Source of the DNA: Escherichia phage Ec_Makalu_002
Reading direction: 5' to 3' (one strand)
Length of the DNA: 64,000 nt
Sequence record: MN709127.1
The stretch's first letter is position 1. Every line of letters starts with the position of its first letter. The notes under the pieces were generated by a model. It worked only from the letters and a program-made list of their open reading frames with translations. It ran no database searches and had not been told where the DNA came from. A program made the translations under genes and the position numbers. Shown in pieces: positions 1 to 64,000 of this stretch.

Positions 1-1
1 T

Positions 2-1405
2 ATCGCAGAAGCCGAAGTTGCTGGCGACCACGGTTATGACGCATCTCAGATCGCGGCTGGTCAGACTACTGGTGCAATCACTAACGTAGGTCCGGCTGTT
101 ATCGGTATGGTTCGCCGTGCTATTCCTAACCTGATCGCATTTGATATTTGTGGCGTTCAGCCGATGAGCACCCCGACTAGCCAGATCTTTGCAATCCGTT
201 CTGTATACGGTCCTAACCCGCTGGCGGCTCAGGCTAAAGAAGCATTCCATCCGATGTATGCGCCTGATGCGTTCCATAGCTCTCTTGCTGCTAAAGGTGC
301 AATTGTCGGTTCTCCGACCGGGACTCCGTTTGCTAAACTGGCAATCGGTACTCAGATTGAAGCAGGTGATATTGTACACCACACCTTCGCAGAAACTGGC
401 ATTGCATATCTGCAAAACGTTACCGCAGAACAAGTAACCCCGACCAAAGCTGGCAGCGAGTCCGAAGATGAAGTTGTCATGAAGCTGATGGAAGAAGGTA
501 AACTGGCTGAAATCGCTTTCGGTATGGCGACTTCCATTGCCGAAATTCAGGAAGGCTTTAACGGTTCCAGCAATAACCCGTGGGCTGAAATGTCAATGCG
601 TATTGACAAACAGGTTGTTGAAGCGAAATCTCGCCAACTGAAAGCCCGTTACTCTATCGAAGTTGCGCAGGATCTGCGTGCTGTACACGGTATGGATGCT
701 GACGCTGAACTGAATGCTATCCTGGCTAACGAAGTTCTGCTGGAAATCAACCGTGAAATCGTTGACGTCATCAACTTTACCGCTCAGGTTGGTAAGACTG
801 GTATGACTCAGACCGTTGGTTCTAAAGCTGGTGTATTTGACCTGCAAGACCCGATCGATACTCGCGGTGCTCGTTGGGCTGGTGAATCCTTCAAATCTCT
901 GATCTACCAGATCGACAAAGAAGCTGCTGAAATCGCTCGTCAGACTGGTCGCGGTGCGGGTAACTTTGTTATCGCTTCCCGTAACGTTGTAAACATTCTG
1001 GCTTCTGCTGATCAGGGTATCAGTCTTGCTATGCAGGGTGCTGCAAAAGGTCTGAATACCGACACCACTAAAGCTGTTTTCGCTGGTGTTCTGGCTGGTA
1101 AGTACAAAGTGTTCATCGACCAGTATGCTCGTCAAGACTACTTCACCGTAGGTTACAAAGGCGACAACGAAATGGATGCTGGTATCTACTATGCTCCGTA
1201 TGTTGCTCTGACTCCGCTGCGTGCAACTGACCCGCAGTCTTTCCACCCGGTTCTGGGCTTCAAGACTCGCTATGGCATCGGTATTAACCCGTTTGCAGAC
1301 AGCAAATCCCAGGCACCGTCCGCTCGCATCACCTCCGGTATGTTGAGCAAAGACAGCGTAGGTAAAAACGCATACTTCCGCCGTGTATGGGTTAAAGGTT
1401 GCTAA
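2..1405 (+). CDS. 23: major capsid protein gp23, 3' part (5' end upstream of window)
   Basis: Frame is open from base 2 into track ORF 107..1405; translation resembles T4 gp23; strong terminator follows. Confidence 0.93.
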   Translation: MAEAEVAGDHGYDASQIAAGQTTGAITNVGPAVIGMVRRAIPNLIAFDICGVQPMSTPTSQIFAIRSVYGPNPLAAQAKEAFHPMYAPDAFHSSLAAKGAIVGSPTGTPFAKLAIGTQIEAGDIVHHTFAETGIAYLQNVTAEQVTPTKAGSESEDEVVMKLMEEGKLAEIAFGMATSIAEIQEGFNGSSNNPWAEMSMRIDKQVVEAKSRQLKARYSIEVAQDLRAVHGMDADAELNAILANEVLLEINREIVDVINFTAQVGKTGMTQTVGSKAGVFDLQDPIDTRGARWAGESFKSLIYQIDKEAAEIARQTGRGAGNFVIASRNVVNILASADQGISLAMQGAAKGLNTDTTKAVFAGVLAGKYKVFIDQYARQDYFTVGYKGDNEMDAGIYYAPYVALTPLRATDPQSFHPVLGFKTRYGIGINPFADSKSQAPSARITSGMLSKDSVGKNAYFRRVWVKGC

Positions 1406-1488
1406 TATAAGCCATTCCTGAAAAACTCCGGTCGGGTGCAATACCCGACTTATCATAAACCTTATGACAGTGTAAAGTGTTAATTCCA

Positions 1489-1520
1489 AAGGGAAGACTC
1501 GAAAGGGTCTTCCCTTTTTG
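1489..1520 (+). terminator. rho-independent terminator after gene 23
   Basis: Hairpin gggaagac-N8-gtcttccc followed by TTTTT. Confidence 0.7.
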
Positions 1521-1535
1521 CGTATTATATCCCAT

Positions 1536-1543
1536 TATAAATA
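1536..1543 (+). promoter_or_regulatory. T4-type late promoter motif TATAAATA
   Basis: Exact TATAAATA in the 23-24 intergenic region. Confidence 0.45.
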
Positions 1544-1891
1544 AGGTTGCAAGCCTATATTCTATTTGGAGCGAAAATAGATACACACAACAAAGACAGG
1601 AAGATGCAGAACATCGGCGGGTTGCGATCCTAAATCCGGTGGCTATGATATGTGATTTCTTTTGATGCTGGATTTATTAAATTCCACCAATTTTCGTAGT
1701 AACTGCATGGCAAAGGGACCAATGAATGAAATGAGCGTTCATGTTGATATTGTGTTGGATAGATTTGGTAGATATACAGTTCTGGTGTATGCCGACCTTG
1801 TTATGACATTCCAGCGTGACGCTAGCGGTAATTTTTGGTTTTGGTACGCTGTTCCCTGAATTAACCCAAAATTCTCCATAAGGAGGAATGC

Positions 1892-2044
1892 ATGAGTAAG
1901 AAAGAAAACAGCTATGTTATGACTCGTAAGGAATACAACGAATTGATGTTAGCATTAGCTTATGCAATTATTCGTTCTGATCATGCAATTAATCTGGTAA
2001 ACAAAGTTAACCGTAGCGTTGATAATGTTTCTAGGAAGAAGTAA
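1892..2044 (+). CDS. hypothetical 50-aa protein
   Basis: ATG preceded by AAGGAGG at 1878-1884; MSKKENSYVMTRKEYNELMLALAYAIIRSDHAINLVNKVNRSVDNVSRKK; below the track size cut-off. Confidence 0.45.
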   Translation: MSKKENSYVMTRKEYNELMLALAYAIIRSDHAINLVNKVNRSVDNVSRKK

Positions 2045-2082
2045 GTTTATTTTGGAATCCTTCGGATTCCTTTTTCTTTTTG

Positions 2083-2090
2083 TATAAATA
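2083..2090 (+). promoter_or_regulatory. late promoter TATAAATA for gene 24
   Basis: TATAAATA about 40 nt upstream of the ATG at 2128. Confidence 0.6.
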
Positions 2091-2127
2091 TGATATATCC
2101 ATTAAGGCAAATACAGGATTCATAAAC

Positions 2128-3369
2128 ATGACTCATATTTTTACTGAACTGTTGCGGGAATCTACTTCCTCAGTAGCTAACCAGACAGCGCGACCGCAAC
2201 TATTATCATTAACTCGCGCGGTAAACAACCTGATTTTCTCTGATCTGGTAGCAATCCAGCCAACGGATCAACCAGTATCTGCATTGTACGGCCTACGTTA
2301 TCTTAATCGTGATGGTCAGATGACTTTCCGAACTGCTGCAACCTACGGTGGTGCGGTTGGTGATCGCACAGAGATTGAAGAGTTTTCAAAAGAAAAATCT
2401 TATGACGAAGGCGCACTATTCAAATCAGGCGATGTTGTATACGAAGTTGTGACCGCTGGTACAGTCGGTGAAGATGCCGCAACTCCAGAAGCTGCGATCT
2501 TTAAAGGCGTAATGACAAACAAAATTCGTTTCTATAGCGATTGTGCATCGGTAGAATACTTTGAAGATAAAAACACCGAAATTGCGTCTACCTCTATGCA
2601 GTTTGACAAGTGGCAAGTTAATGTAGGTTCTCGTAAACTGAAAACCTCGTTCACCACTGAATTAATGCAGGATCTTGAGGCAAGCCAAATCAACTCTGAA
2701 AACTCTGTAATTGATCTTCTGGCTACTGTTGCTTCCGAAGAGATCAACAAAGATATTATTCAGAAGTTGATCACTGTATCATCTCGCTATAAAATTAAAG
2801 GGATCACCCCTGATGGCGTACTTTCTCTCGTTAGCGTTCAGGATGCACCAACACAAGCGCGTGAACTTTACCGCTATGCTTGCGAGATGAGCAATCAAAT
2901 GTTGCGGACTTCCTCCTTTGCTGGTACATACGTTTTGGCGTCTTCTCGCGTGGTTGGCCTCCTGCAATCTTCCGGTTGGATGGAAGAAACCGACAATGCT
3001 CTAAGCGAAGGTCGTCTACGTTGCGGTCTGGAAGTTTACGCAGACACGACAACACCTTTCGATTATATGCTCGTTGGTTGCAAGCACATGATCGGTGATA
3101 TGGAGAGTGTCGGTTCTCTGTTCTACTCCCCATATACAGAAGCTGACGGCGCTGGCGCGTATAAGAGCGTAATTGACCCTAATAGCTTCCAGCATCATGT
3201 AGCTATTATGAATCGTTATTCACTCTCTGTCAACCCATACACATCAAAAGTTGATCAGGAAGAACACCAGGTCATCAAGGGTGACGATTGGGGTAAAATG
3301 GCTGGACGTTCAGAAATGTCCTACATTTTAGGAATCGAACTGCCACCACTTGAGATTGACAACGCTTAA
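2128..3369 (+). CDS. 24: capsid vertex protein gp24
   Basis: Track ORF 2080..3369 starts at a TTG inside the late promoter; ATG at 2128 gives MTHIFTELLRES..., which aligns with the T4 gp24 N-terminus and capsid fold motifs. Confidence 0.9.
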   Translation: MTHIFTELLRESTSSVANQTARPQLLSLTRAVNNLIFSDLVAIQPTDQPVSALYGLRYLNRDGQMTFRTAATYGGAVGDRTEIEEFSKEKSYDEGALFKSGDVVYEVVTAGTVGEDAATPEAAIFKGVMTNKIRFYSDCASVEYFEDKNTEIASTSMQFDKWQVNVGSRKLKTSFTTELMQDLEASQINSENSVIDLLATVASEEINKDIIQKLITVSSRYKIKGITPDGVLSLVSVQDAPTQARELYRYACEMSNQMLRTSSFAGTYVLASSRVVGLLQSSGWMEETDNALSEGRLRCGLEVYADTTTPFDYMLVGCKHMIGDMESVGSLFYSPYTEADGAGAYKSVIDPNSFQHHVAIMNRYSLSVNPYTSKVDQEEHQVIKGDDWGKMAGRSEMSYILGIELPPLEIDNA

Positions 3370-3957
3370 CTAAATATCTAACCAAGACAAGTCAGATCCG
3401 CCCAAGATTTTTTCGACGGCGGATCTATTTTCTTGATGATATAAGTTAAAACATGGTATCCCATGTCTACGGGCAACATAAACAGCAATTCGAGTTCCTC
3501 CCGAAACGATTCCATTAACTTCTTTCGCCCAGAATATCACACAATCTACAGGATCATCAAGTGTCTCACCTAAGACTTGAGCAACATTTCTAGAAAACAG
3601 ATTTTGCATGTATAACGGTATAGAACGAGGATTATCATAAACGTGTTCTAATTCATCCATCGCCAGATTTTTTTGTTCTAAGGTTTGCCATGCAATCACA
3701 TCATGACCGTTATGCTTGTGATCATAAAACTTCCAATTTGGAATGAAAATTTTTCTATAATCTGGATCGTAATACTTCATGAAAGCATTGTCCATACCGT
3801 AAGCCCCTCCAGAATGCGCTACAACGCGATTTTCTGACAATACCCTCCCAATGGTACTAGCCATTATCAAAATGTCGCTAGGCGCTTTTCTAGAGCCTAT
3901 TAAAGCACATCTACGAAGTGGTTTTACTCCAAATAGATCTTGTAACTGGTCAAACAT
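3370..3957 (-). CDS. DprA/Smf-like (SLOG-type Rossmann) protein
   Basis: GGAGGA RBS; motifs ALIGSRKAP...VAHSGGAYGMDNAF...GGTRIAVYVARRHGIPCF resemble the DprA Rossmann domain (GSR / SG-A-G-D / GT...A...G-P). Confidence 0.5.
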   Translation of the reverse strand: MFDQLQDLFGVKPLRRCALIGSRKAPSDILIMASTIGRVLSENRVVAHSGGAYGMDNAFMKYYDPDYRKIFIPNWKFYDHKHNGHDVIAWQTLEQKNLAMDELEHVYDNPRSIPLYMQNLFSRNVAQVLGETLDDPVDCVIFWAKEVNGIVSGGTRIAVYVARRHGIPCFNLYHQENRSAVEKILGGSDLSWLDI

Positions 3958-4108
3958 AATATTTCCTCCATAGAAAGCAATATCATACTACAAGTTAATA
4001 ACAAATACAAGTATCCGCGTAGCGGAAGCGAGCACAGCGAGCAATAAAACACTTCCAGTAATTGATTAATAAATGTTCGAAACAAATTTTTATTATTCTA
4101 TAAGATAA

Positions 4109-4282
4109 GTCTTCGTTTTGATCATAATTTAATCATACATGTAAAAACGACACAAAAGGATATCGCTTCGCGAACTCCTACGGAGTATAACATTTGTGTT
4201 ACATTATGTGGTGATTAATAATTAATCAAAGATACATTTTCTATGTTCTAAAGATCTTTCTTCGTTTTGATCATAATTTAAT
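4109..4282. repeat. direct repeat of about 25 bp, two copies about 150 bp apart, in a 400-bp non-coding region
   Basis: cttcgttttgatcataatttaatca at 4109-4133 and again at 4258-4282. Confidence 0.6.
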
Positions 4283-4335
4283 CAAACAGTATTAATATTG
4301 TCCATATGTAAACTAAAATTATGTCAGTAATAGAT

Positions 4336-4362
4336 ACAAAAAAGCCGCCCCGAAGGACGGCT
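4336..4362 (-). terminator. rho-independent terminator after ORF 4371..4808
   Basis: Minus-strand hairpin AGCCGUCC-UUCG-GGGCGGCU followed by U-run. Confidence 0.65.
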
Positions 4363-4370
4363 AATGTTAA

Positions 4371-4808
4371 TTATTTGTTGATAACGATCTGATTTCGGCG
4401 AATGGTAACATTACTCTTAGAGATGATCAGATCATCCGGCACTACGTTAGTTTTGTATGGTTGGAAGCGAACAAGCATCTGATTGCGTTTAGACCCTTCC
4501 TTAATCTTGATTTCCATCTGGATATTGTTGCCTACGTGAGCAACCGCAATTTCACCTTTATTCTCATAGACCCACTTGCTGGTAACGTCTCCCGCAAAAG
4601 CCTTAATAACTTGCAATGCTTCGTCGTATGCGGTAGAGCTGTGAACTTTCAGAAGGCCAGCCGTAGCAAGACGGGAGCAGGTGATCGCCGGAGATTGCCA
4701 AACATCAACATTAATTTGCTCAATCAGAGTAACACCGCCCTGATCAACTGCTTTGAATGCTTCGAACATTGCCTTTTTCATTGCTACGTGGTTTTTACGG
4801 AATTTCAT
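4371..4808 (-). CDS. hypothetical protein (145 aa)
   Basis: Track ORF with GAGGTG RBS. Confidence 0.7.
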   Translation of the reverse strand: MKFRKNHVAMKKAMFEAFKAVDQGGVTLIEQINVDVWQSPAITCSRLATAGLLKVHSSTAYDEALQVIKAFAGDVTSKWVYENKGEIAVAHVGNNIQMEIKIKEGSKRNQMLVRFQPYKTNVVPDDLIISKSNVTIRRNQIVINK

Positions 4809-4854
4809 AATTAGTCACCTCTATTGATTAGTTATTCAGAATATTAATTACAAA

Positions 4855-5130
4855 TCAGGACATTGCCCGTTTGAATGCGTCCATTATAACAGTGTTATTT
4901 GGCTTGTCAACACGTTTTTGAACTTTATTTTTAAATTTTTTGTTTATGTGGTGTTTACGATAAACAACCTTTTCACGGCTGGCGTAAGCCTCGCGTGCAT
5001 CTTTTACCATCAACCATGCCTTAGCCGCATCTTGTCCGCTGATCCCGCCAATCTTCTTAGCAATATCAACAAAATTAAGACCGTGATCTTCGCGTAGCAT
5101 GTAAACCATTAACGCTGTTTTCTTGTCCAT
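4855..5130 (-). CDS. hypothetical protein (91 aa), possibly DNA-binding
   Basis: Track ORF with RBS; basic C-terminus. Confidence 0.6.
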   Translation of the reverse strand: MDKKTALMVYMLREDHGLNFVDIAKKIGGISGQDAAKAWLMVKDAREAYASREKVVYRKHHINKKFKNKVQKRVDKPNNTVIMDAFKRAMS

Positions 5131-5327
5131 TACTTCGCCTCATTGACGATTAACAGGATAGTGATCAGTACCGGAAACTGGATCATGACAGTACCAATAA
5201 ACCGGATAAACGCATTTTCTGACTTCCACACATGACATGCGACTAGCTGATAGACCATTGTTGCAACCAAAGCCAGAAAATACATCTCGATTGGCGTTTC
5301 TTTGATCAATCGTACAATCTCATTCAT
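5130..5327 (-). CDS. small membrane protein (65 aa)
   Basis: Track ORF with RBS; one long hydrophobic segment. Confidence 0.6.
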   Translation of the reverse strand: MNEIVRLIKETPIEMYFLALVATMVYQLVACHVWKSENAFIRFIGTVMIQFPVLITILLIVNEAK

Positions 5328-5453
5328 ACTTCACCTCATACATTCATAAACACAACAACGAATAGGACAGTAACAGTTATTAAAGCCATTTTCAACCCCA
5401 TATTCATAATATTTTCTTCGCCTCACGATGACAGTAGCATGTCGATGCGTGCC

Positions 5454-5481
5454 ATTATAGGCATCTAAATCGCTCTGTCAA
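5454..5481 (-). promoter_or_regulatory. sigma70-like early promoter
   Basis: Minus strand TTGACA-16 bp-TATAAT upstream of the 5327 start. Confidence 0.6.
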
Positions 5482-5489
5482 GCACAAAA

Positions 5490-5518
5490 ACAAAAAAGCC
5501 ACCCCGAAGGATGGCTGA
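5490..5518 (-). terminator. rho-independent terminator after hoc
   Basis: Minus-strand hairpin GCCAUCC-UUCG-GGGUGGC followed by U-run. Confidence 0.65.
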
Positions 5519-5527
5519 TAGATTTCA

Positions 5528-6730
5528 TTAATCACGAATGCGTAGAACTCGCTCTAACGTCTCTCGGTCCAGTTTATGTAACTCTTTGGAATGATACATG
5601 AAACCATTGCGAGATTCCATGCAAGTGCAATCACTATATTTTTCTTCCGCTGCCGCGATTGTCTCCAGATCTTTGGCGTACTTGCTGGTTGAATAAACTT
5701 CTCGGTTACGCCACTCTAACCCAGCCTCATTGAATTTAACAATCTCGTCAAATACCCACCATCCAATGTAGATAAATGAAGTTTTGCGCCACGGGATCGG
5801 GTGTACGTAACGAAACATTTTAACAACTTCCATTGAACATTTTCTACTTGTACTTGTTGCAACTTCTACTGTTTCATCTTCGATCTGTTGATATAGTTTA
5901 GCAACACACCAGAATTTGGCTGTGTCATCGTAAGTAGCACTCTCTTTGAACAGATGACCGTCTGGCATGATAGAAAATCCTTCCAGTGCTTCGCCGACCT
6001 CACTACCGATTAGAGTCGGTGACAGTTGTCCTTCGCGCTGCAAATACCAGTTATGTTTGATCGTCAATGTAGGCATACCGCTAGAATCGCCTACAATGTC
6101 CTCTGACACAACATAATTAAGTGAGATCTCATTACCTAGTGCCACGGTCTTTGATTCCACCACATCCTGTTCTACGTTCATTGTTGCCAGCATGATTTTA
6201 GTCGATGCGCTATCGGCTGAATCTTCCGACTCACCCCACACTTTTACAGTATACACGCCGTTTTTATCTGCTGTAAATTTTTGGATCGTAATATCCTGTG
6301 TTGTGTCTATAACTTCTTCGCCCTTACTCCAACTATAATGTAGTTCATAGTTGTCTGCTGGAGTCTTCCCACCCGAAAATTTTACTGTTGCATGTAATTC
6401 TACGTTTGTTTGTGATGATACGTAGAATTGCTGCGGTTCGGTGATATTTACGATTAATTCAGCTTCTTCCATGAGGAAAACTTCAGATTCTACTGATTCC
6501 ATCGTATCGGTATCTTGTACCGTTACTTTATAGCTACCCGCATTTTCACTTGTTGCGTCTGCTACAGTTAGCGTAGCTGTGCTATTTTCATGCGGTTGGT
6601 CGTCTTTTGTCCATGTATATGTCAAATTGCTGGGTAATGGTTCGTCACCCGCTACAGTCGCCGTTAAGGTGAAACCATCTCCAGCAAGAAAACATCTTTT
6701 GTTGGATTGTATTGATACTGTGAAAGCCAT
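5528..6730 (-). CDS. hoc: Hoc, outer capsid protein with Ig-like domains
   Basis: 400 aa; repeated Ig-like segments and a conserved C-terminal capsid-binding region; T4-like position. Confidence 0.85.
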   Translation of the reverse strand: MAFTVSIQSNKRCFLAGDGFTLTATVAGDEPLPSNLTYTWTKDDQPHENSTATLTVADATSENAGSYKVTVQDTDTMESVESEVFLMEEAELIVNITEPQQFYVSSQTNVELHATVKFSGGKTPADNYELHYSWSKGEEVIDTTQDITIQKFTADKNGVYTVKVWGESEDSADSASTKIMLATMNVEQDVVESKTVALGNEISLNYVVSEDIVGDSSGMPTLTIKHNWYLQREGQLSPTLIGSEVGEALEGFSIMPDGHLFKESATYDDTAKFWCVAKLYQQIEDETVEVATSTSRKCSMEVVKMFRYVHPIPWRKTSFIYIGWWVFDEIVKFNEAGLEWRNREVYSTSKYAKDLETIAAAEEKYSDCTCMESRNGFMYHSKELHKLDRETLERVLRIRD

Positions 6731-6825
6731 ATAAAGCCACTCCCATAGAAAATCCGAATTTAATTAATTGAAATAGTTGATTGCCATCAACCAGATAACC
6801 ATTGCGAGATTCCAATACATGAGTA

Positions 6826-6990
6826 TTAGAATAGTGATGTAACGAGGCCGAAATAGTATCGATCTCGTCTTGGTATTTGTTCTGTTATAAAGTCTGCTGT
6901 ACTAACAACAATCTTTAACAGAAGTGGATGACCAACGGAGCCATAAACCGGACCTTCTGTTTGATGTAATACATTGATTTTGTTAGACAT
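6826..6990 (-). CDS. hypothetical 54-aa protein
   Basis: ATG with GAGGA-like RBS; MSNKINVLHQTEGPVYGSVGHPLLLKIVVSTADFITEQIPRRDRYYFGLVTSLF. Confidence 0.35.
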   Translation of the reverse strand: MSNKINVLHQTEGPVYGSVGHPLLLKIVVSTADFITEQIPRRDRYYFGLVTSLF

Positions 6991-7068
6991 GTAGTATCCT
7001 CTTTTAATTGCATAACGGAACTACAATTAAAATTATAACAAATATTTCACAACTTTTATCACCCAAAA

Positions 7069-7794
7069 TTACTTGAGTGTGTGGAATTGGCTATGTTTAG
7101 TCTCTCGCACCTTGACAGACCCATCGCGTTTGATATAATAGATCAGTGACTTGAGGGTGTCGTGTACATACGCGTGCGGGAAACGCTCTGGATACTTCTT
7201 CCAATCTGGAGTATTAACGATCCAGTCGAAAATCCACCACGGGCAGGAGTAGTAACCACGACCGCCACCGATCAAGCAAATGGTCGGACGGAAACCAGTA
7301 AGATCACAAAATGAATCAGTGTCATGTGCAGGAGAACGATGCTCTGCTTCGTCAGAGAAAATGTTTGCTACCGGAGATTCCACTTTAACTTCCGGTGCTT
7401 CTTCAACATCTGACTTAACTTCTTCGACCACTGGTTCAACTGCTGGAGATTCTTCTTTTGTTTCTTCAATGACGATCTCAGGTTCTTTCATTGCTTCAAC
7501 CAGAGACGGATCAACTTCGTCGAATACCACTTTATCATCTGCGGTATCTGCTGCCAGAATAAGGTCGTTAATACTGGTTCCTTCTGCCGGAGTTTCTTCT
7601 TCCATTTCGGAAGCCAGTTTAGTTAATTCGGTTTCTACGAACTCGATCATGTTCTCTAGTGATAAAGTCTTTTTGACCTTGATATCAAATTGTTTTGCAT
7701 AGTCTGCTAATTCTGTTTTAGCTGTTTTCTGTGCTTCTTTGTCGTCGGACGCCGCAATAGCGCGGAGTTCTTCGAAATATTCTTTATCAAACAT
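7069..7794 (-). CDS. inh: acidic protein in the position of T4 inh (prohead protease inhibitor); assignment by synteny only
   Basis: 241 aa, Glu-rich central region and Cys/Trp-rich C-terminal domain; lies between hoc and uvsW. Confidence 0.4.
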   Translation of the reverse strand: MFDKEYFEELRAIAASDDKEAQKTAKTELADYAKQFDIKVKKTLSLENMIEFVETELTKLASEMEEETPAEGTSINDLILAADTADDKVVFDEVDPSLVEAMKEPEIVIEETKEESPAVEPVVEEVKSDVEEAPEVKVESPVANIFSDEAEHRSPAHDTDSFCDLTGFRPTICLIGGGRGYYSCPWWIFDWIVNTPDWKKYPERFPHAYVHDTLKSLIYYIKRDGSVKVRETKHSQFHTLK

Positions 7795-7820
7795 GCTATT
7801 CTCCTGATTGGGGGTGTTTG

Positions 7821-7828
7821 TATAAATA
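7821..7828 (+). promoter_or_regulatory. late promoter TATAAATA for uvsW
   Basis: Exact TATAAATA about 37 nt upstream of the ATG at 7865. Confidence 0.55.
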
Positions 7829-7864
7829 TTTGTATACTGTATTTATTGAGTGAGGCTATTCGCT

Positions 7865-9367
7865 ATGCAAGATATTAAAATTCACTTTCTGAACTACTCC
7901 CACGTTCAAATTGAATGTAGCGATTCAATTTTATTAGAAATGCGAGATTATTTTAGTTTTGAAGTCGAGGGAGCGCGGTTTCAAAAAAGATTTAAGTATG
8001 GCGGATGGGATGGGCGTATTCGTCTTTTAGATTACAATGGAAAGTTGCCAATCGGACTAACTAAAACCGTTGGTATCTTCGCTAAAAATATGGGTTATTC
8101 TGTTTGGGTAGACCCTCGCTTATTCGAGAAAGAACAGGTTACAGAAGAAGAGATCACAAAATGGTGTAACGACTTAGAATTATATTCCGGTGCTAACAGG
8201 ATCACCCCGCATTGGTATCAATCAAAGGCTGTCTTTGAAGGTATTCATCATAAACGCCGTATGTTAGTTTTGCCTACGTCCGCTGGTAAATCTGCGATTG
8301 CTTGTATGTTGTCTCGCTGGTACTTAGAGAACTACGAAGGGAAAGTGCTGATCATCGTTCCTACCACGTCTCTAGTGCTGCAAATGCGAGATGACTTTGT
8401 TGATTATCGCCAGTTTCCTTATGAAGCAATTCATACTATCATGAGCGGTACTAGTAAACACGTAGGTGATCGCCTGATCGTTGTTAGTACGTGGCAATCT
8501 GCATGTAAACAACCTCGTGAGTGGTTCCAACAATTCGGGATGGTTATTGTTGACGAATGTCACAAGGCCACGGCTAAAAACCTGCTAAACATCGTTACTG
8601 ATATGGATCATTGCCAATTTAAGATCGGTATGACTGGTTCCCCTCGTGACGGGAAAGCTAACATGATGCAGTATGTCGGGCTTTTCGGTGATATTTCTAA
8701 GATCGTGAGTATTGACCGCCTGATGGAAGAAGGTCAAGTGACAAAACTGAAAATTAACTGTCTTTTTCTTCGTTATACCGATGAGGAATGTAGCGCGGTT
8801 AAGGGGAGAGAATATGCGGAAGAGATCAAGTATATTACATCTAACCCACGACGTAATAAGTTTGCTTGCAATTTGGCGCTAAAACTCGCTAAGAAGGGCG
8901 AAAACGTATTCCTGATGTTCCGCAACACTAAGCACGGAAAACTTATGTATGATGCGTTACAGAAGGTACATGACAAGGTTTATTATATTGACGGTGGAGT
9001 TAAGACAGAAGAACGTGATGAATTTAAGAAAATGGCGGAAGGTGACACCGGGATCATTTGTGTTGCGTCTTATGGTGTGTTCTCTACTGGTGTTTCCATC
9101 AAGAACTTGCATCATGTTATTTTCGGTCATCCAGTGAAGGAATCAACCATCGTTCGTCAGAGTATCGGTCGTGCATTGCGTAAACATGGTTCTAAGGATA
9201 TTGCTACCGTTTGGGATCTTATCGATCATTTGGCGGTGAAGACAAAGAGCAAGAATGCTAAGAAACAGTTTAGTCACCTTAATTATGCTCTTAAACACGC
9301 GCTTTTGAGGATACAGCTTTACAATACCGATAAATTTGAGTATGCCACGAAAACCATCGAGATTTAA
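7865..9367 (+). CDS. uvsW: UvsW RNA-DNA/DNA helicase (SF2)
   Basis: Track ORF starts at GTG 7850; ATG 7865 with GAGG RBS gives MQDIKIHF..., like T4 UvsW; helicase motifs PTSAGKS, DECH, SAT-like. Confidence 0.92.
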   Translation: MQDIKIHFLNYSHVQIECSDSILLEMRDYFSFEVEGARFQKRFKYGGWDGRIRLLDYNGKLPIGLTKTVGIFAKNMGYSVWVDPRLFEKEQVTEEEITKWCNDLELYSGANRITPHWYQSKAVFEGIHHKRRMLVLPTSAGKSAIACMLSRWYLENYEGKVLIIVPTTSLVLQMRDDFVDYRQFPYEAIHTIMSGTSKHVGDRLIVVSTWQSACKQPREWFQQFGMVIVDECHKATAKNLLNIVTDMDHCQFKIGMTGSPRDGKANMMQYVGLFGDISKIVSIDRLMEEGQVTKLKINCLFLRYTDEECSAVKGREYAEEIKYITSNPRRNKFACNLALKLAKKGENVFLMFRNTKHGKLMYDALQKVHDKVYYIDGGVKTEERDEFKKMAEGDTGIICVASYGVFSTGVSIKNLHHVIFGHPVKESTIVRQSIGRALRKHGSKDIATVWDLIDHLAVKTKSKNAKKQFSHLNYALKHALLRIQLYNTDKFEYATKTIEI

Positions 9368-9410
9368 TAAATAGGGGCTTTAATGCCCCTTTATTCTACG
9401 GAGATTAAAA

Positions 9411-9647
9411 ATGATTAGCTTTAAACGTTTTTTGGTTGAGGCCGCTATTGACGGTTTCATGAGTAAGATTTATTCTTGTAATACTATCGAGGGATTGAAT
9501 GAACTTGAGGCATATTATGAGAAGCGCAAGAAAGAAACAGAATTGAAACCTGCTGATGATATTTCGATCCGTGATGCCATCGCCGGACGCCGTAAGCAAC
9601 TGGAGGCCGACAACGAGCCAGAAGAGGAGCCGGAAGAGGATTTTTAA
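9411..9647 (+). CDS. uvsW.1: UvsW.1-like small protein
   Basis: 78 aa directly downstream of uvsW, as in T4. Confidence 0.7.
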   Translation: MISFKRFLVEAAIDGFMSKIYSCNTIEGLNELEAYYEKRKKETELKPADDISIRDAIAGRRKQLEADNEPEEEPEEDF

Positions 9648-9651
9648 GATA

Positions 9652-9677
9652 TAAAAAAGCCCCATCAATGATGGGGC
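9652..9677 (-). terminator. rho-independent terminator (minus strand)
   Basis: Hairpin gccccatcaatgatggggc followed by U-run on the minus strand. Confidence 0.6.
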
Positions 9678-9710
9678 AAAATAAACCAATTAAAATCGGT
9701 TATCAACAAA

Positions 9711-9887
9711 TTACATTAACAGCATTGTTTGCTCTACGAGTTGTTCTTGTTCTTCGCCGTTCGCATCTTCACTAATCGAACGTTCTGTTACTAGCTGTAA
9801 GCAGTAGCCAGTGTGAACAACGCCGTTTTCTGTCTGGACGGCTAACGCATCCTCGACAGGTTGTTTACAACAAATACAGATTTTCAT
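9711..9887 (-). CDS. UvsY.-2-like small Cys-containing protein (58 aa)
   Basis: ATG with AGGAGG RBS; MKICICCKQP...; position upstream of uvsY; below track cut-off. Confidence 0.5.
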   Translation of the reverse strand: MKICICCKQPVEDALAVQTENGVVHTGYCLQLVTERSISEDANGEEQEQLVEQTMLLM

Positions 9888-9907
9888 AAAATTCCTCCTG
9901 CATGTAT

Positions 9908-10315
9908 TTAGCGACCAGATTCCAGCATACGCAATTCTATTGCATTCTTGATCGCAAAGCCACGAGATTTAACGATATCAAGTGCGCGACCAGCGAAATC
10001 CATTACCATCTGGTAATATGCAATTTTCGTATCAAGTGGTAAGATCTCGTCATCTGCTGCCATGACAACTTTCAATTCTGATTTCTCATACTCAGCGCGA
10101 CACCAGTCATCACTACGGTTAGTGTAAAAGTCAAGACGATTTTTCATAGCCTTTTTCTTTTTAGCCTCAAGAGCAATCGTCTCTCGCTTCGCCTCGCTGT
10201 AAATCCTTAACCACTTTGAGTATACTACCGGATTATTCAGCGCCTCCCATTGCAACTTAGTCGCATCGATCTTCATGTCAGCTTCTAATTGTTCTTTCAA
10301 ATCGTTTAGGTCCAT
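9908..10315 (-). CDS. uvsY: UvsY recombination mediator
   Basis: 135 aa; aligns with T4 UvsY (LQWEA.NN...YSKWL, KSRGFAIK). Confidence 0.9.
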   Translation of the reverse strand: MDLNDLKEQLEADMKIDATKLQWEALNNPVVYSKWLRIYSEAKRETIALEAKKKKAMKNRLDFYTNRSDDWCRAEYEKSELKVVMAADDEILPLDTKIAYYQMVMDFAGRALDIVKSRGFAIKNAIELRMLESGR

Positions 10316-10362
10316 AATATCCCCTTATTCACACTAAGACCTATATCATATCACACGCAAAA

Positions 10363-10761
10363 TCATTTTGCAAGTCTTATGCGTAGTTGTTCAAGATCAT
10401 CTGGGTTATCTATTACTGAAAAGTAGATTGATACTATGATTGAATTATCGTCGTACTGCGGAGTTACTTCTACTGTCAGGTTTCGGACCCGTGGTTCATA
10501 GTTTCGGATTGCCTCATTAATGTTTTTTGATAAGGTATCCACTGTCAGTGGGTTCATGTTCTCAAACAGTGATTTATTGAGGTCACATCCAAACAGTGGA
10601 TCAAATGGACGAGATCCCTTGCGAGTAGTCACGATCAGTAGAATAGAATCCTTAACCGCTTTAATTCCTATGTTCTTTTTAACGTCGTTATTCCACGATC
10701 TGGATATATTGAGATCCAAATCAGTATACATCTGATTAATTGTTGCCATGTTATACCTCAA
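10363..10761 (-). CDS. 25: baseplate wedge protein gp25
   Basis: 132 aa; TTRKGSRPFDP.FGCDL and IYFSVIDNPDD closely match T4 gp25. Confidence 0.93.
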   Translation of the reverse strand: MRYNMATINQMYTDLDLNISRSWNNDVKKNIGIKAVKDSILLIVTTRKGSRPFDPLFGCDLNKSLFENMNPLTVDTLSKNINEAIRNYEPRVRNLTVEVTPQYDDNSIIVSIYFSVIDNPDDLEQLRIRLAK

Positions 10762-11387
10762 AGAATTTTAAGGAAACTGGATAGACCTGATAATGAATAT
10801 ACACCAGATTCCCCGCATTCGCATTTGATCGGTACTGCCAGCGTGATTTGATTTCTTGTTAGCTCGTCGATCACTTCTTCCACTTTATCCGTGGTAAGCA
10901 TATCCAACACGCGGTCAAAGTCCTGCGCGTTCAGGTCGTCTATATTGAATTGCTGATCGCCGATCACGATATATTCGATACATGCAATTACCATCTGCAT
11001 AATATCAACATCTTCTGTAAACTTAGGTTGACGAAACTTGATTTTTACTTGTCCTAAGTCTAGAATATACGGTTCGACTTCTGGTATCTGTGTGCGTGAA
11101 ACATCAAGAGAATATACTTTCTCTTTATTGCATACACCACACACCCAAGTAGCATCAATTTTCATCTTATTGAGGCTGTGACACCATAAGAGAAGAAAAA
11201 TATATTCTGCTTCGCATTTCTCTAGCTCTAATGCATTGATCCCCGTACATTCGTATATAATCTCTATAACAACATCTGACAGCTTGCCAGTCTCTTTTGC
11301 TGCTACCAGTTTTTGAAATTCGCCGAAGGTGAAAGCACGGGCGTGTATCAACTTTTCGCCTATTTGGATCTTGAAAAAGTATTGCAT
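10758..11387 (-). CDS. 26: baseplate hub protein gp26
   Basis: 209 aa; synteny between 25 and 51. Confidence 0.75.
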   Translation of the reverse strand: MQYFFKIQIGEKLIHARAFTFGEFQKLVAAKETGKLSDVVIEIIYECTGINALELEKCEAEYIFLLLWCHSLNKMKIDATWVCGVCNKEKVYSLDVSRTQIPEVEPYILDLGQVKIKFRQPKFTEDVDIMQMVIACIEYIVIGDQQFNIDDLNAQDFDRVLDMLTTDKVEEVIDELTRNQITLAVPIKCECGESGVYSLSGLSSFLKIL

Positions 11388-11429
11388 AATAAAACACCCT
11401 TTATAAACACATAGAATTATTTAGTATTT

Positions 11430-11437
11430 TATAAATA
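11430..11437 (+). promoter_or_regulatory. late promoter TATAAATA for gene 51
   Basis: TATAAATA about 20 nt upstream of the ATG at 11458, in a divergent intergenic region. Confidence 0.6.
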
Positions 11438-11457
11438 CCCGAAAGGGGGATTATACC

Positions 11458-12228
11458 ATGAATATTATCCGAATAAAACTACCGGAAGGTGTACAGCGAT
11501 TTAAACCATTCACGGTAAAAGATTATAGAGATTTCCTTCTGGTGTCAACTGAAATTAAGATGAATCCAGAAGAAGAACAAACTATACTGGATGAGCTACT
11601 AGAAGAAATATATCCAGACGTAGACCCTGCATTTCGTGAATATATTTTCCTGAACGTTTTTACTAGCTCAATAGGTAAAACAAAGATACCGCTTTGCTTT
11701 ACTTGCCCGACTTGCAACAAAGAAAGAAAAATGTTGCTCAACTTACAGGTCGAAGCACTAAAACCAATCGTTCTGGAGGCCGCAGGGCTTAAAATAACTT
11801 TCCGGTATGTGAAACCATCAACCGACTATGCAAAAACGTTTCTAGATGCGATAGAGCGTGTCTCTGATGGTGTTAATGATTATCTATGGACTGAATTACC
11901 GGAAGAAGTTAGAGATCAGGTTATCGATTCAATCTCATTTGCTGAATTTGAAGAAGTTGTTAAGCAGATGCACACGATCAAGATCGAACAAAAGATATCT
12001 TGCTGTGAAAGTCATGACCTGAAATACATAGGTCTTCTTCCATTATTCAAATTGTTGTTGAATCCAGATGAGTTATTCATCTTTTATCGAATAAACCATC
12101 TATTGGCAAAATCAAATTATTCTATCAGTGATCTTATGGACATGTTACCCGTCGAGAGAAACATTGCACTGACACTGGTCGAGAAAGACGTAAAAGAGGC
12201 AAACAATGCAAAGAACGGGGTTTCCTAA
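11458..12228 (+). CDS. 51: baseplate hub assembly protein gp51
   Basis: 256 aa; synteny. Confidence 0.75.
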   Translation: MNIIRIKLPEGVQRFKPFTVKDYRDFLLVSTEIKMNPEEEQTILDELLEEIYPDVDPAFREYIFLNVFTSSIGKTKIPLCFTCPTCNKERKMLLNLQVEALKPIVLEAAGLKITFRYVKPSTDYAKTFLDAIERVSDGVNDYLWTELPEEVRDQVIDSISFAEFEEVVKQMHTIKIEQKISCCESHDLKYIGLLPLFKLLLNPDELFIFYRINHLLAKSNYSISDLMDMLPVERNIALTLVEKDVKEANNAKNGVS

Positions 12229-13315
12229 TGTCTCAATAAAACTTTATCAGGATTATGAGGCATTTCTAAATCATCGCTTTATAGAATTGGGTGCTACCTT
12301 TGTTACAATGACTCTGCGTGATTCGATTCGTGGGGTGAACGAAGGATTGTTGCAATTCTATGATAATAAAGCGATGCATACAAAATTAAACGGGCGGGAG
12401 ATCATTCAGATTTCGTTATCTACTGCCAACACAGATGAAGTGTTCAACCGAATCTATGGGATCTCTCATAGTAATGTAACGATTGACCAAAAATCCGACA
12501 ACATTTTAACATTCCAGTTAAAGAGCTATCACGAAACACTAAACCTTAAATTTTCTCGCGCATTGACAAATAACGCTGTTAATAACGTAACCAGTATGAT
12601 TGATGCCATCTATAAGGAAGTCCCTTTATGGAAACCAGCTATAAAAGGTGATAACGTTGTTATTCCTCGTTGTCCGTGGGTTAGTACCATAAATGACTAT
12701 ATGGATTTTGTGAGGGCATACGGGCAAAGCGTAGAAACCGAGTCTTTCGTGTATTGTTGGGAAGATTTTGATGGTATAACTATAGCCGGACACGATACAA
12801 TATTAAAAAATGAGCCAATACCAGCTATAATCTGTGAGCCTAGACTCATGGGGCAATTTATTGATATGTCACCTAATCTGATGGTTTTTAATTTCGAGTG
12901 GCAGACTAAGAGCAATGCTAAAGTTAAAAATTCATTTAACAATGTGACATACACGACTATTGATTTTGTTACTAAGCAGTATAATAAAATTGTTGTTGGT
13001 AACGGGGATAACATTGCTCATTTTGCACATGGTGGCGCTTATGGGGAGTTGACTTATAAGAATGCATTTTTGGAAGGTTCTAAACTTGCCACAATAGAAC
13101 AGTATGATTCATATGCTACCGCCGTGTGTCATGGTAATTTTTCATTGCGTCCTGGTATGGTAATTCGATTCTTTGACGAGAAGCAACAAGCACGCAATGA
13201 TTTTATTGTTGACGAAGTGGTGCATGAAATTAGCCGAGAACAATCATTAACTCACCTGTATATGATCGGTAACAGCGAAGAATTACAGGAAGTCAAATTT
13301 GAAGGTAAGATATAA
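12206..13315 (+). CDS. 27: baseplate hub protein gp27
   Basis: 369 aa; aligns with T4 gp27 (MTLRDS..G.NEGLLQFYD). Confidence 0.9.
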   Translation: MQRTGFPNVSIKLYQDYEAFLNHRFIELGATFVTMTLRDSIRGVNEGLLQFYDNKAMHTKLNGREIIQISLSTANTDEVFNRIYGISHSNVTIDQKSDNILTFQLKSYHETLNLKFSRALTNNAVNNVTSMIDAIYKEVPLWKPAIKGDNVVIPRCPWVSTINDYMDFVRAYGQSVETESFVYCWEDFDGITIAGHDTILKNEPIPAIICEPRLMGQFIDMSPNLMVFNFEWQTKSNAKVKNSFNNVTYTTIDFVTKQYNKIVVGNGDNIAHFAHGGAYGELTYKNAFLEGSKLATIEQYDSYATAVCHGNFSLRPGMVIRFFDEKQQARNDFIVDEVVHEISREQSLTHLYMIGNSEELQEVKFEGKI

Positions 13316-13833
13316 TGACAGAAACTAAACCTATGTTAAAATTTGTTGTTCCTGTAAAAACTTTAGAGATAAACGGGAAACATATCAAGATCCCAAAAAT
13401 GGGTATTAAGCAACATCGATTATTAAAAGATGTTCGTAGCTGCGATGAAACATTAAAGATTCTTCTTGATTCAATCTGCCCTGGGTTAAACGCTGCTGAG
13501 TCTGAATTGGTTATGCTTAATCTTTGTGCGTTTAATGGTAAATGTCTGGAAGAAAAAGACGGTCTTAAACTATCTGATGTGTATATTTGTACAGAAACTG
13601 AATTTGATTTAAATGGCAAAACATTTAAATTTAAAAATCCGATGTATACTTCTGACCCCATTATCGATGACGCTGATTTCTTGAGTCATCATTATCACGA
13701 TCCTAGTGTAGACTTCCATGACTTCCCAGCTTTTATTATGGATTGGGCTACAGGATTAAGAAAAACTATTGCACTGGATACGCCGGAAGGTACTATCTAT
13801 GGTGGAATTAACATATTGGATCGCCTATCATGA
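13315..13833 (+). CDS. 28: baseplate hub distal subunit gp28
   Basis: 172 aa; synteny and overlapping start/stop. Confidence 0.75.
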   Translation: MTETKPMLKFVVPVKTLEINGKHIKIPKMGIKQHRLLKDVRSCDETLKILLDSICPGLNAAESELVMLNLCAFNGKCLEEKDGLKLSDVYICTETEFDLNGKTFKFKNPMYTSDPIIDDADFLSHHYHDPSVDFHDFPAFIMDWATGLRKTIALDTPEGTIYGGINILDRLS

Positions 13834-15563
13834 ATGACGCATTAACATCATTTCGCGGGATGCGCAAGGAAGCGGAAGAAAATCCGATTGATAAACTTAA
13901 CAAATTAGATAAACTTGATTCTATTGATAATTTGCAAGCCGCTACCGAATTGGTGGCGGAGACAGTAGAACAAAAATCTAATGAAGTTGTTGGTGCGGTA
14001 GAGGATAACACCGCAGCCAATGAATTAACGGCAGAGAATACACAATCTACCGCTGGCAATACCCAAAAAACTTATGAAGAATTGCAAAAACTCAATAATT
14101 TCTCTTCTCAGATGAATGAGAAATTACGTGGTTTTGGCGTTATGATGGAACGTAGATTTGGTGTTGTCAGTAAAATGGCGAGCGGTATTGGTGCGATTGA
14201 AGAAGCACTGAAAAAACCGGAACAACCGCAAACAATGCCATCACCTCAGCCAGTTTTGCCTACTGTACCGGAACAGCCTAATAATGACAACTATCAAGGT
14301 CTTCCAAAGAAAAAACCAGATGTTGATGACCGAAAGAAAAAGAACGCCACAGATAAGCGTAATGCGGATTCTATGGAGAATCTTATTAAAGTTGTTCGTG
14401 GTGGATTTAAAGAAACCATAGGAATCTCTAATAAGGTCTTAGGGATGTTATTTAAGATCACCTTAACCGCAATGGCAGAAGCCGCAAAATGGGGTGCTAT
14501 TTTGATGGGTATTGTTTTCGTCATTGATACCCTGATGGTTCATTTCAGATATTGGAGCGATTTATTCGAAACAAAATTCGATGATTTTATGGATAAGGCC
14601 GGAGAATGGGCTGGACCAATTAGTGATATTCTAACAACTATTCGTCAAGTTCGAGATTATTGGTCTAAAGGCGAATATGGAGAATTAATTAAATCTCTTG
14701 TTATGGGTATTGGTGATGCATTCTATAAAACCTTTATCCAACTTGATCGAATTATCACTACTGGTATTGCTAAAATTCTTCGCATGATTCCTGGTATGGG
14801 TGATTATGCCGATAAGTTAGAATATGGTGCTTTAAAATCTGCTGTCGCTCAAGGATATACGCCAAATGAAAGAGAACTCGAATTAATGGATAAGGTCGAG
14901 TCTGAACACGAAAAAGACAAGTATGGAGAGCGCACAGGGTGGACCGGAAAAGCCCGTGATATTGGCGAAGCTATCGGGGATTCTATTAAGGATAAAGTTA
15001 ACGAAGGTCTTGTTAGTCTGGGTTGGCGAGATCAAAAGGATGTTGACGCAGAGAAGCGACAAGAAGAATTAAAGCGCGGAGAATATGAGTCTGTTTCTGC
15101 TGAACAACGATCTGCTAGTCGTAAACTTAGAATTAAAAGTGAGGGCGCGATCAACAATATTAATGAAGTTATGGAGAATTTGAGCGGTGACTATGACAAA
15201 GAAAGAATGGGAGAGTTGAAAAAGGATATTGATGTTTACCGTGAGAAAGTTCAAGATCCTACATTAGTTGAAAGTGATCGTTCTCAGTTAGAGCGTCTTA
15301 TTGAAAAATTTGATGAGATGTATGCTGATAAAACTAAGGGTGTTGTGCAAACACAGCCAGTTCCTGCAACTGAAACGGAAACAGCAAAACAAGCGGAACG
15401 TACTGAACAAATGCAGAAACAAGCTGCAATCCAGCAACAAACGACAAATCAGACCTCAAACGTAAATAATACACAAATTGTAACAAACAATAGAACTATT
15501 AAACAGGGTGCACCAACAACTAGAATTGATGCCCCAGGTACAATTAATATGGGGAACTTTTAA
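13830..15563 (+). CDS. 29: baseplate hub / tail-length determinant gp29
   Basis: 577 aa; coiled-coil rich; synteny. Confidence 0.8.
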   Translation: MNDALTSFRGMRKEAEENPIDKLNKLDKLDSIDNLQAATELVAETVEQKSNEVVGAVEDNTAANELTAENTQSTAGNTQKTYEELQKLNNFSSQMNEKLRGFGVMMERRFGVVSKMASGIGAIEEALKKPEQPQTMPSPQPVLPTVPEQPNNDNYQGLPKKKPDVDDRKKKNATDKRNADSMENLIKVVRGGFKETIGISNKVLGMLFKITLTAMAEAAKWGAILMGIVFVIDTLMVHFRYWSDLFETKFDDFMDKAGEWAGPISDILTTIRQVRDYWSKGEYGELIKSLVMGIGDAFYKTFIQLDRIITTGIAKILRMIPGMGDYADKLEYGALKSAVAQGYTPNERELELMDKVESEHEKDKYGERTGWTGKARDIGEAIGDSIKDKVNEGLVSLGWRDQKDVDAEKRQEELKRGEYESVSAEQRSASRKLRIKSEGAINNINEVMENLSGDYDKERMGELKKDIDVYREKVQDPTLVESDRSQLERLIEKFDEMYADKTKGVVQTQPVPATETETAKQAERTEQMQKQAAIQQQTTNQTSNVNNTQIVTNNRTIKQGAPTTRIDAPGTINMGNF

Positions 15564-16621
15564 TGAAAATTAGTGTTATCAATGATGCCGTTGATAGCTT
15601 TAAAGCGGGGGTTAAAACCTCCGCTGGTTTTACCTCAAAAAATAAAGGGAAAACATTAACCGCTCAATTCCCCGCTGAACGTGCTAGCGGTAATGATGCT
15701 AGCGGTTATTATATCAACGACTTATATAATAATGGTCTGTTATTCACTGCATACGATTATACATCTCGTACTACCGGATCGTTGCGTGATTTCAGGAAAA
15801 AGAAAAATGTTGCTAGTGGTTTTGGTGGTAGCGTTAATATCGCTGGTTTTGATTTAAATTTGGGTGGGAGAAATGCTGCATTTGACCGAGAGGCAATTGC
15901 TAATATTCTTCTTCCTCGTAGTCAATCTGACGTTGACGCTGCTAGCCATAAGTTTAATGATGTTGGTGAATCTGTTATTTCTCGCGGTGGTGGTACTTTA
16001 GGAGGTGCTCTTTCTAATATGGCATCTACTGCCGTTTTTGGTGGTATCGAAAGTATTACTGGTGGATATCTTGCCGATCACGGTGAACAGATTTATAATA
16101 CTGCTCGAAGCATGTATGCTGGTGCTGACGCACGAACTAAAAACTACGTATGGCATCTAACCCCACGTAGTATTGAAGACCTTCGCAATATTCTAATCAT
16201 ATACGAAACGTTTTTAGAATTGTCTTATGGTTCTAGTGGTATTTCCAGCACCGCAAAAGAATTAAAAGCGGAAGTTGATGCGTGGTATAAAAATACACTA
16301 TTGAGAAAATCCACCCCAGAGGAAGCGAAGAGAAACGATACTCTGTTTGAAGGGATCACCGATTTTCTATCAAACGTAATTACTGTATCTAACCCGACAA
16401 TATGGATGATCTCTAACTTCGGCAAGCGTACATCGTTTGAAGGGCGTAGCGATGCATTTGGTCCCGCTCAGATCTCAAGTGTACGTCTGGACAAGTCGCC
16501 TGATGGTAAGTTTAATGGCCTTGCTATTTCTCCTAACTTGCCGAGTACCTTTGTTCTGGAAGTATCATTTAGAGAGATCTTGACACTTTCCCGTGGTACT
16601 ATATTTGGGAGTGCGGCATAA
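15563..16621 (+). CDS. 48: baseplate tail-tube junction protein gp48
   Basis: 352 aa; synteny. Confidence 0.8.
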   Translation: MKISVINDAVDSFKAGVKTSAGFTSKNKGKTLTAQFPAERASGNDASGYYINDLYNNGLLFTAYDYTSRTTGSLRDFRKKKNVASGFGGSVNIAGFDLNLGGRNAAFDREAIANILLPRSQSDVDAASHKFNDVGESVISRGGGTLGGALSNMASTAVFGGIESITGGYLADHGEQIYNTARSMYAGADARTKNYVWHLTPRSIEDLRNILIIYETFLELSYGSSGISSTAKELKAEVDAWYKNTLLRKSTPEEAKRNDTLFEGITDFLSNVITVSNPTIWMISNFGKRTSFEGRSDAFGPAQISSVRLDKSPDGKFNGLAISPNLPSTFVLEVSFREILTLSRGTIFGSAA

Positions 16622-17553
16622 TGTTTGATTTAAATGACTTTAACGAACAAGCCGCTAACCTTGACTTTCAGCGATCTAACTTATTCAGCGTGGCATTTGC
16701 CACCACTCCAAGTAATAAGACACAAGCGATCCTAGAAAGTATGGGCGGTGCGGTATATGATATTATACCAAATGCATTAAATGACTATTTCGGGATTACT
16801 CGTGGTGATTATACTGACGCATTAACAAATCTTGCTGTACAGGGTGTTAGGCGTGCTGTTGATTCATCCGGTGTCAAAAAGTATCTTTTAGGTGCAATGT
16901 CATCCCGCGTAGTTCAATCTCTTCTGGGGCAATTTGATGTTGGTACATATGCGCTTGACTGGTTCAATATGGCATATAAGACAAGCGGTCTTCTGGTGTA
17001 TGCTGTTAAGGTTCCAGAAAACAGATTGAATTATGAAATAGACCGCAACCACAATGCGCCAAACATTCGAATTACGGGACGTGATTTTGATCCGCTTGTA
17101 TTGAGCTTTAGAATGGACTCTAGCGCATCAAACTATAGAGCAATGCAGGATTGGGTTAACTCAGTAGAAGACCCCGTTACAGGGCTTCGTGCGCTTCCTG
17201 TTGACGTTGAAGCAGATATTCAGGTTAACTTACATAACCGAATGGGAGTTCCTCACACGATCATGATGTTTAATGGTTGTGTTCCTGTTGGTGTGAGTGC
17301 ACCGGAATTAACCTATGAAAATAACAACGAAATTACAACATTCGATGTTACTTTTGCGTATAGGACTATGCAAACTGGTGCTGTAGGAGAGCAAGCCGCG
17401 CGAGAATGGATTGAGGATAAGGCAATAAACGCAATAACAAACACTTTCGGCAACAATTTACTTGATAGTGGGTTATCTGCTGCTGGTAATGCTTTATCGC
17501 GTCTAAATGGCGTCGGTGGGCGTGTGGTGAATACTGTCACTAACTGGTTCTGA
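16621..17553 (+). CDS. 54: baseplate tail-tube initiator gp54
   Basis: 310 aa; synteny. Confidence 0.8.
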   Translation: MFDLNDFNEQAANLDFQRSNLFSVAFATTPSNKTQAILESMGGAVYDIIPNALNDYFGITRGDYTDALTNLAVQGVRRAVDSSGVKKYLLGAMSSRVVQSLLGQFDVGTYALDWFNMAYKTSGLLVYAVKVPENRLNYEIDRNHNAPNIRITGRDFDPLVLSFRMDSSASNYRAMQDWVNSVEDPVTGLRALPVDVEADIQVNLHNRMGVPHTIMMFNGCVPVGVSAPELTYENNNEITTFDVTFAYRTMQTGAVGEQAAREWIEDKAINAITNTFGNNLLDSGLSAAGNALSRLNGVGGRVVNTVTNWF

Positions 17554-17559
17554 TAAGCG

Positions 17560-17592
17560 AAAGGCGGGGGACAATCCCCCGCCTTTTTATTT
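17560..17592. terminator. rho-independent terminator between convergent units
   Basis: Hairpin ggcgggggacaatcccccgcc followed by TTTTTATTTT. Confidence 0.7.
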
Positions 17593-18072
17593 TGCTAAAT
17601 CATTGCAATATTTTAGTGCCTTAGTTTGAAACTCTGCGCTGTTAAGTTCTTCATAACGGTCATAATCACCGTTTAATGCTGCCTTTCTTGCTTCTTGTTC
17701 TATCTGCATGTCAGACATGATAATACAACGATCCCGCGCTTTCATCTTCTCAAGTTGTATAGACTCTTCTTGTTGCTTGCGCAATTCTTCTTGATGCTTC
17801 TTTTCTTCTCGTGCTTTCTCTTCCCGCGCTTCTTTGATTGCATCTTTGAACATCTGCGTTTGTGGTGCTAAACCAACTTTAACGCGATCCACGTCTCGAC
17901 GTTCCATTTTAGAAATAAAACATGATTCGATCTGGTCATCGCTTGCATATGCTGCTTTACATTCACGAAGCAAGAAAACCGGATCTGATTTAGCATTCAT
18001 CATAGCTTCCATGTTAGTACAACCAGTAAGCATGAATGCAGCCGCAAGACCAATCAGTTTAATCATTTTCAT
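17587..18072 (-). CDS. predicted lipoprotein (161 aa)
   Basis: N-terminal signal peptide with lipobox LTGC; charged coiled-coil-like remainder. Confidence 0.6.
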   Translation of the reverse strand: MKMIKLIGLAAAFMLTGCTNMEAMMNAKSDPVFLLRECKAAYASDDQIESCFISKMERRDVDRVKVGLAPQTQMFKDAIKEAREEKAREEKKHQEELRKQQEESIQLEKMKARDRCIIMSDMQIEQEARKAALNGDYDRYEELNSAEFQTKALKYCNDLAK

Positions 18073-18893
18073 TTAGTCACCTCACCGAAAATTGTAAATT
18101 GTCTACGATTCTCATCGCCGAAAGATTCTACTACGTCGTTTACCTTGATGCAAGTCCCGCGCGGTAAAATTACTTCACATTCGCAAGGATTCCATGCAAT
18201 AGACCCAACAACAAAACCTTTATGATCTTTTACGTCAATTACCCATGATACATTACAAGAATGTTGCATCTTTCCGGTCATTGATTCATATCGATTCTCA
18301 CAATAAAGGCTAGTGCTGTTTGAAAGCCATCCTCCAAAGATGATCGGTGTCATGCTGGTCGATACAAAGTTTTTAAAGGTAAATTCCTTATCTTCAATAA
18401 TACGCTCTATTGTCTGAATGTCAAGATGTTGACCGCGATAAAGAGTACCGTTTAACTTTTCGGTTTTATCCATGACACAATCCATCAAATCGACAATCTC
18501 TGATATCTCATCGGTCATGTCTTCTTCCCCTAAGAGAGCACCATTTACCCATTCGTATTGTTCAGACACATAATCGCAGATTGCATTATATTCTGCTGGG
18601 GTTATGTTGTTATGTTTGTAATGTTTGAATACATTATCTCCAAAATCTTCGGAATGTACTTCATACATCACATTAATGATTTTCTTGACAAATCCATAAT
18701 CTTGCGTTTCTTGCTCAAGGAAACGGATAACTTTCACGTAATCATCAAAGTTAATATGATCGCTGATCATTTCAGTGATCATGTAACCATTAATCCCCTC
18801 AATGCCATATGTTTCGATGTAATTATCCATACGTTCCATCATTGATTCGCGTGATTCTTCGGAAAGGCGAAAATCCTGTAATTTCTTGAACAT
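18069..18893 (-). CDS. Alt-like ADP-ribosyltransferase (second, shorter paralog)
   Basis: R-S-E signature: LYRGQ, FVSTS, CECEVILPRG; 274 aa. Confidence 0.65.
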   Translation of the reverse strand: MFKKLQDFRLSEESRESMMERMDNYIETYGIEGINGYMITEMISDHINFDDYVKVIRFLEQETQDYGFVKKIINVMYEVHSEDFGDNVFKHYKHNNITPAEYNAICDYVSEQYEWVNGALLGEEDMTDEISEIVDLMDCVMDKTEKLNGTLYRGQHLDIQTIERIIEDKEFTFKNFVSTSMTPIIFGGWLSNSTSLYCENRYESMTGKMQHSCNVSWVIDVKDHKGFVVGSIAWNPCECEVILPRGTCIKVNDVVESFGDENRRQFTIFGEVTK

Positions 18894-18972
18894 TTTAAAC
18901 CTCCCATATAACAGAAAACGGGGCTAGTATAAAACTAGTCCCCGTTTGAGTCAACCATTATTTCTTAAAAAA

Positions 18973-21024
18973 TTACATTTTAAATTTATCCGGCATAGCG
19001 TCTACAGACACAAGATCAGCGATAAGCTGACGTAGAGTTGCCTTATCTGCTTTCTTACGTTCGGTTTTAGCTTCGGTAATGAAGCTGGAGAAAGACAGGT
19101 CAGAAGCAGGTTTAACAACACCTTCACGGATGAATGCATCACCGTCCGCGATCATCTCACCAGATTCTTGTAATGCTGCCAGTTCATTTTTGTTCATAAT
19201 ATGTGCCTCGATGTAATAAGTTTCTTGTGAATCCGTCGATGCCGTAGCACGAGTTACCGTATCAAAGGATAACACAACACCGCGAGGAAGTAAAATCTCG
19301 CATTCTTTGTAAGCAAATGCTTTGTTACCTACTGGCAATACAGGGATGTTTTCCGCGCCAGCAATGGAGAAAGCAACATTAGCGCCACCTTCACCGCGAG
19401 ATCCCGCCATAGAATCAACACCAGCAACGGCACTAGCCACGTTTGCATTCCAGCCACCAAAAATATTAGGTGCAAGGGAAGTGCTCACATAGTTTTTAAA
19501 GTAAAACGCTTTTTGCTTACGTGCAGTTTCCCACATTTGCGACCGGAAGTCCATACCACGATACAAGATAGTACCTGGATCAAGTTTAACACCATAGTTA
19601 GCAAATGCGTTATCCAGTGCATCACACATCTTGACCAATTCTTCTGGGTCTGCGATGCCTTCAAACTCTTCCAGCTTACGGTCGGTTAGGAAGTTGTTCA
19701 TATTGATGTATGCTGCATCCGCATATTCGCTCAACACAAAACCTTCCGCGCCAGGCAGATCAAGATCAATATCTGCCATCATTTCACCCATGTTGCTAGC
19801 AATTGCTTCAAACATACCGGAAGCAACATTACGCAGGGCATCGGTTTTAATCTGCGTGATGTGACTACGCAGCATTTCAGCTTTTACATCTGCTGGCATA
19901 GACTGGTCGACGCGATCCATTGCCAGGGCGGTGATCTTGTTTTCGAATACTTCCTCGCTCATGATTTCTTTTAAGCGTTTGATTGATGCTGCGATGACTT
20001 CCGCAGACAACGGATCATATTGATCCTGAACTTTTACCAGTTCGCTTACTGCATATTTTGCATCGGCTTCGCTTTCAAAAATAGTACGCATGAAACCATA
20101 GCGAGTGATAATATCACTTGTCCAGTCATTCAGAGAACGGGCGGTTGAACGTTCTAAGGCTTGACGGTCAATCAGAGTATTAAACTGTTTCTTAGGTTCT
20201 GCTTCGGTGATATCTTCTTCCGGTTTAAGATTAATTTTTTCTGGATGATTCACATAGTCGCTGTTATAGGTCGCTTGAGTTTTCAGCATTTCTTCTTTAG
20301 TCAAACGAGATTTAGCCGCTACGCGTTGTTCTGCTTCCGCGTTTCGTTCTTCTTCCGACACAAGACTAGCCGCATACGCCTCATCTTTAGTCAGAGATTC
20401 ACCAGTAGCCTTAGATACCCAGCGATCACCTAAATCACTTTCTACTTTAGTGAACAGGGATTCATCGAGTTTAATCCCTTTAATCTTATCAATCGCCATC
20501 CCGCGACGTTTGACAACAACTAAAGCGATCTTTTTGCTGGTCATTACTTCCTGCTGGAATACTTCAAACTTCGGTGTACGACGCACCAAACGCTCTATAA
20601 CGCGCTTAACCAGTTCGGTCTTACCTTTCATGCGGGATACGTTAAAACGGAACATAACAGCGTCTAATTGCGCTTTACGGGCTGTTTCCATGACCACATC
20701 AAAAGCACTTGACATAACTGCAATCGGGTTATCTCCTAGACCATTTTTAAGCTGTACAATACGACCGCTTTTGTTCATTTCGCACAGTACAACATGTGCG
20801 GTCTTGTCACCCATACGAATGATTTTAGGTGTTTTGTTGGTGAAGTTACAAAGACGGACAATCACATCTTTATCGCGTGTCTGTACTGCAAAAAGCTGTT
20901 TAGGATTCTGCTTAGGCTTTAAGCACTGTACCGGAGCAATACTGCCAAAGTTTTCTTCCTCTTCCGTCAACAGCCATTTCTCGAAAGATTCAATCATTAG
21001 ATCGTCGATTTCTAAGTTAAACAT
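18973..21024 (-). CDS. alt: Alt ADP-ribosyltransferase
   Basis: 683 aa; LYRGMD, YVSTSLAPNIFGGW, YKECEILLPRG; T4-like position next to gene 54. Confidence 0.85.
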   Translation of the reverse strand: MFNLEIDDLMIESFEKWLLTEEEENFGSIAPVQCLKPKQNPKQLFAVQTRDKDVIVRLCNFTNKTPKIIRMGDKTAHVVLCEMNKSGRIVQLKNGLGDNPIAVMSSAFDVVMETARKAQLDAVMFRFNVSRMKGKTELVKRVIERLVRRTPKFEVFQQEVMTSKKIALVVVKRRGMAIDKIKGIKLDESLFTKVESDLGDRWVSKATGESLTKDEAYAASLVSEEERNAEAEQRVAAKSRLTKEEMLKTQATYNSDYVNHPEKINLKPEEDITEAEPKKQFNTLIDRQALERSTARSLNDWTSDIITRYGFMRTIFESEADAKYAVSELVKVQDQYDPLSAEVIAASIKRLKEIMSEEVFENKITALAMDRVDQSMPADVKAEMLRSHITQIKTDALRNVASGMFEAIASNMGEMMADIDLDLPGAEGFVLSEYADAAYINMNNFLTDRKLEEFEGIADPEELVKMCDALDNAFANYGVKLDPGTILYRGMDFRSQMWETARKQKAFYFKNYVSTSLAPNIFGGWNANVASAVAGVDSMAGSRGEGGANVAFSIAGAENIPVLPVGNKAFAYKECEILLPRGVVLSFDTVTRATASTDSQETYYIEAHIMNKNELAALQESGEMIADGDAFIREGVVKPASDLSFSSFITEAKTERKKADKATLRQLIADLVSVDAMPDKFKM

Positions 21025-21063
21025 TTTATATCCTCTAGTTGATAACCTATAAACCTATATTTA

Positions 21064-21086
21064 TGAAAAAGGGGCTTAACACCCCC
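21064..21086 (-). terminator. rho-independent terminator ending the early small-gene unit
   Basis: Minus-strand hairpin GGGGUGUUAAGCCCC followed by U-run. Confidence 0.55.
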
Positions 21087-21091
21087 ATTTA

Positions 21092-21304
21092 TTATAATGC
21101 ACCATCGAGCAATTGCTCTAAGGTGTATCCTGAATAGTCTTTTTCAATCAGGATATATTTTCCTACTCGTTTAATACAACCGCGCATTTCAACGTATTCT
21201 GCGTAGTTGATGGTGCGAGTTGTTCCATCTTCTAGTAAAGCAGTACCGATTTCGTTAATGCGGTCATAAGTTACGTCGGTAATGATGATTTCGATGTTAG
21301 CCAT
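21092..21304 (-). CDS. hypothetical protein (70 aa)
   Basis: Track ORF with RBS, preceded by promoter cassette. Confidence 0.55.
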   Translation of the reverse strand: MANIEIIITDVTYDRINEIGTALLEDGTTRTINYAEYVEMRGCIKRVGKYILIEKDYSGYTLEQLLDGAL

Positions 21305-21340
21305 TTGATACTCCTTAGTAGTTCGTTTCGGTATGGGTGT

Positions 21341-21369
21341 ATTATGATATACACCCTCTGTTATGTCAA
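21341..21369 (-). promoter_or_regulatory. PeSL-like early promoter cassette
   Basis: Minus TTGACA-17-CATAAT; stem-loop gggtgtat-N6-atacaccc (21334-21355) covers the -10. Confidence 0.55.
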
Positions 21370-21375
21370 CAACTT

Positions 21376-21556
21376 TTAGAACATTTTTGAAATTAATTCT
21401 GCTTTGATTTCGCAGAGAACATCTAAAGATTTCTCGTCACCCGCTTTTGCTGCTTCTGCTTGCATTTTTGAAATGGCTTCAATGTCAGTGCAATTATAAG
21501 CCGCTTGAACTTTAGCGATTGCGATGATTGCCGATTCGATGGTTAAGTGTTTCATG
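21376..21556 (-). CDS. hypothetical 59-aa protein
   Basis: ATG with GGAGAA RBS; MKHLTIESAIIAIAK... Confidence 0.45.
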
Positions 21557-21587
21557 TTTGATTCTCCTTTCGTTTCGGTATGTGTGC

Positions 21588-21616
21588 AGTATAGGGGATC
21601 GCCGATCCCCTGTCAA
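21588..21616 (-). promoter_or_regulatory. PeSL-like early promoter cassette
   Basis: Minus TTGACA-17-TATACT; spacer is the palindrome aggggatcgccgatcccct (two GATC). Confidence 0.55.
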
Positions 21617-21623
21617 CAACTTT

Positions 21624-22142
21624 TTAGTTATTTTTTAATTGCTCATCTTGCAATAATGCAATCACATGCTGGCGATGTTCTTCCGATTGAGGAACACCGA
21701 AAAAGTTTGTTTTGTAGAAATACTCTAATCGGTCTTCTCGTGTGCTCTCTTCCATCATGATCGCGGGTAGTCCAAGATTTCGGAAACGTCGCTTTTCTGC
21801 TGGCGTAAAATCACTGTAATACAACATAGAATCATCATTACCAGCAATGCTAAACTCATCCTTCATAAAGGAGAATATTGCGTTTAAACGCTGTTTACCG
21901 TCCACGATTTCGATCTCATAGCGAGAGCCATCATCAATCTTAGCCATTGCGATAGCACCAACCGGAAAATCATTAATCAGGTTTTCGATAAACATACGTT
22001 TGTTTTCGGTGTCCCATACCAAAGGACGCTGATAATCTGGGTTCATGTTGATATAGCCATCTTCTAACCACGCCTCATAAACAGAGATGACAAAGTTTTT
22101 AGTATTGGTATAGTAACGGCGTTTAGGCGTTAAACGGTTCAT
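21624..22142 (-). CDS. DUF262 / ParB-like (GmrS N-terminal type) domain protein
   Basis: ATG 22142 with AGGAG RBS; DYQRPLVWD...FPVGAI...IVDGKQRLNAI matches the DUF262 signature; no C-terminal nuclease domain. Confidence 0.6.
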   Translation of the reverse strand: MNRLTPKRRYYTNTKNFVISVYEAWLEDGYINMNPDYQRPLVWDTENKRMFIENLINDFPVGAIAMAKIDDGSRYEIEIVDGKQRLNAIFSFMKDEFSIAGNDDSMLYYSDFTPAEKRRFRNLGLPAIMMEESTREDRLEYFYKTNFFGVPQSEEHRQHVIALLQDEQLKNN

Positions 22143-22143
22143 G

Positions 22144-22476
22144 TTATAGTCTCCTGAATGGATCATCACGTAAATCAATATCTTTTAAGAACTCATCCCA
22201 TGAATGGCGGATAATGTTCTTAATTCTCCAGATAAGCGCAGGGATTGAACGCTCTCCCATCTGGAAGTAAGGATCATATGATCCATATGCCCAATATGCT
22301 ACTACAATTCCACAATCGGCGCAATAATATTCTATTTCACTTGCTGGCGACCAAAGTCCATCAATATGATCACGGATCTTGCTTTCGATGTTATGGCTAT
22401 GGCAATCAGGGCAACGGATGCAATGACCTTGTTTATCGTAATTTGACGTTAGCGAATACTTAAACAATCTCATCAT
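22144..22476 (-). CDS. Zn-ribbon protein (110 aa)
   Basis: CIRCPDC ... CADCG (two CxxC pairs); stop is 1 nt before the next start. Confidence 0.55.
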   Translation of the reverse strand: MMRLFKYSLTSNYDKQGHCIRCPDCHSHNIESKIRDHIDGLWSPASEIEYYCADCGIVVAYWAYGSYDPYFQMGERSIPALIWRIKNIIRHSWDEFLKDIDLRDDPFRRL

Positions 22477-23189
22477 AGATCCTTATTGGCTTCAAATACT
22501 GCCTTTGCGAATCCTCGCGGGGTAAGTGACCTGATAGTCTTTGTTCTGGTTCCTTTCCCGCCTAGCTTAGAATGCTGTTTACTGTACCCTTTATTAATCT
22601 GCAACGGTTTCTTTTCTGGCATTATAAAGCCTTGTCCGGTCCATAAGCAAGTCTTTTTCGGGTACATATCACGGGCGGCAATATACTCAGGAAACGTAGG
22701 ATGCTTATCATCTTCCGGCAAATAACCGCCATATTCCCACGGATGGAACATGTAATCAGGCTTACGCCACATGCTAGAGATAACGCTTACAGGATTCTCT
22801 ATCATGTAGGGAACTCCTAGCCATTCACCCAAATAAGCGGTTATTTTAGCTGCCCTTACATCATGAACTTGAATTAATGGTCCTTGTTCTCGTTTCTTTC
22901 GTTCAAAGTGCGCAGCGCCACTAACAGCTAAATTGGTGCATGGTGGGAATGCAAAGATAATATCCGGTTTCCCCCATTCAAGGTCCATTGCTCTTTCCAG
23001 CCAATTTAAATCAATCCATGTGTTTACATATGTAATGTTTGGATGTTCAAATCGGGTATTATATTTTTTGTATGTACCGTGGTCGCCATCGTCAGCATTA
23101 AAGCAGATCACCTTATGACCTGCTTTAGCCCATTCTAACCCCATTATCCCCGATCCGTCAAAGTTGCAGAATATTAATTTTTGTTTCAT
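22473..23189 (-). CDS. compact C5-cytosine methyltransferase-like protein
   Basis: Motif I-like NFDGSGIMG, motif IV-like FAFPPCTNLAVSGA (PC with catalytic Cys), motif VI-like MIENPV, C-terminal RSLTPRGFAKA; only 238 aa. Confidence 0.5.
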   Translation of the reverse strand: MKQKLIFCNFDGSGIMGLEWAKAGHKVICFNADDGDHGTYKKYNTRFEHPNITYVNTWIDLNWLERAMDLEWGKPDIIFAFPPCTNLAVSGAAHFERKKREQGPLIQVHDVRAAKITAYLGEWLGVPYMIENPVSVISSMWRKPDYMFHPWEYGGYLPEDDKHPTFPEYIAARDMYPKKTCLWTGQGFIMPEKKPLQINKGYSKQHSKLGGKGTRTKTIRSLTPRGFAKAVFEANKDL

Positions 23190-23431
23190 ATACGCCCCTT
23201 TAACCCAACACAGATTTTAGAAGGTTCTTTGCCGTGCCACATTAAGTAAATTCCGTTAATGCGTCCTTGTTTTGTATATGATTCTTTTCTGATCTTCTTA
23301 TAGTGTCGTGCTTCCTCAGCCGATTGTTTAGAATGTCGATCATAAAGGAAGAGGAACAAAGGCCAACCATTAGCGGCCTTAATGCAGTTATTCAAAAATT
23401 CCTTATTTCGTTTAATTAATTTTCTTTTCAC
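23186..23431 (-). CDS. hypothetical basic protein (81 aa)
   Basis: Track ORF with overlapping stop/start in the operon. Confidence 0.5.
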   Translation of the reverse strand: MKRKLIKRNKEFLNNCIKAANGWPLFLFLYDRHSKQSAEEARHYKKIRKESYTKQGRINGIYLMWHGKEPSKICVGLKGRI

Positions 23432-23679
23432 GCTGCCCCCATTGGTTTGATAGTAACAGAATCTAAAAGACCTTTGTTAGCCAGTTCGCGGCAAGTTTTC
23501 AGATCCGCAACTTCCCAGCCAGCCGCAATAAGGTTATCAATGAGGCTGTTAGCAACTTCTTCGCTCATGAAAGAGCACTGTTTGCCGATGGTGTAGCGTA
23601 CACGCTGTAATTTCAGTTTACGGAAGCCTTTAACGTTCAGGTCTTTAGCGATTTTCTTTGCGGTTTCGATGTTAGCCAT
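23428..23679 (-). CDS. hypothetical protein (83 aa), first gene of the operon
   Basis: Track ORF; promoter cassette immediately upstream. Confidence 0.55.
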   Translation of the reverse strand: MANIETAKKIAKDLNVKGFRKLKLQRVRYTIGKQCSFMSEEVANSLIDNLIAAGWEVADLKTCRELANKGLLDSVTIKPMGAA

Positions 23680-23719
23680 TGTTTGATTCTCCTAAGTGGT
23701 ATCTCGTCTTGATGGTTGT

Positions 23720-23748
23720 ATTGTAGGGGAGTTATCCTCCCCTGTCAA
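23720..23748 (-). promoter_or_regulatory. PeSL-like early promoter for operon 23679..21624
   Basis: Minus TTGACA-17-TACAAT; palindrome aggggagttatcctcccct in the spacer. Confidence 0.5.
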
Positions 23749-23762
23749 CACTTTTTATAAAA

Positions 23763-23930
23763 TTATTTGTTAATTTCTGGTGCGTTGCTAGGATAGTAAC
23801 CTTCTTTAACTCCGAGGTATTTCGCAACCATCCCTACAATCTTCTGTGCTACTACAATGTCAAATTTCAGATAATCTTCGCCGTGGGTTTCAATGATATA
23901 TGCTTCACATGCTGCTTTAGTCTCGAACAT
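23763..23930 (-). CDS. small protein (55 aa), copy 1 of a duplicated gene
   Basis: MFETKAACEAYIIETHGEDYLKFDIVVAQKIVGMVAKYLGVKEGYYPSNAPEINK; near-identical to 27046..27213. Confidence 0.55.
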   Translation of the reverse strand: MFETKAACEAYIIETHGEDYLKFDIVVAQKIVGMVAKYLGVKEGYYPSNAPEINK

Positions 23931-23963
23931 TTTGATTCTCCTATTTCGTTTCGGTATGTGTGT

Positions 23964-23992
23964 ATTATAGGGGATCTCCCGATCCCCGTCAA
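23964..23992 (-). promoter_or_regulatory. PeSL-like early promoter cassette
   Basis: Minus TTGACG-17-TATAAT; palindrome ggggatctcccgatcccc. Confidence 0.55.
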
Positions 23993-24006
23993 CAACTTTT
24001 TTAAAA

Positions 24007-24288
24007 TTATTCGTGATTAGTTTCGATATTGTGCATTTTGCACCAGTTCAGCCAATCGCCAAGATCTTGATAGTTGATGCTTTTATCTGCTGCCATCGTT
24101 TTTGTCTTGATACCCATATGTGCGTTATGAGTAAGCATTTTTACAGTGAACTCAATTTTATCGCCTTTAGCTTTAACATCAACCAGTTTGGTCCACTGGC
24201 TACCAGCACCGCGAATGTTCATACCAACGATGTTTCCGATGTATGCTTCTTTGTTGTTCAGGATTTCGGTTGCTTTGATGAATTTCAT
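24007..24288 (-). CDS. hypothetical protein (93 aa)
   Basis: Track ORF with RBS and promoter cassette. Confidence 0.55.
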   Translation of the reverse strand: MKFIKATEILNNKEAYIGNIVGMNIRGAGSQWTKLVDVKAKGDKIEFTVKMLTHNAHMGIKTKTMAADKSINYQDLGDWLNWCKMHNIETNHE

Positions 24289-24321
24289 TTTTGATTCTCC
24301 AGTTCGTTTCGGTATGGGTGT

Positions 24322-24350
24322 ATTATGCTATGTTCTTACTTTGGTGTCAA
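24322..24350 (-). promoter_or_regulatory. PeSL-like early promoter cassette
   Basis: Minus TTGACA-17-CATAAT. Confidence 0.5.
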
Positions 24351-24358
24351 CAACTTTT

Positions 24359-24628
24359 TTAGATATTTTCAGAAATAAATTTTAAAACTTGACGTAAATG
24401 TTTCTCATCTTTGATAGTCGCCGGAAGTTCTTCTTTTACTTCCTGTGCAAGATAGATATTTCCGTTCCAAGTGAAAGACCCGTCTTCGTTTACGCGATAG
24501 CTGAACATCCATTCGCAATCATTTTCGATTTCATATACACACAGAAGGGTGTAATCTTCAAAGCTATTGATTTCAAGGTCGAAGCCGTGGCGTTTTGCAA
24601 AGTTGGTAGTGGTTTTAGTCAGTGCCAT
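24359..24628 (-). CDS. hypothetical protein (89 aa)
   Basis: Track ORF with RBS. Confidence 0.55.
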   Translation of the reverse strand: MALTKTTTNFAKRHGFDLEINSFEDYTLLCVYEIENDCEWMFSYRVNEDGSFTWNGNIYLAQEVKEELPATIKDEKHLRQVLKFISENI

Positions 24629-24668
24629 TGTTTGATTCTCCTAAGTGGTATCTCGTTTCGATGGGTGT

Positions 24669-24697
24669 ATTATGCTATAGGCGTGATCAGGTGTCAA
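24669..24697 (-). promoter_or_regulatory. PeSL-like early promoter cassette
   Basis: Minus TTGACA-17-CATAAT. Confidence 0.5.
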
Positions 24698-24721
24698 TGC
24701 CTTTTTTAAAATTTTATGCAA

Positions 24722-24747
24722 TAAAAAAGCCGACACTAAGGTCGGCT
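24722..24747 (-). terminator. rho-independent terminator
   Basis: Minus-strand hairpin gccgac-N6-gtcggc followed by U-run. Confidence 0.55.
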
Positions 24748-24754
24748 AATAAAA

Positions 24755-25063
24755 TCATTTAGACAAATAATCATTCAGTGCAATCCGGTCGGCATGTTCC
24801 GGCGTTACATCAATCGCAATCACTTTAACGCGTGCTTTCTTGCGACCTGGGTTTTCTCGTAACCAGTGCTCATGACCGTGAACATTTTTATACTGCGATG
24901 CTTCTTCGAAGGTACGGATCGGACCAGGGTAATCAGCGTAAAGGATCTCTAGGTCATCGGTGATGTAAAAATATACGTTGTAATTACTGTTCTCTAGCTT
25001 AAGCAGAGACTTTCGGAACATTGGGAGATTTTCGCGGGTAAATTCAAAAGTAATATCTTTCAT
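24755..25063 (-). CDS. HxHW family paralog A (about 102 aa)
   Basis: Internal ATG 25063 with GAGGA RBS; motifs YFYITDDL ... HGHEHWL ... VIAIDV. Confidence 0.6.
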   Translation of the reverse strand: MKDITFEFTRENLPMFRKSLLKLENSNYNVYFYITDDLEILYADYPGPIRTFEEASQYKNVHGHEHWLRENPGRKKARVKVIAIDVTPEHADRIALNDYLSK

Positions 25064-25085
25064 AGTATTATCCTCAATAGTTGGA

Positions 25086-25108
25086 TGAAAAGGGGGCTTA
25101 ACGCCCCA
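25086..25108 (-). terminator. short hairpin terminator
   Basis: Hairpin GGGGC-UUAAC-GCCCC followed by U-run on the minus strand; same type as 21064..21086. Confidence 0.45.
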
Positions 25109-25112
25109 TATA

Positions 25113-25400
25113 TTAAAACAGTCCTTCCTGTACACCGTAGTAGAGTTCGTCGCTGATAATTTCATTAATGCGACGGTGTGCATATTCCTGATTTGCGAAG
25201 TTGTCAGCAAGTTCTACTTTAGTTTCACCGTCATGAGTCCATTTAGTGATAACTTTACCATCTGCAAATTTGAAGTTGAACTCTTTAGCTACTGCATCGC
25301 GTACCAGACGTGCGAACTTGTTGTTACGGATTGCATTATCGGTTTCGTGTGCAGCGTGAGCAAATTTGTTAACTTTCAGAGTGATAGTGATGTATGCCAT
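25113..25400 (-). CDS. hypothetical protein (95 aa)
   Basis: Track ORF with RBS. Confidence 0.55.
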   Translation of the reverse strand: MAYITITLKVNKFAHAAHETDNAIRNNKFARLVRDAVAKEFNFKFADGKVITKWTHDGETKVELADNFANQEYAHRRINEIISDELYYGVQEGLF

Positions 25401-25446
25401 AATTTGATTCTCCTAGTTAGAAAGTGTATCTCGTTTCGATGGGTGT

Positions 25447-25475
25447 ATTATGCTATACACCCGATCTTATGTCAA
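25447..25475 (-). promoter_or_regulatory. PeSL-like early promoter cassette
   Basis: Minus TTGACA-17-CATAAT; stem-loop gggtgtat-N6-atacaccc (25441-25462). Confidence 0.55.
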
Positions 25476-25483
25476 CACTTTTT

Positions 25484-25762
25484 TTATAAAATAATTTTTT
25501 GATATTTTTCTATGATGTTTGTGTAATCCACATCAACCGCTATCACCGTTGCTTCGAATCCACCGTTTAGCCAATGGCTATGGTCATGATCGTGAAAGAA
25601 ACCAAGACCAGTACGAAGACCTTCTTTATATTCGGCGCGTACATTTAGATCATCATCGATAAACAGATAAAACCATGAATTTTTACTAGGATTGATGATA
25701 CAACCTTTCAGATTAGGGAGAATATCACGACTAAGAATAAACTTATCACCTACTTTGAACAT
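25484..25762 (-). CDS. HxHW family paralog B (about 92 aa)
   Basis: ATG 25762 with GAGGA RBS; FYLFIDDDL ... HDHDHSHWL ... VIAVDV. Confidence 0.6.
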   Translation of the reverse strand: MFKVGDKFILSRDILPNLKGCIINPSKNSWFYLFIDDDLNVRAEYKEGLRTGLGFFHDHDHSHWLNGGFEATVIAVDVDYTNIIEKYQKIIL

Positions 25763-25766
25763 AATA

Positions 25767-26087
25767 TTAGTCCTCACTTATAAGGTCAAACCAATTGTTT
25801 TTCGCATAATGCTTAATGCGTGCTTGATCTGCTTCCGCTGGTGATAGATTCCATGCAACCACTACAACTTCTGACGCGTCGTCATCCGTTTCTGATACCC
25901 AATGATTGTGATTCATACAGTTATTTGCGATCGAGTGAGCAAATGATTTCATCACTGGAGACGTATAATCATAGTAACGGATTTTCAGATTTTCATCAAC
26001 ATACAAGTAGATCGTATAAGGTTTATATTCAGTAACCAGTAACAGACAGTTACGCAATTCTGGGAAAATCTTTTTAGTTAATTTCAT
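25767..26087 (-). CDS. HxHW family paralog C (about 106 aa)
   Basis: ATG 26087 with GAGGA RBS; YLYVDENL ... HNHW ... VVVVAW. Confidence 0.55.
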   Translation of the reverse strand: MKLTKKIFPELRNCLLLVTEYKPYTIYLYVDENLKIRYYDYTSPVMKSFAHSIANNCMNHNHWVSETDDDASEVVVVAWNLSPAEADQARIKHYAKNNWFDLISED

Positions 26088-26088
26088 T

Positions 26089-26307
26089 TTATAATCCTCG
26101 GTCGCGGCTATAGTACACGGTACGCCATACAATTTCATGTTTCGTGTCGCTCCAGCACACGATCTCATTTACTCTTAAATCTTTGTTATCAACAAAAGAT
26201 GAACATTGTGACGCTTCTTTCATCATTTTATCTGCTGTTTTCTCATCAAATACAGCACAGATTTCTTTATACACTCGATAATCTTTGAATTGACTCTGGA
26301 TACCCAT
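26089..26307 (-). CDS. small protein, member 1 of a tandem paralog pair
   Basis: QFKDYRVYKEICAVFDEKTADKMMKEASQCSSF, homologous to the next ORF; start codon uncertain. Confidence 0.45.
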   Translation of the reverse strand: MGIQSQFKDYRVYKEICAVFDEKTADKMMKEASQCSSFVDNKDLRVNEIVCWSDTKHEIVWRTVYYSRDRGL

Positions 26308-26524
26308 AATTAACACCATTCCAACCAATTGTTTTTGAGAAAACGTTTATCCACTGTTGAGTGTAGCATGTTTCTTTCCATGATACAATACGAGTAGAAT
26401 AATGGTTTTTGTTTCCAGAAAAGGACGGGCATTTTGATGCATCTTCCATCATCTTTTCGGCGAACTCCGCGTCATATACCCGCAGGATCTGTTGATATGC
26501 TTTATAATCTTTAAATTTGCTCAT
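26267..26524 (-). CDS. small protein, member 2 of a tandem paralog pair
   Basis: MSKFKDYKAYQQILRVYDAEFAEKMMEDASKCPSF; 3' end overlaps the previous ORF. Confidence 0.5.
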   Translation of the reverse strand: MSKFKDYKAYQQILRVYDAEFAEKMMEDASKCPSFSGNKNHYSTRIVSWKETCYTQQWINVFSKTIGWNGVNYGYPESIQRLSSV

Positions 26525-26789
26525 AATTGTTAACTACCTTATCAGCTTCTTTTATTGTTTTTACATCAACTGCGATAATCCGTAAAGGTTCGTCGAAGGT
26601 CCACCAGTGGTCATGAATATCAGCTTGTGATTTATCACCAAAGGAATCACGAATATCATTTTTACATTTATAGCTAATATGGCCTTCATAGTCAACATAA
26701 AGGTAATTATCGAAAATCGGCGTTTTTAAGATCATACCGAAAAATCTTTCTTTGTGTGTCTTATCAAGTGTTGCAGTAATTCGCATCAT
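26511..26789 (-). CDS. HxHW family paralog D (92 aa)
   Basis: AGAGGAA RBS; YLYVDYEG ... HDHWW ... IIAVDV. Confidence 0.6.
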   Translation of the reverse strand: MMRITATLDKTHKERFFGMILKTPIFDNYLYVDYEGHISYKCKNDIRDSFGDKSQADIHDHWWTFDEPLRIIAVDVKTIKEADKVVNNYEQI

Positions 26790-26801
26790 AATATATTCCT
26801 C

Positions 26802-26981
26802 TTAGAAAGGGATGGTCATTTCTTGAGCTTGTACATTCTCGTTAGGATTAAACTTCATCCAACCGATATTGTCTACCAGCATATGTACATTTTTATCATA
26901 TCCTACGTGAGTAGTCAACACTAAATGTGCTTTACCTTCAACGATGATTTCCATGTACTTCTGAACTTCGATAGCTTTCAT
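26802..26981 (-). CDS. hypothetical 59-aa protein
   Basis: ATG behind a promoter cassette; below track cut-off. Confidence 0.4.
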   Translation of the reverse strand: MKAIEVQKYMEIIVEGKAHLVLTTHVGYDKNVHMLVDNIGWMKFNPNENVQAQEMTIPF

Positions 26982-27013
26982 TTTGATTCTCCGTTTGTTG
27001 TCTTGATGGGAGT

Positions 27014-27042
27014 ATCTTACTACTCCCTTTAATCATTGTCAA
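27014..27042 (-). promoter_or_regulatory. PeSL-like early promoter cassette
   Basis: Minus TTGACA-17-TAAGAT; stem-loop gggagtatcttactactccc. Confidence 0.5.
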
Positions 27043-27045
27043 CTA

Positions 27046-27213
27046 TTATTTGTTAATTTCCGGTGCGTTGCTCGGATAGTAACCTTCTTTAACACCCAGA
27101 TATTTTGCAACCATTCCGGTGATCTTCTGTGCTACTACGATATCGAATTTCAGGTAGTCTTCACCGTGGTTTGCTACAATGTATGCTTCGCATTCTGCTT
27201 TAGTCTGGAACAT
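27046..27213 (-). CDS. small protein (55 aa), copy 2 of the duplicated gene
   Basis: MFQTKAECEAYIVANHGEDYLKFDIVVAQKITGMVAKYLGVKEGYYPSNAPEINK; ATG 27213. Confidence 0.55.
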   Translation of the reverse strand: MFQTKAECEAYIVANHGEDYLKFDIVVAQKITGMVAKYLGVKEGYYPSNAPEINK

Positions 27214-27247
27214 TTTTGATTCTCCTATATCTCGTTGGTATGTGTGC

Positions 27248-27276
27248 ATTATAGGGGATCGGTGATCCCCTGTCAA
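27248..27276 (-). promoter_or_regulatory. PeSL-like early promoter cassette
   Basis: Minus TTGACA-17-TATAAT; palindrome ggggatcggtgatcccc. Confidence 0.55.
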
Positions 27277-27283
27277 CAACTTT

Positions 27284-27580
27284 TTATGATTTTTCTTTAT
27301 ATGCGTATTGAATAAATTGGTCCGCCACTTCGTCGGCTTTTTCGGGTTTGACTTCTGACGCCAGGACAATAGCTAGATCGGTTTCGTCGTTCCCGTCATA
27401 CCAATGATTATGAGTGTCTTTTTCTTTGATATAGAATGAGTCATTTGGAGTTGGACGACAATATACGTCTAAATTCTCGTCGATGTAAAAGATCCAATCT
27501 TCATAAAGAATAACCGTATTAGCAAGGTTCTTATTACCTTCAACGAAAGGTTCGGTTACAAACAAATCAGTACGTTCCAT
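27284..27580 (-). CDS. HxHW family paralog E (98 aa)
   Basis: GAGGA RBS; IFYIDENL ... HNHWY ... AIVLA. Confidence 0.55.
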   Translation of the reverse strand: MERTDLFVTEPFVEGNKNLANTVILYEDWIFYIDENLDVYCRPTPNDSFYIKEKDTHNHWYDGNDETDLAIVLASEVKPEKADEVADQFIQYAYKEKS

Positions 27581-27595
27581 AGTATTTTCCTCAAA

Positions 27596-27757
27596 TTAAG
27601 AAAAAGCGTTGAAAACAACCGCCAACACAACTACGTTAGCGATAAGGCTTAAAAAGCATTTCTTGAAACTTTCAGTGCAGATACCAATACTGGCAGGAAT
27701 TACACCGATCACGATAGCATAAAGAATAACTGCGATTTCTTGAAATACACCGTTCAT
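27596..27757 (-). CDS. small two-helix membrane protein (53 aa)
   Basis: ATG with GAGGA RBS; MNGVFQEIAVILYAIVIGVIPASIGICTESFKKCFLSLIANVVVLAVVFNAFS. Confidence 0.45.
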   Translation of the reverse strand: MNGVFQEIAVILYAIVIGVIPASIGICTESFKKCFLSLIANVVVLAVVFNAFS

Positions 27758-27814
27758 AATATTATCCTCAAAGTATGGGAGAGTGTTACCCCTCCCGATG
27801 ATTGTTATATTGCA

Positions 27815-28147
27815 TCACACAAAATGGCGTGTCAATGCTTCTTTTGCGGTTCCGCTAAGATTCTCGATCTCTCCTGGCATAACATCAACCGCCAGAACTT
27901 CTACAACATCCTCTGTTCCTAACCAGTGAGTATGACCTTTGTAGAACTTGATGCCCATATTGCCTTCTTCGTCCCATTTAACGCCCCATTTAACGTTATC
28001 ACTAGCCCACCACACATCACCGTCGATAAAGTTGATGTAAAGCACACTACGCCACATTGAATTAGTTACTTTCAATACCGCGCCTTTCATCTCTTCCACG
28101 GTGTGGTCTTCCATTTTGAAGACCTCGCCTACCTGAACTTTTGCCAT
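27815..28147 (-). CDS. HxHW family paralog F (110 aa)
   Basis: RBS GAGAGGTG; VLYINFIDGDV ... KGHTHWL ... VLAVDV. Confidence 0.6.
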   Translation of the reverse strand: MAKVQVGEVFKMEDHTVEEMKGAVLKVTNSMWRSVLYINFIDGDVWWASDNVKWGVKWDEEGNMGIKFYKGHTHWLGTEDVVEVLAVDVMPGEIENLSGTAKEALTRHFV

Positions 28148-28164
28148 TTAGTCACCTCTCTTTA

Positions 28165-28380
28165 TTACATAACAATCACGCCAGCCGTTGAAAGTTGATG
28201 TTTCAACTGAGCATTTTCTGCTACTGTCAAATCAATGATTTCTTGTGACGCTGCAATCATATAGCCATTGGTGATATTGTTTTGCATCAGTTCAATGGTT
28301 TCTTCGTTGTAGCGGATTTTAGCGATGATTTCGTTGAAGTTCATGTTTGATTCTCCTAGTTCGTTTCGGTATGTGTGCAT
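28165..28380 (-). CDS. hypothetical protein (71 aa)
   Basis: Track ORF with AGGAGAA RBS. Confidence 0.55.
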   Translation of the reverse strand: MHTYRNELGESNMNFNEIIAKIRYNEETIELMQNNITNGYMIAASQEIIDLTVAENAQLKHQLSTAGVIVM

Positions 28381-28408
28381 TATAGGGGATCTCCCGACCC
28401 CCTGTCAA
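28379..28408 (-). promoter_or_regulatory. PeSL-like early promoter cassette
   Basis: Minus TTGACA-18-TATAAT; near-palindrome ggggatctcccgaccccc. Confidence 0.55.
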
Positions 28409-28421
28409 CAACTTTTTTGAA

Positions 28422-28898
28422 TTATTTTTCTTGATGCTCGCGCTCGTACTTTTCGAAATAAAATTCTACTGGCTGATCGTGGATTGAAAGCAAGCCAAAG
28501 CGTTTAGCCGCACGTAATCCCATGTTACGTTGAATGTACTTCTGGAAGTTCTCGCGTATACACTTACGCCAGTATTCTAAGCCCATACAGCTTTTGTAAA
28601 GATTGCATTGCACACAAGCCGGATTCATGTTGTCAAGTATATCGTGCTCCGGTTTATGCATTCCTACAACCTTATACTTCCACGACCCATCATCATTACG
28701 GGCAATTCGTCCATTTTCATCATAGACTACTTTTGAGCGTCGCAATACTGGTTTGATGTGGTCTGCGTGCCAGCGATCCCCTAGTTCCTCGCCACAATAG
28801 GCACAACGTCCACCGTATTTCATTTTCAGGATCTGGCGTTGCTCTTTCTTTGACAATTTTTTAGGTTTAGGGGCTTTCGCCCCTTCATTATCACACAT
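28422..28898 (-). CDS. HNH endonuclease
   Basis: CAYCGEEL...WHADHIKP...CVQCN (His-Me finger with flanking Cys pairs). Confidence 0.7.
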   Translation of the reverse strand: MCDNEGAKAPKPKKLSKKEQRQILKMKYGGRCAYCGEELGDRWHADHIKPVLRRSKVVYDENGRIARNDDGSWKYKVVGMHKPEHDILDNMNPACVQCNLYKSCMGLEYWRKCIRENFQKYIQRNMGLRAAKRFGLLSIHDQPVEFYFEKYEREHQEK

Positions 28899-30393
28899 CG
28901 AATACCTCTTTTACTGTATTTGCAGTGGTCTTGTCGTAGCGAATACGTTTGATGATTGGGAGAAATAAAGAGAACTCCGGTTCATCTTCTTTACGTGATT
29001 TGCTGCGGATATATCCGTTGCATGTCATCTCAATGACTTTTCCAATCAGGTTATGACGGTCAGCCCATAACATTTCTCGGTCAAGTTCATTTCGACGATC
29101 GAACGGAATTACACGTTCAATACCATCATCACCTTTTTCGGTTGTGGTGTCTGTCAATCCCGATCCGGTGTTAGTCATCATTCGTCCGCACGCACTACGG
29201 ACAGTAAAACCGCCTACCTTGTTAGGTTCTTTACTGTGCGGATATACATCAACAATTTCCGCGTCGAAGTCAATCACTTCTTTAAATTTAACCTGGTCTT
29301 TACTGCGACGATCTTCAAATACACCATGTAAATTTTTAAGGATAATACCTTCTAATCCCATGTTGACATAACGATGATATACTTCGCGAGCTTCATCGAT
29401 ATTGTTAACTACAGTATTTTCGATTATCTGAACACGAGGATCGTTAAGTTCTTCAACAATCTGTTTTAGTTCTTCGAATCGATCTTTATATTGCTTCGTT
29501 GCTTTCTCGTTTCCGTAATACACATCACGGTCGATAACATCCCAGACAGTGTAAACAATACATTGGGCTTCTTCTTTTGGAATAGTTCCTTTCAGTGATT
29601 TGTTGAGGATACCATTTCCGGTCTGACGGTCTGCAACAACGGATTCTTTCACTGCTTCCGCTACTGGCGTTAATGGCATTTCCTCTTCTTCAAATATCCA
29701 TGATAGAGTACCATCATAAACGCTCTCAACGAAGTTCTGCGCTGGTGTTTGAGAAAGGGTAGGCATATATACCAACTCACCATCTAAAACAATTCCACGG
29801 CCTCGTAGACGCTCTAAAACAGCAAACAAATCATCCAGCCCCTGATAGGTATTACCTGAACGGGTATAGATTGCTAATGTTTCTCCGTCAATATCAGCCA
29901 TACCACGAGCGCCATCGCTTTTAAGTTGTGCATACGCCGGATATTTGATATTGGCAATAGTCTTATCAGAACATGACGATGCAAGGTGGCACGGCTGCTG
30001 AGGAATCAGCTTCTTCCATACCTTGTTTGCGGTGGTAGCGGAACAACCGCATTCCAGATCACGATTCAGGACCATCATTGCAACTTTAGCATCATCTTCT
30101 GACAAGCAAGTCAGAGTATCGGTAACTAGCTGTAATGCAGCATTACCAGTTACTTGACGCGTGGCAAGTTTATTTTTAAAGACCTGTAATGCACCGGATA
30201 AAGACAATACAGACGAATAGCGAGACGGTTTATCGTATTTCTTTACGCCAAACGTAACCTGCTTGCAATATGCCAGATAAAAGCATTCTTTCAGCGTTTC
30301 ATTGCTTGCAGATTCTTTCAGGATCTTTTCTTTCAGCGATGTTTTGTCAGTAGCTGCAAGCTGATTAATGATATTAAGAATTGACATTTTCAC
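28891..30393 (-). CDS. 30: ATP-dependent DNA ligase gp30
   Basis: 500 aa; adenylation motif AQLKSDGARG; overall resemblance to T4 DNA ligase. Confidence 0.9.
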   Translation of the reverse strand: MKMSILNIINQLAATDKTSLKEKILKESASNETLKECFYLAYCKQVTFGVKKYDKPSRYSSVLSLSGALQVFKNKLATRQVTGNAALQLVTDTLTCLSEDDAKVAMMVLNRDLECGCSATTANKVWKKLIPQQPCHLASSCSDKTIANIKYPAYAQLKSDGARGMADIDGETLAIYTRSGNTYQGLDDLFAVLERLRGRGIVLDGELVYMPTLSQTPAQNFVESVYDGTLSWIFEEEEMPLTPVAEAVKESVVADRQTGNGILNKSLKGTIPKEEAQCIVYTVWDVIDRDVYYGNEKATKQYKDRFEELKQIVEELNDPRVQIIENTVVNNIDEAREVYHRYVNMGLEGIILKNLHGVFEDRRSKDQVKFKEVIDFDAEIVDVYPHSKEPNKVGGFTVRSACGRMMTNTGSGLTDTTTEKGDDGIERVIPFDRRNELDREMLWADRHNLIGKVIEMTCNGYIRSKSRKEDEPEFSLFLPIIKRIRYDKTTANTVKEVFDV

Positions 30394-30853
30394 CTCGTTT
30401 TGTTAAACGTTCACGAATATCGTTTAGGATACTACAAAATTCCGATTCGGTCAATATGGTCTTTAACGGATCAGTTCCACCTATGCTATGACGCAATTTC
30501 TTATTTCCGGTAGCGAGCAATGCTTTACAAAAATCTGGGTTATTTCGTGCCATCGTAACAAATGCCAGATGTACCAGTCTGTAATAATGCTCACTCATTC
30601 GATGAATCGGGCGACCCTGAAAATATAGCATGTGATTCTCTATCTTTTCAGTCCTTCCGGTTCTTTTTGCTTTGCAGCCGTGCATCAAAAAGATTTCTCT
30701 TTGTCTCTGAGGGTTCTTAAATCTTAGCCCCTGTAAAAATCCTTCTGTGCTGTTAATATCGCAACCAAATAGACGGAATGGCCTTTTATTGAAATTACTC
30801 AACTCGCCAGATGGATAAGGTCCACCCGCATAGATATCAATTTCAGAAGTCAT
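30374..30853 (-). CDS. NADAR (YbiA-like) domain protein
   Basis: GELSNFN, STEGFLQGLRF and LLATGNKKL correspond to the YbiA motifs G.FSNF, T.EH.FQA.KF and LLAT...KL. Confidence 0.55.
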   Translation of the reverse strand: MTSEIDIYAGGPYPSGELSNFNKRPFRLFGCDINSTEGFLQGLRFKNPQRQREIFLMHGCKAKRTGRTEKIENHMLYFQGRPIHRMSEHYYRLVHLAFVTMARNNPDFCKALLATGNKKLRHSIGGTDPLKTILTESEFCSILNDIRERLTKRGENVNS

Positions 30854-31008
30854 TGAAACTAATCTCGCTAATCAGAGAGAACGGATCATAATCGTCATGA
30901 GGAATATCGATAGTAATCGAGTGAGGATTTACCCATACACCAAACTGGTCTTCTTCGGTGAATACTTCGGTATGGATTTCGTGGATGTTTACATTCATAG
31001 TTTTCATA
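30853..31008 (-). CDS. hypothetical 51-aa protein
   Basis: ATG 31008, ATGA overlap with the next gene; below track cut-off. Confidence 0.3.
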
Positions 31009-31047
31009 ATAAAAATTCCTTAATAATCAATAACTTACAAAATCATA

Positions 31048-31078
31048 TAGCCAAAATATAGGCGGGATTATTTCCCGC
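31048..31078 (-). terminator. hairpin terminator after gene 31
   Basis: Hairpin ggcgggattatttcccgcc. Confidence 0.45.
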
Positions 31079-31090
31079 CGTTTAAACTCA

Positions 31091-31414
31091 TTAACCGTAA
31101 ACTACCACAATATTCTGTTTGTGTGTTACAGTCCATTTCAGGTCGATCTCTTCTTCCTTCTTAACGCCGTTAATAACGTCTGGATGAGGAACTTTATTCA
31201 TCTTGCCGTGTGGCAGTAGAACAGTTTTACCCAGCAATTCTTTATCTACAGTTTCACCAATATCAATAATCTTACCTACCAGCGGAATCTCGCCCATAGT
31301 GCGCTTTTGCTCAATAATGATCCCCATAGAGCTTTTTACTTCGGTTCCTGCGCTTTCTGCTTTAGCTTCGATAATTACATAATCACCAAGTGCTTTAGGA
31401 GTTTTAACGGTCAT
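31091..31414 (-). CDS. 31: GroES-like co-chaperonin gp31
   Basis: 107 aa; GroES-like fold pattern (GDYVII ... mobile-loop segment ... VLLP); T4 position. Confidence 0.8.
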   Translation of the reverse strand: MTVKTPKALGDYVIIEAKAESAGTEVKSSMGIIIEQKRTMGEIPLVGKIIDIGETVDKELLGKTVLLPHGKMNKVPHPDVINGVKKEEEIDLKWTVTHKQNIVVVYG

Positions 31415-31454
31415 AATTTCTTACCTCTTCAAATCAATACAGTTTAATGATGAA

Positions 31455-31775
31455 TTATTTATAAATTTCGACGATCTGCGCTGGAGTCAGCCCGTCTACA
31501 TTAATCAGACTATCAAGCCCAAAACTACGGAAACCTTCAACTGCAATTTCATATACTGGCAAAGATGTTTCTGATTCTTTACGCGGTTTTTCTACATTAG
31601 GAACTAACCACTTTTCGTATGTTTCAAAAGGCATCAGTGCCGGATCTCGCGTGGCGATCATCTCGCGGACAGTACCATCTTTCTTAGTAAACTGCAAAGA
31701 GTGAGTACCGACCGAAAACATTTTCTTTAGTGCTTCACGAAGTGCGATAATATCAATTTGTTCAGTCATTATCAA
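31455..31775 (-). CDS. hypothetical protein (106 aa)
   Basis: Track ORF; position between cd and 31. Confidence 0.55.
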   Translation of the reverse strand: MIMTEQIDIIALREALKKMFSVGTHSLQFTKKDGTVREMIATRDPALMPFETYEKWLVPNVEKPRKESETSLPVYEIAVEGFRSFGLDSLINVDGLTPAQIVEIYK

Positions 31776-32289
31776 TACCCTTCAAATCAGTCAGTAATGC
31801 TTTTGGAATACGCGTAACCGTAATGTCGGCTTTATCCAAAATATCAGCCCAATCACGCCCACCATTTCGATCATATGTGTCGCAATAGTATAGATGTTTA
31901 ATTCCACTGTTTGCAATTGCTTTAGCGCAATCTGGACACGGTGAAGCCGTACACCACATACTAGCTCCTTCAATCGATACACCGCTACGGGCAGCAAACA
32001 AAATAGCATTTAATTCAGCATGGATCTCGTTTTTCTGTGACCATGCACTATGCTCTGGTCGTTTTTCTGGGATCATTTTACCTTCATCATCCAGCCAACC
32101 GCTTTTATGTGCATGACAGCTACAGTTTTCTTGTCCTGCTGGAGTACCATTAAATCCAGTAGAAATGATTCGCCCGTCTTTTTCAATTAGTGCGCCTACC
32201 TTCCACGAAACACATTTAGAGTTCTTTGCGATCAGGTAGGCGATCTGCATGTAAGTTTGTGATAACATAATATAATCCTCACATATCAA
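31762..32289 (-). CDS. cd: dCMP deaminase
   Basis: Zn-binding CDA motifs HAELNAI and PCPDC. Confidence 0.9.
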   Translation of the reverse strand: MICEDYIMLSQTYMQIAYLIAKNSKCVSWKVGALIEKDGRIISTGFNGTPAGQENCSCHAHKSGWLDDEGKMIPEKRPEHSAWSQKNEIHAELNAILFAARSGVSIEGASMWCTASPCPDCAKAIANSGIKHLYYCDTYDRNGGRDWADILDKADITVTRIPKALLTDLKGIDND

Positions 32290-32493
32290 TTAACCGTATA
32301 CGCGAAAGTATTCTACTGACCCGTCGCTATACTGTTTTACATTGAATGTATTCACACCATGATTATTTCTCATGATGACATATAAACTACGACGTTCATC
32401 GCTAAACGGCATAACTGGTGCTGGTTCAATGTCAACATTAAAACCACGTTTAGCAAGTGCGTCGCCTAATTTCTTGATTTTATCGGTAAACAT
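32290..32493 (-). CDS. hypothetical protein (67 aa)
   Basis: Track ORF tightly packed between cd and pseT. Confidence 0.5.
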   Translation of the reverse strand: MFTDKIKKLGDALAKRGFNVDIEPAPVMPFSDERRSLYVIMRNNHGVNTFNVKQYSDGSVEYFRVYG

Positions 32494-33371
32494 TAAAAGT
32501 CTCCGTAGTTAACCTGAAAACATTCTACACCGATTGTGCGGTACATGTCAACCACTTGGTCACGGTCATCCACTGCCAAAACAACATGATAACGTGGTGC
32601 AATTTCCGAGAAAAAGATCTCTTTCTTCACTTCATGATCTGGACGTCGATCATTAGTTTCACGTTGAAAGTGATCGCTAGGTTCAATACCCTGTTCACGC
32701 AACCATTGCAGAGTATCTTCTTCGCAAACATCCTCACGCCCTGAGCATGTAATGATACGATAACCATTATCACGATACAGTTTAAGCATTTCGATCACTT
32801 GCGGACGCGGTTTATCTTCTTTGACCTTTGTCCAGTCAAACGGATGACGACCGCCCTTATCCGCTAATGTTCCATCAATATCAAAGATCACTGCCTTTGG
32901 CAGCATGGTATTCGGTTTGTATACTTCTTGACCCATATATTCCTGCATCAGATAAAATTGGTTACGTAAATGAGATAGCGGAATTGCTTTCTCGCCGCGA
33001 TAGAAATTACGTTTCTTTAGTGTCTCAAACGGTTCATTGAACACTTGTTCAGTATACACCGCGTTAAATTCTTTTGCAAGTTCTTTGTAGAATACACGAT
33101 GTTTTTCTTTCAGGTTGGTATCAGAGATAATTATACTCAATCCGCGCGATAGAGTCTCGCGAGCAATCATTCTCTGAACAGACTCTACCAGCTTTTCCTT
33201 TTCCTTAGTATATTTGTATTTCAAAGGTGAGTCAACACCAAACAACATAAGACGAAGATCATCACGATTCACATTACGATAATTACTAAACCGTTTACAC
33301 GTTTCCATAGCCCATGTAGTTTTACCGGACCCAGAACAACCAACGGTTAAAATCACTTCACATTTCGGCAT
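32493..33371 (-). CDS. pseT: polynucleotide 5'-kinase / 3'-phosphatase
   Basis: P-loop GCSGSGKTT, HAD motif VIFDIDGTL, C-terminal GVECFQV; close match to T4 Pnk. Confidence 0.93.
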   Translation of the reverse strand: MPKCEVILTVGCSGSGKTTWAMETCKRFSNYRNVNRDDLRLMLFGVDSPLKYKYTKEKEKLVESVQRMIARETLSRGLSIIISDTNLKEKHRVFYKELAKEFNAVYTEQVFNEPFETLKKRNFYRGEKAIPLSHLRNQFYLMQEYMGQEVYKPNTMLPKAVIFDIDGTLADKGGRHPFDWTKVKEDKPRPQVIEMLKLYRDNGYRIITCSGREDVCEEDTLQWLREQGIEPSDHFQRETNDRRPDHEVKKEIFFSEIAPRYHVVLAVDDRDQVVDMYRTIGVECFQVNYGDF

Positions 33372-33823
33372 TATTTCTCCTTCGGTTTACACCGTTCCTC
33401 ATTGAGTTCTTTGCGATAATAACACATGATCAACTTACTTTCAAGTGTATATCTCTTAATATCAGCCAACCAGACTCTAAATTTTTGGGAGTCCTCCCAT
33501 GACATAGAAACTCTAGGCTTACCGTCTATTGTATCCACATTCAGGTCAATGTCAACTTTTTCTATTGGTGCTGGTAGTGGTGGATGTAATTTCGGTTCCT
33601 GTGAATAATGGTCCAGTGTACACGAAGAAAGCGCAAATACAATAGGCACAGCGAAGACATGGATTATGGCGGTCTGAAAATTCTTATGTGCTTTCTTAAA
33701 TATCCAGTGTATCACGAAAATTGAAAACACCATCAGGATAATAATGCTTGCACCTATCCACAGATAATCAACCAGATTAAAATTGCTTATCTGCTCTTGC
33801 GTAGGCAATATTTCTATGCTCAT
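33371..33823 (-). CDS. probable o-spanin (lipoprotein); true start likely internal
   Basis: Lipobox ALSSC followed by a Pro-rich region; position equals T4 pseT.2. Confidence 0.45.
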   Translation of the reverse strand: MSIEILPTQEQISNFNLVDYLWIGASIIILMVFSIFVIHWIFKKAHKNFQTAIIHVFAVPIVFALSSCTLDHYSQEPKLHPPLPAPIEKVDIDLNVDTIDGKPRVSMSWEDSQKFRVWLADIKRYTLESKLIMCYYRKELNEERCKPKEK

Positions 33824-34194
33824 TTAGTAGCCTCCTTTAATTCTTCGGTAAACTCCTTAAATGAGTCATTAAGCTGTTTCTCTACCAACTTGGGTTTTTG
33901 TGCTACTACATAGCCTCGTGTAGCGTCTTTCATTGCTTTGTTTTGTTCTTCTGCAAACTTAGTTCTTATTCCGTACATATCCTTTTGTAGTGAGTCTACG
34001 ACCTTCATCTTTTCATCTGTCTTTTTCTTATACTCTGTAAATTCCTGATTCAGTCGATCTACCTCCTTTTTATTTTCCCACCACATATTGCCACCTACCC
34101 CCAGCAACACAGATATGATAACAATGTATATCAGCTTTGACATATTACCCCCAACGACAAAAGGCGGGGAACTAGCCCCGCTTATTATTACCAA
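33820..34194 (-). CDS. probable i-spanin (N-terminal TM plus coiled coil)
   Basis: TM segment LIYIVIISVLLGV then charged helical region; position equals T4 pseT.3. Confidence 0.45.
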   Translation of the reverse strand: MVIISGASSPPFVVGGNMSKLIYIVIISVLLGVGGNMWWENKKEVDRLNQEFTEYKKKTDEKMKVVDSLQKDMYGIRTKFAEEQNKAMKDATRGYVVAQKPKLVEKQLNDSFKEFTEELKEATK

Positions 34195-35357
34195 TCAATC
34201 TTATCAGCCGGAATAAGTTTCTTATAATTCCGTAGATAGTAAGTTTTCATTGAATCCAGAATACGGTCATAATCAAGACCATCAAATGCAATCATCAGAC
34301 ACATGAAAATATATGCTTGTGCATCACCATGTTTACGTGATTCGATAGTCGCATTGGATGCATATGTCTTTCTGTCTTCTCCCGCGTGTGCGTTATAAAA
34401 TTCTGTTGCTGTCGTGAATGCATTGCGAAGAATAGACCTGAATGCTTCCTCGAATAGCTCGATTCGTTCCAGTGCTTCCGGTTCACCTTCATATGCAGCA
34501 CGCAAATCATCGGTTTCGCTTTCTACGACATAGTAGATCAGGTTATTAGGAAACATCGATGTGTTTTTAATGTTATGCACACCAATATACCATTCACTTT
34601 TCACCTTGAACATCTGACCGTCTTTGGTTCGTGCAACAATTCCCTCGATACCTTCCGCTACCCGAACTTCATCAAGAATATTGCTAAAACGCGCTGAATC
34701 AACCTGTAACGCATTTACCAGATGAGGACGCAGGATTGCATCAGCGAATAGTATTTGATGCGGTACATACTCTCCTGTGACGTTATGGCGTACATTCAGA
34801 AGTGTTAGCGACGGTTCAGAATATTCTACAACAATTCGGTTGCTGGGTGCTGTATATTCAAAGTTGAAAGTATAATCAGATCCAATATCGGCGATCTTAG
34901 CACGTAGTTCCGCATACTTCTCTGAATACAGAAGACCGTTTGCTCTCTCTGCCTGGCTTGAGTACAAGGCCGCTTTAGACTTCAACTGAACATAGCCGTT
35001 ATCAATGTATGTGCTTACTAGACTACCGTCCATTTTGTCCATGACCATTTCCACATCTTCCGGCTTAAAGCGAGCGCGATCATTCTCGCCTAAATTAAAA
35101 AACTTCTCCATAGGACGAGATGCAATGCGGACCGGACGACCTTTATCGTCAATTTCAAACATGATCCCGCGACACTCTAACGCATCTGGTTTATTCCACA
35201 TTTCCGGTTTGCTCAAGTACAGATAGCTAAAAATGCGCATATGGGTTTGCATCGCCGTAATTTCATCTTTGTAATAGAACGTATCAGATCCGTCACATAG
35301 TGCCATCAGATTTTTGAACAATGCTAAAACTTTTTTGTTGTTTTCTTTTGTTGACAT
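34188..35357 (-). CDS. rnlA: RNA ligase 1
   Basis: 389 aa; aligns with T4 Rnl1 (DALECRGIMFE, DGSLVSTY, NFEFTAP). Confidence 0.9.
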   Translation of the reverse strand: MSTKENNKKVLALFKNLMALCDGSDTFYYKDEITAMQTHMRIFSYLYLSKPEMWNKPDALECRGIMFEIDDKGRPVRIASRPMEKFFNLGENDRARFKPEDVEMVMDKMDGSLVSTYIDNGYVQLKSKAALYSSQAERANGLLYSEKYAELRAKIADIGSDYTFNFEYTAPSNRIVVEYSEPSLTLLNVRHNVTGEYVPHQILFADAILRPHLVNALQVDSARFSNILDEVRVAEGIEGIVARTKDGQMFKVKSEWYIGVHNIKNTSMFPNNLIYYVVESETDDLRAAYEGEPEALERIELFEEAFRSILRNAFTTATEFYNAHAGEDRKTYASNATIESRKHGDAQAYIFMCLMIAFDGLDYDRILDSMKTYYLRNYKKLIPADKIDW

Positions 35358-35754
35358 AATTTGTGTTCCATTCTGGTTTAAATTTGGTGATCAAAACAGG
35401 TTCTTCGATATCGGCAGTGCTTATAATATCCTTACCCGTTGGATTCTCAATATATAACTCAAAGCACTGGCGGTAATAGAATGTTACTGTCTTACCTTCC
35501 TCTAGCGCCTTATGAATATTCTTACTCTTGCGAGTATCCGCTGTTGGTGTTTGTCTGTTAATGCTAGTCCGATAATAATTGATCCTCTTTCTGAGATTGA
35601 CAGTCTGACCAATGTATACCAGTTCATCATCAACCGCAATAGCGTAAAGAACGTTTAAACGGTTCTTCTGAGGAGGCAGAATCACATCACCATCTTTACA
35701 CTCTAAACATGAATATTTAACGAATCCATAGTTTTCTATTAGCTCATTAACCAT
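35293..35754 (-). CDS. denA: endonuclease II (GIY-YIG)
   Basis: NVLYAIAVDDELVYIGQTVNLRKRINYYRT is nearly identical to the T4 DenA core. Confidence 0.9.
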   Translation of the reverse strand: MVNELIENYGFVKYSCLECKDGDVILPPQKNRLNVLYAIAVDDELVYIGQTVNLRKRINYYRTSINRQTPTADTRKSKNIHKALEEGKTVTFYYRQCFELYIENPTGKDIISTADIEEPVLITKFKPEWNTNYVNKRKQQKSFSIVQKSDGTM

Positions 35755-35804
35755 TATCCTTTCCTCACGTCACAACAAAGGCGGGATTTCTCCCGCCCAC
35801 CTTA

Positions 35805-36203
35805 TTAACTTTCCAGAATATCGCGAGCTTCGTTACGCTCCTTGATGATTTTCAGGACAAATTCCAGTTTTTCTTTGTTTAGTGTTCCGTTTTCCATTGC
35901 TTCTTTGACGGTAAACACTCCGCCACCTTGCCCGTATACAGTGACAGTGATTTCACCTAACATCGTGGTATGAAAACCTCCAATTTTCGGTGATTCGAAA
36001 GAAACAATTACCTCGCGGACAGTATTACCGTCGTTGATTTCTGAGAGGGTAATGTCGTTTTTGTAGGCGGTTGCTTTAACCATACGGATCAACATAGTCT
36101 GATCTGGGGAGATGGTCATTTTGTCCATTGCATGTTGCAATGCAGCGTAACCGAAAACTTTAACGAAGTCCAGAACGTCTTTGCGAGTTTGAAATTTAAT
36201 CAT
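35805..36203 (-). CDS. hypothetical protein (132 aa)
   Basis: Track ORF with RBS. Confidence 0.55.
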   Translation of the reverse strand: MIKFQTRKDVLDFVKVFGYAALQHAMDKMTISPDQTMLIRMVKATAYKNDITLSEINDGNTVREVIVSFESPKIGGFHTTMLGEITVTVYGQGGGVFTVKEAMENGTLNKEKLEFVLKIIKERNEARDILES

Positions 36204-36236
36204 CTTGATACTCCTTAGTTGTTTTGGGATGGGAGT

Positions 36237-36265
36237 ATCTTACTACTCCCGTGATATGCTGTCAA
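36237..36265 (-). promoter_or_regulatory. PeSL-like early promoter cassette
   Basis: Minus TTGACA-17-TAAGAT; stem-loop gggagtatcttactactccc. Confidence 0.5.
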
Positions 36266-36273
36266 CTGCTTTT

Positions 36274-36423
36274 TTATGCAACCGCAAACATCAACATTTG
36301 AACATTCTTGGCTGTCTGGCTTTCAAAGTTCTGACATTCTTTGATAATGTCCTCTACTTTCTCGCCGGAGATCTCCGCGTAAGTTTCGATTGCCATTTTC
36401 AGTACCGCGTCAAAGTTGTTCAT
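36274..36423 (-). CDS. hypothetical 49-aa protein
   Basis: ATG with RBS; MNNFDAVLKMAIETYAEISGEKVEDIIKECQNFESQTAKNVQMLMFAVA. Confidence 0.4.
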   Translation of the reverse strand: MNNFDAVLKMAIETYAEISGEKVEDIIKECQNFESQTAKNVQMLMFAVA

Positions 36424-36461
36424 TTGATTCTCCTTAAAGTGTATTTCGTTTCGATGGGGGT

Positions 36462-36490
36462 ATATTAATACCCCCGTTTCATGCTGTCAA
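36462..36490 (-). promoter_or_regulatory. PeSL-like early promoter cassette
   Basis: Minus TTGACA-17-TAATAT; stem-loop gggggtatattaataccccc. Confidence 0.5.
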
Positions 36491-36709
36491 CTACTTTTTA
36501 ATGACAAGTTCGAATTTTGCTACCTTGCGTCCTCGTTTATTGAAAGCAACCCACGGACGGTTTTCAATGTAGAACAATTCTTCGCCAATAATGAATACTG
36601 GCTGATTGTAAAGGCGACCCATCAGGTCACGCTGGCGAATGGTATTAGATTCGTATACTTCGCCTACTACAAAGTGCTTGCTGATAGAGTCGGTGCAAGT
36701 AAATTTCAT
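36491..36709 (-). CDS. hypothetical protein (72 aa)
   Basis: Track ORF with RBS. Confidence 0.5.
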   Translation of the reverse strand: MKFTCTDSISKHFVVGEVYESNTIRQRDLMGRLYNQPVFIIGEELFYIENRPWVAFNKRGRKVAKFELVIKK

Positions 36710-36742
36710 TTTGATTCTCCTTTGTTTCGTTTCGATGGGAGT

Positions 36743-36771
36743 ATCTTACAACTCCCAATATTCAGTGTCAA
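36743..36771 (-). promoter_or_regulatory. PeSL-like early promoter cassette
   Basis: Minus TTGACA-17-TAAGAT; stem-loop gggagtatcttacaactccc. Confidence 0.5.
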
Positions 36772-36778
36772 CTGCTTT

Positions 36779-36997
36779 TTACTTGTTGTATTCATTCCAC
36801 CAACGAGTAAGTTTATCGATTATTTTTGTGTTTCTATCCAATTTCTCCCACCGTTTACGCGGGTTTATAAGCCGGAATAGGTAGGGTGTACTTGTTAAGT
36901 GAACTCGGTCAAAATAATGGTTGATAAGCTGGCATTCAATTCTCAATTTCATCTTTTTACGATGAAAATATGCAATTACTTGTTCTTCTGTTTCCAT
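36779..36997 (-). CDS. hypothetical protein (72 aa)
   Basis: Track ORF with RBS. Confidence 0.5.
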   Translation of the reverse strand: METEEQVIAYFHRKKMKLRIECQLINHYFDRVHLTSTPYLFRLINPRKRWEKLDRNTKIIDKLTRWWNEYNK

Positions 36998-37021
36998 ATG
37001 TTCCTCCGTTTCGATGCGTGC

Positions 37022-37050
37022 ATTATGCTATGGCAAGATCCGATTGTCAA
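37022..37050 (-). promoter_or_regulatory. early promoter
   Basis: Minus TTGACA-17-CATAAT. Confidence 0.45.
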
Positions 37051-37097
37051 CACCCAATAACAAAAAAGTCGCCACTATGGGCGACTTAGGTTAAACA

Positions 37098-37574
37098 TTA
37101 ATCATGACCGTGGTTGGCAAGATCCGCTCGTGTCTTATCTTTGTGATTTCCTACGTCAAAGACACGATAGCCGTTTTCTCGGAGAACTTTAATCACTTCT
37201 GGGTTATCCTCAAAGACTCCCACCACTTCATCTTTATCAAATGATTTAATTACCTCTAATTTGATGTGATAGTCTTTACGGGAATCGGTACGGCCTCTCA
37301 TAAAGATTTTATCAAAACACACCCCGTTAGAAATTAACCAATCAATTGTTTCCATGTAAGCATGTGAACTTCGTCCGGTGAGGATGTAAATCAAATGACC
37401 GTTGTCCGAAAGAGCATTGATAACACGAATTACATCGTAAATGGGGGAATCTCCCCCACATGCCTTGTTATATTCGATCCATGACTCGACTTTATCAAGA
37501 TTTTCGGTTGGCATCTTTGCTAGTCGATGCGTTGGATCTGTGATCGTAAAATCTAAATCGACAAAATATATCAT
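37098..37574 (-). CDS. HAD-superfamily phosphatase-like protein
   Basis: N-terminal motif FVDLDFTIT (DxDxT), TGR and a downstream acidic motif. Confidence 0.5.
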   Translation of the reverse strand: MIYFVDLDFTITDPTHRLAKMPTENLDKVESWIEYNKACGGDSPIYDVIRVINALSDNGHLIYILTGRSSHAYMETIDWLISNGVCFDKIFMRGRTDSRKDYHIKLEVIKSFDKDEVVGVFEDNPEVIKVLRENGYRVFDVGNHKDKTRADLANHGHD

Positions 37575-38731
37575 AGATATTTCCCGAATCGGTTGTAGTC
37601 GTCGTCTGTTAAATCGGTATTAACCTGAGATACCAGATACATAATCTCTACTTCTTGCGCCGCGTTTTGAACTTCGTCAGAGTTTAACCACTTACGCATC
37701 CACGGTAAAGGATGACGACGAACACTAAACGGGCTTTTCAGTCCGGCAGCACGCATACGGGAATCTGCCAGGTATTCTACATAGGTTTTCAGAATTTCCG
37801 GTGACAGGTTAGGAATTGCCCCCATTGCGAATAAGTGATCTACCCATTCTTTTTCTTGCTCGACAACATCCAGAAAGATTTTCGTTGCTTCGTCTTCAAG
37901 TTCTTCCGCAATCTGTTTCCACTCATCACCATCAGCCCCCGTTTGCCATTGACGAATAATGTATTGTGTTCCTTTTAAGTGAAGTTGTTCATCACGCGCA
38001 ATAAATTTCATGATCTTCGCGTTACCTTCCAGTAAACCACGTTCGGCAAAGCTGAAAGTACATGCAAAGGACACATAAAAACGGATTGCTTCCAAAGCAT
38101 TAACGCAGTGTGCACACAGATAAATCGACGCCATCAGATCTCGTTTTGTATCTTCAAAAACTCTTCTTGCATCATCTAATGCTGTCTGGTCGTCTCGTTC
38201 TTCCCAATAGCGGAGATCTTCTTTTGCGTTCTCATACTTACGAATCCAATAAAGAACATCATCATAATATTGCCCGATAGATTCCGCTCGCTTCATGATC
38301 GCAGGGTTATCGATGATCTGGTCAAACTCACTAGCCGGATCAATGAAACAGTTACGCATGATGTGAGTATAACTGCGGCTATGAATTGTCTCGCTGAATG
38401 TCCAGGTTTGTAACCATGTATCGAGAGTTGGATCAGATACAATTGGACCAAAGGCTGCGGACGGTGCGCGACCTTGAATAGAATCAAGTAATGTCTGATA
38501 CTTCAAGTTTTCTGTAAAGAAACGTTTTTCAACATCGCCCATATTCAGATATTGAATGCGGTCGGTTGCAAGTGAAATCTCTTCTGGACGCCAGAAAAAT
38601 GACAGAGATTTTTCAATTAATTCTTCAAATACTTGATGACGCTGAATGTCATAGCGAGCAATCCCTAAATCACTACCCAGAAACATTGGTTCGTTCATAA
38701 TATCAACATGTTCGCGGTTAAATACGCTCAT
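37571..38731 (-). CDS. nrdB: ribonucleotide reductase small subunit
   Basis: 386 aa; diiron/tyrosyl motifs typical of class Ia R2; T4 synteny. Confidence 0.92.
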   Translation of the reverse strand: MSVFNREHVDIMNEPMFLGSDLGIARYDIQRHQVFEELIEKSLSFFWRPEEISLATDRIQYLNMGDVEKRFFTENLKYQTLLDSIQGRAPSAAFGPIVSDPTLDTWLQTWTFSETIHSRSYTHIMRNCFIDPASEFDQIIDNPAIMKRAESIGQYYDDVLYWIRKYENAKEDLRYWEERDDQTALDDARRVFEDTKRDLMASIYLCAHCVNALEAIRFYVSFACTFSFAERGLLEGNAKIMKFIARDEQLHLKGTQYIIRQWQTGADGDEWKQIAEELEDEATKIFLDVVEQEKEWVDHLFAMGAIPNLSPEILKTYVEYLADSRMRAAGLKSPFSVRRHPLPWMRKWLNSDEVQNAAQEVEIMYLVSQVNTDLTDDDYNRFGKYL

Positions 38732-38746
38732 TAATTCACCTCACTA

Positions 38747-38914
38747 TCACTTTTTAATACAAAAGAACTTAGTATTTCTGTTTATGTCTCTATCCTGTTG
38801 CAATTCCTGCATGGCTTCAAAACAACTTTGATGTGATGAAAACTCTACGCTGGTAACAGTTCCTTTATTATATACCCCGACACTAACGGACAGCAATAAC
38901 CATAATGTAGCCAT
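38747..38914 (-). CDS. small hydrophobic-N-terminus protein (55 aa), tandem paralog 2
   Basis: MATLWLLLSVSVGVYNKGTVTSVEFSSHQSCFEAMQELQQDRDINRNTKFFCIKK. Confidence 0.45.
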   Translation of the reverse strand: MATLWLLLSVSVGVYNKGTVTSVEFSSHQSCFEAMQELQQDRDINRNTKFFCIKK

Positions 38915-39087
38915 TAGTTCACCTTCTGCTTTTCAATGCAATACAGATTCATAAAGCGTTTATTGTCTTCGCGGATAATCTCGCGAGCTTTAACGCAATC
39001 CTGCTTTGTTGCAAACTCAATGCTTGACATATTTCCGTAATTATACATTGAATTGCTTATTGCAATCAATAACCATACAGTAGCCAT
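38914..39087 (-). CDS. small hydrophobic-N-terminus protein (57 aa), tandem paralog 1
   Basis: MATVWLLIAISNSMYNYGNMSSIEFATKQDCVKAREIIREDNKRFMNLYCIEKQKVN; TAATG overlap with the next ORF. Confidence 0.45.
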   Translation of the reverse strand: MATVWLLIAISNSMYNYGNMSSIEFATKQDCVKAREIIREDNKRFMNLYCIEKQKVN

Positions 39088-39254
39088 TATCCGACAACCT
39101 CAAAACATTTATCATCAGGAAGAATAGCCCATTCTACGCCGTATTCATCCTTAACGTAGTAGCAAGTCCCATCATGTCGAGCATCATATTCATCACCGAC
39201 AACAAAGCTATCAGCTAGCTCAAAATCTACAGCAACACATTTTAATTTTGCCAT
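39087..39254 (-). CDS. hypothetical 55-aa protein
   Basis: ATG 39254 with GAGGA RBS; longer track ORF would run into the promoter. Confidence 0.45.
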   Translation of the reverse strand: MAKLKCVAVDFELADSFVVGDEYDARHDGTCYYVKDEYGVEWAILPDDKCFEVVG

Positions 39255-39285
39255 AATAAAATCCTCATTTGTTTTTGATGGTTGC

Positions 39286-39314
39286 ATTATAGCGGGGATT
39301 TCTCCCCGCGTCAA
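39286..39314 (-). promoter_or_regulatory. PeSL-like early promoter cassette
   Basis: Minus TTGACG-17-TATAAT; palindrome gcggggatttctccccgc. Confidence 0.5.
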
Positions 39315-39322
39315 CACTTATT

Positions 39323-41566
39323 TTACAGTTTGCAAGATGAACATTCGCTAGCGTCTTCCGTACCATCAGCACCATCACGCACGTTAGCGTAATACAGTGT
39401 CTTGAGGCCGTAATATTGAGCAAACAGCATATCATCTAACACATCAGCAATATCGACTTTACCAGTCTTATAAGTGCTTGGATCGTAGGATGTATTGGAA
39501 CTAATCGCCTGATCTACAAACTTCTGCATGATCGCTGCCAGTGTCAGATAAGGTTTGTTACCTTTCTTGATCAGTGTCCAAAGCAGGTCAATAACATCAG
39601 CATTATTCTCTACGTTCGGAATAACCTGATTAAATTGTCCTTCCTTTGATCCTTTAACCGATACAATCCCGCGAGGCGGTTCTATTCCATTGGTGCTATT
39701 AGATACCTGAGAAGACGACTCACAAGGCATCAGCGCCGATAGTGTACTGTTACGAATGCCATATTTTTTCAGGTCTTCGCGCAGTTCTTCCCAATCCATC
39801 TCATACACCGGGTCAACCAGTTCATCTACTGTCTTTTTGTACCAGTCAATAGGAAGTTCACCGCGACCATAACGTGTTTCGTGCATCAGTTCGCAAGCGC
39901 CCTTCTCTTTTGCTAGCTGCACACTAGCTTTAATCAGAGCATATTGCAAGCGTTCAAACGTTTTATGCGTAAACTCGTTAGCGTCTTCATATGTGAAGAA
40001 ATTATCCGCCAGATATGATGCAAAGTTAGTCACACCAACACCCAGAGAGCGACGTTTCTTAGCTGTCAGTGCTTGTTTTACAGGATAATCCTGATAATCT
40101 AACAGGTTATCAAGTGCACGCACCATAACCATAGCGATCCGCTCTACTTCTTCCATGTTTTCGATATCGAAATTACCTAAAACATATGCTGCCAAAGTGC
40201 ATAGGCTGATCTCTGAATCATCACGACCCATCGGTTTTGTCGGCAGAGCGATTTCACAACACAGGTTAGATTGTTTAATCGGTGCTACATTACGAATAAA
40301 CGCCCCGTGATTGTTCATGTTGTCTGTGAACGCTGGATAGATTCGACCAGTGTTAAAACGTTCAATTGCCACCGCTAAAAACAGGTCTTCGGCTTTAACA
40401 CGAGTTTTACGCACACTCGGATCTTTTTCCAGTTTTTCGTAAAGCTGGCGGAAACCTTCCTCATCTCGGAAGTACAGATCCCACAACAAGCCACCCGCAA
40501 CATCTGGACTAAACAGAGTAATGTAATCGCGTTTAAGGAATCGCTCTACCATCAGGTTATTAATCTGTACGCCGTAGTCAAGATGACGAATGCGGTTATC
40601 TTCTACCCCTTTGTTGTTCTTCAACACAATAAGACTTTCAAACTCTAAATGCCACATTGGGTAATAGAGAGTCGCCGCCCCGCCACGAATACCGCCTTGT
40701 GAGCATGACTTAACAGCAGTCTGAAAATGTTTCCAGAATGGGATAACGCCAGTATGACGAACTTCACCATACCCGATCTTAGATCCTTCCGCTCGAATCA
40801 TACCAGCATTGATACCGATACCAGCACGCTTACTAATATACTTGATGATTGCATTTGCTGTTTCGTTGATGCCCTGCAATGAGTCATCACTTTCAATCAC
40901 CACACACGAACTAAATTGTCGTGTTGGAGTACGCACACCAGCCATGATCGGAGTAGGCAGAGAAATTTGCTTATTCGCAACAGCATTATAAAAATCAATC
41001 ACATGTTCAAGTCGATTTTCTGTCTCTTCTTGATGTAAGCACATACCGATCAGCATATAAGCAAATTGCGGTGTTTCAATGATTTTCTTAGTGCTGCGAT
41101 CCTGAACAAGATATTTCTCTTTTAACTGCATTGCACCAGCATAGGTCATTTTAAAATCAAGTTTATGATCGATGAATTTCTCCAGATATTCCACTTCTTC
41201 ACGGGAATACTTTTGCAGAATTTCGCGATCATATTTTCCGGTTGCAATATTACGCTCAATATGGCTATAAAAATCAATCGGTTGGAATTGACCGTATACT
41301 GATTTACGAAGCGCGAACATTGCAAGGTTACTTGCTACATATTGATAATCAGGTGTTTCTACAGTAATGTTATCTGCGGCGACCTTAATCAATACTTTCT
41401 GGATATCGTTAGTAGACATACCTTCTGTCAGAAGTGGTTCAACCATATCAAACAATTCATATGGATCAACGTTATGACCTTCGGCTGCCGCTTCCAGAAT
41501 TTTCATTACTTTTTCTTTTTCAAACGGAACAGTCAGACCGGAAGACTTAACAACATTTTTAATCAT
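39323..41566 (-). CDS. nrdA: ribonucleotide reductase large subunit
   Basis: 747 aa; ATP-cone N-terminus, catalytic NLCCEI-type segment, C-terminal Cys pair. Confidence 0.93.
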   Translation of the reverse strand: MIKNVVKSSGLTVPFEKEKVMKILEAAAEGHNVDPYELFDMVEPLLTEGMSTNDIQKVLIKVAADNITVETPDYQYVASNLAMFALRKSVYGQFQPIDFYSHIERNIATGKYDREILQKYSREEVEYLEKFIDHKLDFKMTYAGAMQLKEKYLVQDRSTKKIIETPQFAYMLIGMCLHQEETENRLEHVIDFYNAVANKQISLPTPIMAGVRTPTRQFSSCVVIESDDSLQGINETANAIIKYISKRAGIGINAGMIRAEGSKIGYGEVRHTGVIPFWKHFQTAVKSCSQGGIRGGAATLYYPMWHLEFESLIVLKNNKGVEDNRIRHLDYGVQINNLMVERFLKRDYITLFSPDVAGGLLWDLYFRDEEGFRQLYEKLEKDPSVRKTRVKAEDLFLAVAIERFNTGRIYPAFTDNMNNHGAFIRNVAPIKQSNLCCEIALPTKPMGRDDSEISLCTLAAYVLGNFDIENMEEVERIAMVMVRALDNLLDYQDYPVKQALTAKKRRSLGVGVTNFASYLADNFFTYEDANEFTHKTFERLQYALIKASVQLAKEKGACELMHETRYGRGELPIDWYKKTVDELVDPVYEMDWEELREDLKKYGIRNSTLSALMPCESSSQVSNSTNGIEPPRGIVSVKGSKEGQFNQVIPNVENNADVIDLLWTLIKKGNKPYLTLAAIMQKFVDQAISSNTSYDPSTYKTGKVDIADVLDDMLFAQYYGLKTLYYANVRDGADGTEDASECSSCKL

Positions 41567-41577
41567 ATTACCTCACT

Positions 41578-41880
41578 TCATATATCAAGCGTATTTTCTG
41601 GAGTATCGCCGAAAACTCTATTAACGAGATCCGCCAATACTTCACCGTGGCATTTCTTAGGGTAGCAAGTACAACCTAAGCGCATATGTCTTAATACTTC
41701 TAAATGCGCCCGTGTTATCTCACCATTTCGAATCTTATTATACAACCACTCTTTGTATAATGCAATAGCTTTCTCTCGTCCGTATTCTTTGGCGGTGTAT
41801 GGATTTCCCCACATAGTACCACGCTGAATATTAACATCAAAATCGCTATTGTATTTGTTTACAACGCGGCATATTTTCAT
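41578..41880 (-). CDS. DUF4326-like protein
   Basis: WGNPY ... LGCTCYPKKCHGEVL pattern; C-terminus ...ENTLDI. Confidence 0.45.
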   Translation of the reverse strand: MKICRVVNKYNSDFDVNIQRGTMWGNPYTAKEYGREKAIALYKEWLYNKIRNGEITRAHLEVLRHMRLGCTCYPKKCHGEVLADLVNRVFGDTPENTLDI

Positions 41881-41916
41881 TTGATACTCCTTGCGGGGAT
41901 TCCTCCCCGCATTTGT

Positions 41917-43149
41917 TTATACTGCCATTTGAGCGGTGATTGCCGGATGGCTTTGATAGTTGTGAATTTTAAAGTCTTTCGGAGTTTTTGTCAATACCTC
42001 ATCTAAAGATTTAAATTCCGGCAACTCAATTGTTGGTTTATCAAACGGAACACGGCTTAACTGTTCCATCACTTGGTCAAAGTGATTTTTGTAAATGTGA
42101 GTATCTCCGCCGGAGAAAATCAGTTCTCCTACTTCGAGATCACACATTTTCGCTATGATGTGAGTTAACAGCGCATAGCTGGCGACGTTAAAGGGCAAGC
42201 CCAAAAAGCTGTCTACGCTTCGCTGAAACCACATACAAGACAGTTTACCCTCATTGACATAGAATTGCACGAACGGATGACATACACCTAATACAGCATT
42301 ATGTGTTCCTTGTACGTTCCATGAGTCAATAATGATCCGGCGATCCGTTGGATTGTTTTTAATTTGTTCAATCACGTTTTGTAACTGGTCTTCCCAAATC
42401 TTCGGGCGATAGACATATTCTTCATCGTCTTTAGTGCTCGATGTGTCTATGTCCATACTAGCAAAGATCGTGGTATCTGGCGCTAAAATATCCCCGCCTA
42501 GATAATCACTATCAAGCAGATAACCGAAATAACCATCATCTACCCATTCCTGGAATCCCCACAAGCAATATGCATCATTAACAAAATTAGATTGAGTCTT
42601 CCAGTGGTCTGCTACTAAGAATTGATTATATTCAGAATCAAACTCTTCATAACGCATACCACGCCAGATAGCACATAAACGGTCTTCTGTGTCGTTGGTT
42701 GGCGTAAAGTCTTCTACCCACGGGTGTTTAAATGTATGTGTATATTTGCTCTTAACGCGCTTAATTTTGATTTCACCGTGTGGATGAATCGGTTTGCGTC
42801 GCCACGCCATACCATACATATTGCCGACATTATAACCATTGAATCGCAAGGGATTCTTTTCTTTCATATCAAGACAGTTGCCGCGCCAAATATCAAATGC
42901 TTCCTCGTCAAACTTTCCGCGTGTAATTTCCTGTAAGCGACGGCGGTCAAGTGATCCCTCCATAAACCATAGCAATTCGCCAATTACAGAGGCTGTAGCC
43001 ATCTTTTTAGTGGTCAGTAATGGGAAACCCTTGCTTAAATCAATTCGCATCTCTGTGCCGAATTTAGAGAGCGTACCTACCCCCGTTCGGTCTTCACGAG
43101 GCCAGCCATTATCAAGAACATCACGCAATAGTTTCAAATATTCTTTCAT
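41917..43149 (-). CDS. td: thymidylate synthase with a large internal insertion
   Basis: ThyA motifs (ELLWF, DRRIIIDSWN, GVCHPFVQFY, SVDSFLGLPFNVASYALL) plus about 110 extra residues after the WRR segment. Confidence 0.8.
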   Translation of the reverse strand: MKEYLKLLRDVLDNGWPREDRTGVGTLSKFGTEMRIDLSKGFPLLTTKKMATASVIGELLWFMEGSLDRRRLQEITRGKFDEEAFDIWRGNCLDMKEKNPLRFNGYNVGNMYGMAWRRKPIHPHGEIKIKRVKSKYTHTFKHPWVEDFTPTNDTEDRLCAIWRGMRYEEFDSEYNQFLVADHWKTQSNFVNDAYCLWGFQEWVDDGYFGYLLDSDYLGGDILAPDTTIFASMDIDTSSTKDDEEYVYRPKIWEDQLQNVIEQIKNNPTDRRIIIDSWNVQGTHNAVLGVCHPFVQFYVNEGKLSCMWFQRSVDSFLGLPFNVASYALLTHIIAKMCDLEVGELIFSGGDTHIYKNHFDQVMEQLSRVPFDKPTIELPEFKSLDEVLTKTPKDFKIHNYQSHPAITAQMAV

Positions 43150-43417
43150 CCCACATCACCTTTTTCTTATTGATTGCTTTCTTACGCAGTTTTGCTACTG
43201 TCTCGTCAATATCGATAAAGACAACGCCACGGTTGAATATAGTAGCAGGTCTTGAGATATCGCTATTTTCTTGCACAGGAAGCCATGATGCGCTCGCTTC
43301 ATCATAGAGATATTGTAAACCGTAATAATCTACGGCTACTGCGTAGTTTTCACTGGTAGCCGTCCATAATTGAATAATACCGACTTTCATTATTGTTCCC
43401 GTCCGCAATGTAAGCAC
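43121..43417 (-). CDS. hypothetical protein (98 aa or shorter)
   Basis: Track ORF between frd and td. Confidence 0.5.
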   Translation of the reverse strand: MLTLRTGTIMKVGIIQLWTATSENYAVAVDYYGLQYLYDEASASWLPVQENSDISRPATIFNRGVVFIDIDETVAKLRKKAINKKKVMWDERIFETIA

Positions 43418-43483
43418 CGACTACCAGCAAACATCAAAGATTCACCACAATGTTTGCACTCATAATCTGTAAGAATTTTCATG

Positions 43484-44053
43484 TTACGCCTTCTTACGTT
43501 CTAAAATTTGTTCGCTGATCAGGTAATTATCAAGGAAGTAATTATGTTCTTCTTTGGTTACAAAGTCAAAATACAATTCCTGAATCATTTCCTTAGAGAT
43601 ACCAACATCATATTCAAATGGATCGTTGATCCCTGAACGCTGAACATACGTTAACACAATACGGTCCGCAAAGTCAACCGCTTTTTCAATCAGGGAAGGT
43701 CCGCCGATAACACTTACCAAACCTTGCGTTTTCTCCAGGACTTTTAACAGATCCTTTAATTCAATTCCAGTATACACATTAGGCTGGTCGCCGTTTTTGG
43801 CTTTCGGTGTCGGCTTGCTGGCATCGGTACTAATAACCACATTAAGACGACCTTCCAGTGCTTTAGGGAGACTTTCAAAGGTATTACGTCCCATTACAAC
43901 CGCCGCAAGATCAACATCTCCCATAGTGCGCATTTTAAAGTTTTCCATGTCCTTTTTGATTGGACGACCCCACGGTAAACCACCTTTAAAACCAAAAGCC
44001 CAATTTTCATCTGACATTTTAGTGTCACCAATCGCAAATACACATTGAATCAT
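43484..44053 (-). CDS. frd: dihydrofolate reductase
   Basis: 189 aa; GGLPW and other DHFR motifs; GGGAGA RBS. Confidence 0.88.
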   Translation of the reverse strand: MIQCVFAIGDTKMSDENWAFGFKGGLPWGRPIKKDMENFKMRTMGDVDLAAVVMGRNTFESLPKALEGRLNVVISTDASKPTPKAKNGDQPNVYTGIELKDLLKVLEKTQGLVSVIGGPSLIEKAVDFADRIVLTYVQRSGINDPFEYDVGISKEMIQELYFDFVTKEEHNYFLDNYLISEQILERKKA

Positions 44054-44068
44054 AATATAAATCTCCCA

Positions 44069-44398
44069 TCAAATCAGTTTGAAATAGTTTTCGTTTACAT
44101 TTTCTTCTGTGATTGCTGTCTTAAATTCAGCTTCATCATCAGGCGAAACATAATAGCGTTCGGAATAATCACGCCACATTTTCAGTAAGCTAACACCAAC
44201 ATTAACACCGTTTTCCCAGAAACGGAATACAATTTTATGTGCGGTGTAACGGTAATCACTTTGAATCAAGCTACCATCCCCGCGACGGGCTTCATAAACC
44301 GTAATACATTCACGATTAGCGGCTTTAAGGCATTCTTCAATAGTTCCGCATGAGACAATTTCGGTTGATTCGTCTACGATTTTTTCTACTGTCCACAT
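44069..44398 (-). CDS. hypothetical protein (109 aa)
   Basis: Track ORF with RBS and promoter. Confidence 0.55.
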   Translation of the reverse strand: MWTVEKIVDESTEIVSCGTIEECLKAANRECITVYEARRGDGSLIQSDYRYTAHKIVFRFWENGVNVGVSLLKMWRDYSERYYVSPDDEAEFKTAITEENVNENYFKLI

Positions 44399-44429
44399 AA
44401 TATAATCCTCTCTTTGTTTCGATGTTTGT

Positions 44430-44457
44430 ATTATACATCATCTGTATTCGGTGTCAA
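44430..44457 (-). promoter_or_regulatory. early promoter
   Basis: Minus TTGACA-16-TATAAT. Confidence 0.5.
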
Positions 44458-44783
44458 CCTTTTTGTTCCATGAAAAGCGGTGCTGTTTCTTCTTTCAGTT
44501 TAATAACTAGCGCGGAAACTTCATCAAGAAAATCTTTTTCCATATGAGCAAGCATTGATTTAGAATCTTTGATGACTTTCAAAGAATATTCACTTAGATT
44601 TCCTTTTCCTAACAATAATGCAGGATACACACTATGTGGGATCTCGATTTCATGATATTCGCTCATAGTATAATATTTGTGAATTTTTAAATCTATATTT
44701 CTTCGTTGTACGTCCACATCAGCAATGACATACAGAAGTTCGATTTTATCACTTTTCTGGGAAAGGGTAGCATTCAAAAACAT
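44454..44783 (-). CDS. hypothetical protein (about 109 aa)
   Basis: ATG 44783 with GGAGGA RBS preferred over the track start, which lies in the promoter. Confidence 0.5.
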   Translation of the reverse strand: MFLNATLSQKSDKIELLYVIADVDVQRRNIDLKIHKYYTMSEYHEIEIPHSVYPALLLGKGNLSEYSLKVIKDSKSMLAHMEKDFLDEVSALVIKLKEETAPLFMEQKG

Positions 44784-44813
44784 TGTTAATCCTCCGTTGT
44801 TTCGATGTGTGGT

Positions 44814-44841
44814 ATTATACATTACCGCGCCAGAATGTCAA
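44814..44841 (-). promoter_or_regulatory. early promoter
   Basis: Minus TTGACA-16-TATAAT. Confidence 0.5.
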
Positions 44842-44865
44842 TACATTTTCATAAAATTTTAGGCA

Positions 44866-44892
44866 ATAAAAAAGCCTCCCCGAAGGGAGGCC
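44866..44892 (-). terminator. rho-independent terminator after gene 32
   Basis: Hairpin gcctccc-cgaa-gggaggc followed by U-run on the minus strand. Confidence 0.65.
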
Positions 44893-44902
44893 ATAAAATT
44901 CA

Positions 44903-45877
44903 TTACATCGCTAACAGAGAATCCAGGTCATCCAGATCAGAAGCGGAGGAAGTACCGCCACCCAGGTCCAGAGATGCCATCAGGTCATCAGCGGAAGAAT
45001 CTAACGCCGTGCTAGCTGCGTTAATACCAACTACAGTGCTAGCTGCGGTAGTACCAGCGTCGAATGCATTCATCTGTGCGTCAAAATCATCAAGCTGGCT
45101 GTTAATCGCTGCCGCAGCACTGGAAGCCGCAGCACCAGCTACCATAGAAACGCCCATAGTTTTCTTAAATTTGGTTTCCAGTTCATCGAACGGTTTAAAC
45201 TGGCTAGGCGCTACAATCTCACTCAGATCAACCATGTTTTCCATCAGATATTTCTGATATGCTTCGTCTTCAATTTTCGGAAGCTGTGATTGCTGCATGA
45301 AACGAGAATCATCATAGTTCTGGTGTTTATCAACCTTCTTAGCTTTCAGGAGGAAGTTAGCACCGGAGAACACACAAGTTACATCTACCGGAACTTCGCC
45401 CATGTCGGTATTCACGTTAACCATCGCAACGATCTTATCATAAATTTTCTGACCGAAGCGGAATTTAAATACCTTACCTTCGTTTTCTGGTGCTTGAGGA
45501 TCTTTCAGTACCAGAATGTTTGCGTAGTAAGACGCTTTACGCTTAATCAGTTGCCATTCGGTTTTATCGGTATTGTACAAATCTTTTTCGTTAATATATT
45601 TGCACACAGGGCAAGAATCAAAATCACCGTGGGTGCTGGAGCAGTTTTCCCAATACCATTTTCCATTAACTTTGAAGGAATGGTTTACCAGTTTCACAAT
45701 CGGCAGACCGTCTTCTGTCTTAGACGGCAGGAAGCGAATCAGGGCTTCACCGTTACCTGCTGCATCAGTCTTAATCTTCCACTCTTTCGGGTCTTCTTTG
45801 GAGAAACCGTTGCCACCTTTCAGTGCGGCCAGTTGAGCTTGCAGTTTGGAAGAATCTTGACGACGGAACATGTTCAT
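44903..45877 (-). CDS. 32: single-stranded DNA-binding protein gp32
   Basis: Strong match to T4 gp32 ([34 protein letters not shown]) with an acidic Ser/Ala-rich tail. Confidence 0.95.
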
Positions 45878-45937
45878 AATTATACCTCTTTATATATTAA
45901 CTATTGATTAATTTACGTTTTATACTATATCAGATAC

Positions 45938-46534
45938 TTAATTGCTTGTCAATATTTTATCAATTATATCTAACAGTTTTGGTTTTCTATTTTCAAATTC
46001 TAACATCTCTTCGGGAGAAATGTCAACTACTTCTGTTTTGTTGAAAAAGTTTGGGTCTATAGCATCAGCAACAAAGTTTCTCGCAAGTGCTGCCGCTTTC
46101 TCATGAACATATATTCCCAAATATATCAACTTCTTTCTTTCGACCTGAATATTGGCAACATATTTACCATCTCGTTTATAAAGACTAACGCCGATATATT
46201 CAGATGATCGACCTTTCTGTTTACCCATATTTCTTGAGTTTTGTTGCTCGTTCGCATCTCTCAAGTTTTCAATCCGATTATCTGTTATAATTCGGTTAAT
46301 ATGGTCAACGTATTTTGGCATGTATCCATGATGCATAAAGAAAATTATTCTATGCTCCTTATGATGTTTACCATCGATACACACCAATCTGTATCCATGA
46401 CTAGGATTAACTCCACCCGCTCTAGATCCGACTTTATGCTTTCTGTTTGTCGATATCTTGCGAATCAGCTTACCGTTATCATATTTAAAGAGTTCATGAC
46501 AACGGGCATACAATTCAGGATCATATGTTTTCAC
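45938..46534 (-). CDS. HNH homing-endonuclease-like protein with AP2-type DNA-binding domain
   Basis: His-Me finger motif YVDHINRIITDNRIENL, then EYIGVS...KLIYLGIY...AAALARNF. Confidence 0.65.
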   Translation of the reverse strand: MKTYDPELYARCHELFKYDNGKLIRKISTNRKHKVGSRAGGVNPSHGYRLVCIDGKHHKEHRIIFFMHHGYMPKYVDHINRIITDNRIENLRDANEQQNSRNMGKQKGRSSEYIGVSLYKRDGKYVANIQVERKKLIYLGIYVHEKAAALARNFVADAIDPNFFNKTEVVDISPEEMLEFENRKPKLLDIIDKILTSN

Positions 46535-47198
46535 CTTTTAACCTCGATATTTCTTTACACTCTTTAACTACTTTAACAAATAATGCTCTTGCTTTTGTGG
46601 CGTCAATAACAAGTAGTTTCTTGTACGCCTTCATTTTAACACTATAAGTTTGCCAAATCAAGTCTTTGGCTACCTTGTCGTGTTCGTCGATTATATTTAG
46701 AAAGCTATCTAACAACATAAACGACTCAAACGATATAATCCGATTTTGCAGTAGTTTAAAGATACCGCTAGTTTCGGTTGCGGGATTGTATGTAATTAGC
46801 TCTTTAAGAGTAACCCCGCGTTTCTCTGAGAAATATACAAGACTTTTAATGTCATCGTCAAATCGTGTTGCCGCATCGGTTATCTTTCCTATGTATTCCA
46901 TATAAAAGCCGTATGCGTCAACATCAGTGATTTCACCTACCCATGCATCGGTATTAGCTACCAGATTGCTTAGGAATAGGAAGTATAATTCTCTTAGATT
47001 GTACTTTTCCGCTAATTTCGCGAAATAATACTTATCTCTGCGTTTATTGAATGCGGCATCAGATAACCGCATCCTCCAATTGTATTTTACGCAATCATAA
47101 CGCCCGTTCATATGAGCTTTCATCATGCAATATAACATATACACAGATTTAGCATTAATTCGCATATCTGGATCTGGAGGAAGACGGTTTCTGATCAT
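46521..47198 (-). CDS. 59: helicase loader gp59
   Basis: 225 aa; aligns with T4 gp59 (GKSVY.LY.M...HMNG.YD..KYNW.MR.SDAA). Confidence 0.92.
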   Translation of the reverse strand: MIRNRLPPDPDMRINAKSVYMLYCMMKAHMNGRYDCVKYNWRMRLSDAAFNKRRDKYYFAKLAEKYNLRELYFLFLSNLVANTDAWVGEITDVDAYGFYMEYIGKITDAATRFDDDIKSLVYFSEKRGVTLKELITYNPATETSGIFKLLQNRIISFESFMLLDSFLNIIDEHDKVAKDLIWQTYSVKMKAYKKLLVIDATKARALFVKVVKECKEISRLKGENI

Positions 47199-47207
47199 AC
47201 ATACCCC

Positions 47208-47477
47208 TTAAATATCGAGAGTGTTGGTCGGTTCGTCGATCACTCCCTTCCTGAGCGTTCTATTTACTATACATTCTTGTGTGATCTTGTCAATAATGGA
47301 CACCGGAATATACTTCTGATAGTGACCATATTCGATAGAGTTTTCCTCTACAAACTGAGTGGTCGCTTCAAGATAAGTCAATCCCTCTTCAACAACCAGT
47401 TTTTCGATTGCAAGACCGTTTGCTGTTTTGTTCGCGGCTTTTACCGCATGTTCATTAAGCATTGAACACCCGATCAT
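47208..47477 (-). CDS. 33: late-transcription accessory protein gp33 (by synteny)
   Basis: 89 aa between 59 and dsbA; C-terminal ...TNTLDI fits a clamp-binding tail. Confidence 0.55.
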   Translation of the reverse strand: MIGCSMLNEHAVKAANKTANGLAIEKLVVEEGLTYLEATTQFVEENSIEYGHYQKYIPVSIIDKITQECIVNRTLRKGVIDEPTNTLDI

Positions 47478-47730
47478 AGAGTTCTACCGCTTCGTCGCGT
47501 TCTGCTTCGAAGGTTTCGCGCTGTTGCTGGTGATATAGTTTAAACAGAATACCCCACATTTTACCATCTACGCCTAATTCTTCTTTAGCACGCTGTTTGA
47601 TCTCTTTGATCTTATCGCCATATGCTTCTTGAATGGTTTTCTGATCGCTGGCTTCTTTAATCAGTTGTGCCAGTGTATTTCCGTGTACTGCTTCATCAAA
47701 TACTACTTTTTCTTTTTTCTGTTCAGTCAT
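47455..47730 (-). CDS. dsbA: DsbA dsDNA-binding protein (by synteny)
   Basis: 91 aa, charged helical; T4 position between 33 and rnh. Confidence 0.55.
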   Translation of the reverse strand: MTEQKKEKVVFDEAVHGNTLAQLIKEASDQKTIQEAYGDKIKEIKQRAKEELGVDGKMWGILFKLYHQQQRETFEAERDEAVELYDRVFNA

Positions 47731-47734
47731 AATA

Positions 47735-48331
47735 TTAACCCTCTTTAGTCATTAATTGAAAACCACGTTCAGCTTTTGAGATTTCGCTAGGACTTAAATC
47801 GTCACCCACATATTCTAGCATCATTTCTCGGATAATGTCAAGTGCTTTTTCATCACCTGATTTTAACTCGAACTCAAGTTCATAGTGAGCCTCTCCCATT
47901 CTTTCGCCGACTTTGCAATAATAGAAAGTGTCTTTGCACATTTCCACTATAGCACCCTCAAGGTCAAGTGTCAATGACTTGCGGTATGTCATTACTTGCA
48001 ATAAAGGAACGATAAGGTCGGAGTTTACGCCTAGACTATCAACATAATGATAGAAATCATCCATTGTTGAAAAAGTGATTTCTTCTCGGTTGAATAGTCC
48101 AGATTCACTATCACCTATTTTGACCATGATCAATGATCTATTAACGTCAAGTCGAGCATAAATTCCTTTTCGACGCAGTGCATGATCTTCGGTATCATAA
48201 TAAAATTCGTGTTTTAGTGTGTTAGCATGATCTACGATATTGTACCCGTCATACATTGCTACCAACAAATCACAGATTGTTTCGACGCCAATTTGTGAGT
48301 GTGCATAGTATTTTAATTCAAGTTCTTTCAT
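47735..48331 (-). CDS. CYTH-like (triphosphate tunnel metalloenzyme) protein
   Basis: N-terminal ELELKY, central R-x-R (ALRRKGIYARLDVNR), C-terminal YELEFELK; 198 aa. Confidence 0.5.
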   Translation of the reverse strand: MKELELKYYAHSQIGVETICDLLVAMYDGYNIVDHANTLKHEFYYDTEDHALRRKGIYARLDVNRSLIMVKIGDSESGLFNREEITFSTMDDFYHYVDSLGVNSDLIVPLLQVMTYRKSLTLDLEGAIVEMCKDTFYYCKVGERMGEAHYELEFELKSGDEKALDIIREMMLEYVGDDLSPSEISKAERGFQLMTKEG

Positions 48332-48341
48332 ATGTCAACCC

Positions 48342-49289
48342 TTAGAACTCACCAATTTTCTGCAACATTTTAACTAACGCATTTGTTACAAAATAGTTAT
48401 AAATTTTACCGCGTGGTGCTGGTTTAGATTTCTCCCATGCTAACAAAATTTCATATTCGATGTTATCAGGAATAAATTCAAAATCAATAAGTTCGCGGTT
48501 TTCGTCAAAGCGTCGTGCTTCTTCCTCTGTCATCAAAGACTTTGGATCTTCGGCATCGAAAATTTGCTCTAACCATTTGGTTGCAATTGGTTTAGCTCGT
48601 TCCCCTTCCAGTCGTGAGATAATGAAATCACTACGGCACTTGATAGAAGCTACACCGTCTTTTGCGTCACCCTTAACACATTTTACCATAAGGTCTTTGT
48701 AAGGACTACCATATTTGCATTTCTTCCATGCTTTCTGTACTGGTGCCCACTGTTTCACATTTTTGTATTTGTGCAACTGTGTGTAGTCACCATCGCCGGA
48801 GTTGATTAGCACTTGGCGACCTTCTACAGAAAACTTTTTAGTTAACACAGCGATTATATCATCCGCTTCAACTTTGTCAACCTTAATAACGTGATAAGGC
48901 ATGTTCTCTTTAAACTCTTCGGTGATCTTATTGATCGCAGCAAAGATCATATCCCAATCACGCGGATCTGCGTCTCGTTTTTCCTTACGGTTGCGTTTAT
49001 AGTAAGGTGCGATATCACGTCGCCAGTAACCTTTGCTTGAATCAAAGGCAAGTACCGTAATTGGGTATTGCTCTTTGAATTTTGTCATATTATAACGCAT
49101 GGTGTCAAGAATAAGATGACGGATCATACCTTCACTAATAGGATCTTCCGGTTTAAAGGTATGCGAGATAGTAGCAATCATAAGCTGCGACATATCAATC
49201 AAATGCACACCTTCCGGTAGTTTATCTTCTGGATCATCGAAGAAATCATTAAGTGTAGCGGTCGTTTTTGTAAACGGGTTATACGTCAT
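48342..49289 (-). CDS. rnh: RNase H / 5'-3' flap exonuclease
   Basis: 315 aa; aligns with T4 RNase H (GYWRRD, KVDKVEADDIIAVL, FTQLHKY.NVKQW). Confidence 0.92.
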   Translation of the reverse strand: MTYNPFTKTTATLNDFFDDPEDKLPEGVHLIDMSQLMIATISHTFKPEDPISEGMIRHLILDTMRYNMTKFKEQYPITVLAFDSSKGYWRRDIAPYYKRNRKEKRDADPRDWDMIFAAINKITEEFKENMPYHVIKVDKVEADDIIAVLTKKFSVEGRQVLINSGDGDYTQLHKYKNVKQWAPVQKAWKKCKYGSPYKDLMVKCVKGDAKDGVASIKCRSDFIISRLEGERAKPIATKWLEQIFDAEDPKSLMTEEEARRFDENRELIDFEFIPDNIEYEILLAWEKSKPAPRGKIYNYFVTNALVKMLQKIGEF

Positions 49290-49291
49290 AA

Positions 49292-49477
49292 TTAAGTTCT
49301 CTCCACTCTCACAACAACAGACTCATCAAACGAGTTAGATACTTCACGGTCATACCCGTATTTCTCCATAACTCGCAGAATTGCATTGTTTAATTCGGCA
49401 CGGAAATAATTATAATCCTTATCAGGGATTCTGTCAACTACCCATTTTGCACCTTCTGACAAATCAACTTTAACCAT
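49292..49477 (-). CDS. hypothetical protein (61 aa)
   Basis: Track ORF directly upstream of rnh. Confidence 0.45.
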   Translation of the reverse strand: MVKVDLSEGAKWVVDRIPDKDYNYFRAELNNAILRVMEKYGYDREVSNSFDESVVVRVERT

Positions 49478-49515
49478 AATATATCATCCTCTTTTGTTTC
49501 TATCAAGCCTCATTT

Positions 49516-49523
49516 TATAAATA
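49516..49523 (+). promoter_or_regulatory. late promoter TATAAATA for gene 34
   Basis: TATAAATA about 28 nt upstream of the ATG at 49552. Confidence 0.6.
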
Positions 49524-49551
49524 TGAACATACTATAAAAGGAGACCCAATA

Positions 49552-52500
49552 ATGGCAGATTTTTCTCAACATTTCAAGGCCACATTTGGCTTTGACGCTG
49601 GTAATGAAAAGGTCGTCAATGTAGCATTGGCTGATAAAAACACATCAACGGATGCGGTCAACGTTGAGTTTTTCAATTACCATAATGGTATTACTCAGTA
49701 TGACACAACTCGCGGTTATGATCAATACGGAACTACAATCTATCAAAACCGTCCGTATTATGCAAAAGAAGATATCACAAAGCCAGCAGGTGATTTTGAC
49801 CCGACTAAATGGCAAGCACTGCGCACGGACCCACGTTGGGATTATATTGCAGCAACTTCCGGTGATACTCCTTTAAAGTCTGGTGATTATATCGCAGCAG
49901 ATGGTCAATTTGCAAACTTGACTTTCTCTATGCCAACTAAACCAGCAGAGGGAGACACTATAACAGTAAAAGATATCGGTGGCAAGTGTGGTGTTAACGA
50001 ATTATCGTTCTTGAGTTCAGGACATGAGTTTTACCATAACGGTAATGTGTATAACCGAAAATGGTATTGCACTACCCCGTATGCAATGAACTATTTCATC
50101 TTTGTTCGTAATCGTTGGCATGTTTATCAGACAGGAACAGAGCCACGCGGTGTGTACGCACAGCCAGCGATTGATGCTATTCAAATGCAGAATGGTGATC
50201 AGGTATTTCGTCGTAGTTCTTTGGGTAATATTACCTTAGTGCTTCCTAAGTTTGCCAACAATGGCGACATGATCCAGACTACAGACCTTGACGGATTAAC
50301 CGTAACCAACCACGTTACGGTTAAAGTTCATGAGCACGCAGAAGAACAATCAATTGGCACGTCCGGTCTAAAAGAGATTATCGGTAAGCGTAGCGGTCAT
50401 GGTGTATTCATCTTTGACAAGACGGAAAACTTATGGCGTTTGTGGGATGGTGATCAGTCTGTTCGTCTTAAACCGATCATCGATGACACTCGCTTGCAAC
50501 CTAATAGCTATGTTGCCGTATTTGGTGATCGTGATGTTACTCTGACGCTGCCGACCAATGTCGAGCCGGGTGATCGTATTCAAGTTTCTATGCAGTATAT
50601 GCACGGAAACCAGAATTGCCGTATTATCACCGCCACAGAGGATACAAAAATCCTCATGTCGAAAAACATGGTTCAGTTTCCGAAGCGTAGCGAGTACCCA
50701 TTCAACGGGACCGACACATGGAAGGAAGTGTCTGAATTGTCGTTCAATGCGGCTAGTGATTATGTACCTTATCTGGAGTTCTCTTATTCAGAAGGTGATG
50801 ATGGTAAGAAACATTGGCTGGTAGCACACTCTCATCCGATCGTCGAACGAGTAGACCCTACTCGTAAAGATCGTGTTGGTGTCATTGCACTGGCTACCCA
50901 GACTGAAACGAATAAAAACCATGAAGAGAATCCTAGCGACGAAGTTGCCGTAACACCAAAAATGCTGGCTAATAAAACAGCCAACGAAACTCGACGCGGT
51001 ATTGCTCGTATTGCTACTCAGGCGGAAACGCATCAAGATACTGGTTCCAGCTTCCTGGATGATGTTATCGTTACACCTAAAAAGTTAAATGACTGTGTTG
51101 CTACCGAAGCCCGTCGTGGTGTGATGGAAATTGCAACCCAGCACGAAACCAATGAAGGTTTAGACGATACACGCGCTATTACTCCTAAGAAATTAGAAGA
51201 ACGTCGCGCTTCCGAAGACCTCGCTGGTATTGCTGAAATTGTTCAGGTAGGCGGTCGTGCTGCCGCTCGACGTGGTGAAGCTGGTACAGGGATCTATAAC
51301 ATCAATGACCATGCTAAAATTGTTACACCACAAAACATCAACGAGGTCAAGGCGACCGAAACTTCCCGTGGTGTTGGCTATCTGGCAACTGACGCGGAAG
51401 TGCAAGGGGCTACAGAATCAACACCGCAAGATGCTTTACTAATCACGACTCGCACGCTAACGAAACGTACTGCTACCGAATCGCGCACTGGTATCGCTGA
51501 AATTGCAACTCAGGAAGAAACAAACTTAGGTCAAAGTGATAACCATATCATCACGCCTAAAAAGCTGCATACTCGCCGTGCGACGGAAACTCTACACGGT
51601 TTAGCAGAAATTGCAACTCAGCCGGAATTTGACGCAGGTCTTGACGATGCTCGCATTTCTACCCCATTGAAGATTAAAACCTTCTTTGAGAATGCACAGC
51701 GTTTGAAAGTAGATCCGACTCAGGGGCTTAACCTTACTGGTGATTTGTGGCAAGGTATCATGATCAGCGGTCTGGACGCAACCGAAGACACAAAAGGTGT
51801 CGCTAAAGTTGCTACTACTCAGCTTACTGACGCTGGTCAAGATGATACTACAATCATCACGCCTAAAAAGCTGCAAGGCAAAAAGGCCACCGAAGGTAAA
51901 GAAGGTATTATCCGAGTTGGTACTCAAGCCGAAACCGTGGCTGGTACACTGGCTAATGTAGCAATTTCTCCGAAGAACTTCAAATATGTTGTTCAGACAG
52001 AGGATACATGGAAAGCAACCGAAGCTCGTCGTGGTTTCTTGAAAGTTGCTACTCAGGAAAACTGTTTTGTTGGTGACAATCTGCAAGGTTCTACTCAAGA
52101 ACTAGGAAACTACCAGCATGACGGAATTGCTGTTACTCCGAAAGGATTAAACTACGCACTTGCTAATTTCTTGCCTAAGATGGCAACCGCTCAGAATAGT
52201 TTGAAATTGGGTAACGTAGAGGCCGCTAAATGGGCGCGTAGAGACATTGACCAGACCATAGAGAGCAATTACACGTTTAATAAAAACGTTAACGTGAAGG
52301 GCGATTTAGAGTGCTTAAAATCAGGTTCCTTTGAAACTCTGTATGTGACTAAGAACTCTACTGATGATCCGAGTAATGGTCATCTGGTGTTGGGTGAGCG
52401 TGGAGTTGACGGTCACACCGGAATTACTCTGCATGGCACAACCGCATCGGAAGGCATGAAAAACTCCTGGTCTATTATCGTTGGTGGTACTGGAACGGCG

Positions 52501-53292
52501 CAAGCAGTTAATAGTGGCGCTATCGCTTTCGGTCAAATCAATGATGGTGGAGTCGTCGAGCATTACGCCTTTGCTATGGAACACAATGGCGACGCGACAG
52601 CATATAGAGACTTTATTGCAGGTCGTAACCTGTATGCGAAACAAGGCGGTTTATACATTGTTGACCAGTCTAATCCGGCAATGACTCGTTCCCCAGATGG
52701 TATGCTGAATATCGGTCACGGTGGAAGTGTTAACATCAAGGCAGGTTCTCAAACGTTAACTACAGAGATCGCCGGACAGAAATATCAGATCGTACACGCA
52801 GGAAACGCCGACGAAGTTCTTAACCGTCGGTTTGTTAAGAATGCTGGCGATACAATGGTCGGTAAGCTGACTATGGATAATGCGCCTATTGTTTCTGTTA
52901 AACATGAAGCTAGCGCGGCAACCGCTCCGGCAATTGGTAACATCGGTTTCTGGAATATGCGAGTTACTACCCAGAACATCAAAGAAACTTATCCAGAGAA
53001 GAAAAACGGTACTCTGATGCAATGGGGTACTGACGCGGACGGGCTTACCCAGCTTTGGTCCCCTGATGGTACTCATAAACATTATATCCGTTCCGGTACT
53101 GGTGGTCAATGGACCGCATGGGGTGAAATTTACACCAAACAGAATAAGCCTACCGCTCAGGAAATCGGGGCGGTAGTTGCAGAAGGTGGTTTAATGAACT
53201 CTATGACGGTTCGTGATTGGATTAAAGTTGGTAATGTTAAAATCATCGCCAATAATCTGACTCGTACCGTAGACTTTATCTGGGAAGACTAA
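49552..53292 (+). CDS. 34: long tail fiber proximal subunit gp34
   Basis: 1246 aa; T4 gp34-like N-terminus and repeated TPKKL..ATE..G.AEIATQ segments. Confidence 0.92.
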   Translation: MADFSQHFKATFGFDAGNEKVVNVALADKNTSTDAVNVEFFNYHNGITQYDTTRGYDQYGTTIYQNRPYYAKEDITKPAGDFDPTKWQALRTDPRWDYIAATSGDTPLKSGDYIAADGQFANLTFSMPTKPAEGDTITVKDIGGKCGVNELSFLSSGHEFYHNGNVYNRKWYCTTPYAMNYFIFVRNRWHVYQTGTEPRGVYAQPAIDAIQMQNGDQVFRRSSLGNITLVLPKFANNGDMIQTTDLDGLTVTNHVTVKVHEHAEEQSIGTSGLKEIIGKRSGHGVFIFDKTENLWRLWDGDQSVRLKPIIDDTRLQPNSYVAVFGDRDVTLTLPTNVEPGDRIQVSMQYMHGNQNCRIITATEDTKILMSKNMVQFPKRSEYPFNGTDTWKEVSELSFNAASDYVPYLEFSYSEGDDGKKHWLVAHSHPIVERVDPTRKDRVGVIALATQTETNKNHEENPSDEVAVTPKMLANKTANETRRGIARIATQAETHQDTGSSFLDDVIVTPKKLNDCVATEARRGVMEIATQHETNEGLDDTRAITPKKLEERRASEDLAGIAEIVQVGGRAAARRGEAGTGIYNINDHAKIVTPQNINEVKATETSRGVGYLATDAEVQGATESTPQDALLITTRTLTKRTATESRTGIAEIATQEETNLGQSDNHIITPKKLHTRRATETLHGLAEIATQPEFDAGLDDARISTPLKIKTFFENAQRLKVDPTQGLNLTGDLWQGIMISGLDATEDTKGVAKVATTQLTDAGQDDTTIITPKKLQGKKATEGKEGIIRVGTQAETVAGTLANVAISPKNFKYVVQTEDTWKATEARRGFLKVATQENCFVGDNLQGSTQELGNYQHDGIAVTPKGLNYALANFLPKMATAQNSLKLGNVEAAKWARRDIDQTIESNYTFNKNVNVKGDLECLKSGSFETLYVTKNSTDDPSNGHLVLGERGVDGHTGITLHGTTASEGMKNSWSIIVGGTGTAQAVNSGAIAFGQINDGGVVEHYAFAMEHNGDATAYRDFIAGRNLYAKQGGLYIVDQSNPAMTRSPDGMLNIGHGGSVNIKAGSQTLTTEIAGQKYQIVHAGNADEVLNRRFVKNAGDTMVGKLTMDNAPIVSVKHEASAATAPAIGNIGFWNMRVTTQNIKETYPEKKNGTLMQWGTDADGLTQLWSPDGTHKHYIRSGTGGQWTAWGEIYTKQNKPTAQEIGAVVAEGGLMNSMTVRDWIKVGNVKIIANNLTRTVDFIWED

Positions 53293-53325
53293 TTAAAGGG
53301 GGCGAAAGCCCCCTATGGGGTTATT

Positions 53326-54465
53326 ATGACACAAGATATAGAATTACGCAACACTGGAATTAGGTTTGCGCATTTCGATGAGGACTCCGCGACATTTACC
53401 AGCATTTCAGAAAACAACTCTGTGATGTATAAGCTGGAAGTGCGCGGATCTAATGCGGATTCTACCAAACCAGCAAGGATTAGATTTAATGGAGTGGAGA
53501 TCGTTGGCACTGGCTATGAAAATGGCCTAAATTTTAAAGTTCTTACTCCAACTGGACAACTACACGAAGAAAAGGTATTCTATGGTCGCGGTGCTGTTTT
53601 GGCAATGCGTGATTATCTTTCTTTGCTGAAAGGCGACTATATCATTGCGATGGCAACGCATGGAGAATTGTTCGCAGATCCGATAAGTGATGTTGTATTT
53701 TCTAAGATGGGATCTGTATCATTCCCGAATCACATTTTGTTACAGCAAATGCCTCGTGTATCATATGCAGCAATTTATTCTACTAAAATGGGTAAAATTG
53801 TTTGTGAGGGTATGCAAGCGACCCACGGGGAAGGACAAGATTCGTCTATACAAATTGAGAAGGTTTATGATACTATAGATGATCTTGCGATCACAGGAAC
53901 ACCGCAGAGATTTTTAGATTATCCGGTTGAGTATGTTAGCGAAGATGCCGAACATTTCGAGCTAATACAATGGCCTCACGATGAGATCAGCGCCCCACTT
54001 GAGGATTTTAACATAAAGGCAGGTGACAAACTATCAATATCCTTTGAATTGTTCCGTGATAGTGCCGCAGCCGCAGCCAACGTAACAGCGCGTTTCTATC
54101 ACAACTACTTCACCGATGGACAATATAAAACTGGTGTTCGATACAATGCCAGCAAAAAAGATCAATGGGAAAAGTTTGAAGCCGTCTATACCGTACCGGA
54201 AGGAGTTGATAGTGTAGTAACTGGTTGTATCAGATATCCAACCAACTCAAATGAAGGTATTGTTAAAATTAGAAACATACTAATAACGCCGATCAGTGGA
54301 GTCGTCAAAACTACTGGTCCTACTTCATTTGGTGTTAATGGTGTTAGAACAACTCATATTCAGGATAACGGTGATTTTACTAACCCTGTAATGAGTCTTC
54401 TTAAGCTGCCTAGAGACAATAAACATATCACATCCAACAACTTTAAAGAGTTCGATGTTGATTAA
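53326..54465 (+). CDS. 35: long tail fiber hinge protein gp35
   Basis: 379 aa; synteny. Confidence 0.8.
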   Translation: MTQDIELRNTGIRFAHFDEDSATFTSISENNSVMYKLEVRGSNADSTKPARIRFNGVEIVGTGYENGLNFKVLTPTGQLHEEKVFYGRGAVLAMRDYLSLLKGDYIIAMATHGELFADPISDVVFSKMGSVSFPNHILLQQMPRVSYAAIYSTKMGKIVCEGMQATHGEGQDSSIQIEKVYDTIDDLAITGTPQRFLDYPVEYVSEDAEHFELIQWPHDEISAPLEDFNIKAGDKLSISFELFRDSAAAAANVTARFYHNYFTDGQYKTGVRYNASKKDQWEKFEAVYTVPEGVDSVVTGCIRYPTNSNEGIVKIRNILITPISGVVKTTGPTSFGVNGVRTTHIQDNGDFTNPVMSLLKLPRDNKHITSNNFKEFDVD

Positions 54466-54476
54466 CATTTTTTACA

Positions 54477-54506
54477 AGCCGATCCATGTGGTCGGCTTTA
54501 TTTTTA
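54477..54506 (+). terminator. rho-independent terminator after gene 35
   Basis: Hairpin agccgatccatgtggtcggct followed by TTATTTTTAT. Confidence 0.6.
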
Positions 54507-54626
54507 TACAGTTGGTTAAAATGTAACCAAAACGAAGAAAGATCTTTAGAATAATAGAAAATTTGTTTCGGTTAAAAATTAGTCAGTGCCTACGGCACGT
54601 CGCGAAGCGATATTTTGTTAACATTC

Positions 54627-54634
54627 TATAAATA
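54627..54634 (+). promoter_or_regulatory. late promoter TATAAATA for gene 36
   Basis: TATAAATA about 33 nt upstream of the ATG at 54668. Confidence 0.6.
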
Positions 54635-54667
54635 CTCGGAACTATAACTAATTTTTGAGGTTACTTT

Positions 54668-56158
54668 ATGGCAGATTTGAAATATGGATCTACTGTAGGT
54701 GGATCTCCCATTTGGACGCAAGGAAACTTGACGATCCAGCCAGCGGGGGACCAGCTTTTCTACAAAGGTCATAAAATATATACCGCTTTTGATAGACCTT
54801 CGGCTACCGATTTTGATGCTGTTAGTGCATCCGAAGGTGGCACATTTCAAAAGCAAGTTCATTTCGAGGAAGGTTTAAGCGTAGGTAGCGCATCGGCTGG
54901 AGAAACCAAAAAGAATGGTATCTTTAAAGGTCAGAGTGACGCTGCTAATTTTGACGGTGTAAGCTGGGGTTTTCATTCATGGAAGTCAATCGGCTTTGTT
55001 AATGCCCGTGATGGCGTTATCATGGCTTATATTGACACCACAACGGGCGAATTTAAGTCTAAAGGGACTATCGAAGGGACAACCATTAAAGACACAGGTC
55101 AACGCGTCTATAGCCCTGTTAATAAACCAACGAATAATGATTTAGATTTGGTGTCTCGTCGCGGTGATACCCTCACAGGAACATATAATTTAAACACTGT
55201 CACTGTTAAACTATCGGTTGATTCGAAATTAATTGCAAGGGAACGTGATTTAATTAATTTTGATGCGACTAAGATCTATTATGGTAACGTTCTTGATACG
55301 TTGGTATTCCGAAGTAAAGATGAGCCTACCATTTTTGTTAATGGCAAAGAAGGTCGTTTTTATCACACCAACAATAAACCAACTAAAGCCGATGTGGGAC
55401 TAGGCAATGTCACCAATGATGCACAGGTTAAACGTGCTGGTGATATTATGGAAGGTAACTTGCAAGCGCCTAGAATGTTGGCGACAAACGATCCTGGTGG
55501 TCCGAATGAATTGGTTCGTTTGAGCTACTTTGAGAGAAAATCAATGGTAGCAAATCCAACCATCATAGGAAACGTTGATTGGAACACTCTTATTAATCGC
55601 GGTATCTATCGTGTGGAAAATGCGGGATCAGGTACTAATAAACCGTCTGATAGCTATTATAACGGCGTTTTGATGGTATACCGCCCAGAAGATGCGGTCG
55701 GTACTCGTCGAATTGTTCAGGTGTATTATCCTGAATCTATTGACCATCCGATGTGCTGGCGTTCTTGTTCTAATGAATCATGGACTGCATGGAACTATGT
55801 AGATCACCGTAAATTAGCCGATATTCGCTATGTTAACGTAACTGGCGATACCATGACAGGACCGTTAACTGTTCCGGCTGCAAACGGTGTTAGAACGGCT
55901 AGAGGTGCATATAATGGTGATAACTATTATGCCGGGTTAAATAGTGCTGATGGTACTGCTATGATTCACCGCATTAGTGATATTAAAGGGACCGAAAAGC
56001 TGGGGATCACCCACGACTCAAAGGTCGTGTTTTTCCGTTCTAGAAACAATACTCAAACCGTGGATCGCTATCAGCTTTATCATGAAGGTAATAAACCTAC
56101 TCCGGCTGATGTTGGTGCGGTTCCACTTAATGCGGTGATTGATTTTGGTACTTTCTAA
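54668..56158 (+). CDS. 36: long tail fiber distal connector gp36
   Basis: N-terminus MADLKYGSTVGGSPIWTQGN matches T4 gp36; longer than I recall for T4. Confidence 0.8.
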   Translation: MADLKYGSTVGGSPIWTQGNLTIQPAGDQLFYKGHKIYTAFDRPSATDFDAVSASEGGTFQKQVHFEEGLSVGSASAGETKKNGIFKGQSDAANFDGVSWGFHSWKSIGFVNARDGVIMAYIDTTTGEFKSKGTIEGTTIKDTGQRVYSPVNKPTNNDLDLVSRRGDTLTGTYNLNTVTVKLSVDSKLIARERDLINFDATKIYYGNVLDTLVFRSKDEPTIFVNGKEGRFYHTNNKPTKADVGLGNVTNDAQVKRAGDIMEGNLQAPRMLATNDPGGPNELVRLSYFERKSMVANPTIIGNVDWNTLINRGIYRVENAGSGTNKPSDSYYNGVLMVYRPEDAVGTRRIVQVYYPESIDHPMCWRSCSNESWTAWNYVDHRKLADIRYVNVTGDTMTGPLTVPAANGVRTARGAYNGDNYYAGLNSADGTAMIHRISDIKGTEKLGITHDSKVVFFRSRNNTQTVDRYQLYHEGNKPTPADVGAVPLNAVIDFGTF

Positions 56159-56162
56159 TTTT

Positions 56163-56188
56163 AGCGGGGATTATCTCCCCGCTTTTCT
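56163..56188 (+). terminator. hairpin / attenuator between 36 and 37
   Basis: Hairpin agcggggattatctccccgct followed by TTTCT. Confidence 0.45.
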
Positions 56189-56228
56189 AAATAATGTTAT
56201 TCTAATAACCGTTTAAGGATTTTATAAA

Positions 56229-58997
56229 ATGGCAGATTTAAGCAGAATCCAATTTAAACGTACTAGCACTAAAGGCCGTCGACCTGATGCTGGTACGATG
56301 AATCCGGGGGAATTGGCAATCAACCTTGCGGATCAATATCTTCTTACTAAAAATGATTCCGGCGCTATTATCAATTTAAGTTGTCCTCCGGTTTATGACC
56401 GTGATGTTACAATGGCGGGTAAGGTTAAAGGAAATAATTATATTTTAAGTAAAACCGCCAATTATCTGGAAGACCAGACAGCGAGAGATCTTAACTACTT
56501 TGGTGCTTTCCGTACCAATAGTCTAGATGGACTCATGGATCTAACCCTTAACGTTCCTCACTCTTCCGGTAAAGCGCATGGTCGAGGATTTACTTTCCGT
56601 TATGGGACTGGCGGATCTCGTGTTGAAACCTATGGTTTTGATGTTCAGGGACAAAAAGCATTTAGTTATAAAATGTATCATGAAGGGGATAAACCGACTC
56701 CCTCAGAATTGAACGTTTATAGCAAACAAGAAGTTGACCGTATGTTTGTTAAAACCGTTAAACTTGCTACAGTTCCTGTTGATATCGTTGACGGTTATTT
56801 TAAATTAGCAACTGCATTGATTCCGCAAAACGGTCGTAGTGTATTTTTCCGTATTCATGGTGGTAACGGATATAACGTTACTGCATACGATCAAGTTGAT
56901 ATTGTAGAAATTGTTATTCGCAGTGGAAATAATCGTCCTAAAGGTGTTAACGTTATTGCATACCGCCGAAATACAAACAAAGCATTTGATGTTTTGGCTG
57001 TTAATACTTCTGGTGATAACTATGATATCTACGTGAAATATCAGCGTTACACTGATAACGTTATTGTTGAATTTGGTAAAAGTGTTGATGTTGATCTGGT
57101 AGTCCATGACGTTCCAGACTTTGTTGTTGATCGTCCTGTTGGCGATAATGTTATTGGCGGTCGCGCGGTAACTCTTTTTAACACCGAAAACAAACGAGGT
57201 GTGTTGAGTTTTGACGATAACACACAAAATAGTTATGATATTGTTCACTTGAGTAATGATAAAGGTACTGGACGGAAATATATTCGTAAATTCCGTAGTA
57301 ACTATAATGAAATGATCTGGCATGAGACTGTTCAAGGTTCTACTTATCGACTCGCCACGGGTAGTACAGATGCTCAGGAAATTATAACTATTGAATCTAG
57401 TAGCTCAATTGCTGGAACTCATAAAGGTAATATTATTTCTGGTCGTATGCTGTTAAATGGCGGATCTAATGCCATTACACTACGCCGACCTGCTGGTCAA
57501 TCTAATCATATTGCGTTTCAAGATAATCGTACTGGAGATATTACCCGTCAAGGTTGGCTGGGCTACGCAAACGCCGATACTGACGTTTTTGAATGGTATA
57601 GTGATGTAGGTGGCAGTTCTATTCGTCAACATATCGACGGACAGATCGAATTTCAGACAGGTAACATGAAGCGAGTCTATACCAACGGTCAATTCATTTC
57701 TTTATATGCTGATGGCTTCCGTACTGTATATGGTAACTATGGTTCATGGTGGCGAAATGACGGCAGCAACGTTTATCTGATGAGCACAAAATCAGGCGAC
57801 ACTATGGGTCCGTGGAATACCTTTAGGCCGTTCATCTATAGCCTAGCCAATGGAAACGTTACACTAGGTGGTAGCGACGCTGGCAACCATTTAATGCGTC
57901 TCAACAATGAAAATCGTCAAGTAGAAATAAATGCAACAACACATTTAGGGTCTCGATTATATTGGGAAGGTAGCGAAGGTTCTGCATCTAGATTTTTTAT
58001 TAAGAATTGGGGTGATGGAACTTCTCGCGCTCAGGTGTGGGAACTTGCAGACGAAACAAGCTATCATCTATATTCTCAGCGTGATTCTAACGGTTCGATT
58101 CAATTCCGAGTTGCTGGTAGTTTAGAAACGGGTGGTCGTGCTCAGATAAATGGTGATTTGGTGGTTACTAATGTTTTGCGTACCAATAACCAAATTCAGA
58201 TTTATCGCGATAACAACAAAGAAATCTGGTTTAAGGATGCTGATGGTACTAACCGTGGTGTTATCTGGGGTGGCGCTGACGGTAAAATGAGACTGCGCAA
58301 TTATTCTAGCGGAGAGTATGACCATGTGTTTGAAGCTGGTATGATTCGCCTTGAGCGTGGTTATGCTAATGGACAAGGTGCTGGCTTGATTCGTGGTGAG
58401 GTTCAAGGTGGAGCGTGGTCCGACTGGAGAACTCGTGCTGCTGGTTTATTAGTTGACTGCCCTAATGCTCAAACTTCCGCATATAACGTATGGAAAGCGA
58501 CCAAATGGGGATTAGACCACATCGCGGCAATGGGCGTTCATATTCCTAGCGGTGTTGTTGGTAACTCTATTGCGCGTTTGCATGTTGGTGGCACTAACTT
58601 TGATTTTAGCGCTACTGGTGACTTTACCGCAGGTCGTAACGGTTCGTTTAACGATGTGTACATTCGTTCTGATGCTCGCCTGAAAATCAATAAGGAAGAG
58701 TATAAAGAGAATGCCACCGATAAAGTTAATCGCTTGACTGTGTACACCTACGATAAGGTTAAGTCTTTGACGGACCGCACTGTTATCGCTCATGAAGTTG
58801 GTATTATTGCTCAGGATCTTGAGAAAGAATTGCCGGAAGCAGTAACAACTTCTAAGGTCGGCGATCCTGATAAGCCAGAAGAGATCTTAACAATTTCTAA
58901 CTCTGCTGTCAACGCTCTTTTAATTAAGGCGTTTCAGGAAATGAGCGAAGAATTGAAAGCCGTTAAAGCTGAACTAGCGGAACTTAAAAAGAATTAA
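56229..58997 (+). CDS. 37: long tail fiber distal subunit gp37 with C-terminal intramolecular chaperone domain
   Basis: N-terminus IQFKRTSTKGRRPDAG..GELAINL matches T4 gp37; C-terminus SDARLKINKEEYKENATDKV... resembles the self-cleaving chaperone of endosialidase-type fibers. Confidence 0.85.
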   Translation: MADLSRIQFKRTSTKGRRPDAGTMNPGELAINLADQYLLTKNDSGAIINLSCPPVYDRDVTMAGKVKGNNYILSKTANYLEDQTARDLNYFGAFRTNSLDGLMDLTLNVPHSSGKAHGRGFTFRYGTGGSRVETYGFDVQGQKAFSYKMYHEGDKPTPSELNVYSKQEVDRMFVKTVKLATVPVDIVDGYFKLATALIPQNGRSVFFRIHGGNGYNVTAYDQVDIVEIVIRSGNNRPKGVNVIAYRRNTNKAFDVLAVNTSGDNYDIYVKYQRYTDNVIVEFGKSVDVDLVVHDVPDFVVDRPVGDNVIGGRAVTLFNTENKRGVLSFDDNTQNSYDIVHLSNDKGTGRKYIRKFRSNYNEMIWHETVQGSTYRLATGSTDAQEIITIESSSSIAGTHKGNIISGRMLLNGGSNAITLRRPAGQSNHIAFQDNRTGDITRQGWLGYANADTDVFEWYSDVGGSSIRQHIDGQIEFQTGNMKRVYTNGQFISLYADGFRTVYGNYGSWWRNDGSNVYLMSTKSGDTMGPWNTFRPFIYSLANGNVTLGGSDAGNHLMRLNNENRQVEINATTHLGSRLYWEGSEGSASRFFIKNWGDGTSRAQVWELADETSYHLYSQRDSNGSIQFRVAGSLETGGRAQINGDLVVTNVLRTNNQIQIYRDNNKEIWFKDADGTNRGVIWGGADGKMRLRNYSSGEYDHVFEAGMIRLERGYANGQGAGLIRGEVQGGAWSDWRTRAAGLLVDCPNAQTSAYNVWKATKWGLDHIAAMGVHIPSGVVGNSIARLHVGGTNFDFSATGDFTAGRNGSFNDVYIRSDARLKINKEEYKENATDKVNRLTVYTYDKVKSLTDRTVIAHEVGIIAQDLEKELPEAVTTSKVGDPDKPEEILTISNSAVNALLIKAFQEMSEELKAVKAELAELKKN

Positions 58998-59037
58998 GGA
59001 AACTCCCAGGGAAGGGAACTACTAAGGAGAAACGGCT

Positions 59038-59277
59038 ATGGTCTATAATATCGTCATTGGTGCTTTGTCTAATTTCGGAATGAAATTATTGTCAAAGTTA
59101 ATTAGTGAAAAGATGCTCACTAAAATTTTCTTCTATTGCGCTCGTCGTCTTGCGGCTTATACCAATACGCCAATTGATGATCGTTTTGTGGAAGAACTTT
59201 ATAAGGAGTTTAATAAAGATCAGTCAGAAGATAGTAACGAGCAAGATAAACCTAGTGATAGTCAACTACCTAAATAA
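59038..59277 (+). CDS. hypothetical protein (79 aa) in the gp38 position
   Basis: Hydrophobic N-terminus, acidic C-terminus; no resemblance to T4 gp38 noticed. Confidence 0.45.
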   Translation: MVYNIVIGALSNFGMKLLSKLISEKMLTKIFFYCARRLAAYTNTPIDDRFVEELYKEFNKDQSEDSNEQDKPSDSQLPK

Positions 59278-59310
59278 GAGTACACTGTCATAGTTATCTT
59301 AGGGCATTAT

Positions 59311-59967
59311 ATGCAAGTTTCTGAAAAAGGGAAAGACTTTGCTATCTCAAATGTCCTGCGCGCTATTTTCACAACTAAAAGCACGGAGTTGCTCGTACTT
59401 CGTGTTTTTGCTGCCGTCGTGTTGTCCATATTAGCATTTGTCGTTTATAGTAAAAACGAGTTATTCGCGCTTTATAAAGAGACTCGTTATGAGACTTATG
59501 CTCACATTCTCCAGGTAGAGAAAGACCGCAATTTTGATAATGCAGCACAGGAGCAGTTACAGATAGTTCATGTATCGGCTGATGCCGATTTTTCTGCTGT
59601 TTTTAGTTTTCGTCCGAAAAACCTAAACTATTTTGTTGATTTGGTGGCATATGAAGGAAAGCTACCGCATACAATCGATGAAAAAAATTTAGGCGGATTC
59701 CCTATCAATAAAACGAGTGAAGAATATCGTAGGCATCTTTTAGGTAAATCATATTTTACCGATAAAGATTTCCAGTATATTCCATCAAGAGAAAAGAAAT
59801 TAGAGAATATCGATATAGGTTTCATGTATTCTTGTCCTATATTCAATCTCGATAATGTCTATTCTGGTAGTATCGCCATTTCATGGAAGAATAAACCGGA
59901 TATTGACATTGAGAATTTAGATACTCTTTGCAATCAATCTGCCAGAATCCTCGGAAGGATTAGATAA
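59311..59967 (+). CDS. t: holin
   Basis: 218 aa; strong match to T4 holin T (QLQIVHVSADADFSAVFSFRPKNLNYFVDLVAYEGKLP, NQSARILGR). Confidence 0.93.
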   Translation: MQVSEKGKDFAISNVLRAIFTTKSTELLVLRVFAAVVLSILAFVVYSKNELFALYKETRYETYAHILQVEKDRNFDNAAQEQLQIVHVSADADFSAVFSFRPKNLNYFVDLVAYEGKLPHTIDEKNLGGFPINKTSEEYRRHLLGKSYFTDKDFQYIPSREKKLENIDIGFMYSCPIFNLDNVYSGSIAISWKNKPDIDIENLDTLCNQSARILGRIR

Positions 59968-59971
59968 ATTA

Positions 59972-60006
59972 AAGGGGAAGCCTTTCGGCCTCCCCTTCTT
60001 TTTTAT
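59972..60006. terminator. rho-independent terminator between convergent units
   Basis: Hairpin ggggaagcc-tttc-ggcctcccc followed by T-run. Confidence 0.65.
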
Positions 60007-60251
60007 TGGCGCATAGAAGCCCCTGAATCGCATTTTGACGCTGTATGATGAAAACAGGTAGCGTACCAGTCATCGGCTTGTTTGTCTTCGTCAGAAAACG
60101 CGTAATTTCGTTGTATGTCGTTTTCTACTTTGACCAGTGCAATAGCTGTTTCTGGAAGATCAATTAATCTGACAAAATCACCATCTTCCCACTCTACACG
60201 AGCAATATCATAGCCCATCTCAAAGTATACAATCGCTTGTTCTAGTTTCAT
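60003..60251 (-). CDS. hypothetical protein (82 aa)
   Basis: Track ORF. Confidence 0.5.
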   Translation of the reverse strand: MKLEQAIVYFEMGYDIARVEWEDGDFVRLIDLPETAIALVKVENDIQRNYAFSDEDKQADDWYATCFHHTASKCDSGASMRQ

Positions 60252-60580
60252 TTTGGAAACTTCCCGTAAATGTTTTCTGCCAGCTTACGTGCATCGATGA
60301 TAATGTCATTCATGCTATGCCCGTAGTGTTCAGCCATTGACATAATACAATCAACAAAGAAATTATATCGGCAACGATTCAAGATTTGCTCTTTGCTGTA
60401 AACTTCATACTTGACGGTCGCGTGTACTTTCTCGATTGCCTTAATCGCTGTATTGACTTCACTGATAATGGTTTTCGCATTGTATGCACCACGACGGATC
60501 AGGATTTGAGTCAATTCTCTTGCAATATCTTGCATTTCTTCATATTCATGTTCAAGCATAATTAACCTCTCAAAATACAA
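60248..60580 (-). CDS. hypothetical protein (110 aa)
   Basis: Track ORF, overlapping start/stop. Confidence 0.55.
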   Translation of the reverse strand: MYFERLIMLEHEYEEMQDIARELTQILIRRGAYNAKTIISEVNTAIKAIEKVHATVKYEVYSKEQILNRCRYNFFVDCIMSMAEHYGHSMNDIIIDARKLAENIYGKFPK

Positions 60581-60583
60581 TAA

Positions 60584-60916
60584 TTACAGATGAAACCCTG
60601 TTACGATCACCGCGTCGATCATACCGCTAGGGATAAACGGTTCACCCTCTTTTATCTCAACTTTGAATTGATGCCATTTCGCTAATACTTCTTCCGGTAC
60701 ACCCAGCGATTCGGCATCTGCTTTAGTTTCATCCATAATCCAGCTAGGATGCATGAGAGCATAGTTTACATAGTCCATTTCTGGGGTCATGTCATCAATG
60801 TTAATATATTTGCAGTTGACGCGTTTCAGAATTTCAAATTCTTTTTCATCAACCTGTACCATGTATAATTCAGTAGTTTCTGGAATCAGTTCCCACACAA
60901 TCAGTACATTTTTCAT
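60584..60916 (-). CDS. hypothetical protein (110 aa)
   Basis: Track ORF. Confidence 0.55.
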   Translation of the reverse strand: MKNVLIVWELIPETTELYMVQVDEKEFEILKRVNCKYINIDDMTPEMDYVNYALMHPSWIMDETKADAESLGVPEEVLAKWHQFKVEIKEGEPFIPSGMIDAVIVTGFHL

Positions 60917-60924
60917 AGTTCACC

Positions 60925-61293
60925 TCACTTAACAAAGATTTTCTTTAATGCTTTCAGGATCGTTGCTTCCGGCGCTTCTTCCGGTGGAGGAAGCAATTCT
61001 ACCACTTCCTCTTCCAACTCGATATAGTCTACCAGATATTCTACATAGAATGCAAGTGCTTCCATGAAATTAGATGCTACATCCGATTCACCACAAGCGC
61101 CTACATGCATTGTATAAACATCACTGCGATCAAGTTTGTGGATGCTTCCCAGATAGTTCCGGTTATACCAGACTTCCCACACTTTCAGTTTTCCGGTTTT
61201 GGTTGCTGTCTTATAATCTGTTTCGTAGTGGTGCAGTTGACGTTGCAGATCATTGATAATAACACATTTTTCGTAATTGTTTTGAATTTCCAT
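60925..61293 (-). CDS. hypothetical protein (122 aa)
   Basis: Track ORF. Confidence 0.55.
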   Translation of the reverse strand: MEIQNNYEKCVIINDLQRQLHHYETDYKTATKTGKLKVWEVWYNRNYLGSIHKLDRSDVYTMHVGACGESDVASNFMEALAFYVEYLVDYIELEEEVVELLPPPEEAPEATILKALKKIFVK

Positions 61294-61303
61294 GATGTAA
61301 TCC

Positions 61304-61495
61304 TCACTTATCGTTAAGAAGTTCTAAAACTTTCTGTCGTACTTTGTCAATATTAGTTGACTCAAATACTGTACGGTATCCCCAACTTTGACCGTATGAT
61401 CGAGAGCAATCCCCGTATCCCCATTGTTCAACCTGATAGTATTCAAGGAATGGGTGTTGCCGAACTATGATACCATCGCGATTAAAAATTACCAT
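61304..61495 (-). CDS. hypothetical protein (63 aa)
   Basis: Track ORF. Confidence 0.45.
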   Translation of the reverse strand: MVIFNRDGIIVRQHPFLEYYQVEQWGYGDCSRSYGQSWGYRTVFESTNIDKVRQKVLELLNDK

Positions 61496-61518
61496 AATAT
61501 AATCCTCACGTCAACAAA

Positions 61519-61797
61519 CTATTTTCGGTTATACTTCTGCCACTTTCGGTAATACTGCTTGTAATGTTGTTTAATGTTTGGCGGTTCGTCACTATACATG
61601 TTATCAACCATCATGTCAATAAGACCCTCCGGTGTTTGATAGCTCCCCGCTCGAATAAGTTCCTTAATTAAAAGATCTTGTGTCGCTTTATACTCTACAA
61701 TAACAACTGTCTTTTCTGCCTTTCCAATTCCGATCCGGTCGTTAGCTCTCATAGCATCCCACCAGTCTTTTTTAAACTTCATGTTATTGAATTGCAT
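61519..61797 (-). CDS. hypothetical protein (92 aa)
   Basis: Track ORF. Confidence 0.5.
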   Translation of the reverse strand: MQFNNMKFKKDWWDAMRANDRIGIGKAEKTVVIVEYKATQDLLIKELIRAGSYQTPEGLIDMMVDNMYSDEPPNIKQHYKQYYRKWQKYNRK

Positions 61798-61808
61798 AAT
61801 TTAACCTC

Positions 61809-62567
61809 TTACTTGCAAACGTATTGATCTACATCAATTGCGCCACCGAATGTAGGATGACGTTTTTCAAATCGAATAGTTCCGTCGTTTGGTTCGAAAA
61901 CGGAGTATTCATATAGATCTTTCTTGCCAACATTCTTATAAAACCCGCCTTTAGTCATAACGGTTTCTTGTACGTTTGCTTTGTGTACATTGTATTCATC
62001 AATGTACACAAAATCAACCATCTTCCCATTTTTAATAGTTACTTTAAGATCCCCTGGCTGGTTTCCATATTTTGCATACAGTGGAGATTCTTTAATTTTG
62101 GTGGAAATTCCATCTTTCATACTCCACTCATAACGAACGGTGCATTGATAGGTAAAAGTTTCGACCTTCGGTTCTTCCACCACTTTTGCTTCCTGTTTCG
62201 GTTGTTCTTCTTCAACCTTCGCAGAAGTCTCTGAATCGCTTTCTGACGCGGTTTCTTCTTTAGGTAATACATTCATCAAGTTTTGGATTTGAGCGTTATA
62301 TACAGCCTCCAGTGGCTGAATCTGCCCGATATTGATCATTGTATCACGAACAGTTTTATTCCAGTTGCGTTGCTCTTGTTTCAGAGACGGATCAATCTTA
62401 ACAGCCTTAACATATACTTCATGAAGTTTAGAATCAAGTGCGGAGATTGACTCGTTAGCACAAATAAACTTCTCTGATTTGGTAGTAGCCTTAGTGCAAT
62501 CAAAGGACGCAGCATTAGCACCGATGGCAGTAGCAGAAAGAAAGATAGCAGCGATAATGTTTTTCAT
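61809..62567 (-). CDS. secreted protein with DUF1311 / LprI-like N-terminal domain
   Basis: Signal peptide MKNIIAAIFLSATAIGANA; FDCTKATTKSEKFICANESISALDSKLHEVY...EQRNWNKTVRD fits the LprI-like pattern. Confidence 0.5.
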   Translation of the reverse strand: MKNIIAAIFLSATAIGANAASFDCTKATTKSEKFICANESISALDSKLHEVYVKAVKIDPSLKQEQRNWNKTVRDTMINIGQIQPLEAVYNAQIQNLMNVLPKEETASESDSETSAKVEEEQPKQEAKVVEEPKVETFTYQCTVRYEWSMKDGISTKIKESPLYAKYGNQPGDLKVTIKNGKMVDFVYIDEYNVHKANVQETVMTKGGFYKNVGKKDLYEYSVFEPNDGTIRFEKRHPTFGGAIDVDQYVCK

Positions 62568-62601
62568 AATATATTCCTCAATGTCTTGTCTTGATGGGAG
62601 T

Positions 62602-62630
62602 ATCTTACTACTCCCTTAATCCGGTGTCAA
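62602..62630 (-). promoter_or_regulatory. PeSL-like early promoter cassette
   Basis: Minus TTGACA-17-TAAGAT; stem-loop gggagtatcttactactccc. Confidence 0.5.
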
Positions 62631-62824
62631 CTACTTTTTAAATTTCTTCTACAGTAAAGTCTTCAATGTTGTTGTGCTCGGAGAACGTTGCCAGACCAGC
62701 ATTCCATGCATCATCCTCAGAGAAGAATACACCGTAACGTTCATATCCTTTAGCGCCTTCAAATTTAATCATTAATTTGTGAGTATGTTTCATTTTGATT
62801 CTCCATCGTTGTCTTGATGAGTTT

Positions 62825-62853
62825 AGTATAGGGGATCACCGATCCCCTGTCAA
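62825..62853 (-). promoter_or_regulatory. PeSL-like early promoter cassette
   Basis: Minus TTGACA-17-TATACT; palindrome ggggatcaccgatcccc. Confidence 0.55.
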
Positions 62854-62862
62854 CAACTATTT

Positions 62863-63075
62863 TTAATTTTTACCCACGCGTAAATTAATGCGCATTTTCT
62901 GCATAGCCATGATCTGGTTTACTGCTTCTTCTTTACGCTCTTTCGTGATAATGTGACCAGATTCCGCAAACGCTCCCGCAACTTCTTCTACGATCTCGCG
63001 AACTTGAGAACGTCCAAAGATGCGATTTCCTTCGTAGCTCATAAACTCGGTTACTACTTGCTCAATAGATTTCAT
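62863..63075 (-). CDS. hypothetical protein (70 aa)
   Basis: Track ORF with RBS. Confidence 0.5.
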   Translation of the reverse strand: MKSIEQVVTEFMSYEGNRIFGRSQVREIVEEVAGAFAESGHIITKERKEEAVNQIMAMQKMRINLRVGKN

Positions 63076-63107
63076 GTGATTCTCCTTCTTTCGTTTCGGT
63101 GTGGGAG

Positions 63108-63138
63108 TATGTTAATACTCCCGTTTCTTTACATCAAC
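63108..63138 (-). promoter_or_regulatory. PeSL-like cassette, weaker hexamers
   Basis: Minus TTGATG; stem-loop gggagtatgttaatactccc. Confidence 0.35.
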
Positions 63139-63144
63139 CAGTTT

Positions 63145-63387
63145 TTAGAAATTTTTCGCTTCTTCTTCGGTCATCATAACCGCGCATTCGTGCATAACTT
63201 TGAAAACCGGATCAATCATGTCGAATGCTTCGCGAGACAGTTTACGAGAAGCGATTTTGATTGCTTCAACGTCTTCTACTACAGGAACAAAAACAGTTTT
63301 CAGTTCATCGAGCACAGCAGCTTCTTTTTCATTCAGGAAGATTCCAGCGTCGTACAGTGCAACTTCGATAACATTAACTTTAACCAT
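63145..63387 (-). CDS. hypothetical protein (about 80 aa)
   Basis: Internal start MVKVNVIE... preferred by position behind the cassette. Confidence 0.45.
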   Translation of the reverse strand: MVKVNVIEVALYDAGIFLNEKEAAVLDELKTVFVPVVEDVEAIKIASRKLSREAFDMIDPVFKVMHECAVMMTEEEAKNF

Positions 63388-63450
63388 TTTTATTTCCTCC
63401 AGTTCGTTTCGGTATGTGAGTATAATACTACCGATGACCTTTGGCGTCAA

Positions 63451-63651
63451 CTAGTTTTTGTTATTTTCGTGAAAATTTTTCGTCGCCTCATGTGCTTTTC
63501 GCTGGGCTTCTTGTTGTGCTTGCTGGCGTGCTGCCTCTTGTGAAGCCATAACGGAAGCATTTGCAGCAGTTACAGCCGCTACCATCGCTGCGGTATTAGC
63601 ATTTACAGTACATGCACTAGCCAGCAAAGCAATTGCAATCATTTTCTTCAT
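63451..63651 (-). CDS. small secreted protein (66 aa)
   Basis: Signal peptide MKKMIAIALLASACTVNA; Ala/Gln-rich remainder. Confidence 0.5.
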   Translation of the reverse strand: MKKMIAIALLASACTVNANTAAMVAAVTAANASVMASQEAARQQAQQEAQRKAHEATKNFHENNKN

Positions 63652-63833
63652 AGTTTCCCCTTTAGGTTATCTTCGACCTTCATCCATTCCGCGTATTCTT
63701 GCGCAGCTACTTTCGGATTTAGTCCGTCTTCGTACATTGCATCGAGTAATTCTTCGTCGGTGGGCTTATACCCTAGATAAGCCTCCACCTGATTTTTCCA
63801 AATTTTATACCAGTTCATATTATCACCAATCAA
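63648..63833 (-). CDS. hypothetical protein (61 aa)
   Basis: Track ORF. Confidence 0.45.
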   Translation of the reverse strand: MIGDNMNWYKIWKNQVEAYLGYKPTDEELLDAMYEDGLNPKVAAQEYAEWMKVEDNLKGKL

Positions 63834-64000
63834 GAGCGCGTGTCTCTGCGTCTTCCCATGCTTGATCCATTACAGCCTTAAAAACATACTCTAAGGTATC
63901 ATCTTTAGAGAATCCGAAGACTTTAGACGGAATATCTTCGATTGCCACTCCCGAAACTTCTGCATTACGCGCTTGGCAATAATGCAACTCTAAGTTATCG

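What the first reader, a model, noticed from the sequence alone, without database searches (positions are those of the whole stretch)
24755..28147. Six-member paralogous family of small proteins with a conserved H-x-H-W ... (V/I)AVDV motif
Six ORFs of about 92-110 aa (24755..25063, 25484..25762, 25767..26087, 26511..26789, 27284..27580, 27815..28147) share an N-terminal hYhD..L.h.Y block and a C-terminal HxH(x)HW(L/Y) ... VIAVDV..A block, e.g. HGHEHWL/VIAIDV, HDHDHSHWL/VIAVDV, HDHWW/IIAVDV, HTHWL/VLAVDV. That is an unusual amplification within 3.4 kb. The His cluster suggests metal binding. I do not recognise the family. Divergence between copies fits diversifying selection, as expected for host-interaction or anti-defence proteins.
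Basis: seen in the sequence. Interest (0 to 1): 0.75.

Follow-up and report, generated by a model that had tools for sequence, protein, structure and literature searches.

The report
Six-copy orphan early-gene family, RB49-like phage
Six neighbouring genes in an RB49-like (Krischvirus) coliphage encode old, diverged copies of one small protein, apparently made early in infection, that resembles no characterised family or solved fold; the family is real and kept by selection, but its function is still a guess.

Summary
All six ORFs lie on the minus strand, each with an ATG and a GAGG-type ribosome-binding site. They align in register at 22-29% identity to the first copy. In leave-one-out profile tests each copy scores 24-52 bits, against at most 12.5 bits for any other window ORF or shuffle.

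The window is a Krischvirus (RB49-like, T4-type) genome. The genes sit in the variable region between the alt ADP-ribosyltransferase and the gene 30 ligase, behind repeated sigma70-type PeSL promoter cassettes.

All six copies are intact and in the same order in the 10 genomes compared. Among 50,697 sequenced phages, members were found only in Krischvirus records. A profile search of 1.84 billion representative proteins found 19 hits, all small phage proteins plus one two-domain fusion.

Orthologue dN/dS is 0.11-0.25, which is purifying, not diversifying. Only His-Trp is invariant; the first His is lost in some natural variants, so a canonical HxH metal site is not a family trait.

My best guess is dimer-forming binding proteins aimed at host targets. 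This is inferred, with low confidence.

The parts
24755..25063 (-). fam1, 102 aa (orthologue of RB49p197; phrog_9345). HEHW at 24863-24874, VIAIDV at 24806-24823.
   Evidence: AlphaFold2 model pLDDT 80.8
25484..25762 (-). fam2, 92 aa (RB49p199; phrog_17255). His-rich HDHDHSHW, with HSHW at 25571-25582; VIAVDV at 25529-25546.
   Evidence: AlphaFold2 model pLDDT 88.3, pTM 0.82
25767..26087 (-). fam3, 106 aa (RB49p200; phrog_9345). HNHW at 25899-25910; variant strand VVAWNL at 25845-25862. Its stop lies 4 nt upstream of the fam2 start.
26511..26789 (-). fam4, 92 aa (RB49p203; phrog_15972). HDHW at 26604-26615; IIAVDV at 26562-26579.
27284..27580 (-). fam5, 98 aa (RB49p206; phrog_15965). The most acidic copy (pI 4.3) and the most variable between genomes (68-100% aa identity). 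HNHW at 27401-27412; VLASEV at 27350-27367.
27815..28147 (-). fam6, 110 aa (RB49p208; phrog_16486). HTHW at 27923-27934; VLAVDV at 27881-27898. The loop before the His-Trp motif varies in length between genomes (100, 106 or 110 aa).
28333..28433 (-). PeSL-type promoter and leader cassette (TTGACA, 18 nt with a GC palindrome, TATAAT, GGAGAATCAAA Shine-Dalgarno). It heads the unit: 59-aa gene, fam6, 53-aa hydrophobic gene, fam5.
   Evidence: PeSL definition in PMC2839356
27201..27301 (-). PeSL-type cassette heading the unit: 55-aa gene, 59-aa gene, fam4, 85-aa gene, 72-aa gene, fam3, fam2. It overlaps the 3' end of fam5.
25400..25500 (-). PeSL-type cassette heading the unit: 95-aa gene, then fam1.
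24728..24747 (-). Terminator-like hairpin plus T-run just downstream of fam1. A second, weaker one lies at 25093-25107, between the 95-aa gene and fam1.
   Evidence: terminators are annotated at the same places in G37-3 and Makalu_003

Best explanation
SHOWN: the six ORFs are anciently duplicated copies of one small, soluble alpha/beta domain of about 90-110 aa. The family is specific to Krischvirus (RB49-like T4-type coliphages) and a few uncultured relatives. The genes lie in the variable region that these phages carry between alt and the gene 30 ligase. They are packed into three minus-strand units, each headed by a sigma70-consensus PeSL promoter cassette. All six are retained in the same order and are under purifying selection. 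INFERRED: they are immediate-early accessory proteins with no enzymatic activity. The conserved Y-h-D hairpin, His-Trp turn and VhAxDV-P-x-E-A-D strand-to-helix junction would form a common scaffold. The variable loop before the His-Trp motif and the variable surfaces would give each copy its own partner. They probably work as dimers, homo- or heteromeric, that bind and neutralise or redirect different host proteins, for host takeover or anti-defence. Which targets they bind is unknown.
Confidence: 0.4

Rival explanations
1. The proteins are small-molecule binders, for example sponges for host immune-signalling nucleotides, comparable in principle to Tad1, Tad2 or Acb2. The invariant His-Trp with the conserved His and Tyr would form the pocket, and different copies would bind different ligands.
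Confidence: 0.15
2. The proteins bind metal (Zn, Ni or Fe) or are small metalloenzymes that use the H-x-H motif.
Against: The first His is Ser or absent in natural fam5 orthologues that otherwise look intact. No third ligand is conserved, since the Asp of VDV varies to N, E or G. There is no match to cupin, MBL, JAMM or HIT families or folds above noise. A single invariant His cannot form a mononuclear site unless it is shared across a dimer.
Confidence: 0.1
3. The six copies are subunits of one hetero-oligomeric phage complex serving a phage-specific process, for example DNA metabolism or the still unidentified Krischvirus cytosine-hypermodification pathway, rather than six independent host-directed factors.
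For: All six copies are retained in every genome examined. L021 still has six even though one slot holds a different subtype. A fusion of two diverged domains exists. The cluster lies near the Dcm-like methyltransferase at 22473-23189. A 2026 paper reports an unexplained glucosyl-methyl-dC pathway in Krischvirus SAP (PMC13390438).
Against: The genes are spread over three transcription units and interleaved with unrelated small genes. A distant relative carries only two copies, both fam5-like. SAP (modified) and TB34 (unmodified) are 99.96% identical and both carry this region, so presence of the family does not track the modification. A 100-aa domain with no enzyme-like fold is an unlikely modification enzyme.
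Confidence: 0.1
4. The genes are dispensable ORFan cargo carried along by PeSL-mediated shuffling, with little or no function.
For: The region is the kind of variable region described as rich in non-essential ORFans (PMC2839356). Neighbouring gene content differs between genomes; for example, RB49p192, p195-196.1, p210 and p211 have no counterpart in the window.
Against: All six are intact in 10 of 10 genomes with dN/dS 0.11-0.25 despite dS up to 0.49. The core motifs are invariant among orthologues. Every copy has a good ribosome-binding site. The family persists in divergent uncultured relatives.
Confidence: 0.08

Closest known systems
PHROG families 9345, 17255, 15972, 15965 and 16486 (all 'unknown function')
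   Same: The six proteins match these models end to end (E 1.7e-52 to 3.4e-65 for their own family). Several weak cross-hits link the families.
   Different: PHROGs keeps them as five separate orphan families. Here they are shown to be one superfamily with a common predicted fold, expanded six-fold in one locus.
PeSL-plus-ORFan cassettes of RB49 and phi1 variable regions (Arbiol et al. 2010, PMC2839356; Comeau et al. 2014, PMC4122927)
   Same: Same phage genus and the same region between ligase and alt; RB49p210 lies in it and ORFan210 and PeSL211/210 were the elements studied experimentally. The region carries the same repeated promoter and stem-loop cassettes.
   Different: A term search of that paper found no mention of paralogues, a gene family or these ORF numbers. 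None of the six genes is the first gene after a cassette. Unlike the mobile ORFans, the six are fixed in every genome examined.
Small phage or bacterial inhibitor proteins with the nearest, sub-threshold folds: Tis1, the immunity protein of the T6SS toxin Tas1 (PDB 6ox6_B), and AcrIIA7 (8kbi_A)
   Same: Similar size and alpha/beta layout. Tis1 aligns over 63-67 of its 76 residues at 2.7-3.0 A with both models.
T4 early small host-takeover and anti-defence proteins (for example Arn, AsiA, Dmd and the internal proteins), as a functional class
   Same: Small proteins of T4-type phages that act on host targets. The comparison rests on general knowledge of T4 biology and on the T4 annotations seen.
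   Different: No homology. A family profile scanned against all 1410 T4 ORFs of at least 40 aa gives nothing better than E 0.19, and that hit is in a non-genic frame. T4 has no comparable six-copy family at this locus.

Membership tests
Single paralogous family (the six ORFs with each other) | Each member is recognised by a profile built from the others, well above background, and the motifs are in register | tested here: met
   Leave-one-out scores are 24-52 bits against no more than 12.5 bits for background; in-register alignment
Single paralogous family (the six ORFs with each other) | Common three-dimensional fold | tested here: met
   The fam1 and fam2 models have the same order of secondary-structure elements, apart from one extra helix in the fam1 loop. 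BFVD models of other copies superpose on the fam1 model at TM 0.66-0.78.
PeSL-associated early ORFan genes of T4-type variable regions | Located in a variable region between conserved core genes | tested here: met
   The genes lie between alt and gene 30, and T4 has only alt.1 there
PeSL-associated early ORFan genes of T4-type variable regions | Transcribed from sigma70-consensus promoter and stem-loop cassettes | tested here: inconclusive
   Seven cassettes lie on the coding strand, three of them upstream of the units that hold the six genes. Transcription itself was not measured.
PeSL-associated early ORFan genes of T4-type variable regions | Variable presence between closely related phages (mobile cassette behaviour) | tested here: not met
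   All six are present in the same order in 10 of 10 genomes. Only one slot replacement was seen, in L021.
H-x-H metal-site families (cupin, metallo-beta-lactamase HxHxDH, JAMM/MPN, HIT) | Complete, invariant ligand motif | tested here: not met
   Only one His is invariant, the first His is lost in P0083, P0085 and P0087, and no acidic ligand is conserved
H-x-H metal-site families (cupin, metallo-beta-lactamase HxHxDH, JAMM/MPN, HIT) | Family fold or profile match | tested here: not met
H-x-H metal-site families (cupin, metallo-beta-lactamase HxHxDH, JAMM/MPN, HIT) | Bound metal | not testable with these tools
   Needs ICP-MS or native mass spectrometry on purified protein
KOW / SH3-like domain (one metagenome annotation calls a fam2 orthologue 'KOW2-KOW3 of Spt5') | KOW profile match or SH3-like barrel fold | tested here: not met
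Anti-defence nucleotide sponges (Tad2, Acb2 and similar) | Sequence or fold similarity to a known sponge family | tested here: not met
Anti-defence nucleotide sponges (Tad2, Acb2 and similar) | Binding of signalling nucleotides and rescue from a defence system | not testable with these tools
   Needs binding assays and phage infection assays
Known anti-phage defence proteins (PADLOC) | Profile match | tested here: not met
   No hit at E up to 1

The most novel reading that the evidence does not exclude
The six copies, together with a probable seventh diverged member found in some genomes and at prophage edges in Salmonella, form a new superfamily of dimeric phage inhibitor or decoy proteins with a fold not yet seen in the PDB. 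Each copy would disarm a different E. coli defence or host factor. This would be a built-in panel of counter-defences in phages that, according to two papers read here, lack the known hydroxymethyl-cytosine synthesis and glucosylation genes.
Probability: 0.2. Interest if true: 0.7.

Novelty: new member of a known kind. Interest (0 to 1): 0.45.

Why it matters
T4-type variable regions hold many small genes of unknown function, and the literature read here proposes that such ORFans often encode adaptive functions. This work merges five orphan PHROG families into one family and gives it a confident predicted fold with no solved relative. It also shows that all six copies are retained in every genome examined and are under purifying selection. 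That combination makes a compact, well-defined target set for deletion, pull-down and structural work in RB49-like phages. Phages of this genus are isolated for, and discussed in, phage therapy. If the copies prove to be inhibitors of distinct host defences, the family would be a new anti-defence fold and a clear case of subfunctionalisation after tandem duplication in a virulent phage. If they prove dispensable, the strong conservation would itself need explaining.

Tried and rejected
1. Sequence libraries: Pfam on single proteins and on 31 members, NCBIfam, PADLOC, and a PDB sequence profile. Nothing was significant. The PROCT (E 0.0034, below cut-off), Cupin_2, T4_Y03C and TTL hits were judged to be noise.
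3. T4 homologue: a family profile scanned against all T4 ORFs of at least 40 aa found none.
4. Wider relatives: word-indexed searches with two alignments returned only Krischvirus-type proteins.
5. Folding the two-domain fusion P0088: MAFFT split each single-domain homologue across the two halves (A4). That would have misled AlphaFold, so the job was not run.
6. DNA mimicry: charge ranges from pI 9.1 to 4.2 across members, so acidity is not a family trait.
7. Literature: no paper mentions these locus tags. Nothing was found on Krischvirus anti-defence. A term search of the PeSL paper found no mention of paralogues or a gene family.
8. At about 25% identity synonymous sites are saturated, so orthologue comparisons were used instead.
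Full report
WHAT THE WINDOW IS. A megablast of 24000-28500 finds 58 phage records. Listed identities are 92-98% and all named hits are Krischvirus (RB49-like 'pseudo-T-even' coliphages such as kaaroe, RB49, G37-3 and GEC-3S-type phages). In RB49 the homologous stretch lies between alt (RB49p184) and the HNH endonuclease plus gene 30 ligase (RB49p212 and p213). It consists of about 28 small 'hypothetical' genes, all on one strand. In the window the same borders are the Dcm-like methyltransferase at 22473-23189 and the HNH and ligase genes at 28422-30393. In T4, alt and gene 30 are separated only by the 62-aa gene alt.1. This is therefore one of the variable regions of the T4-type genome plan. 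It is the region that holds RB49p210, and ORFan210 and PeSL211/210 are the elements Arbiol et al. used to demonstrate PeSL-mediated shuffling (PMC2839356).

THE OBSERVATION. The six coordinates are exact. Each is a minus-strand ATG ORF with a GAGG-type ribosome-binding site 5-9 nt upstream. MAFFT aligns them in register: H-x-H-W and one Ala are invariant, and identity to the first copy is 22-29%. Because E-values within a six-sequence set mean little, I ran a leave-one-out test. A profile of five copies was searched against the held-out copy, all other window ORFs of at least 40 aa, and 1000 shuffles of the held-out copy. The held-out copy always came first (24-52 bits; E 7.6e-15 to 2.2e-06), and nothing else exceeded 12.5 bits. 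No further member exists in the window. PHROGs places the six in five families of unknown function that cross-hit one another.

DISTRIBUTION. A word-indexed search of 5.8 billion protein clusters with the six-copy profile returned 87 proteins. All were orthologues of one or another of the six, and those with long contigs sat on contigs of 164-176 kb. None carried a Pfam domain. An exhaustive HMMER search of 1.84 billion representatives with a 29-sequence profile found only 19 proteins at E 0.001 or better. These were the known subtypes, a dozen more diverged proteins of 84-111 aa, and one 203-aa protein made of two family domains. tblastn of two diverged members against 50,697 sequenced phage genomes hit only Krischvirus records, 55 and 56 of them.

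The diverged members come from uncultured contigs:
- L002 (2.1 kb) carries five family domains in four adjacent genes, including the fusion.
- L003 (a 20-kb T4-like contig) carries two fam5-like copies in the same ligase-to-alt interval.
- L021 (a 168.9-kb Krischvirus-like contig) again has six copies, but the fam2 slot holds a second fam3-like gene.

A family profile scanned against every T4 ORF of at least 40 aa finds nothing (best E 0.19, in a non-genic frame).

CONSERVATION AND SELECTION. I fetched the region from nine further Krischvirus genomes. All six genes are intact and in the same order in all ten genomes. Nei-Gojobori estimates over all pairs give dN/dS of 0.25, 0.11, 0.19, 0.14, 0.22 and 0.16 for fam1 to fam6. 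Most neighbouring genes (small ORFs, the HNH endonuclease and the methyltransferase) give 0.00-0.10; two small neighbours give 0.19 and 0.28. The family is thus under purifying selection, somewhat relaxed relative to its surroundings. fam5 (dS 0.49; 68-100% aa identity) and fam1 (dS 0.23) carry much more allelic diversity than their neighbours, which suggests exchange of diverged alleles. Amino-acid changes avoid the core motifs. In fam6 the indels fall in the loop before the His-Trp motif. Site-level tests need more genomes.

THE HIS MOTIF. In the 31-sequence alignment only His-Trp is invariant. The first His and the Tyr of the hairpin are conserved at 90% or more. Natural fam5 orthologues have S-N-H-W or lack the first His altogether (P0083, P0085, P0087). 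The Asp of VDV is N, E or G in other members. A canonical mononuclear H-x-H(-D) site is therefore not a conserved property. fam2 alone has a conspicuous HDHDHSHW run. A site shared across a dimer cannot be excluded.

EXPRESSION CONTEXT. The minus strand carries seven copies of an approximately 85-nt cassette. Each has:
- an A/T-rich upstream tract;
- a TTGACA-type -35 hexamer (TTGACG in one copy);
- a 17-18 nt spacer, which is a GC-rich palindrome in four copies;
- a TATAAT, CATAAT or TACAAT -10 hexamer;
- a conserved leader;
- GGAGAATCAAA followed by ATG.

These are the PeSLs, shown by reporter assays to be strong sigma70 promoters and terminators (PMC2839356). The six genes fall into three such units and are never the first gene of a unit:
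- cassette at 28408: a 59-aa gene, fam6, a 53-aa hydrophobic gene, fam5;
- cassette at 27276: 55-aa and 59-aa genes, fam4, 85-aa and 72-aa genes, fam3, fam2;
- cassette at 25475: a 95-aa gene, then fam1, then a terminator-like hairpin.

Early transcription is inferred, not measured.

MECHANISM. The shown facts are: a small soluble domain with no enzyme-like relative; a probable early gene; restriction to one genus; six ancient copies all retained; a conserved scaffold with a variable loop and surfaces; and a natural two-domain fusion whose halves are 32% identical. From these, the reading I favour is a set of non-enzymatic binding proteins, probably dimeric, each tuned to a different host target for takeover or counter-defence (confidence about 0.4). 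According to two papers read here, Krischviruses lack the known hydroxymethyl-cytosine synthesis and glucosylation genes, as well as denB, ndd and alc (PMC12115623; PMC13390438). That makes additional protein-based counter-measures plausible, but this is only context.

The rivals are:
- ligand or nucleotide sponges (0.15);
- metal-binding proteins or metalloenzymes (0.10);
- one hetero-oligomeric complex serving a phage process such as the unexplained Krischvirus cytosine modification (0.10);
- dispensable cargo (0.08).

None of these can be separated further without coordinates, multimer prediction or experiments.

NOVELTY. The genes are annotated as 'hypothetical' in the records I examined, and they sit in PHROGs as separate orphans. 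I found no paper that mentions them. What is new here is the unification into one family, its distribution, its selection regime, and the lack of any solved structural relative. As a kind of thing it is familiar: a lineage-specific accessory family in a T4-type variable region. As a protein family it is uncharacterised.

Noticed in passing
window 23673-23773, 23917-24017, 24275-24375, 24622-24722, 25400-25500, 27201-27301, 28333-28433 (minus strand): Seven copies of an approximately 85-nt promoter and leader cassette. Each has an A/T tract, a TTGACA-type -35, a spacer that is a GGGGATC..GATCCCC-type palindrome in four copies, a TATAAT-type -10, a conserved leader, GGAGAATCAAA and ATG. These are the PeSL elements of Arbiol et al. 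2010. Each one heads a different small gene, never one of the six family genes.
   Followed up: yes
window 23763-23930 and 27046-27213 (minus strand): A dispersed pair of 55-aa genes, 89% identical in protein. They sit inside a 172-nt DNA repeat (85% identical), each directly behind a PeSL cassette. This looks like a recent duplication, consistent with PeSL-mediated shuffling. Function unknown.
   Followed up: partly
window 26089-26307 and 26267-26524 (minus strand): A second tandem paralogue pair (72 and 85 aa; 43% identity over 61 residues) lies between fam4 and fam3, with the two ORFs overlapping. No Pfam match. The 72-aa gene shows high allelic diversity between genomes (59-100% aa identity; dN/dS 0.28).
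   Followed up: partly
L007 5916-6182 and L021 7918-8184; absent from the window, where it would sit next to fam6 near 28150: An 88-aa gene present beside fam6 in G37-3 and L021 (an 88-aa gene is annotated in the same slot in pEJ01) looks like a seventh, more diverged family member with H-L in place of H-W. An 88-aa JSE protein matches the fam1 model in BFVD at probability 0.99, and hhalign is in register at E 0.016. A 65%-identical homologue (P0104, 97 aa) sits at the outer edge of lambdoid prophages in Salmonella enterica, next to host genes.
   Followed up: partly
L021 9989-10671 (168.9-kb Krischvirus-like metagenome contig): This relative keeps six family genes, but the slot held by fam2 in the window is occupied by a second fam3-like gene. 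Copies can therefore be replaced within the array while the count stays at six.
   Followed up: partly
L002 823-1434 (metagenome contig, sample SRR8048117): A 203-aa protein that is a head-to-tail fusion of two diverged family domains (32% identical to each other). It sits in a 2.1-kb stretch carrying five family domains in four adjacent genes.
   Followed up: partly
window 25113-25400 (minus strand): The 95-aa gene just upstream of fam1 has no amino-acid change at all across 10 genomes, although dS is 0.13 (dN/dS about 0). It is by far the most constrained small gene in the region. It has no Pfam match.
   Followed up: no
window 22473-23189 (minus strand) and 21624-22178: A Dcm-like C5-cytosine methyltransferase and a gene whose orthologue carries a GmrSD_N (DUF262-type) Pfam domain border the region. 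A 2026 paper (PMC13390438) reports that the Krischvirus SAP carries glucosylated methyl-dC made by an unidentified pathway, while the 99.96%-identical TB34 does not. Genes in this neighbourhood could be candidates, but nothing here tests that.
   Followed up: no
window 27596-27757 (minus strand): A 53-aa, very hydrophobic ORF (probably a membrane peptide) lies between fam6 and fam5. With the thresholds used it was recovered in only one of the nine other genomes; the others have annotated ORFs of 53-63 aa in that slot.
   Followed up: no

Follow-up and report, generated by a model that had tools for sequence, protein, structure and literature searches.

Gene 30.3 is located between genes 31 and 30

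We analysed a 64,000-nucleotide window of the genome of Escherichia phage Ec_Makalu_002 (MN709127.1), in which the ORF listing gives an open reading frame at 30374..30853 on the minus strand that begins with ATG and encodes 159 amino acids plus a stop codon. The 1.5 kb around this ORF shares 99.9% identity with Escherichia phages Ec_Makalu_001 and Ec_Makalu_003 (Krischvirus gec3s) and ~97% with RB49, JSE, Phi1 and GEC-3S, and because of the latter the window can be assigned to an RB49-like relative of T4 (Krischvirus). The ORF is labelled "hypothetical protein" in the closest records and gene 30.3 in the RB49 annotation, and we use the RB49 name here.

Gene 30.3 sits in a block that is encoded entirely on the minus strand, in the order gene 31 (GroES-like co-chaperonin), a hairpin, a 54-amino acid ORF, 30.3, gene 30 and an HNH endonuclease. 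The hairpin after gene 31 (31061..31079, minus strand) is GC-rich and terminator-like, is also annotated as a terminator in MN894885, and forms the upstream boundary of the 54-amino acid ORF/30.3/30 block. Directly after it, between gene 31 and the 54-amino acid ORF, lies an AT-rich promoter-like stretch (to 31008), and judged by sequence this arrangement resembles the promoter-terminator 'PeSL' modules of RB49-like phages (PMC4122927). A promoter scan around 30.3 returned five sites against 4.4 expected from shuffled sequence, with no excess. The 54-amino acid ORF (30843..31007, minus strand; phrog_15277, E = 6e-42) is directly upstream of 30.3, with its stop overlapping the 30.3 start by 11 nt, and is conserved at this position in RB49, MIZ5 and Brandy and in a metagenomic relative (L008, 4847..5011) whose 30.3 protein is 69% identical. 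Further upstream, between cd and gene 31, there is a gp31.1 homologue (31455..31775, minus strand) with a counterpart in the same metagenomic relative (L008, 4101..4409); a WYL_2 (PF10902) domain was detected in that relative, and one Krischvirus record (W115) carries a WYL domain label.

Gene 30, encoding an ATP-dependent DNA ligase (28891..30387, minus strand; PF01068, E = 2.8e-22), is directly downstream of 30.3 in the same direction. The first-pass annotation had placed the overlap of 30.3 with the ligase gene at the latter's 3' end, but this is wrong, as the 30.3 stop codon (30374-30376) sits 14 nt inside the ligase 5' start, for which the MN894885 annotation gives an ATG at 30387. In the shared segment 30.3 therefore ends and the ligase gene begins (30374..30387, minus strand; 14 nt, GAGGTGAAAATG...TAA), as seen in the sequence and in the MN894885 CDS and RBS annotation, and the ligase Shine-Dalgarno motif (GAGG before the ATG) is located within 30.3. 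This overlap and the position of the Shine-Dalgarno motif suggest that 30.3 and the ligase gene may be translationally coupled. Immediately downstream of gene 30, an ORF of 158 amino acids (28422..28898, minus strand; PF01844) overlaps the true 3' end of the ligase gene by 8 nt; it is annotated in RB49 as an HNH endonuclease resembling a Salmonella plasmid protein and is possibly a mobile insertion beside gene 30.

The neighbourhood is like that of T4, where the order pseT - cd - 31 - 30.x - 30 is also found on one strand. However, 30.1 and 30.2 are absent here, and 30.3 consequently abuts and overlaps the ligase gene. In addition, and unlike T4, the ORF listing gives no internal 30.3' ORF of at least 40 amino acids on the coding strand within 30.3.

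The 30.3 protein is a NADAR superfamily member of the gp30.3 branch

The ORF had originally been noted for three short motifs reminiscent of NADAR/YbiA proteins, GELSNF, TEGFLQGLRF and LLATGNKKL, which in the translation occupy residues 16-21, 36-45 and 112-120, respectively. The translation matches PF08010 (Phage_30_3) across almost the whole profile (E = 5.3e-39; 133.6 bits versus a gathering cutoff of 36; profile positions 2-138 of 138), together with phrog_652 (E = 2e-45), and BLASTP aligned it with T4 gp30.3 over the whole protein length (E = 4e-31; 38% identity over 151 amino acids). Both proteins consist of a single domain, of 159 residues here and 152 in T4, and that of the 30.3 protein (30374..30853) is a NADAR/YbiA-fold domain without extensions. 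On the strength of this similarity and of the shared position between genes 31 and 30, we assign the ORF as the orthologue of T4 gene 30.3.

The link to canonical NADAR proteins is transitive and structural rather than direct, since Pfam models the gp30.3 branch separately, as PF08010, and the match of the 30.3 protein to the canonical NADAR profile, PF08719, is below threshold (E = 0.032; 14.9 bits versus a cutoff of 35.1). Among 15 gp30.3 family members, 11 match PF08719 at E ≤ 1, with a best value of 1.1e-6. When family profiles built from 15 and 69 members were searched against PDB sequences, only E. coli YbiA was reached, weakly (E = 0.015-0.026), with the alignment centred on the SNF and SxE...Q..K motifs, and never 8bau or 8bat. 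For this reason the ADP-ribose contacts R79, W89, R93 and W133 of the Phytophthora nicotianae NADAR (PnNADAR) have no sequence mapping to the 30.3 protein. Assignment of gp30.3 proteins to the NADAR superfamily dates from 2012, as cited in PMC11543638.

An AlphaFold2 model of the 30.3 protein, calculated with a 14-sequence alignment, had a mean pLDDT of 94.1 and a pTM of 0.89. Foldseek analysis of this model against the PDB identified YbiA (2b3w; E = 3e-6, TM 0.65) and PnNADAR with ADP-ribose (8bau), with all other hits at E > 2, while a structure search of viral models returned homologues from T4-like phages (TM ~0.9) followed by many proteins annotated as NADAR. The predicted structure of the 30.3 protein is a YbiA/NADAR fold, in which small β-sheets flank a core of helices, and profile and structure searches, which had been proposed as a check on the original reading, therefore both place it in the family. 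The C-terminal α-helix, assigned in the model with DSSP to residues 136-157 (30383..30448, minus strand), is intact, is seven residues longer than in T4, and has pLDDT values above 90 up to approximately residue 150. In RB69 the last 15 residues, corresponding to this helix, are lost, which correlates with sensitivity to DarTG1 (PMC11257639).

The PF08010 family is extensive, with 1680 cluster representatives at E ≤ 1e-3 in an exhaustive profile search, and bacterial chromosomal as well as multi-domain proteins are among its members. It is not restricted to phages, and one example is a 355-amino acid bacterial chromosomal protein with a C-terminal extension (L009, 5001..6068, on a 788 kb contig). 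There are also tandem proteins of two or three domains in which one copy lacks the catalytic Glu and has Asn, Gln or Ala instead (P0015, P0019, P0026, P0052 and P0079).

The active site carries a natural Lys-to-Arg variant

Three key positions have been defined in NADAR proteins (PMC11543638, PMC11125620, PMC11257639). These are a Glu that contacts the distal ribose (E43 in PnNADAR, E88 in E. coli C7 (EcC7), E36 in T4), a Lys seven residues further on that holds the diphosphate (K50, K95 and K43, respectively), and a position in the last strand where phage NADARs have a His that replaces the catalytic Glu of YbiA-type or Asp of DarG1-type proteins (PMC11125620, PMC11543638). Alignments place Glu37 of the 30.3 protein (codon GAA, 30743..30745, minus strand), within the SxEGFLQ motif, at the position of T4 E36, and this residue is Glu in all 151 full-length family domains. 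His122 (codon CAT, 30488..30490, minus strand), in the sequence LRHS, maps to the last β-strand (residues 119-121 in the model) and to H123 of T4, and is His in 98% of these domains.

At the T4 K43 position, the 30.3 protein has Arg44 (codon AGA, 30722..30724, minus strand), whereas Lys is present in 99% of 151 other full-length family domains and Arg in just one. On alignment both Glu37 and His122 are thus present, and the phosphate-binding position retains a basic side chain; the first-pass annotation had missed the change from Lys to Arg there. The AGA codon is fixed in six of six Krischvirus genes compared, and the 69%-identical metagenomic relative (P0002) has Arg at this position as well. 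The combination of Glu, Arg and His was observed in only 4 of 170 matched domains, namely in the 30.3 protein itself, in its Krischvirus cluster, in the metagenomic relative and in one protein of bacterial origin. Furthermore, 5 of the 43 conserved PF08010 columns hold a non-consensus residue in the Krischvirus clade (S9A, M36T, K44R, C55F and W78F), where M36T, which adjoins the catalytic Glu, and W78F affect near-invariant columns, and S9A and C55F affect less conserved ones. Thr at position 36 does not occur among the 151 domains compared.

Mutations at the equivalent positions have been described in other NADARs. In T4 AdfN, E36A and K43A are both inactive and abolish DarTG1 resistance (PMC11257639, PMC11825919). 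In the EcC7 DarG1 NADAR, Schuller et al. found that K95R, the same substitution as here, retains guanine-ADP-ribose hydrolysis in vitro but no longer rescues cells from DarT1 (PMC11543638).

These residues also bear on whether the 30.3 protein could be a metabolic N-glycosidase that acts on riboflavin-pathway intermediates, as does YbiA. E. coli YbiA is the best structural match, and its metabolic role is cited in PMC11543638. However, YbiA and PnNADAR are only 17-21% identical to the 30.3 protein and their catalytic Glu corresponds in position to its phage-type His, no riboflavin genes are present in the neighbourhood annotation, and YbiA itself also hydrolyses guanosine-ADP-ribose (PMC11125620). 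We regard a YbiA-like metabolic role as extremely improbable.

Gene 30.3 is under strong purifying selection

In the phage collection, gene 30.3 is full-length and free of frameshifts in 59 of 59 Krischvirus records. Pairwise comparison of six members of the genus gave at most four non-synonymous differences against up to 25 synonymous ones, with dN/dS no higher than ~0.03-0.05 in any pair, and the gene is under strong purifying selection. The order of genes is likewise retained in the metagenomic relative, as rnlA, spanins, pseT, cd, 31.1, 31, the 54-amino acid ORF, 30.3 and ligase. A search of viral contigs for related loci recovered two loci that were near-identical and added no diversity, and the diversity sample was taken from the representative-library profile search instead.

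It could be argued that 30.3 is an attenuated or non-functional relic in which K44R cripples activity in vivo and leaves the phage unprotected, as might be expected from the failure of EcC7 K95R to rescue cells and from the dead T4 K43A mutant. Against this, low dN/dS, an intact gene in all genomes and retention of Arg in a relative with the same synteny indicate a working protein, and we consider a relic very unlikely.

Relationship to T4 AdfN and to ADP-ribosyltransferases

The biology of the T4 orthologue has been described recently. In vitro, T4 gp30.3 acts as a hydrolase on guanosine-ADP-ribose in DNA but not on thymidine-ADP-ribose (PMC11125620, published in 2024), and is inactive on cytidine-ADP-ribose (PMC12945103). 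The name AdfN (anti-DarT factor NADAR) was given to it in 2024-25 by Johannesman et al., who showed that it is both necessary and sufficient if T-even phages are to resist DarTG1 defence and that it strips ADP-ribose from DarT1-modified DNA without binding DarT1 (PMC11257639, PMC11825919). The proposal that a phage NADAR may act as a DNA-repair-like factor against DarT-type toxins is therefore supported by experiments on the T4 orthologue and, by analogy, would extend to the 30.3 protein. As the T4 chemistry and anti-DarTG1 role are published, the anti-defence hypothesis, probably right for the 30.3 protein too, is already known for T4. Our literature search found no study linking Krischvirus and DarTG.

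In common with T4 AdfN, the 30.3 protein retains the Glu, the phage-type His and an intact C-terminal helix, but it has Arg44 in place of the essential Lys43, and its residues 36 and 78 are Thr and Phe rather than Met and Trp. The DarG1 NADARs (E. coli C7; Geobacter lovleyi, 8bat) carry extensions at the N-terminus which make up an electropositive channel, and their last strand has an Asp where the 30.3 protein has its His (PMC11543638, PMC12945103). They are encoded beside DarT1, whereas the phage protein is an orphan without a toxin partner. AdfN-Bas32 and AdfN-Bas60, from T5-like and Vequintavirinae phages, are also phage-encoded orphan NADARs with anti-DarTG1 activity. However, these were gained independently from other NADAR branches, lie outside PF08010 according to the phylogeny in that paper, and neutralise DarT1 even without infection (PMC11825919).

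We had considered a special role for 30.3 arising from unmodified Krischvirus DNA, as a preference of AdfN for hydroxymethylated DNA was proposed in the preprint (PMC11257639), but this was withdrawn in the published version (PMC11825919, section 10), where modification-free T4-GT7 still needs AdfN and gains protection from it, and we dropped the idea. RB49 is reported to have unmodified cytosine (PMC4041780), and the hydroxymethylcytosine pathway is reported to be absent from the genus (PMC4041780, PMC13390438). The Krischvirus phages SAP (OZ034687) and TB34 (OX001802), which are 99.96% identical to one another, differ in cytosine modification (PMC13390438); each is 96.7% identical to the 30.3 gene described here.

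As the first-pass annotation had recorded, the window also encodes two ADP-ribosyltransferases, an Alt-C-terminal-like protein of 274 amino acids (18069..18893, minus strand) and an Alt homologue of 683 amino acids (18973..21024, minus strand). Both match PF03496 (E = 1e-15 and 5.6e-9) and correspond to RB49p183/p184 in the RB49 annotation. The two genes are side by side, and are followed by a 161-amino acid ORF without a Pfam match (region 17587..18893, minus strand). On account of these genes, it had been suggested that 30.3 could regulate the phage's own ADP-ribosylation, by removing Alt or Alt-like marks from host proteins (arginine-linked) or from nucleic acids. Although they are on the same strand as 30.3, they are 9.5-12 kb away with ~30 small ORFs in between, and we found no report of a NADAR acting on protein-linked ADP-ribose. 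Moreover, the T4 AdfN phenotype is wholly accounted for by DarT1 (PMC11825919), and base specificity is narrow, with tested NADARs inactive on thymidine-ADP-ribose in addition to the inactivity of the T4 protein on the cytidine form (PMC11125620, PMC12945103). Self-regulation is thus without support and highly improbable, and we treat the ADP-ribosyltransferase genes as context only.

Discussion

In our view the 30.3 protein, as the Krischvirus orthologue of T4 AdfN, is probably an N-glycosidase that cuts DarT1-made guanine ADP-ribose in phage DNA and so protects the phage from DarTG1. Gene 30.3 would share its transcription with the 54-amino acid ORF and the ligase gene, with probable translational coupling to both. 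Its product would cut the N-glycosidic bond between ADP-ribose and N2 of guanine in DarT1-modified phage DNA, with Glu37 holding the distal ribose, Arg44 holding the diphosphate in place of the usual Lys, and His122 acting as the third active-site residue. Release of ADP-ribose would restore normal guanine, and replication could then proceed in E. coli carrying DarTG1. Both the chemistry and the anti-DarTG1 phenotype have been demonstrated for the T4 orthologue only; in this phage, where gene, family, fold, residues, synteny and purifying selection are what we observe, the Arg44 enzyme would be expected to do the same job.

Several points count against this reading. The phosphate-binding Lys is Arg here, and the equivalent EcC7 K95R fails in DarT1 rescue. 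The protein also carries the M36T and W78F changes and is only 38% identical to the T4 protein that was tested, and the direct sequence links to canonical NADARs, both PF08719 and the YbiA profile match, are sub-threshold. Furthermore, T4 AdfN is fully effective only during T-even infection, where another phage protein is perhaps needed (PMC11825919), and it is in this respect that the product of the 54-amino acid ORF is of interest, as it could be a partner of 30.3.

A different possibility is that 30.3 encodes an active NADAR hydrolase with another substrate, such as RNA that carries ADP-ribose on guanosine, DNA that a different guanine-targeting toxin (YarT-like or pierisin-like) has modified, or soluble derivatives of ADP-ribose from host immune signalling. 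Arg44, which is so rare elsewhere in the family, would then reflect retuning together with Thr36 and Phe78, with strong purifying selection maintaining all three. In vitro, every NADAR family also takes ADP-ribose off guanosine in RNA (PMC12945103), NADAR rescue is toxin-specific in vivo despite shared in vitro chemistry (PMC11125620), and Iyer and Aravind take the view that phage NADARs mainly target soluble ADP-ribose derivatives (PMC9503650). However, protection from DarTG1 is the sole in vivo phenotype known for the orthologous group (PMC11825919), Lys to Arg is a conservative change with which the DarG1 NADAR keeps guanine-ADP-ribose hydrolysis in vitro (PMC11543638), and the Glu, the His and the remaining conserved core are unchanged. 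A substrate other than DarT1-modified DNA is therefore unlikely, and we favour the AdfN-like activity described above.

The genus-wide natural Lys-to-Arg variant is the only novelty added here, the rest being published. Because a DarG1 NADAR with the same substitution still hydrolyses in vitro but fails as an antitoxin in vivo, there is a small chance that Krischvirus AdfN has a remodelled and selected ADP-ribose pocket that may shift its substrate or toxin specificity, towards another guanine-targeting ADP-ribosyltransferase or RNA, and it may also work without a T-even co-factor.

From three short motifs, the first-pass annotation had recognised the orthologue of a real anti-defence enzyme. 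Its Arg44 variant provides a cheap and well-defined test case for how NADARs with the same in vitro chemistry come to differ in the protection they give in vivo, and, if its pocket has indeed been remodelled, Krischvirus AdfN would be a natural tool for establishing what determines NADAR specificity in vivo.

What the first reader, a model, noticed from the sequence alone, without database searches (positions are those of the whole stretch)
38747..39254. Tandem duplicated small genes between nrdB and nrdA
Two adjacent ORFs (38914..39087 and 38747..38914) encode clearly homologous 55-57-aa proteins (MATVWLLIAIS... and MATLWLLLSVS...) with a hydrophobic N-terminus and two conserved Cys. They overlap by TAATG. 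A third small ORF and a promoter cassette sit between nrdA and this pair. They may be small membrane or secreted peptides such as superinfection-exclusion factors.
Basis: seen in the sequence. Interest (0 to 1): 0.4.

Follow-up and report, generated by a model that had tools for sequence, protein, structure and literature searches.

The report
Two paralogous phage mini-protein genes
Two adjacent genes for related 55-57-residue proteins do sit between the ribonucleotide reductase genes of this RB49-like coliphage, but they are already-annotated members of a very widespread, uncharacterised phage mini-protein family that looks like a small soluble domain, not a membrane or secreted peptide.

Summary
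On the minus strand lie ORF233-like (39087..39254), copy A (38914..39087) and copy B (38747..38914). They are joined by TAATG overlaps and sit behind a sigma-70 promoter with a G/C hairpin in its spacer. A and B are homologous (38% identity, E 7e-16).

The window is a Krischvirus, 99.6% identical to Ec_Makalu_001. The genes correspond to RB49 ORF231-233 and are annotated "hypothetical" in more than 50 genomes. Both copies are under purifying selection (dN/dS 0.07 and 0.30).

Both belong to phrog_5579, which has no Pfam family. It has at least 827 cluster representatives across T4-, T7-, T1-, Jersey-like, lambdoid, Vibrio and jumbo Pseudomonas phages. AlphaFold2 gives a confident beta-beta-alpha-beta domain (pLDDT 92) whose N-terminal hydrophobic stretch is a core strand. 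That stretch is only about 7-11 residues long and has no charged n-region, so the membrane, secreted or superinfection-exclusion reading is not supported.

The genes are dispensable. FL15 lacks both and carries a homing endonuclease instead. FL20 and G37-3 carry one A/B hybrid. A relative has a single copy behind the same promoter.

The promoter cassette is a published PeSL element. The function is unknown; the best guess is an early cytoplasmic host-binding accessory protein. The finding is ordinary and already catalogued.

The parts
39286..39314 (-). PeSL-type early promoter: -35 TTGACG, 17-nt spacer, -10 TATAAT. A 7-bp G/C stem-loop (39292..39309, GCGGGGA GAAA TCCCCGC) lies inside the spacer, 9 nt after the nrdA stop.
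   Evidence: The promoter scan gives 11 of 12 matches. The fold is -21.2 kcal/mol, z = -3.5. The same architecture occurs at four other places in the window. It matches the published description of PeSLs in RB49/phi1 (PMC2839356). The identical 29-mer precedes the single-copy homolog in a metagenomic relative. It is annotated as a promoter in GEC-3S and as a 'terminator' in Makalu_001.
39087..39254 (-). ORF233-like gene (55 aa from the ATG, preceded by a GAGGA Shine-Dalgarno sequence). It is restricted to Krischvirus (phrog_16302) and its function is unknown.
   Evidence: phrog_16302, E 1.2e-40. It occurs only in 58 Krischvirus records. dN/dS is 0.16, but it has a stop codon in ELT3 and a frameshift in FL20.
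38914..39087 (-). Copy A (57 aa, equivalent to RB49p232 / phi1 ORF232), a phrog_5579 mini-protein. Its start overlaps the ORF233 stop (TAATG).
   Evidence: It is 96-100% identical in 52 records. dN/dS is 0.066. The AF2 model is beta(5-11)-beta(20-25)-alpha(28-41)-beta(46-52), pLDDT 81.
38747..38914 (-). Copy B (55 aa, equivalent to RB49p231 / phi1 ORF231), a phrog_5579 mini-protein. Its start overlaps the copy A stop (TAATG). It lies 15 nt upstream of nrdB.
   Evidence: It is 84-100% identical in 54 records. dN/dS is 0.30. The AF2 model has pLDDT 91.9 and the same topology.
37571..38731 (-). nrdB (class Ia RNR small subunit). It is the downstream gene of the same transcription unit and serves as context.
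39323..41566 (-). nrdA (class Ia RNR large subunit), the upstream context gene.

Best explanation
The two ORFs are real, early-expressed accessory genes. They encode two long-diverged paralogs of a very widespread phage mini-protein family (phrog_5579; no Pfam family).

Each protein is a single, probably cytoplasmic, beta-beta-alpha-beta domain of about 55 residues. The hydrophobic N-terminus is the central beta strand, not a signal peptide or membrane anchor. A conserved Glu-Phe at the end of beta-2 and two essentially invariant Cys (helix start and beta-3) form the signature.

The genes are transcribed by host sigma-70 RNA polymerase from the PeSL cassette behind nrdA. They are translationally coupled to each other through the TAATG overlaps, and nrdB follows 15 nt downstream.

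Inferred, not shown: they act as stoichiometric binders or modulators of a host (or phage) protein early in infection, that is, in a host-takeover or counter-defence role. Binding probably uses the all-hydrophobic beta-1 and sheet face, which one helix cannot cover, for dimerisation or target binding. On this reading the two paralogs carry different specificities.

The position between nrdA and nrdB reflects a permissive insertion slot, not a link to ribonucleotide reduction.
For: Shown:
- Homology of A and B, and full-length matches to phrog_5579.
- Purifying selection on both copies: dN/dS 0.066 and 0.298, with intact frames in every phage examined that carries them.
- A profile search found 827 cluster representatives at E <= 1e-3, nearly all stand-alone proteins of 45-75 aa.
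- In unfiltered sets, L7, C31 and C50 are invariant and E24, F25 and A34 nearly so. 170 of 178 members have exactly two Cys.
- Two AF2 runs agree on the topology, with pLDDT 81.4 and 91.9. BFVD models of relatives superpose at TM 0.6-0.88.
- Positions 5-10 are at least 90% hydrophobic on both faces of the strand.
- The PeSL promoter sits upstream (PMC2839356).
- The family occurs among strings of small early or accessory ORFs in unrelated phages: Koutsourovirus between helicase and DNA polymerase, Drexlerviridae, Guernseyvirinae, a lambdoid ea region, a Vibrio phage and jumbo Pseudomonas phages.
- The genes are dispensable and the locus is plastic. FL15 lacks both copies, FL20 and G37-3 have one hybrid copy, Winklervirus has an unrelated ORF or none, and homing endonucleases use the same slot. 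T4 mobE occupies the nrdA-nrdB slot (PMC2790892).
Against: - There is no experimental or annotated function anywhere. All PHROG, Pfam, NCBIfam and PDB searches were empty or labelled 'unknown'.
- An invariant Cys pair is unusual for a purely cytoplasmic binder. It would fit a disulfide (an exported protein) or a metal site equally well.
- Some databases label distant look-alikes as 'secreted protein'.
- The localisation argument rests on heuristics and AlphaFold only. No dedicated signal-peptide or TM predictor was available.
- The 'binder / counter-defence' step is inferred from gene size, timing and context alone.
Confidence: 0.45

Rival explanations
1. One reading: these are membrane-anchored or secreted small peptides. 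The N-terminus would act as a signal or anchor and the two Cys would form a periplasmic disulfide, for example in superinfection exclusion or envelope modification.
For: - The N-terminus is hydrophobic.
- The strictly conserved Cys pair would be natural for a disulfide.
- 19 of 178 family members reach the Kyte-Doolittle 19-residue threshold of 1.6.
- Automatic 'secreted protein' labels appear on a Rhizobium phage look-alike and on YebW/DUF1482 proteins.
- The Vibrio phage member lies next to TM-helix and lipoprotein genes.
Against: - The hydrophobic run is 7-11 residues. In some members it is followed directly by Asp or Gly-rich polar residues.
- KD19 is 0.61 for A and 1.07 for B.
- There is no basic n-region in 156 of 178 members, no conserved AxA site and no lipobox.
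- AF2 puts the segment in the sheet at pLDDT 83-86 in two independent alignments.
- There is no similarity to T4 Imm/Sp-type or Cor/Llp-type exclusion proteins in any library.
Confidence: 0.15
2. These are accessory factors of the phage ribonucleotide reductase, for example a redox or metal-cofactor helper for NrdB analogous to YfaE or NrdH. This would explain the conserved position between nrdA and nrdB.
For: - A family member sits between nrdA and nrdB in Krischvirus and in a more distant metagenomic relative, immediately upstream of nrdB.
- It is co-transcribed with nrdB.
- Conserved Cys and Glu could bind a metal.
Against: - Most family members are in phages or contexts without any RNR gene nearby.
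- FL15 keeps nrdA and nrdB but lacks both copies.
- Winklervirus and T4 have other content or nothing in the slot.
- There is no CxxC motif and no thioredoxin or ferredoxin match.
Confidence: 0.07
3. This is functionally neutral cargo: small ORFans that persist only because they ride in a PeSL-bounded cassette and a recombination hot spot, with no benefit to the phage.
For: - The locus is highly plastic, the genes are dispensable, and copy number varies through recombination between the copies.
- PeSL cassettes are reported to shuffle ORFans (PMC2839356).
Against: - Purifying selection is strong on copy A (dN/dS 0.066) and clear on copy B (0.30).
- The family signature is conserved across at least 827 clusters in very different phage lineages.
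Confidence: 0.1

Closest known systems
PHROG family phrog_5579 (with related phrog_3766 and phrog_6794); RB49 ORF231/ORF232 and phi1 ORF231/ORF232
   Same: Both window proteins match over full length (E about 1e-23). All 68 diverse relatives tested also match. They are 96-100% (A) and 84-100% (B) identical to annotated hypothetical proteins of RB49-like phages.
   Different: Nothing differs; this is the family. The family itself has no assigned function and no Pfam model.
PeSL (promoter-early stem-loop) cassettes of RB49/phi1 (Arbiol, Comeau et al. 2010, PMC2839356; 2014, PMC4122927)
   Same: It has a consensus sigma-70 -35/-10 pair with a polyG/polyC stem-loop between the boxes. It sits right after the stop codon of the upstream gene and just before the SD and ATG of a small ORF of unknown function.
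   Different: This particular cassette (nrdA/ORF233) is not discussed in the main text of the 2010 paper (its supplementary files were not searched). Promoter and attenuator activity were not tested here. It lies between core genes, not in a large hyperplastic region.
Pfam DUF1482 (PF07358), E. coli YebW
   Same: It has a similar size and layout: a hydrophobic N-terminal strand, a Gly-rich turn, then '..V.V(F/Y)N(T/S)..QC..A' aligning with '..IEF(N/S)S..C..A'. A BFVD 'DUF1482 family protein' model superposes at TM 0.73, rmsd 2.1. hhalign gives a pairwise E of 3.5e-4 to 1e-3.
   Different: The hhalign probability is only 22-37%. No Pfam hit was found for the window proteins, and only 1 of 68 relatives hits at E 0.11. 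DUF1482 has four conserved Cys and a C-terminal F-I-D-G-F-W tail that is absent here. It is chromosomal in Enterobacteriaceae. Its function is also unknown.
Free-standing homing endonuclease slot between nrdA and nrdB (T4 mobE; PMC2790892)
   Same: It is the same intergenic slot between the two RNR subunit genes. Krischvirus relatives carry HNH endonuclease genes there (FL15, G37-3).
   Different: The window's occupants are not endonucleases and show no mobility features of their own.
T4 Dmd antitoxin (PDB 5hy3_B, 5i8j)
   Same: It is about 60 aa, early-expressed, a small three-strand-plus-helix protein with a hydrophobic N-terminal strand. It appears in both Foldseek lists (TM 0.40-0.58).
   Different: The matches are not significant (E > 2). 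The hhalign probability is 0.2%. Krischvirus phages have their own bona fide dmd elsewhere.

Membership tests
phrog_5579 mini-protein family | Full-length profile match | tested here: met
   E 2e-23 (A, residues 2-53 of a 52-position profile) and 6.9e-23 (B). Both are also recovered from the window by a family HMM, and nothing else in the 64 kb is.
phrog_5579 mini-protein family | Signature: hydrophobic W-I-L-I strand, E-F, two Cys, C-V-x-K end | tested here: met
   L7, C31 and C50 are invariant, and E24, F25 and A34 are at least 90% conserved in 68 unfiltered sequences. 170 of 178 members have two Cys. The A9 per-column profile was pre-filtered on E..C..C, so its 100% values for those columns are by construction.
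Tandem (in-situ) gene duplication | Adjacent homologous genes in the same orientation | tested here: met
Tandem (in-situ) gene duplication | The two copies are each other's closest relatives | tested here: not met
   A versus B is 38% identical. A versus P0038 is 52% and versus the Koutsourovirus ORF 47%. B versus P0026 is 49%. The A+B clade appears in 1.5% of NJ bootstraps. The tree is poorly resolved, so an ancient duplication is not excluded. A relative has one copy at the same locus.
Sec-exported or single-pass membrane peptides (e.g. superinfection-exclusion proteins) | Hydrophobic segment long enough for an h-region plus cleavage site, or a TM helix of about 18-20 residues | tested here: not met
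   KD19 maximum is 0.61 (A) and 1.07 (B), below 1.6. The strict hydrophobic run is 7 and 5 residues, and the family median is 7.
Sec-exported or single-pass membrane peptides (e.g. superinfection-exclusion proteins) | Basic n-region, AxA site or lipobox | tested here: not met
   156 of 178 members have no K/R in the first 5 residues. There is no N-terminal Cys and no conserved small-x-small motif in columns 12-19.
Sec-exported or single-pass membrane peptides (e.g. superinfection-exclusion proteins) | Experimental localisation, or a dedicated predictor (SignalP, DeepTMHMM) | not testable with these tools
   No such tool was available. AF2 places the segment as a core strand.
PeSL regulatory cassette | Consensus sigma-70 boxes plus a G/C-rich stem-loop, intergenic, between the stop of one gene and the SD/ATG of a small ORF | tested here: met
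   description in PMC2839356.
PeSL regulatory cassette | Early promoter and attenuator activity; recombination into mini-circles | not testable with these tools
   This requires experiments. It was shown for other PeSLs in PMC2839356.
Pfam DUF1482 / YebW | Match to PF07358 above the gathering score | tested here: not met
   No hit at E <= 1 for A or B. 1 of 68 relatives hits at E 0.11.
Pfam DUF1482 / YebW | Remote homology by profile-profile or fold comparison | tested here: inconclusive
   hhalign probability is 37.5% and 22% over 32-33 columns. BFVD DUF1482 model: TM 0.73, E 0.089.
T4 Dmd antitoxin | Sequence or profile similarity to Dmd | tested here: not met
   hhalign probability 0.2%. 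Foldseek E > 2. Krischvirus encodes a separate dmd.

The most novel reading that the evidence does not exclude
phrog_5579 may be a ubiquitous phage effector mini-domain not yet in Pfam. Its invariant Glu/Cys/Cys cluster would bind a metal or form a redox-active disulfide. The domain would neutralise a conserved host factor or defence early in infection. The A/B pair would then be a specificity-diversified, possibly heterodimeric, version kept by RB49-like phages.
Probability: 0.15. Interest if true: 0.55.

Novelty: already known. Interest (0 to 1): 0.25.

Why it matters
As a genome feature it matters little. The genes have been annotated since the RB49 genome as ORF231/232, they are grouped in a PHROG, and their promoter cassette has been described.

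The useful results are:
- The membrane or superinfection-exclusion idea can be set aside.
- The family is much larger and broader than its annotation suggests: at least 827 clusters at 50% identity across many phage lineages, no Pfam model, a confident new-looking mini-fold and an invariant Cys pair.
- Natural variants with zero, one or two copies exist (FL15; FL20 and G37-3; most others). These offer a ready-made comparison for anyone wanting to assign a function to this piece of phage 'dark matter'.

Tried and rejected
- **Pfam, NCBIfam, PDB sequence search and two PDB Foldseek searches.** There was no informative hit: best PDB E > 0.5, and only generic two-layer alpha/beta folds (PII-like SbtB, PaaB, ERH).
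- **T4 Dmd lead** (similar size and topology in the Foldseek lists). Rejected: the profile probability is 0.2%, and Krischvirus has its own dmd.
- **DUF1482/YebW lead** (recalled from memory, then tested). The E. coli K-12 YebW sequence was fetched and its family aligned. hhalign gave only 22-37%, so the result is inconclusive. No function is known for it either.
- **RNR-accessory idea.** Rejected as a general function, because most family contexts lack RNR genes and FL15 lacks the genes.
- **The search for related loci with the 68-sequence alignment.** It failed because no stretch was conserved enough. Context was taken from the look-up of encoding contigs and annotated phage records instead.
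- **Loose association with polynucleotide kinase/phosphatase genes.** It was seen in PHB17, FritzSarasin and Krischvirus but is absent in the other contexts, so I treat it as unproven.
- **Internal sigma-70-like match inside copy A.** Its TATAAT is the Tyr-Asn codons, which copy B also carries at the same position, so it is probably coincidental.
- **Search of the main text of the 2010 PeSL paper for ORF231-233 or nrd.** Nothing was found.

Full report
**1. What is there**

The following lie on the minus strand in this order:
- nrdA, 39323..41566.
- A 68-nt spacer.
- A 55-aa ORF, 39087..39254 from its ATG.
- Copy A, 38914..39087 (57 aa).
- Copy B, 38747..38914 (55 aa).
- After 15 nt, nrdB, 37571..38731.

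The three small ORFs are chained by TAATG stop/start overlaps, and each has a GAGG-type Shine-Dalgarno sequence.

A and B align over their whole length with 38% identity and 69% positives, E = 7e-16. At the DNA level they share an almost identical first 21 nt.

The spacer holds TTGACG-N17-TATAAT at 39314..39286, with 11 of 12 matches to consensus. A GCGGGGA-GAAA-TCCCCGC hairpin sits between the two boxes.

**2. Where the window comes from**

The region is 99.6% identical to Escherichia phage Ec_Makalu_001 and about 96% identical to RB49, phi1, GEC-3S and others in genus Krischvirus, family Straboviridae.

In those records the three ORFs are annotated hypothetical proteins: RB49p233/232/231 and phi1 ORF233/232/231. 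GEC-3S annotates the promoter.

The promoter-plus-hairpin unit fits the published 'PeSL' (promoter-early stem-loop) class of RB49 and phi1. That class has consensus sigma-70 boxes and a polyG/polyC stem-loop, most often between -35 and -10, placed between the stop of one gene and the SD/ATG of a small ORF (PMC2839356).

Four more cassettes of the same build occur in this window, at 23748, 23992, 27276 and 28408, all on the minus strand.

**3. Are the genes real?**

Copy A occurs at 96-100% identity in 52 phage records. Copy B occurs at 84-100% in 54. ORF233 occurs in 58, all Krischvirus.

Nei-Gojobori estimates over 9-11 phages give:
- dN/dS 0.066 for A.
- dN/dS 0.298 for B.
- dN/dS 0.16 for ORF233.

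A and B are intact wherever they are present. ORF233 has a stop codon in ELT3 and a frameshift in FL20. Both copies are therefore protein-coding genes under selection, with B evolving about four to five times faster at the protein level than A.

**4. The family**

Both proteins match phrog_5579 ('unknown function') over full length. They match nothing in Pfam or NCBIfam.

Clear homologs exist well outside T4-like phages:
- An unannotated ORF between the helicase and the DNA polymerase of the Koutsourovirus SDFMU_EhYP (47% identity to A).
- Drexlerviridae: FritzSarasin bas04_0068, and PHB17 gp10 next to pnk.
- The Guernseyvirinae phage SenTO17.
- An unannotated ORF in the ea region of Klebsiella phage 2b LV-2017.
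- A Vibrio phage.
- An 85-aa version in jumbo Pseudomonas phages.

A profile of 16 members, scored against 1.84 billion cluster representatives, found 827 proteins at E <= 1e-3. Nearly all are stand-alone proteins of 45-75 aa. All 68 sampled members hit phrog_5579.

The signature in unfiltered sets is a 6-7-residue all-hydrophobic stretch (W-I-L-I-I..), a variable Gly/Asn/Ser-rich turn, then (V/I)-E-F-x-S-x-x-x-C-x-x-A, and a C-terminal C-V-x-K. L7 and both Cys are invariant, and E24, F25 and A34 are at least 90% conserved. 170 of 178 members have exactly two Cys.

Only these two members occur in the 64-kb window.

**5. Structure and localisation**

AlphaFold2 gives the same topology for both copies:
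- Copy A (16-sequence alignment): strand 5-11, strand 20-25, helix 28-41, strand 46-52; pLDDT 81.
- Copy B (133 sequences): the same, with pLDDT 91.9 and pTM 0.71.

The N-terminal hydrophobic stretch is a strand of the sheet, with pLDDT 83-86.

BFVD holds many independently predicted models of uncharacterised phage proteins of about 55 aa that superpose at TM 0.6-0.88. The PDB holds nothing significant.

The hydropathy numbers argue against a membrane or Sec-exported peptide:
- Kyte-Doolittle 19-residue maxima are 0.61 (A) and 1.07 (B), against the usual 1.6 threshold.
- The family median is 1.20.
- 156 of 178 members have no Lys/Arg in the first five residues.
- There is no lipobox.

Positions 5-10 are at least 90% hydrophobic on both faces of the strand. 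From this I infer that the sheet face not covered by the single helix is buried by dimerisation or by a partner.

Caveat: the strictly conserved Cys pair would also suit a disulfide in an exported protein, and I had no dedicated signal-peptide predictor and no access to model coordinates.

**6. The locus is a plastic slot and the genes are dispensable**

- FL20 and G37-3 carry a single copy. Its first codons are A-type (ACT GTA) and the rest is B-type. The crossover lies in the shared TATGGTTATTG and removes exactly one 174-nt unit.
- FL15 keeps ORF233 but has an HNH/NUMOD3 homing endonuclease gene in place of both copies.
- G37-3 has an HNH_3/AP2 endonuclease gene between its single copy and nrdB.
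- In Winklervirus the slot holds an unrelated 65-aa ORF (Kc304) or nothing (X20).
- In T4 the slot holds mobE (PMC2790892).
- A metagenomic Krischvirus-like relative (NrdA 85% and NrdB 82.5% identical) has the identical 29-nt PeSL followed directly by one family member, P0026, and then nrdB. P0026 is 45% identical to A and 49% to B.

**7. Duplication or not**

A and B are not closer to each other (38%) than to members from unrelated phages:
- A versus P0038: 52%.
- A versus Koutsourovirus: 47-49%.
- B versus P0026: 49%.

A neighbour-joining tree groups B with P0026 and A with P0038. An A+B clade has 1.5% bootstrap support, and all deep nodes are weak.

The simplest reading is that B is the resident orthologue of the slot. 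A is then either a very old duplicate or a separately acquired family member. 'Tandem paralogs' is safe; 'tandem duplication' is not shown.

**8. Function**

Nothing in any library or in the searchable literature assigns a function.

Contexts across phages are strings of small early or accessory ORFs, with no constant neighbour. RNR linkage is confined to the Krischvirus lineage, and FL15 does without the genes, so an RNR-helper role is unlikely.

The Dmd resemblance is not significant, and Krischvirus has its own dmd.

A distant link to DUF1482/YebW is possible but inconclusive: hhalign gives 22-37%, and the BFVD DUF1482 model superposes at TM 0.73. It would not supply a function anyway.

My best-supported explanation is that these are early, PeSL-driven, translationally coupled accessory genes for two diverged soluble mini-domains that bind a host or phage partner. 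The gene reality, family membership, fold and dispensability are shown. The cytoplasmic location is likely but rests on prediction. The binder or counter-defence role is inference.

**9. Verdict**

The feature is already annotated and catalogued, so its novelty is low. The residual interest lies in the size and breadth of an uncharacterised mini-protein family with an invariant Cys pair, and in the natural 0-, 1- and 2-copy variants that could be used to find its function.

Noticed in passing
window 41578..41880 (-): A 100-aa DUF4326 ORF (Pfam E 6.5e-23) sits between td and nrdA. It is present in Ec_Makalu_001 and in a metagenomic relative (L028) but absent from RB49, where td follows nrdA directly. 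This is another indel of an accessory gene at this locus.
   Followed up: partly
window 41917..43149 (-): The thymidylate synthase is 410 aa, yet it spans the whole 266-position Pfam Thymidylat_synt profile. It therefore carries an internal insertion of roughly 140 residues (also present in RB49). The nature of the insertion was not examined.
   Followed up: no
window 23748, 23992, 27276, 28408 (all - strand; -35 start coordinates): Four further PeSL-like cassettes: TTGAC(A/G)-spacer-TA(T/C)AAT with 7-8-bp GGGG/CCCC stem-loops inside the spacer. They have the same architecture as the one at 39314.
   Followed up: partly
L019 (phage FL15) 1239..1913; L018 (phage G37-3) 1235..1774; L028 1760..2473: Homing endonuclease genes populate the nrdA-nrdB region in relatives. 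An HNH/NUMOD3 gene replaces both mini-protein genes in FL15. An HNH_3/AP2 gene lies in front of nrdB in G37-3. An I-HmuI-like gene splits nrdA in a metagenomic relative.
   Followed up: partly
L003 2644..2814 (Enterobacter phage SDFMU_EhYP); L009 1498..1665 (Klebsiella phage 2b LV-2017): Clear members of the same mini-protein family are present but unannotated in these GenBank records (family HMM E 2e-17 and 3e-17).
   Followed up: yes
window 39040..39069 (-), inside copy A: A sigma-70-like match, TTGATT-18-TATAAT (10 of 12), lies inside copy A. The TATAAT is the Tyr15-Asn16 codons, which copy B also carries at the same position. It could act as an internal promoter for copy B and nrdB, or it could be coincidental.
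   Followed up: no
L004 2773..3001 (phage FL20); L023 (phage ELT3) 1591..1758: The ORF233 homolog is frameshifted in FL20 and has an in-frame stop in ELT3. This suggests it is less constrained than the two mini-protein genes, or that there are sequencing errors.
   Followed up: partly
L006 3306..3500 (Salmonella phage vB_SenTO17 gp25): A second, weak family member (HMM E 3.8e-4) lies two genes downstream of the clear member gp27. More than one copy per genome may therefore occur outside Krischvirus.
   Followed up: no
L008 965..1656 (PHB17), L005 3001..4215 (FritzSarasin), window 37098..37574: Family members lie next to or near polynucleotide kinase/phosphatase genes in two Drexlerviridae. In Krischvirus the HAD_PNKP phosphatase lies just after nrdB. 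This association is absent from the other contexts examined and was not tested statistically.
   Followed up: no
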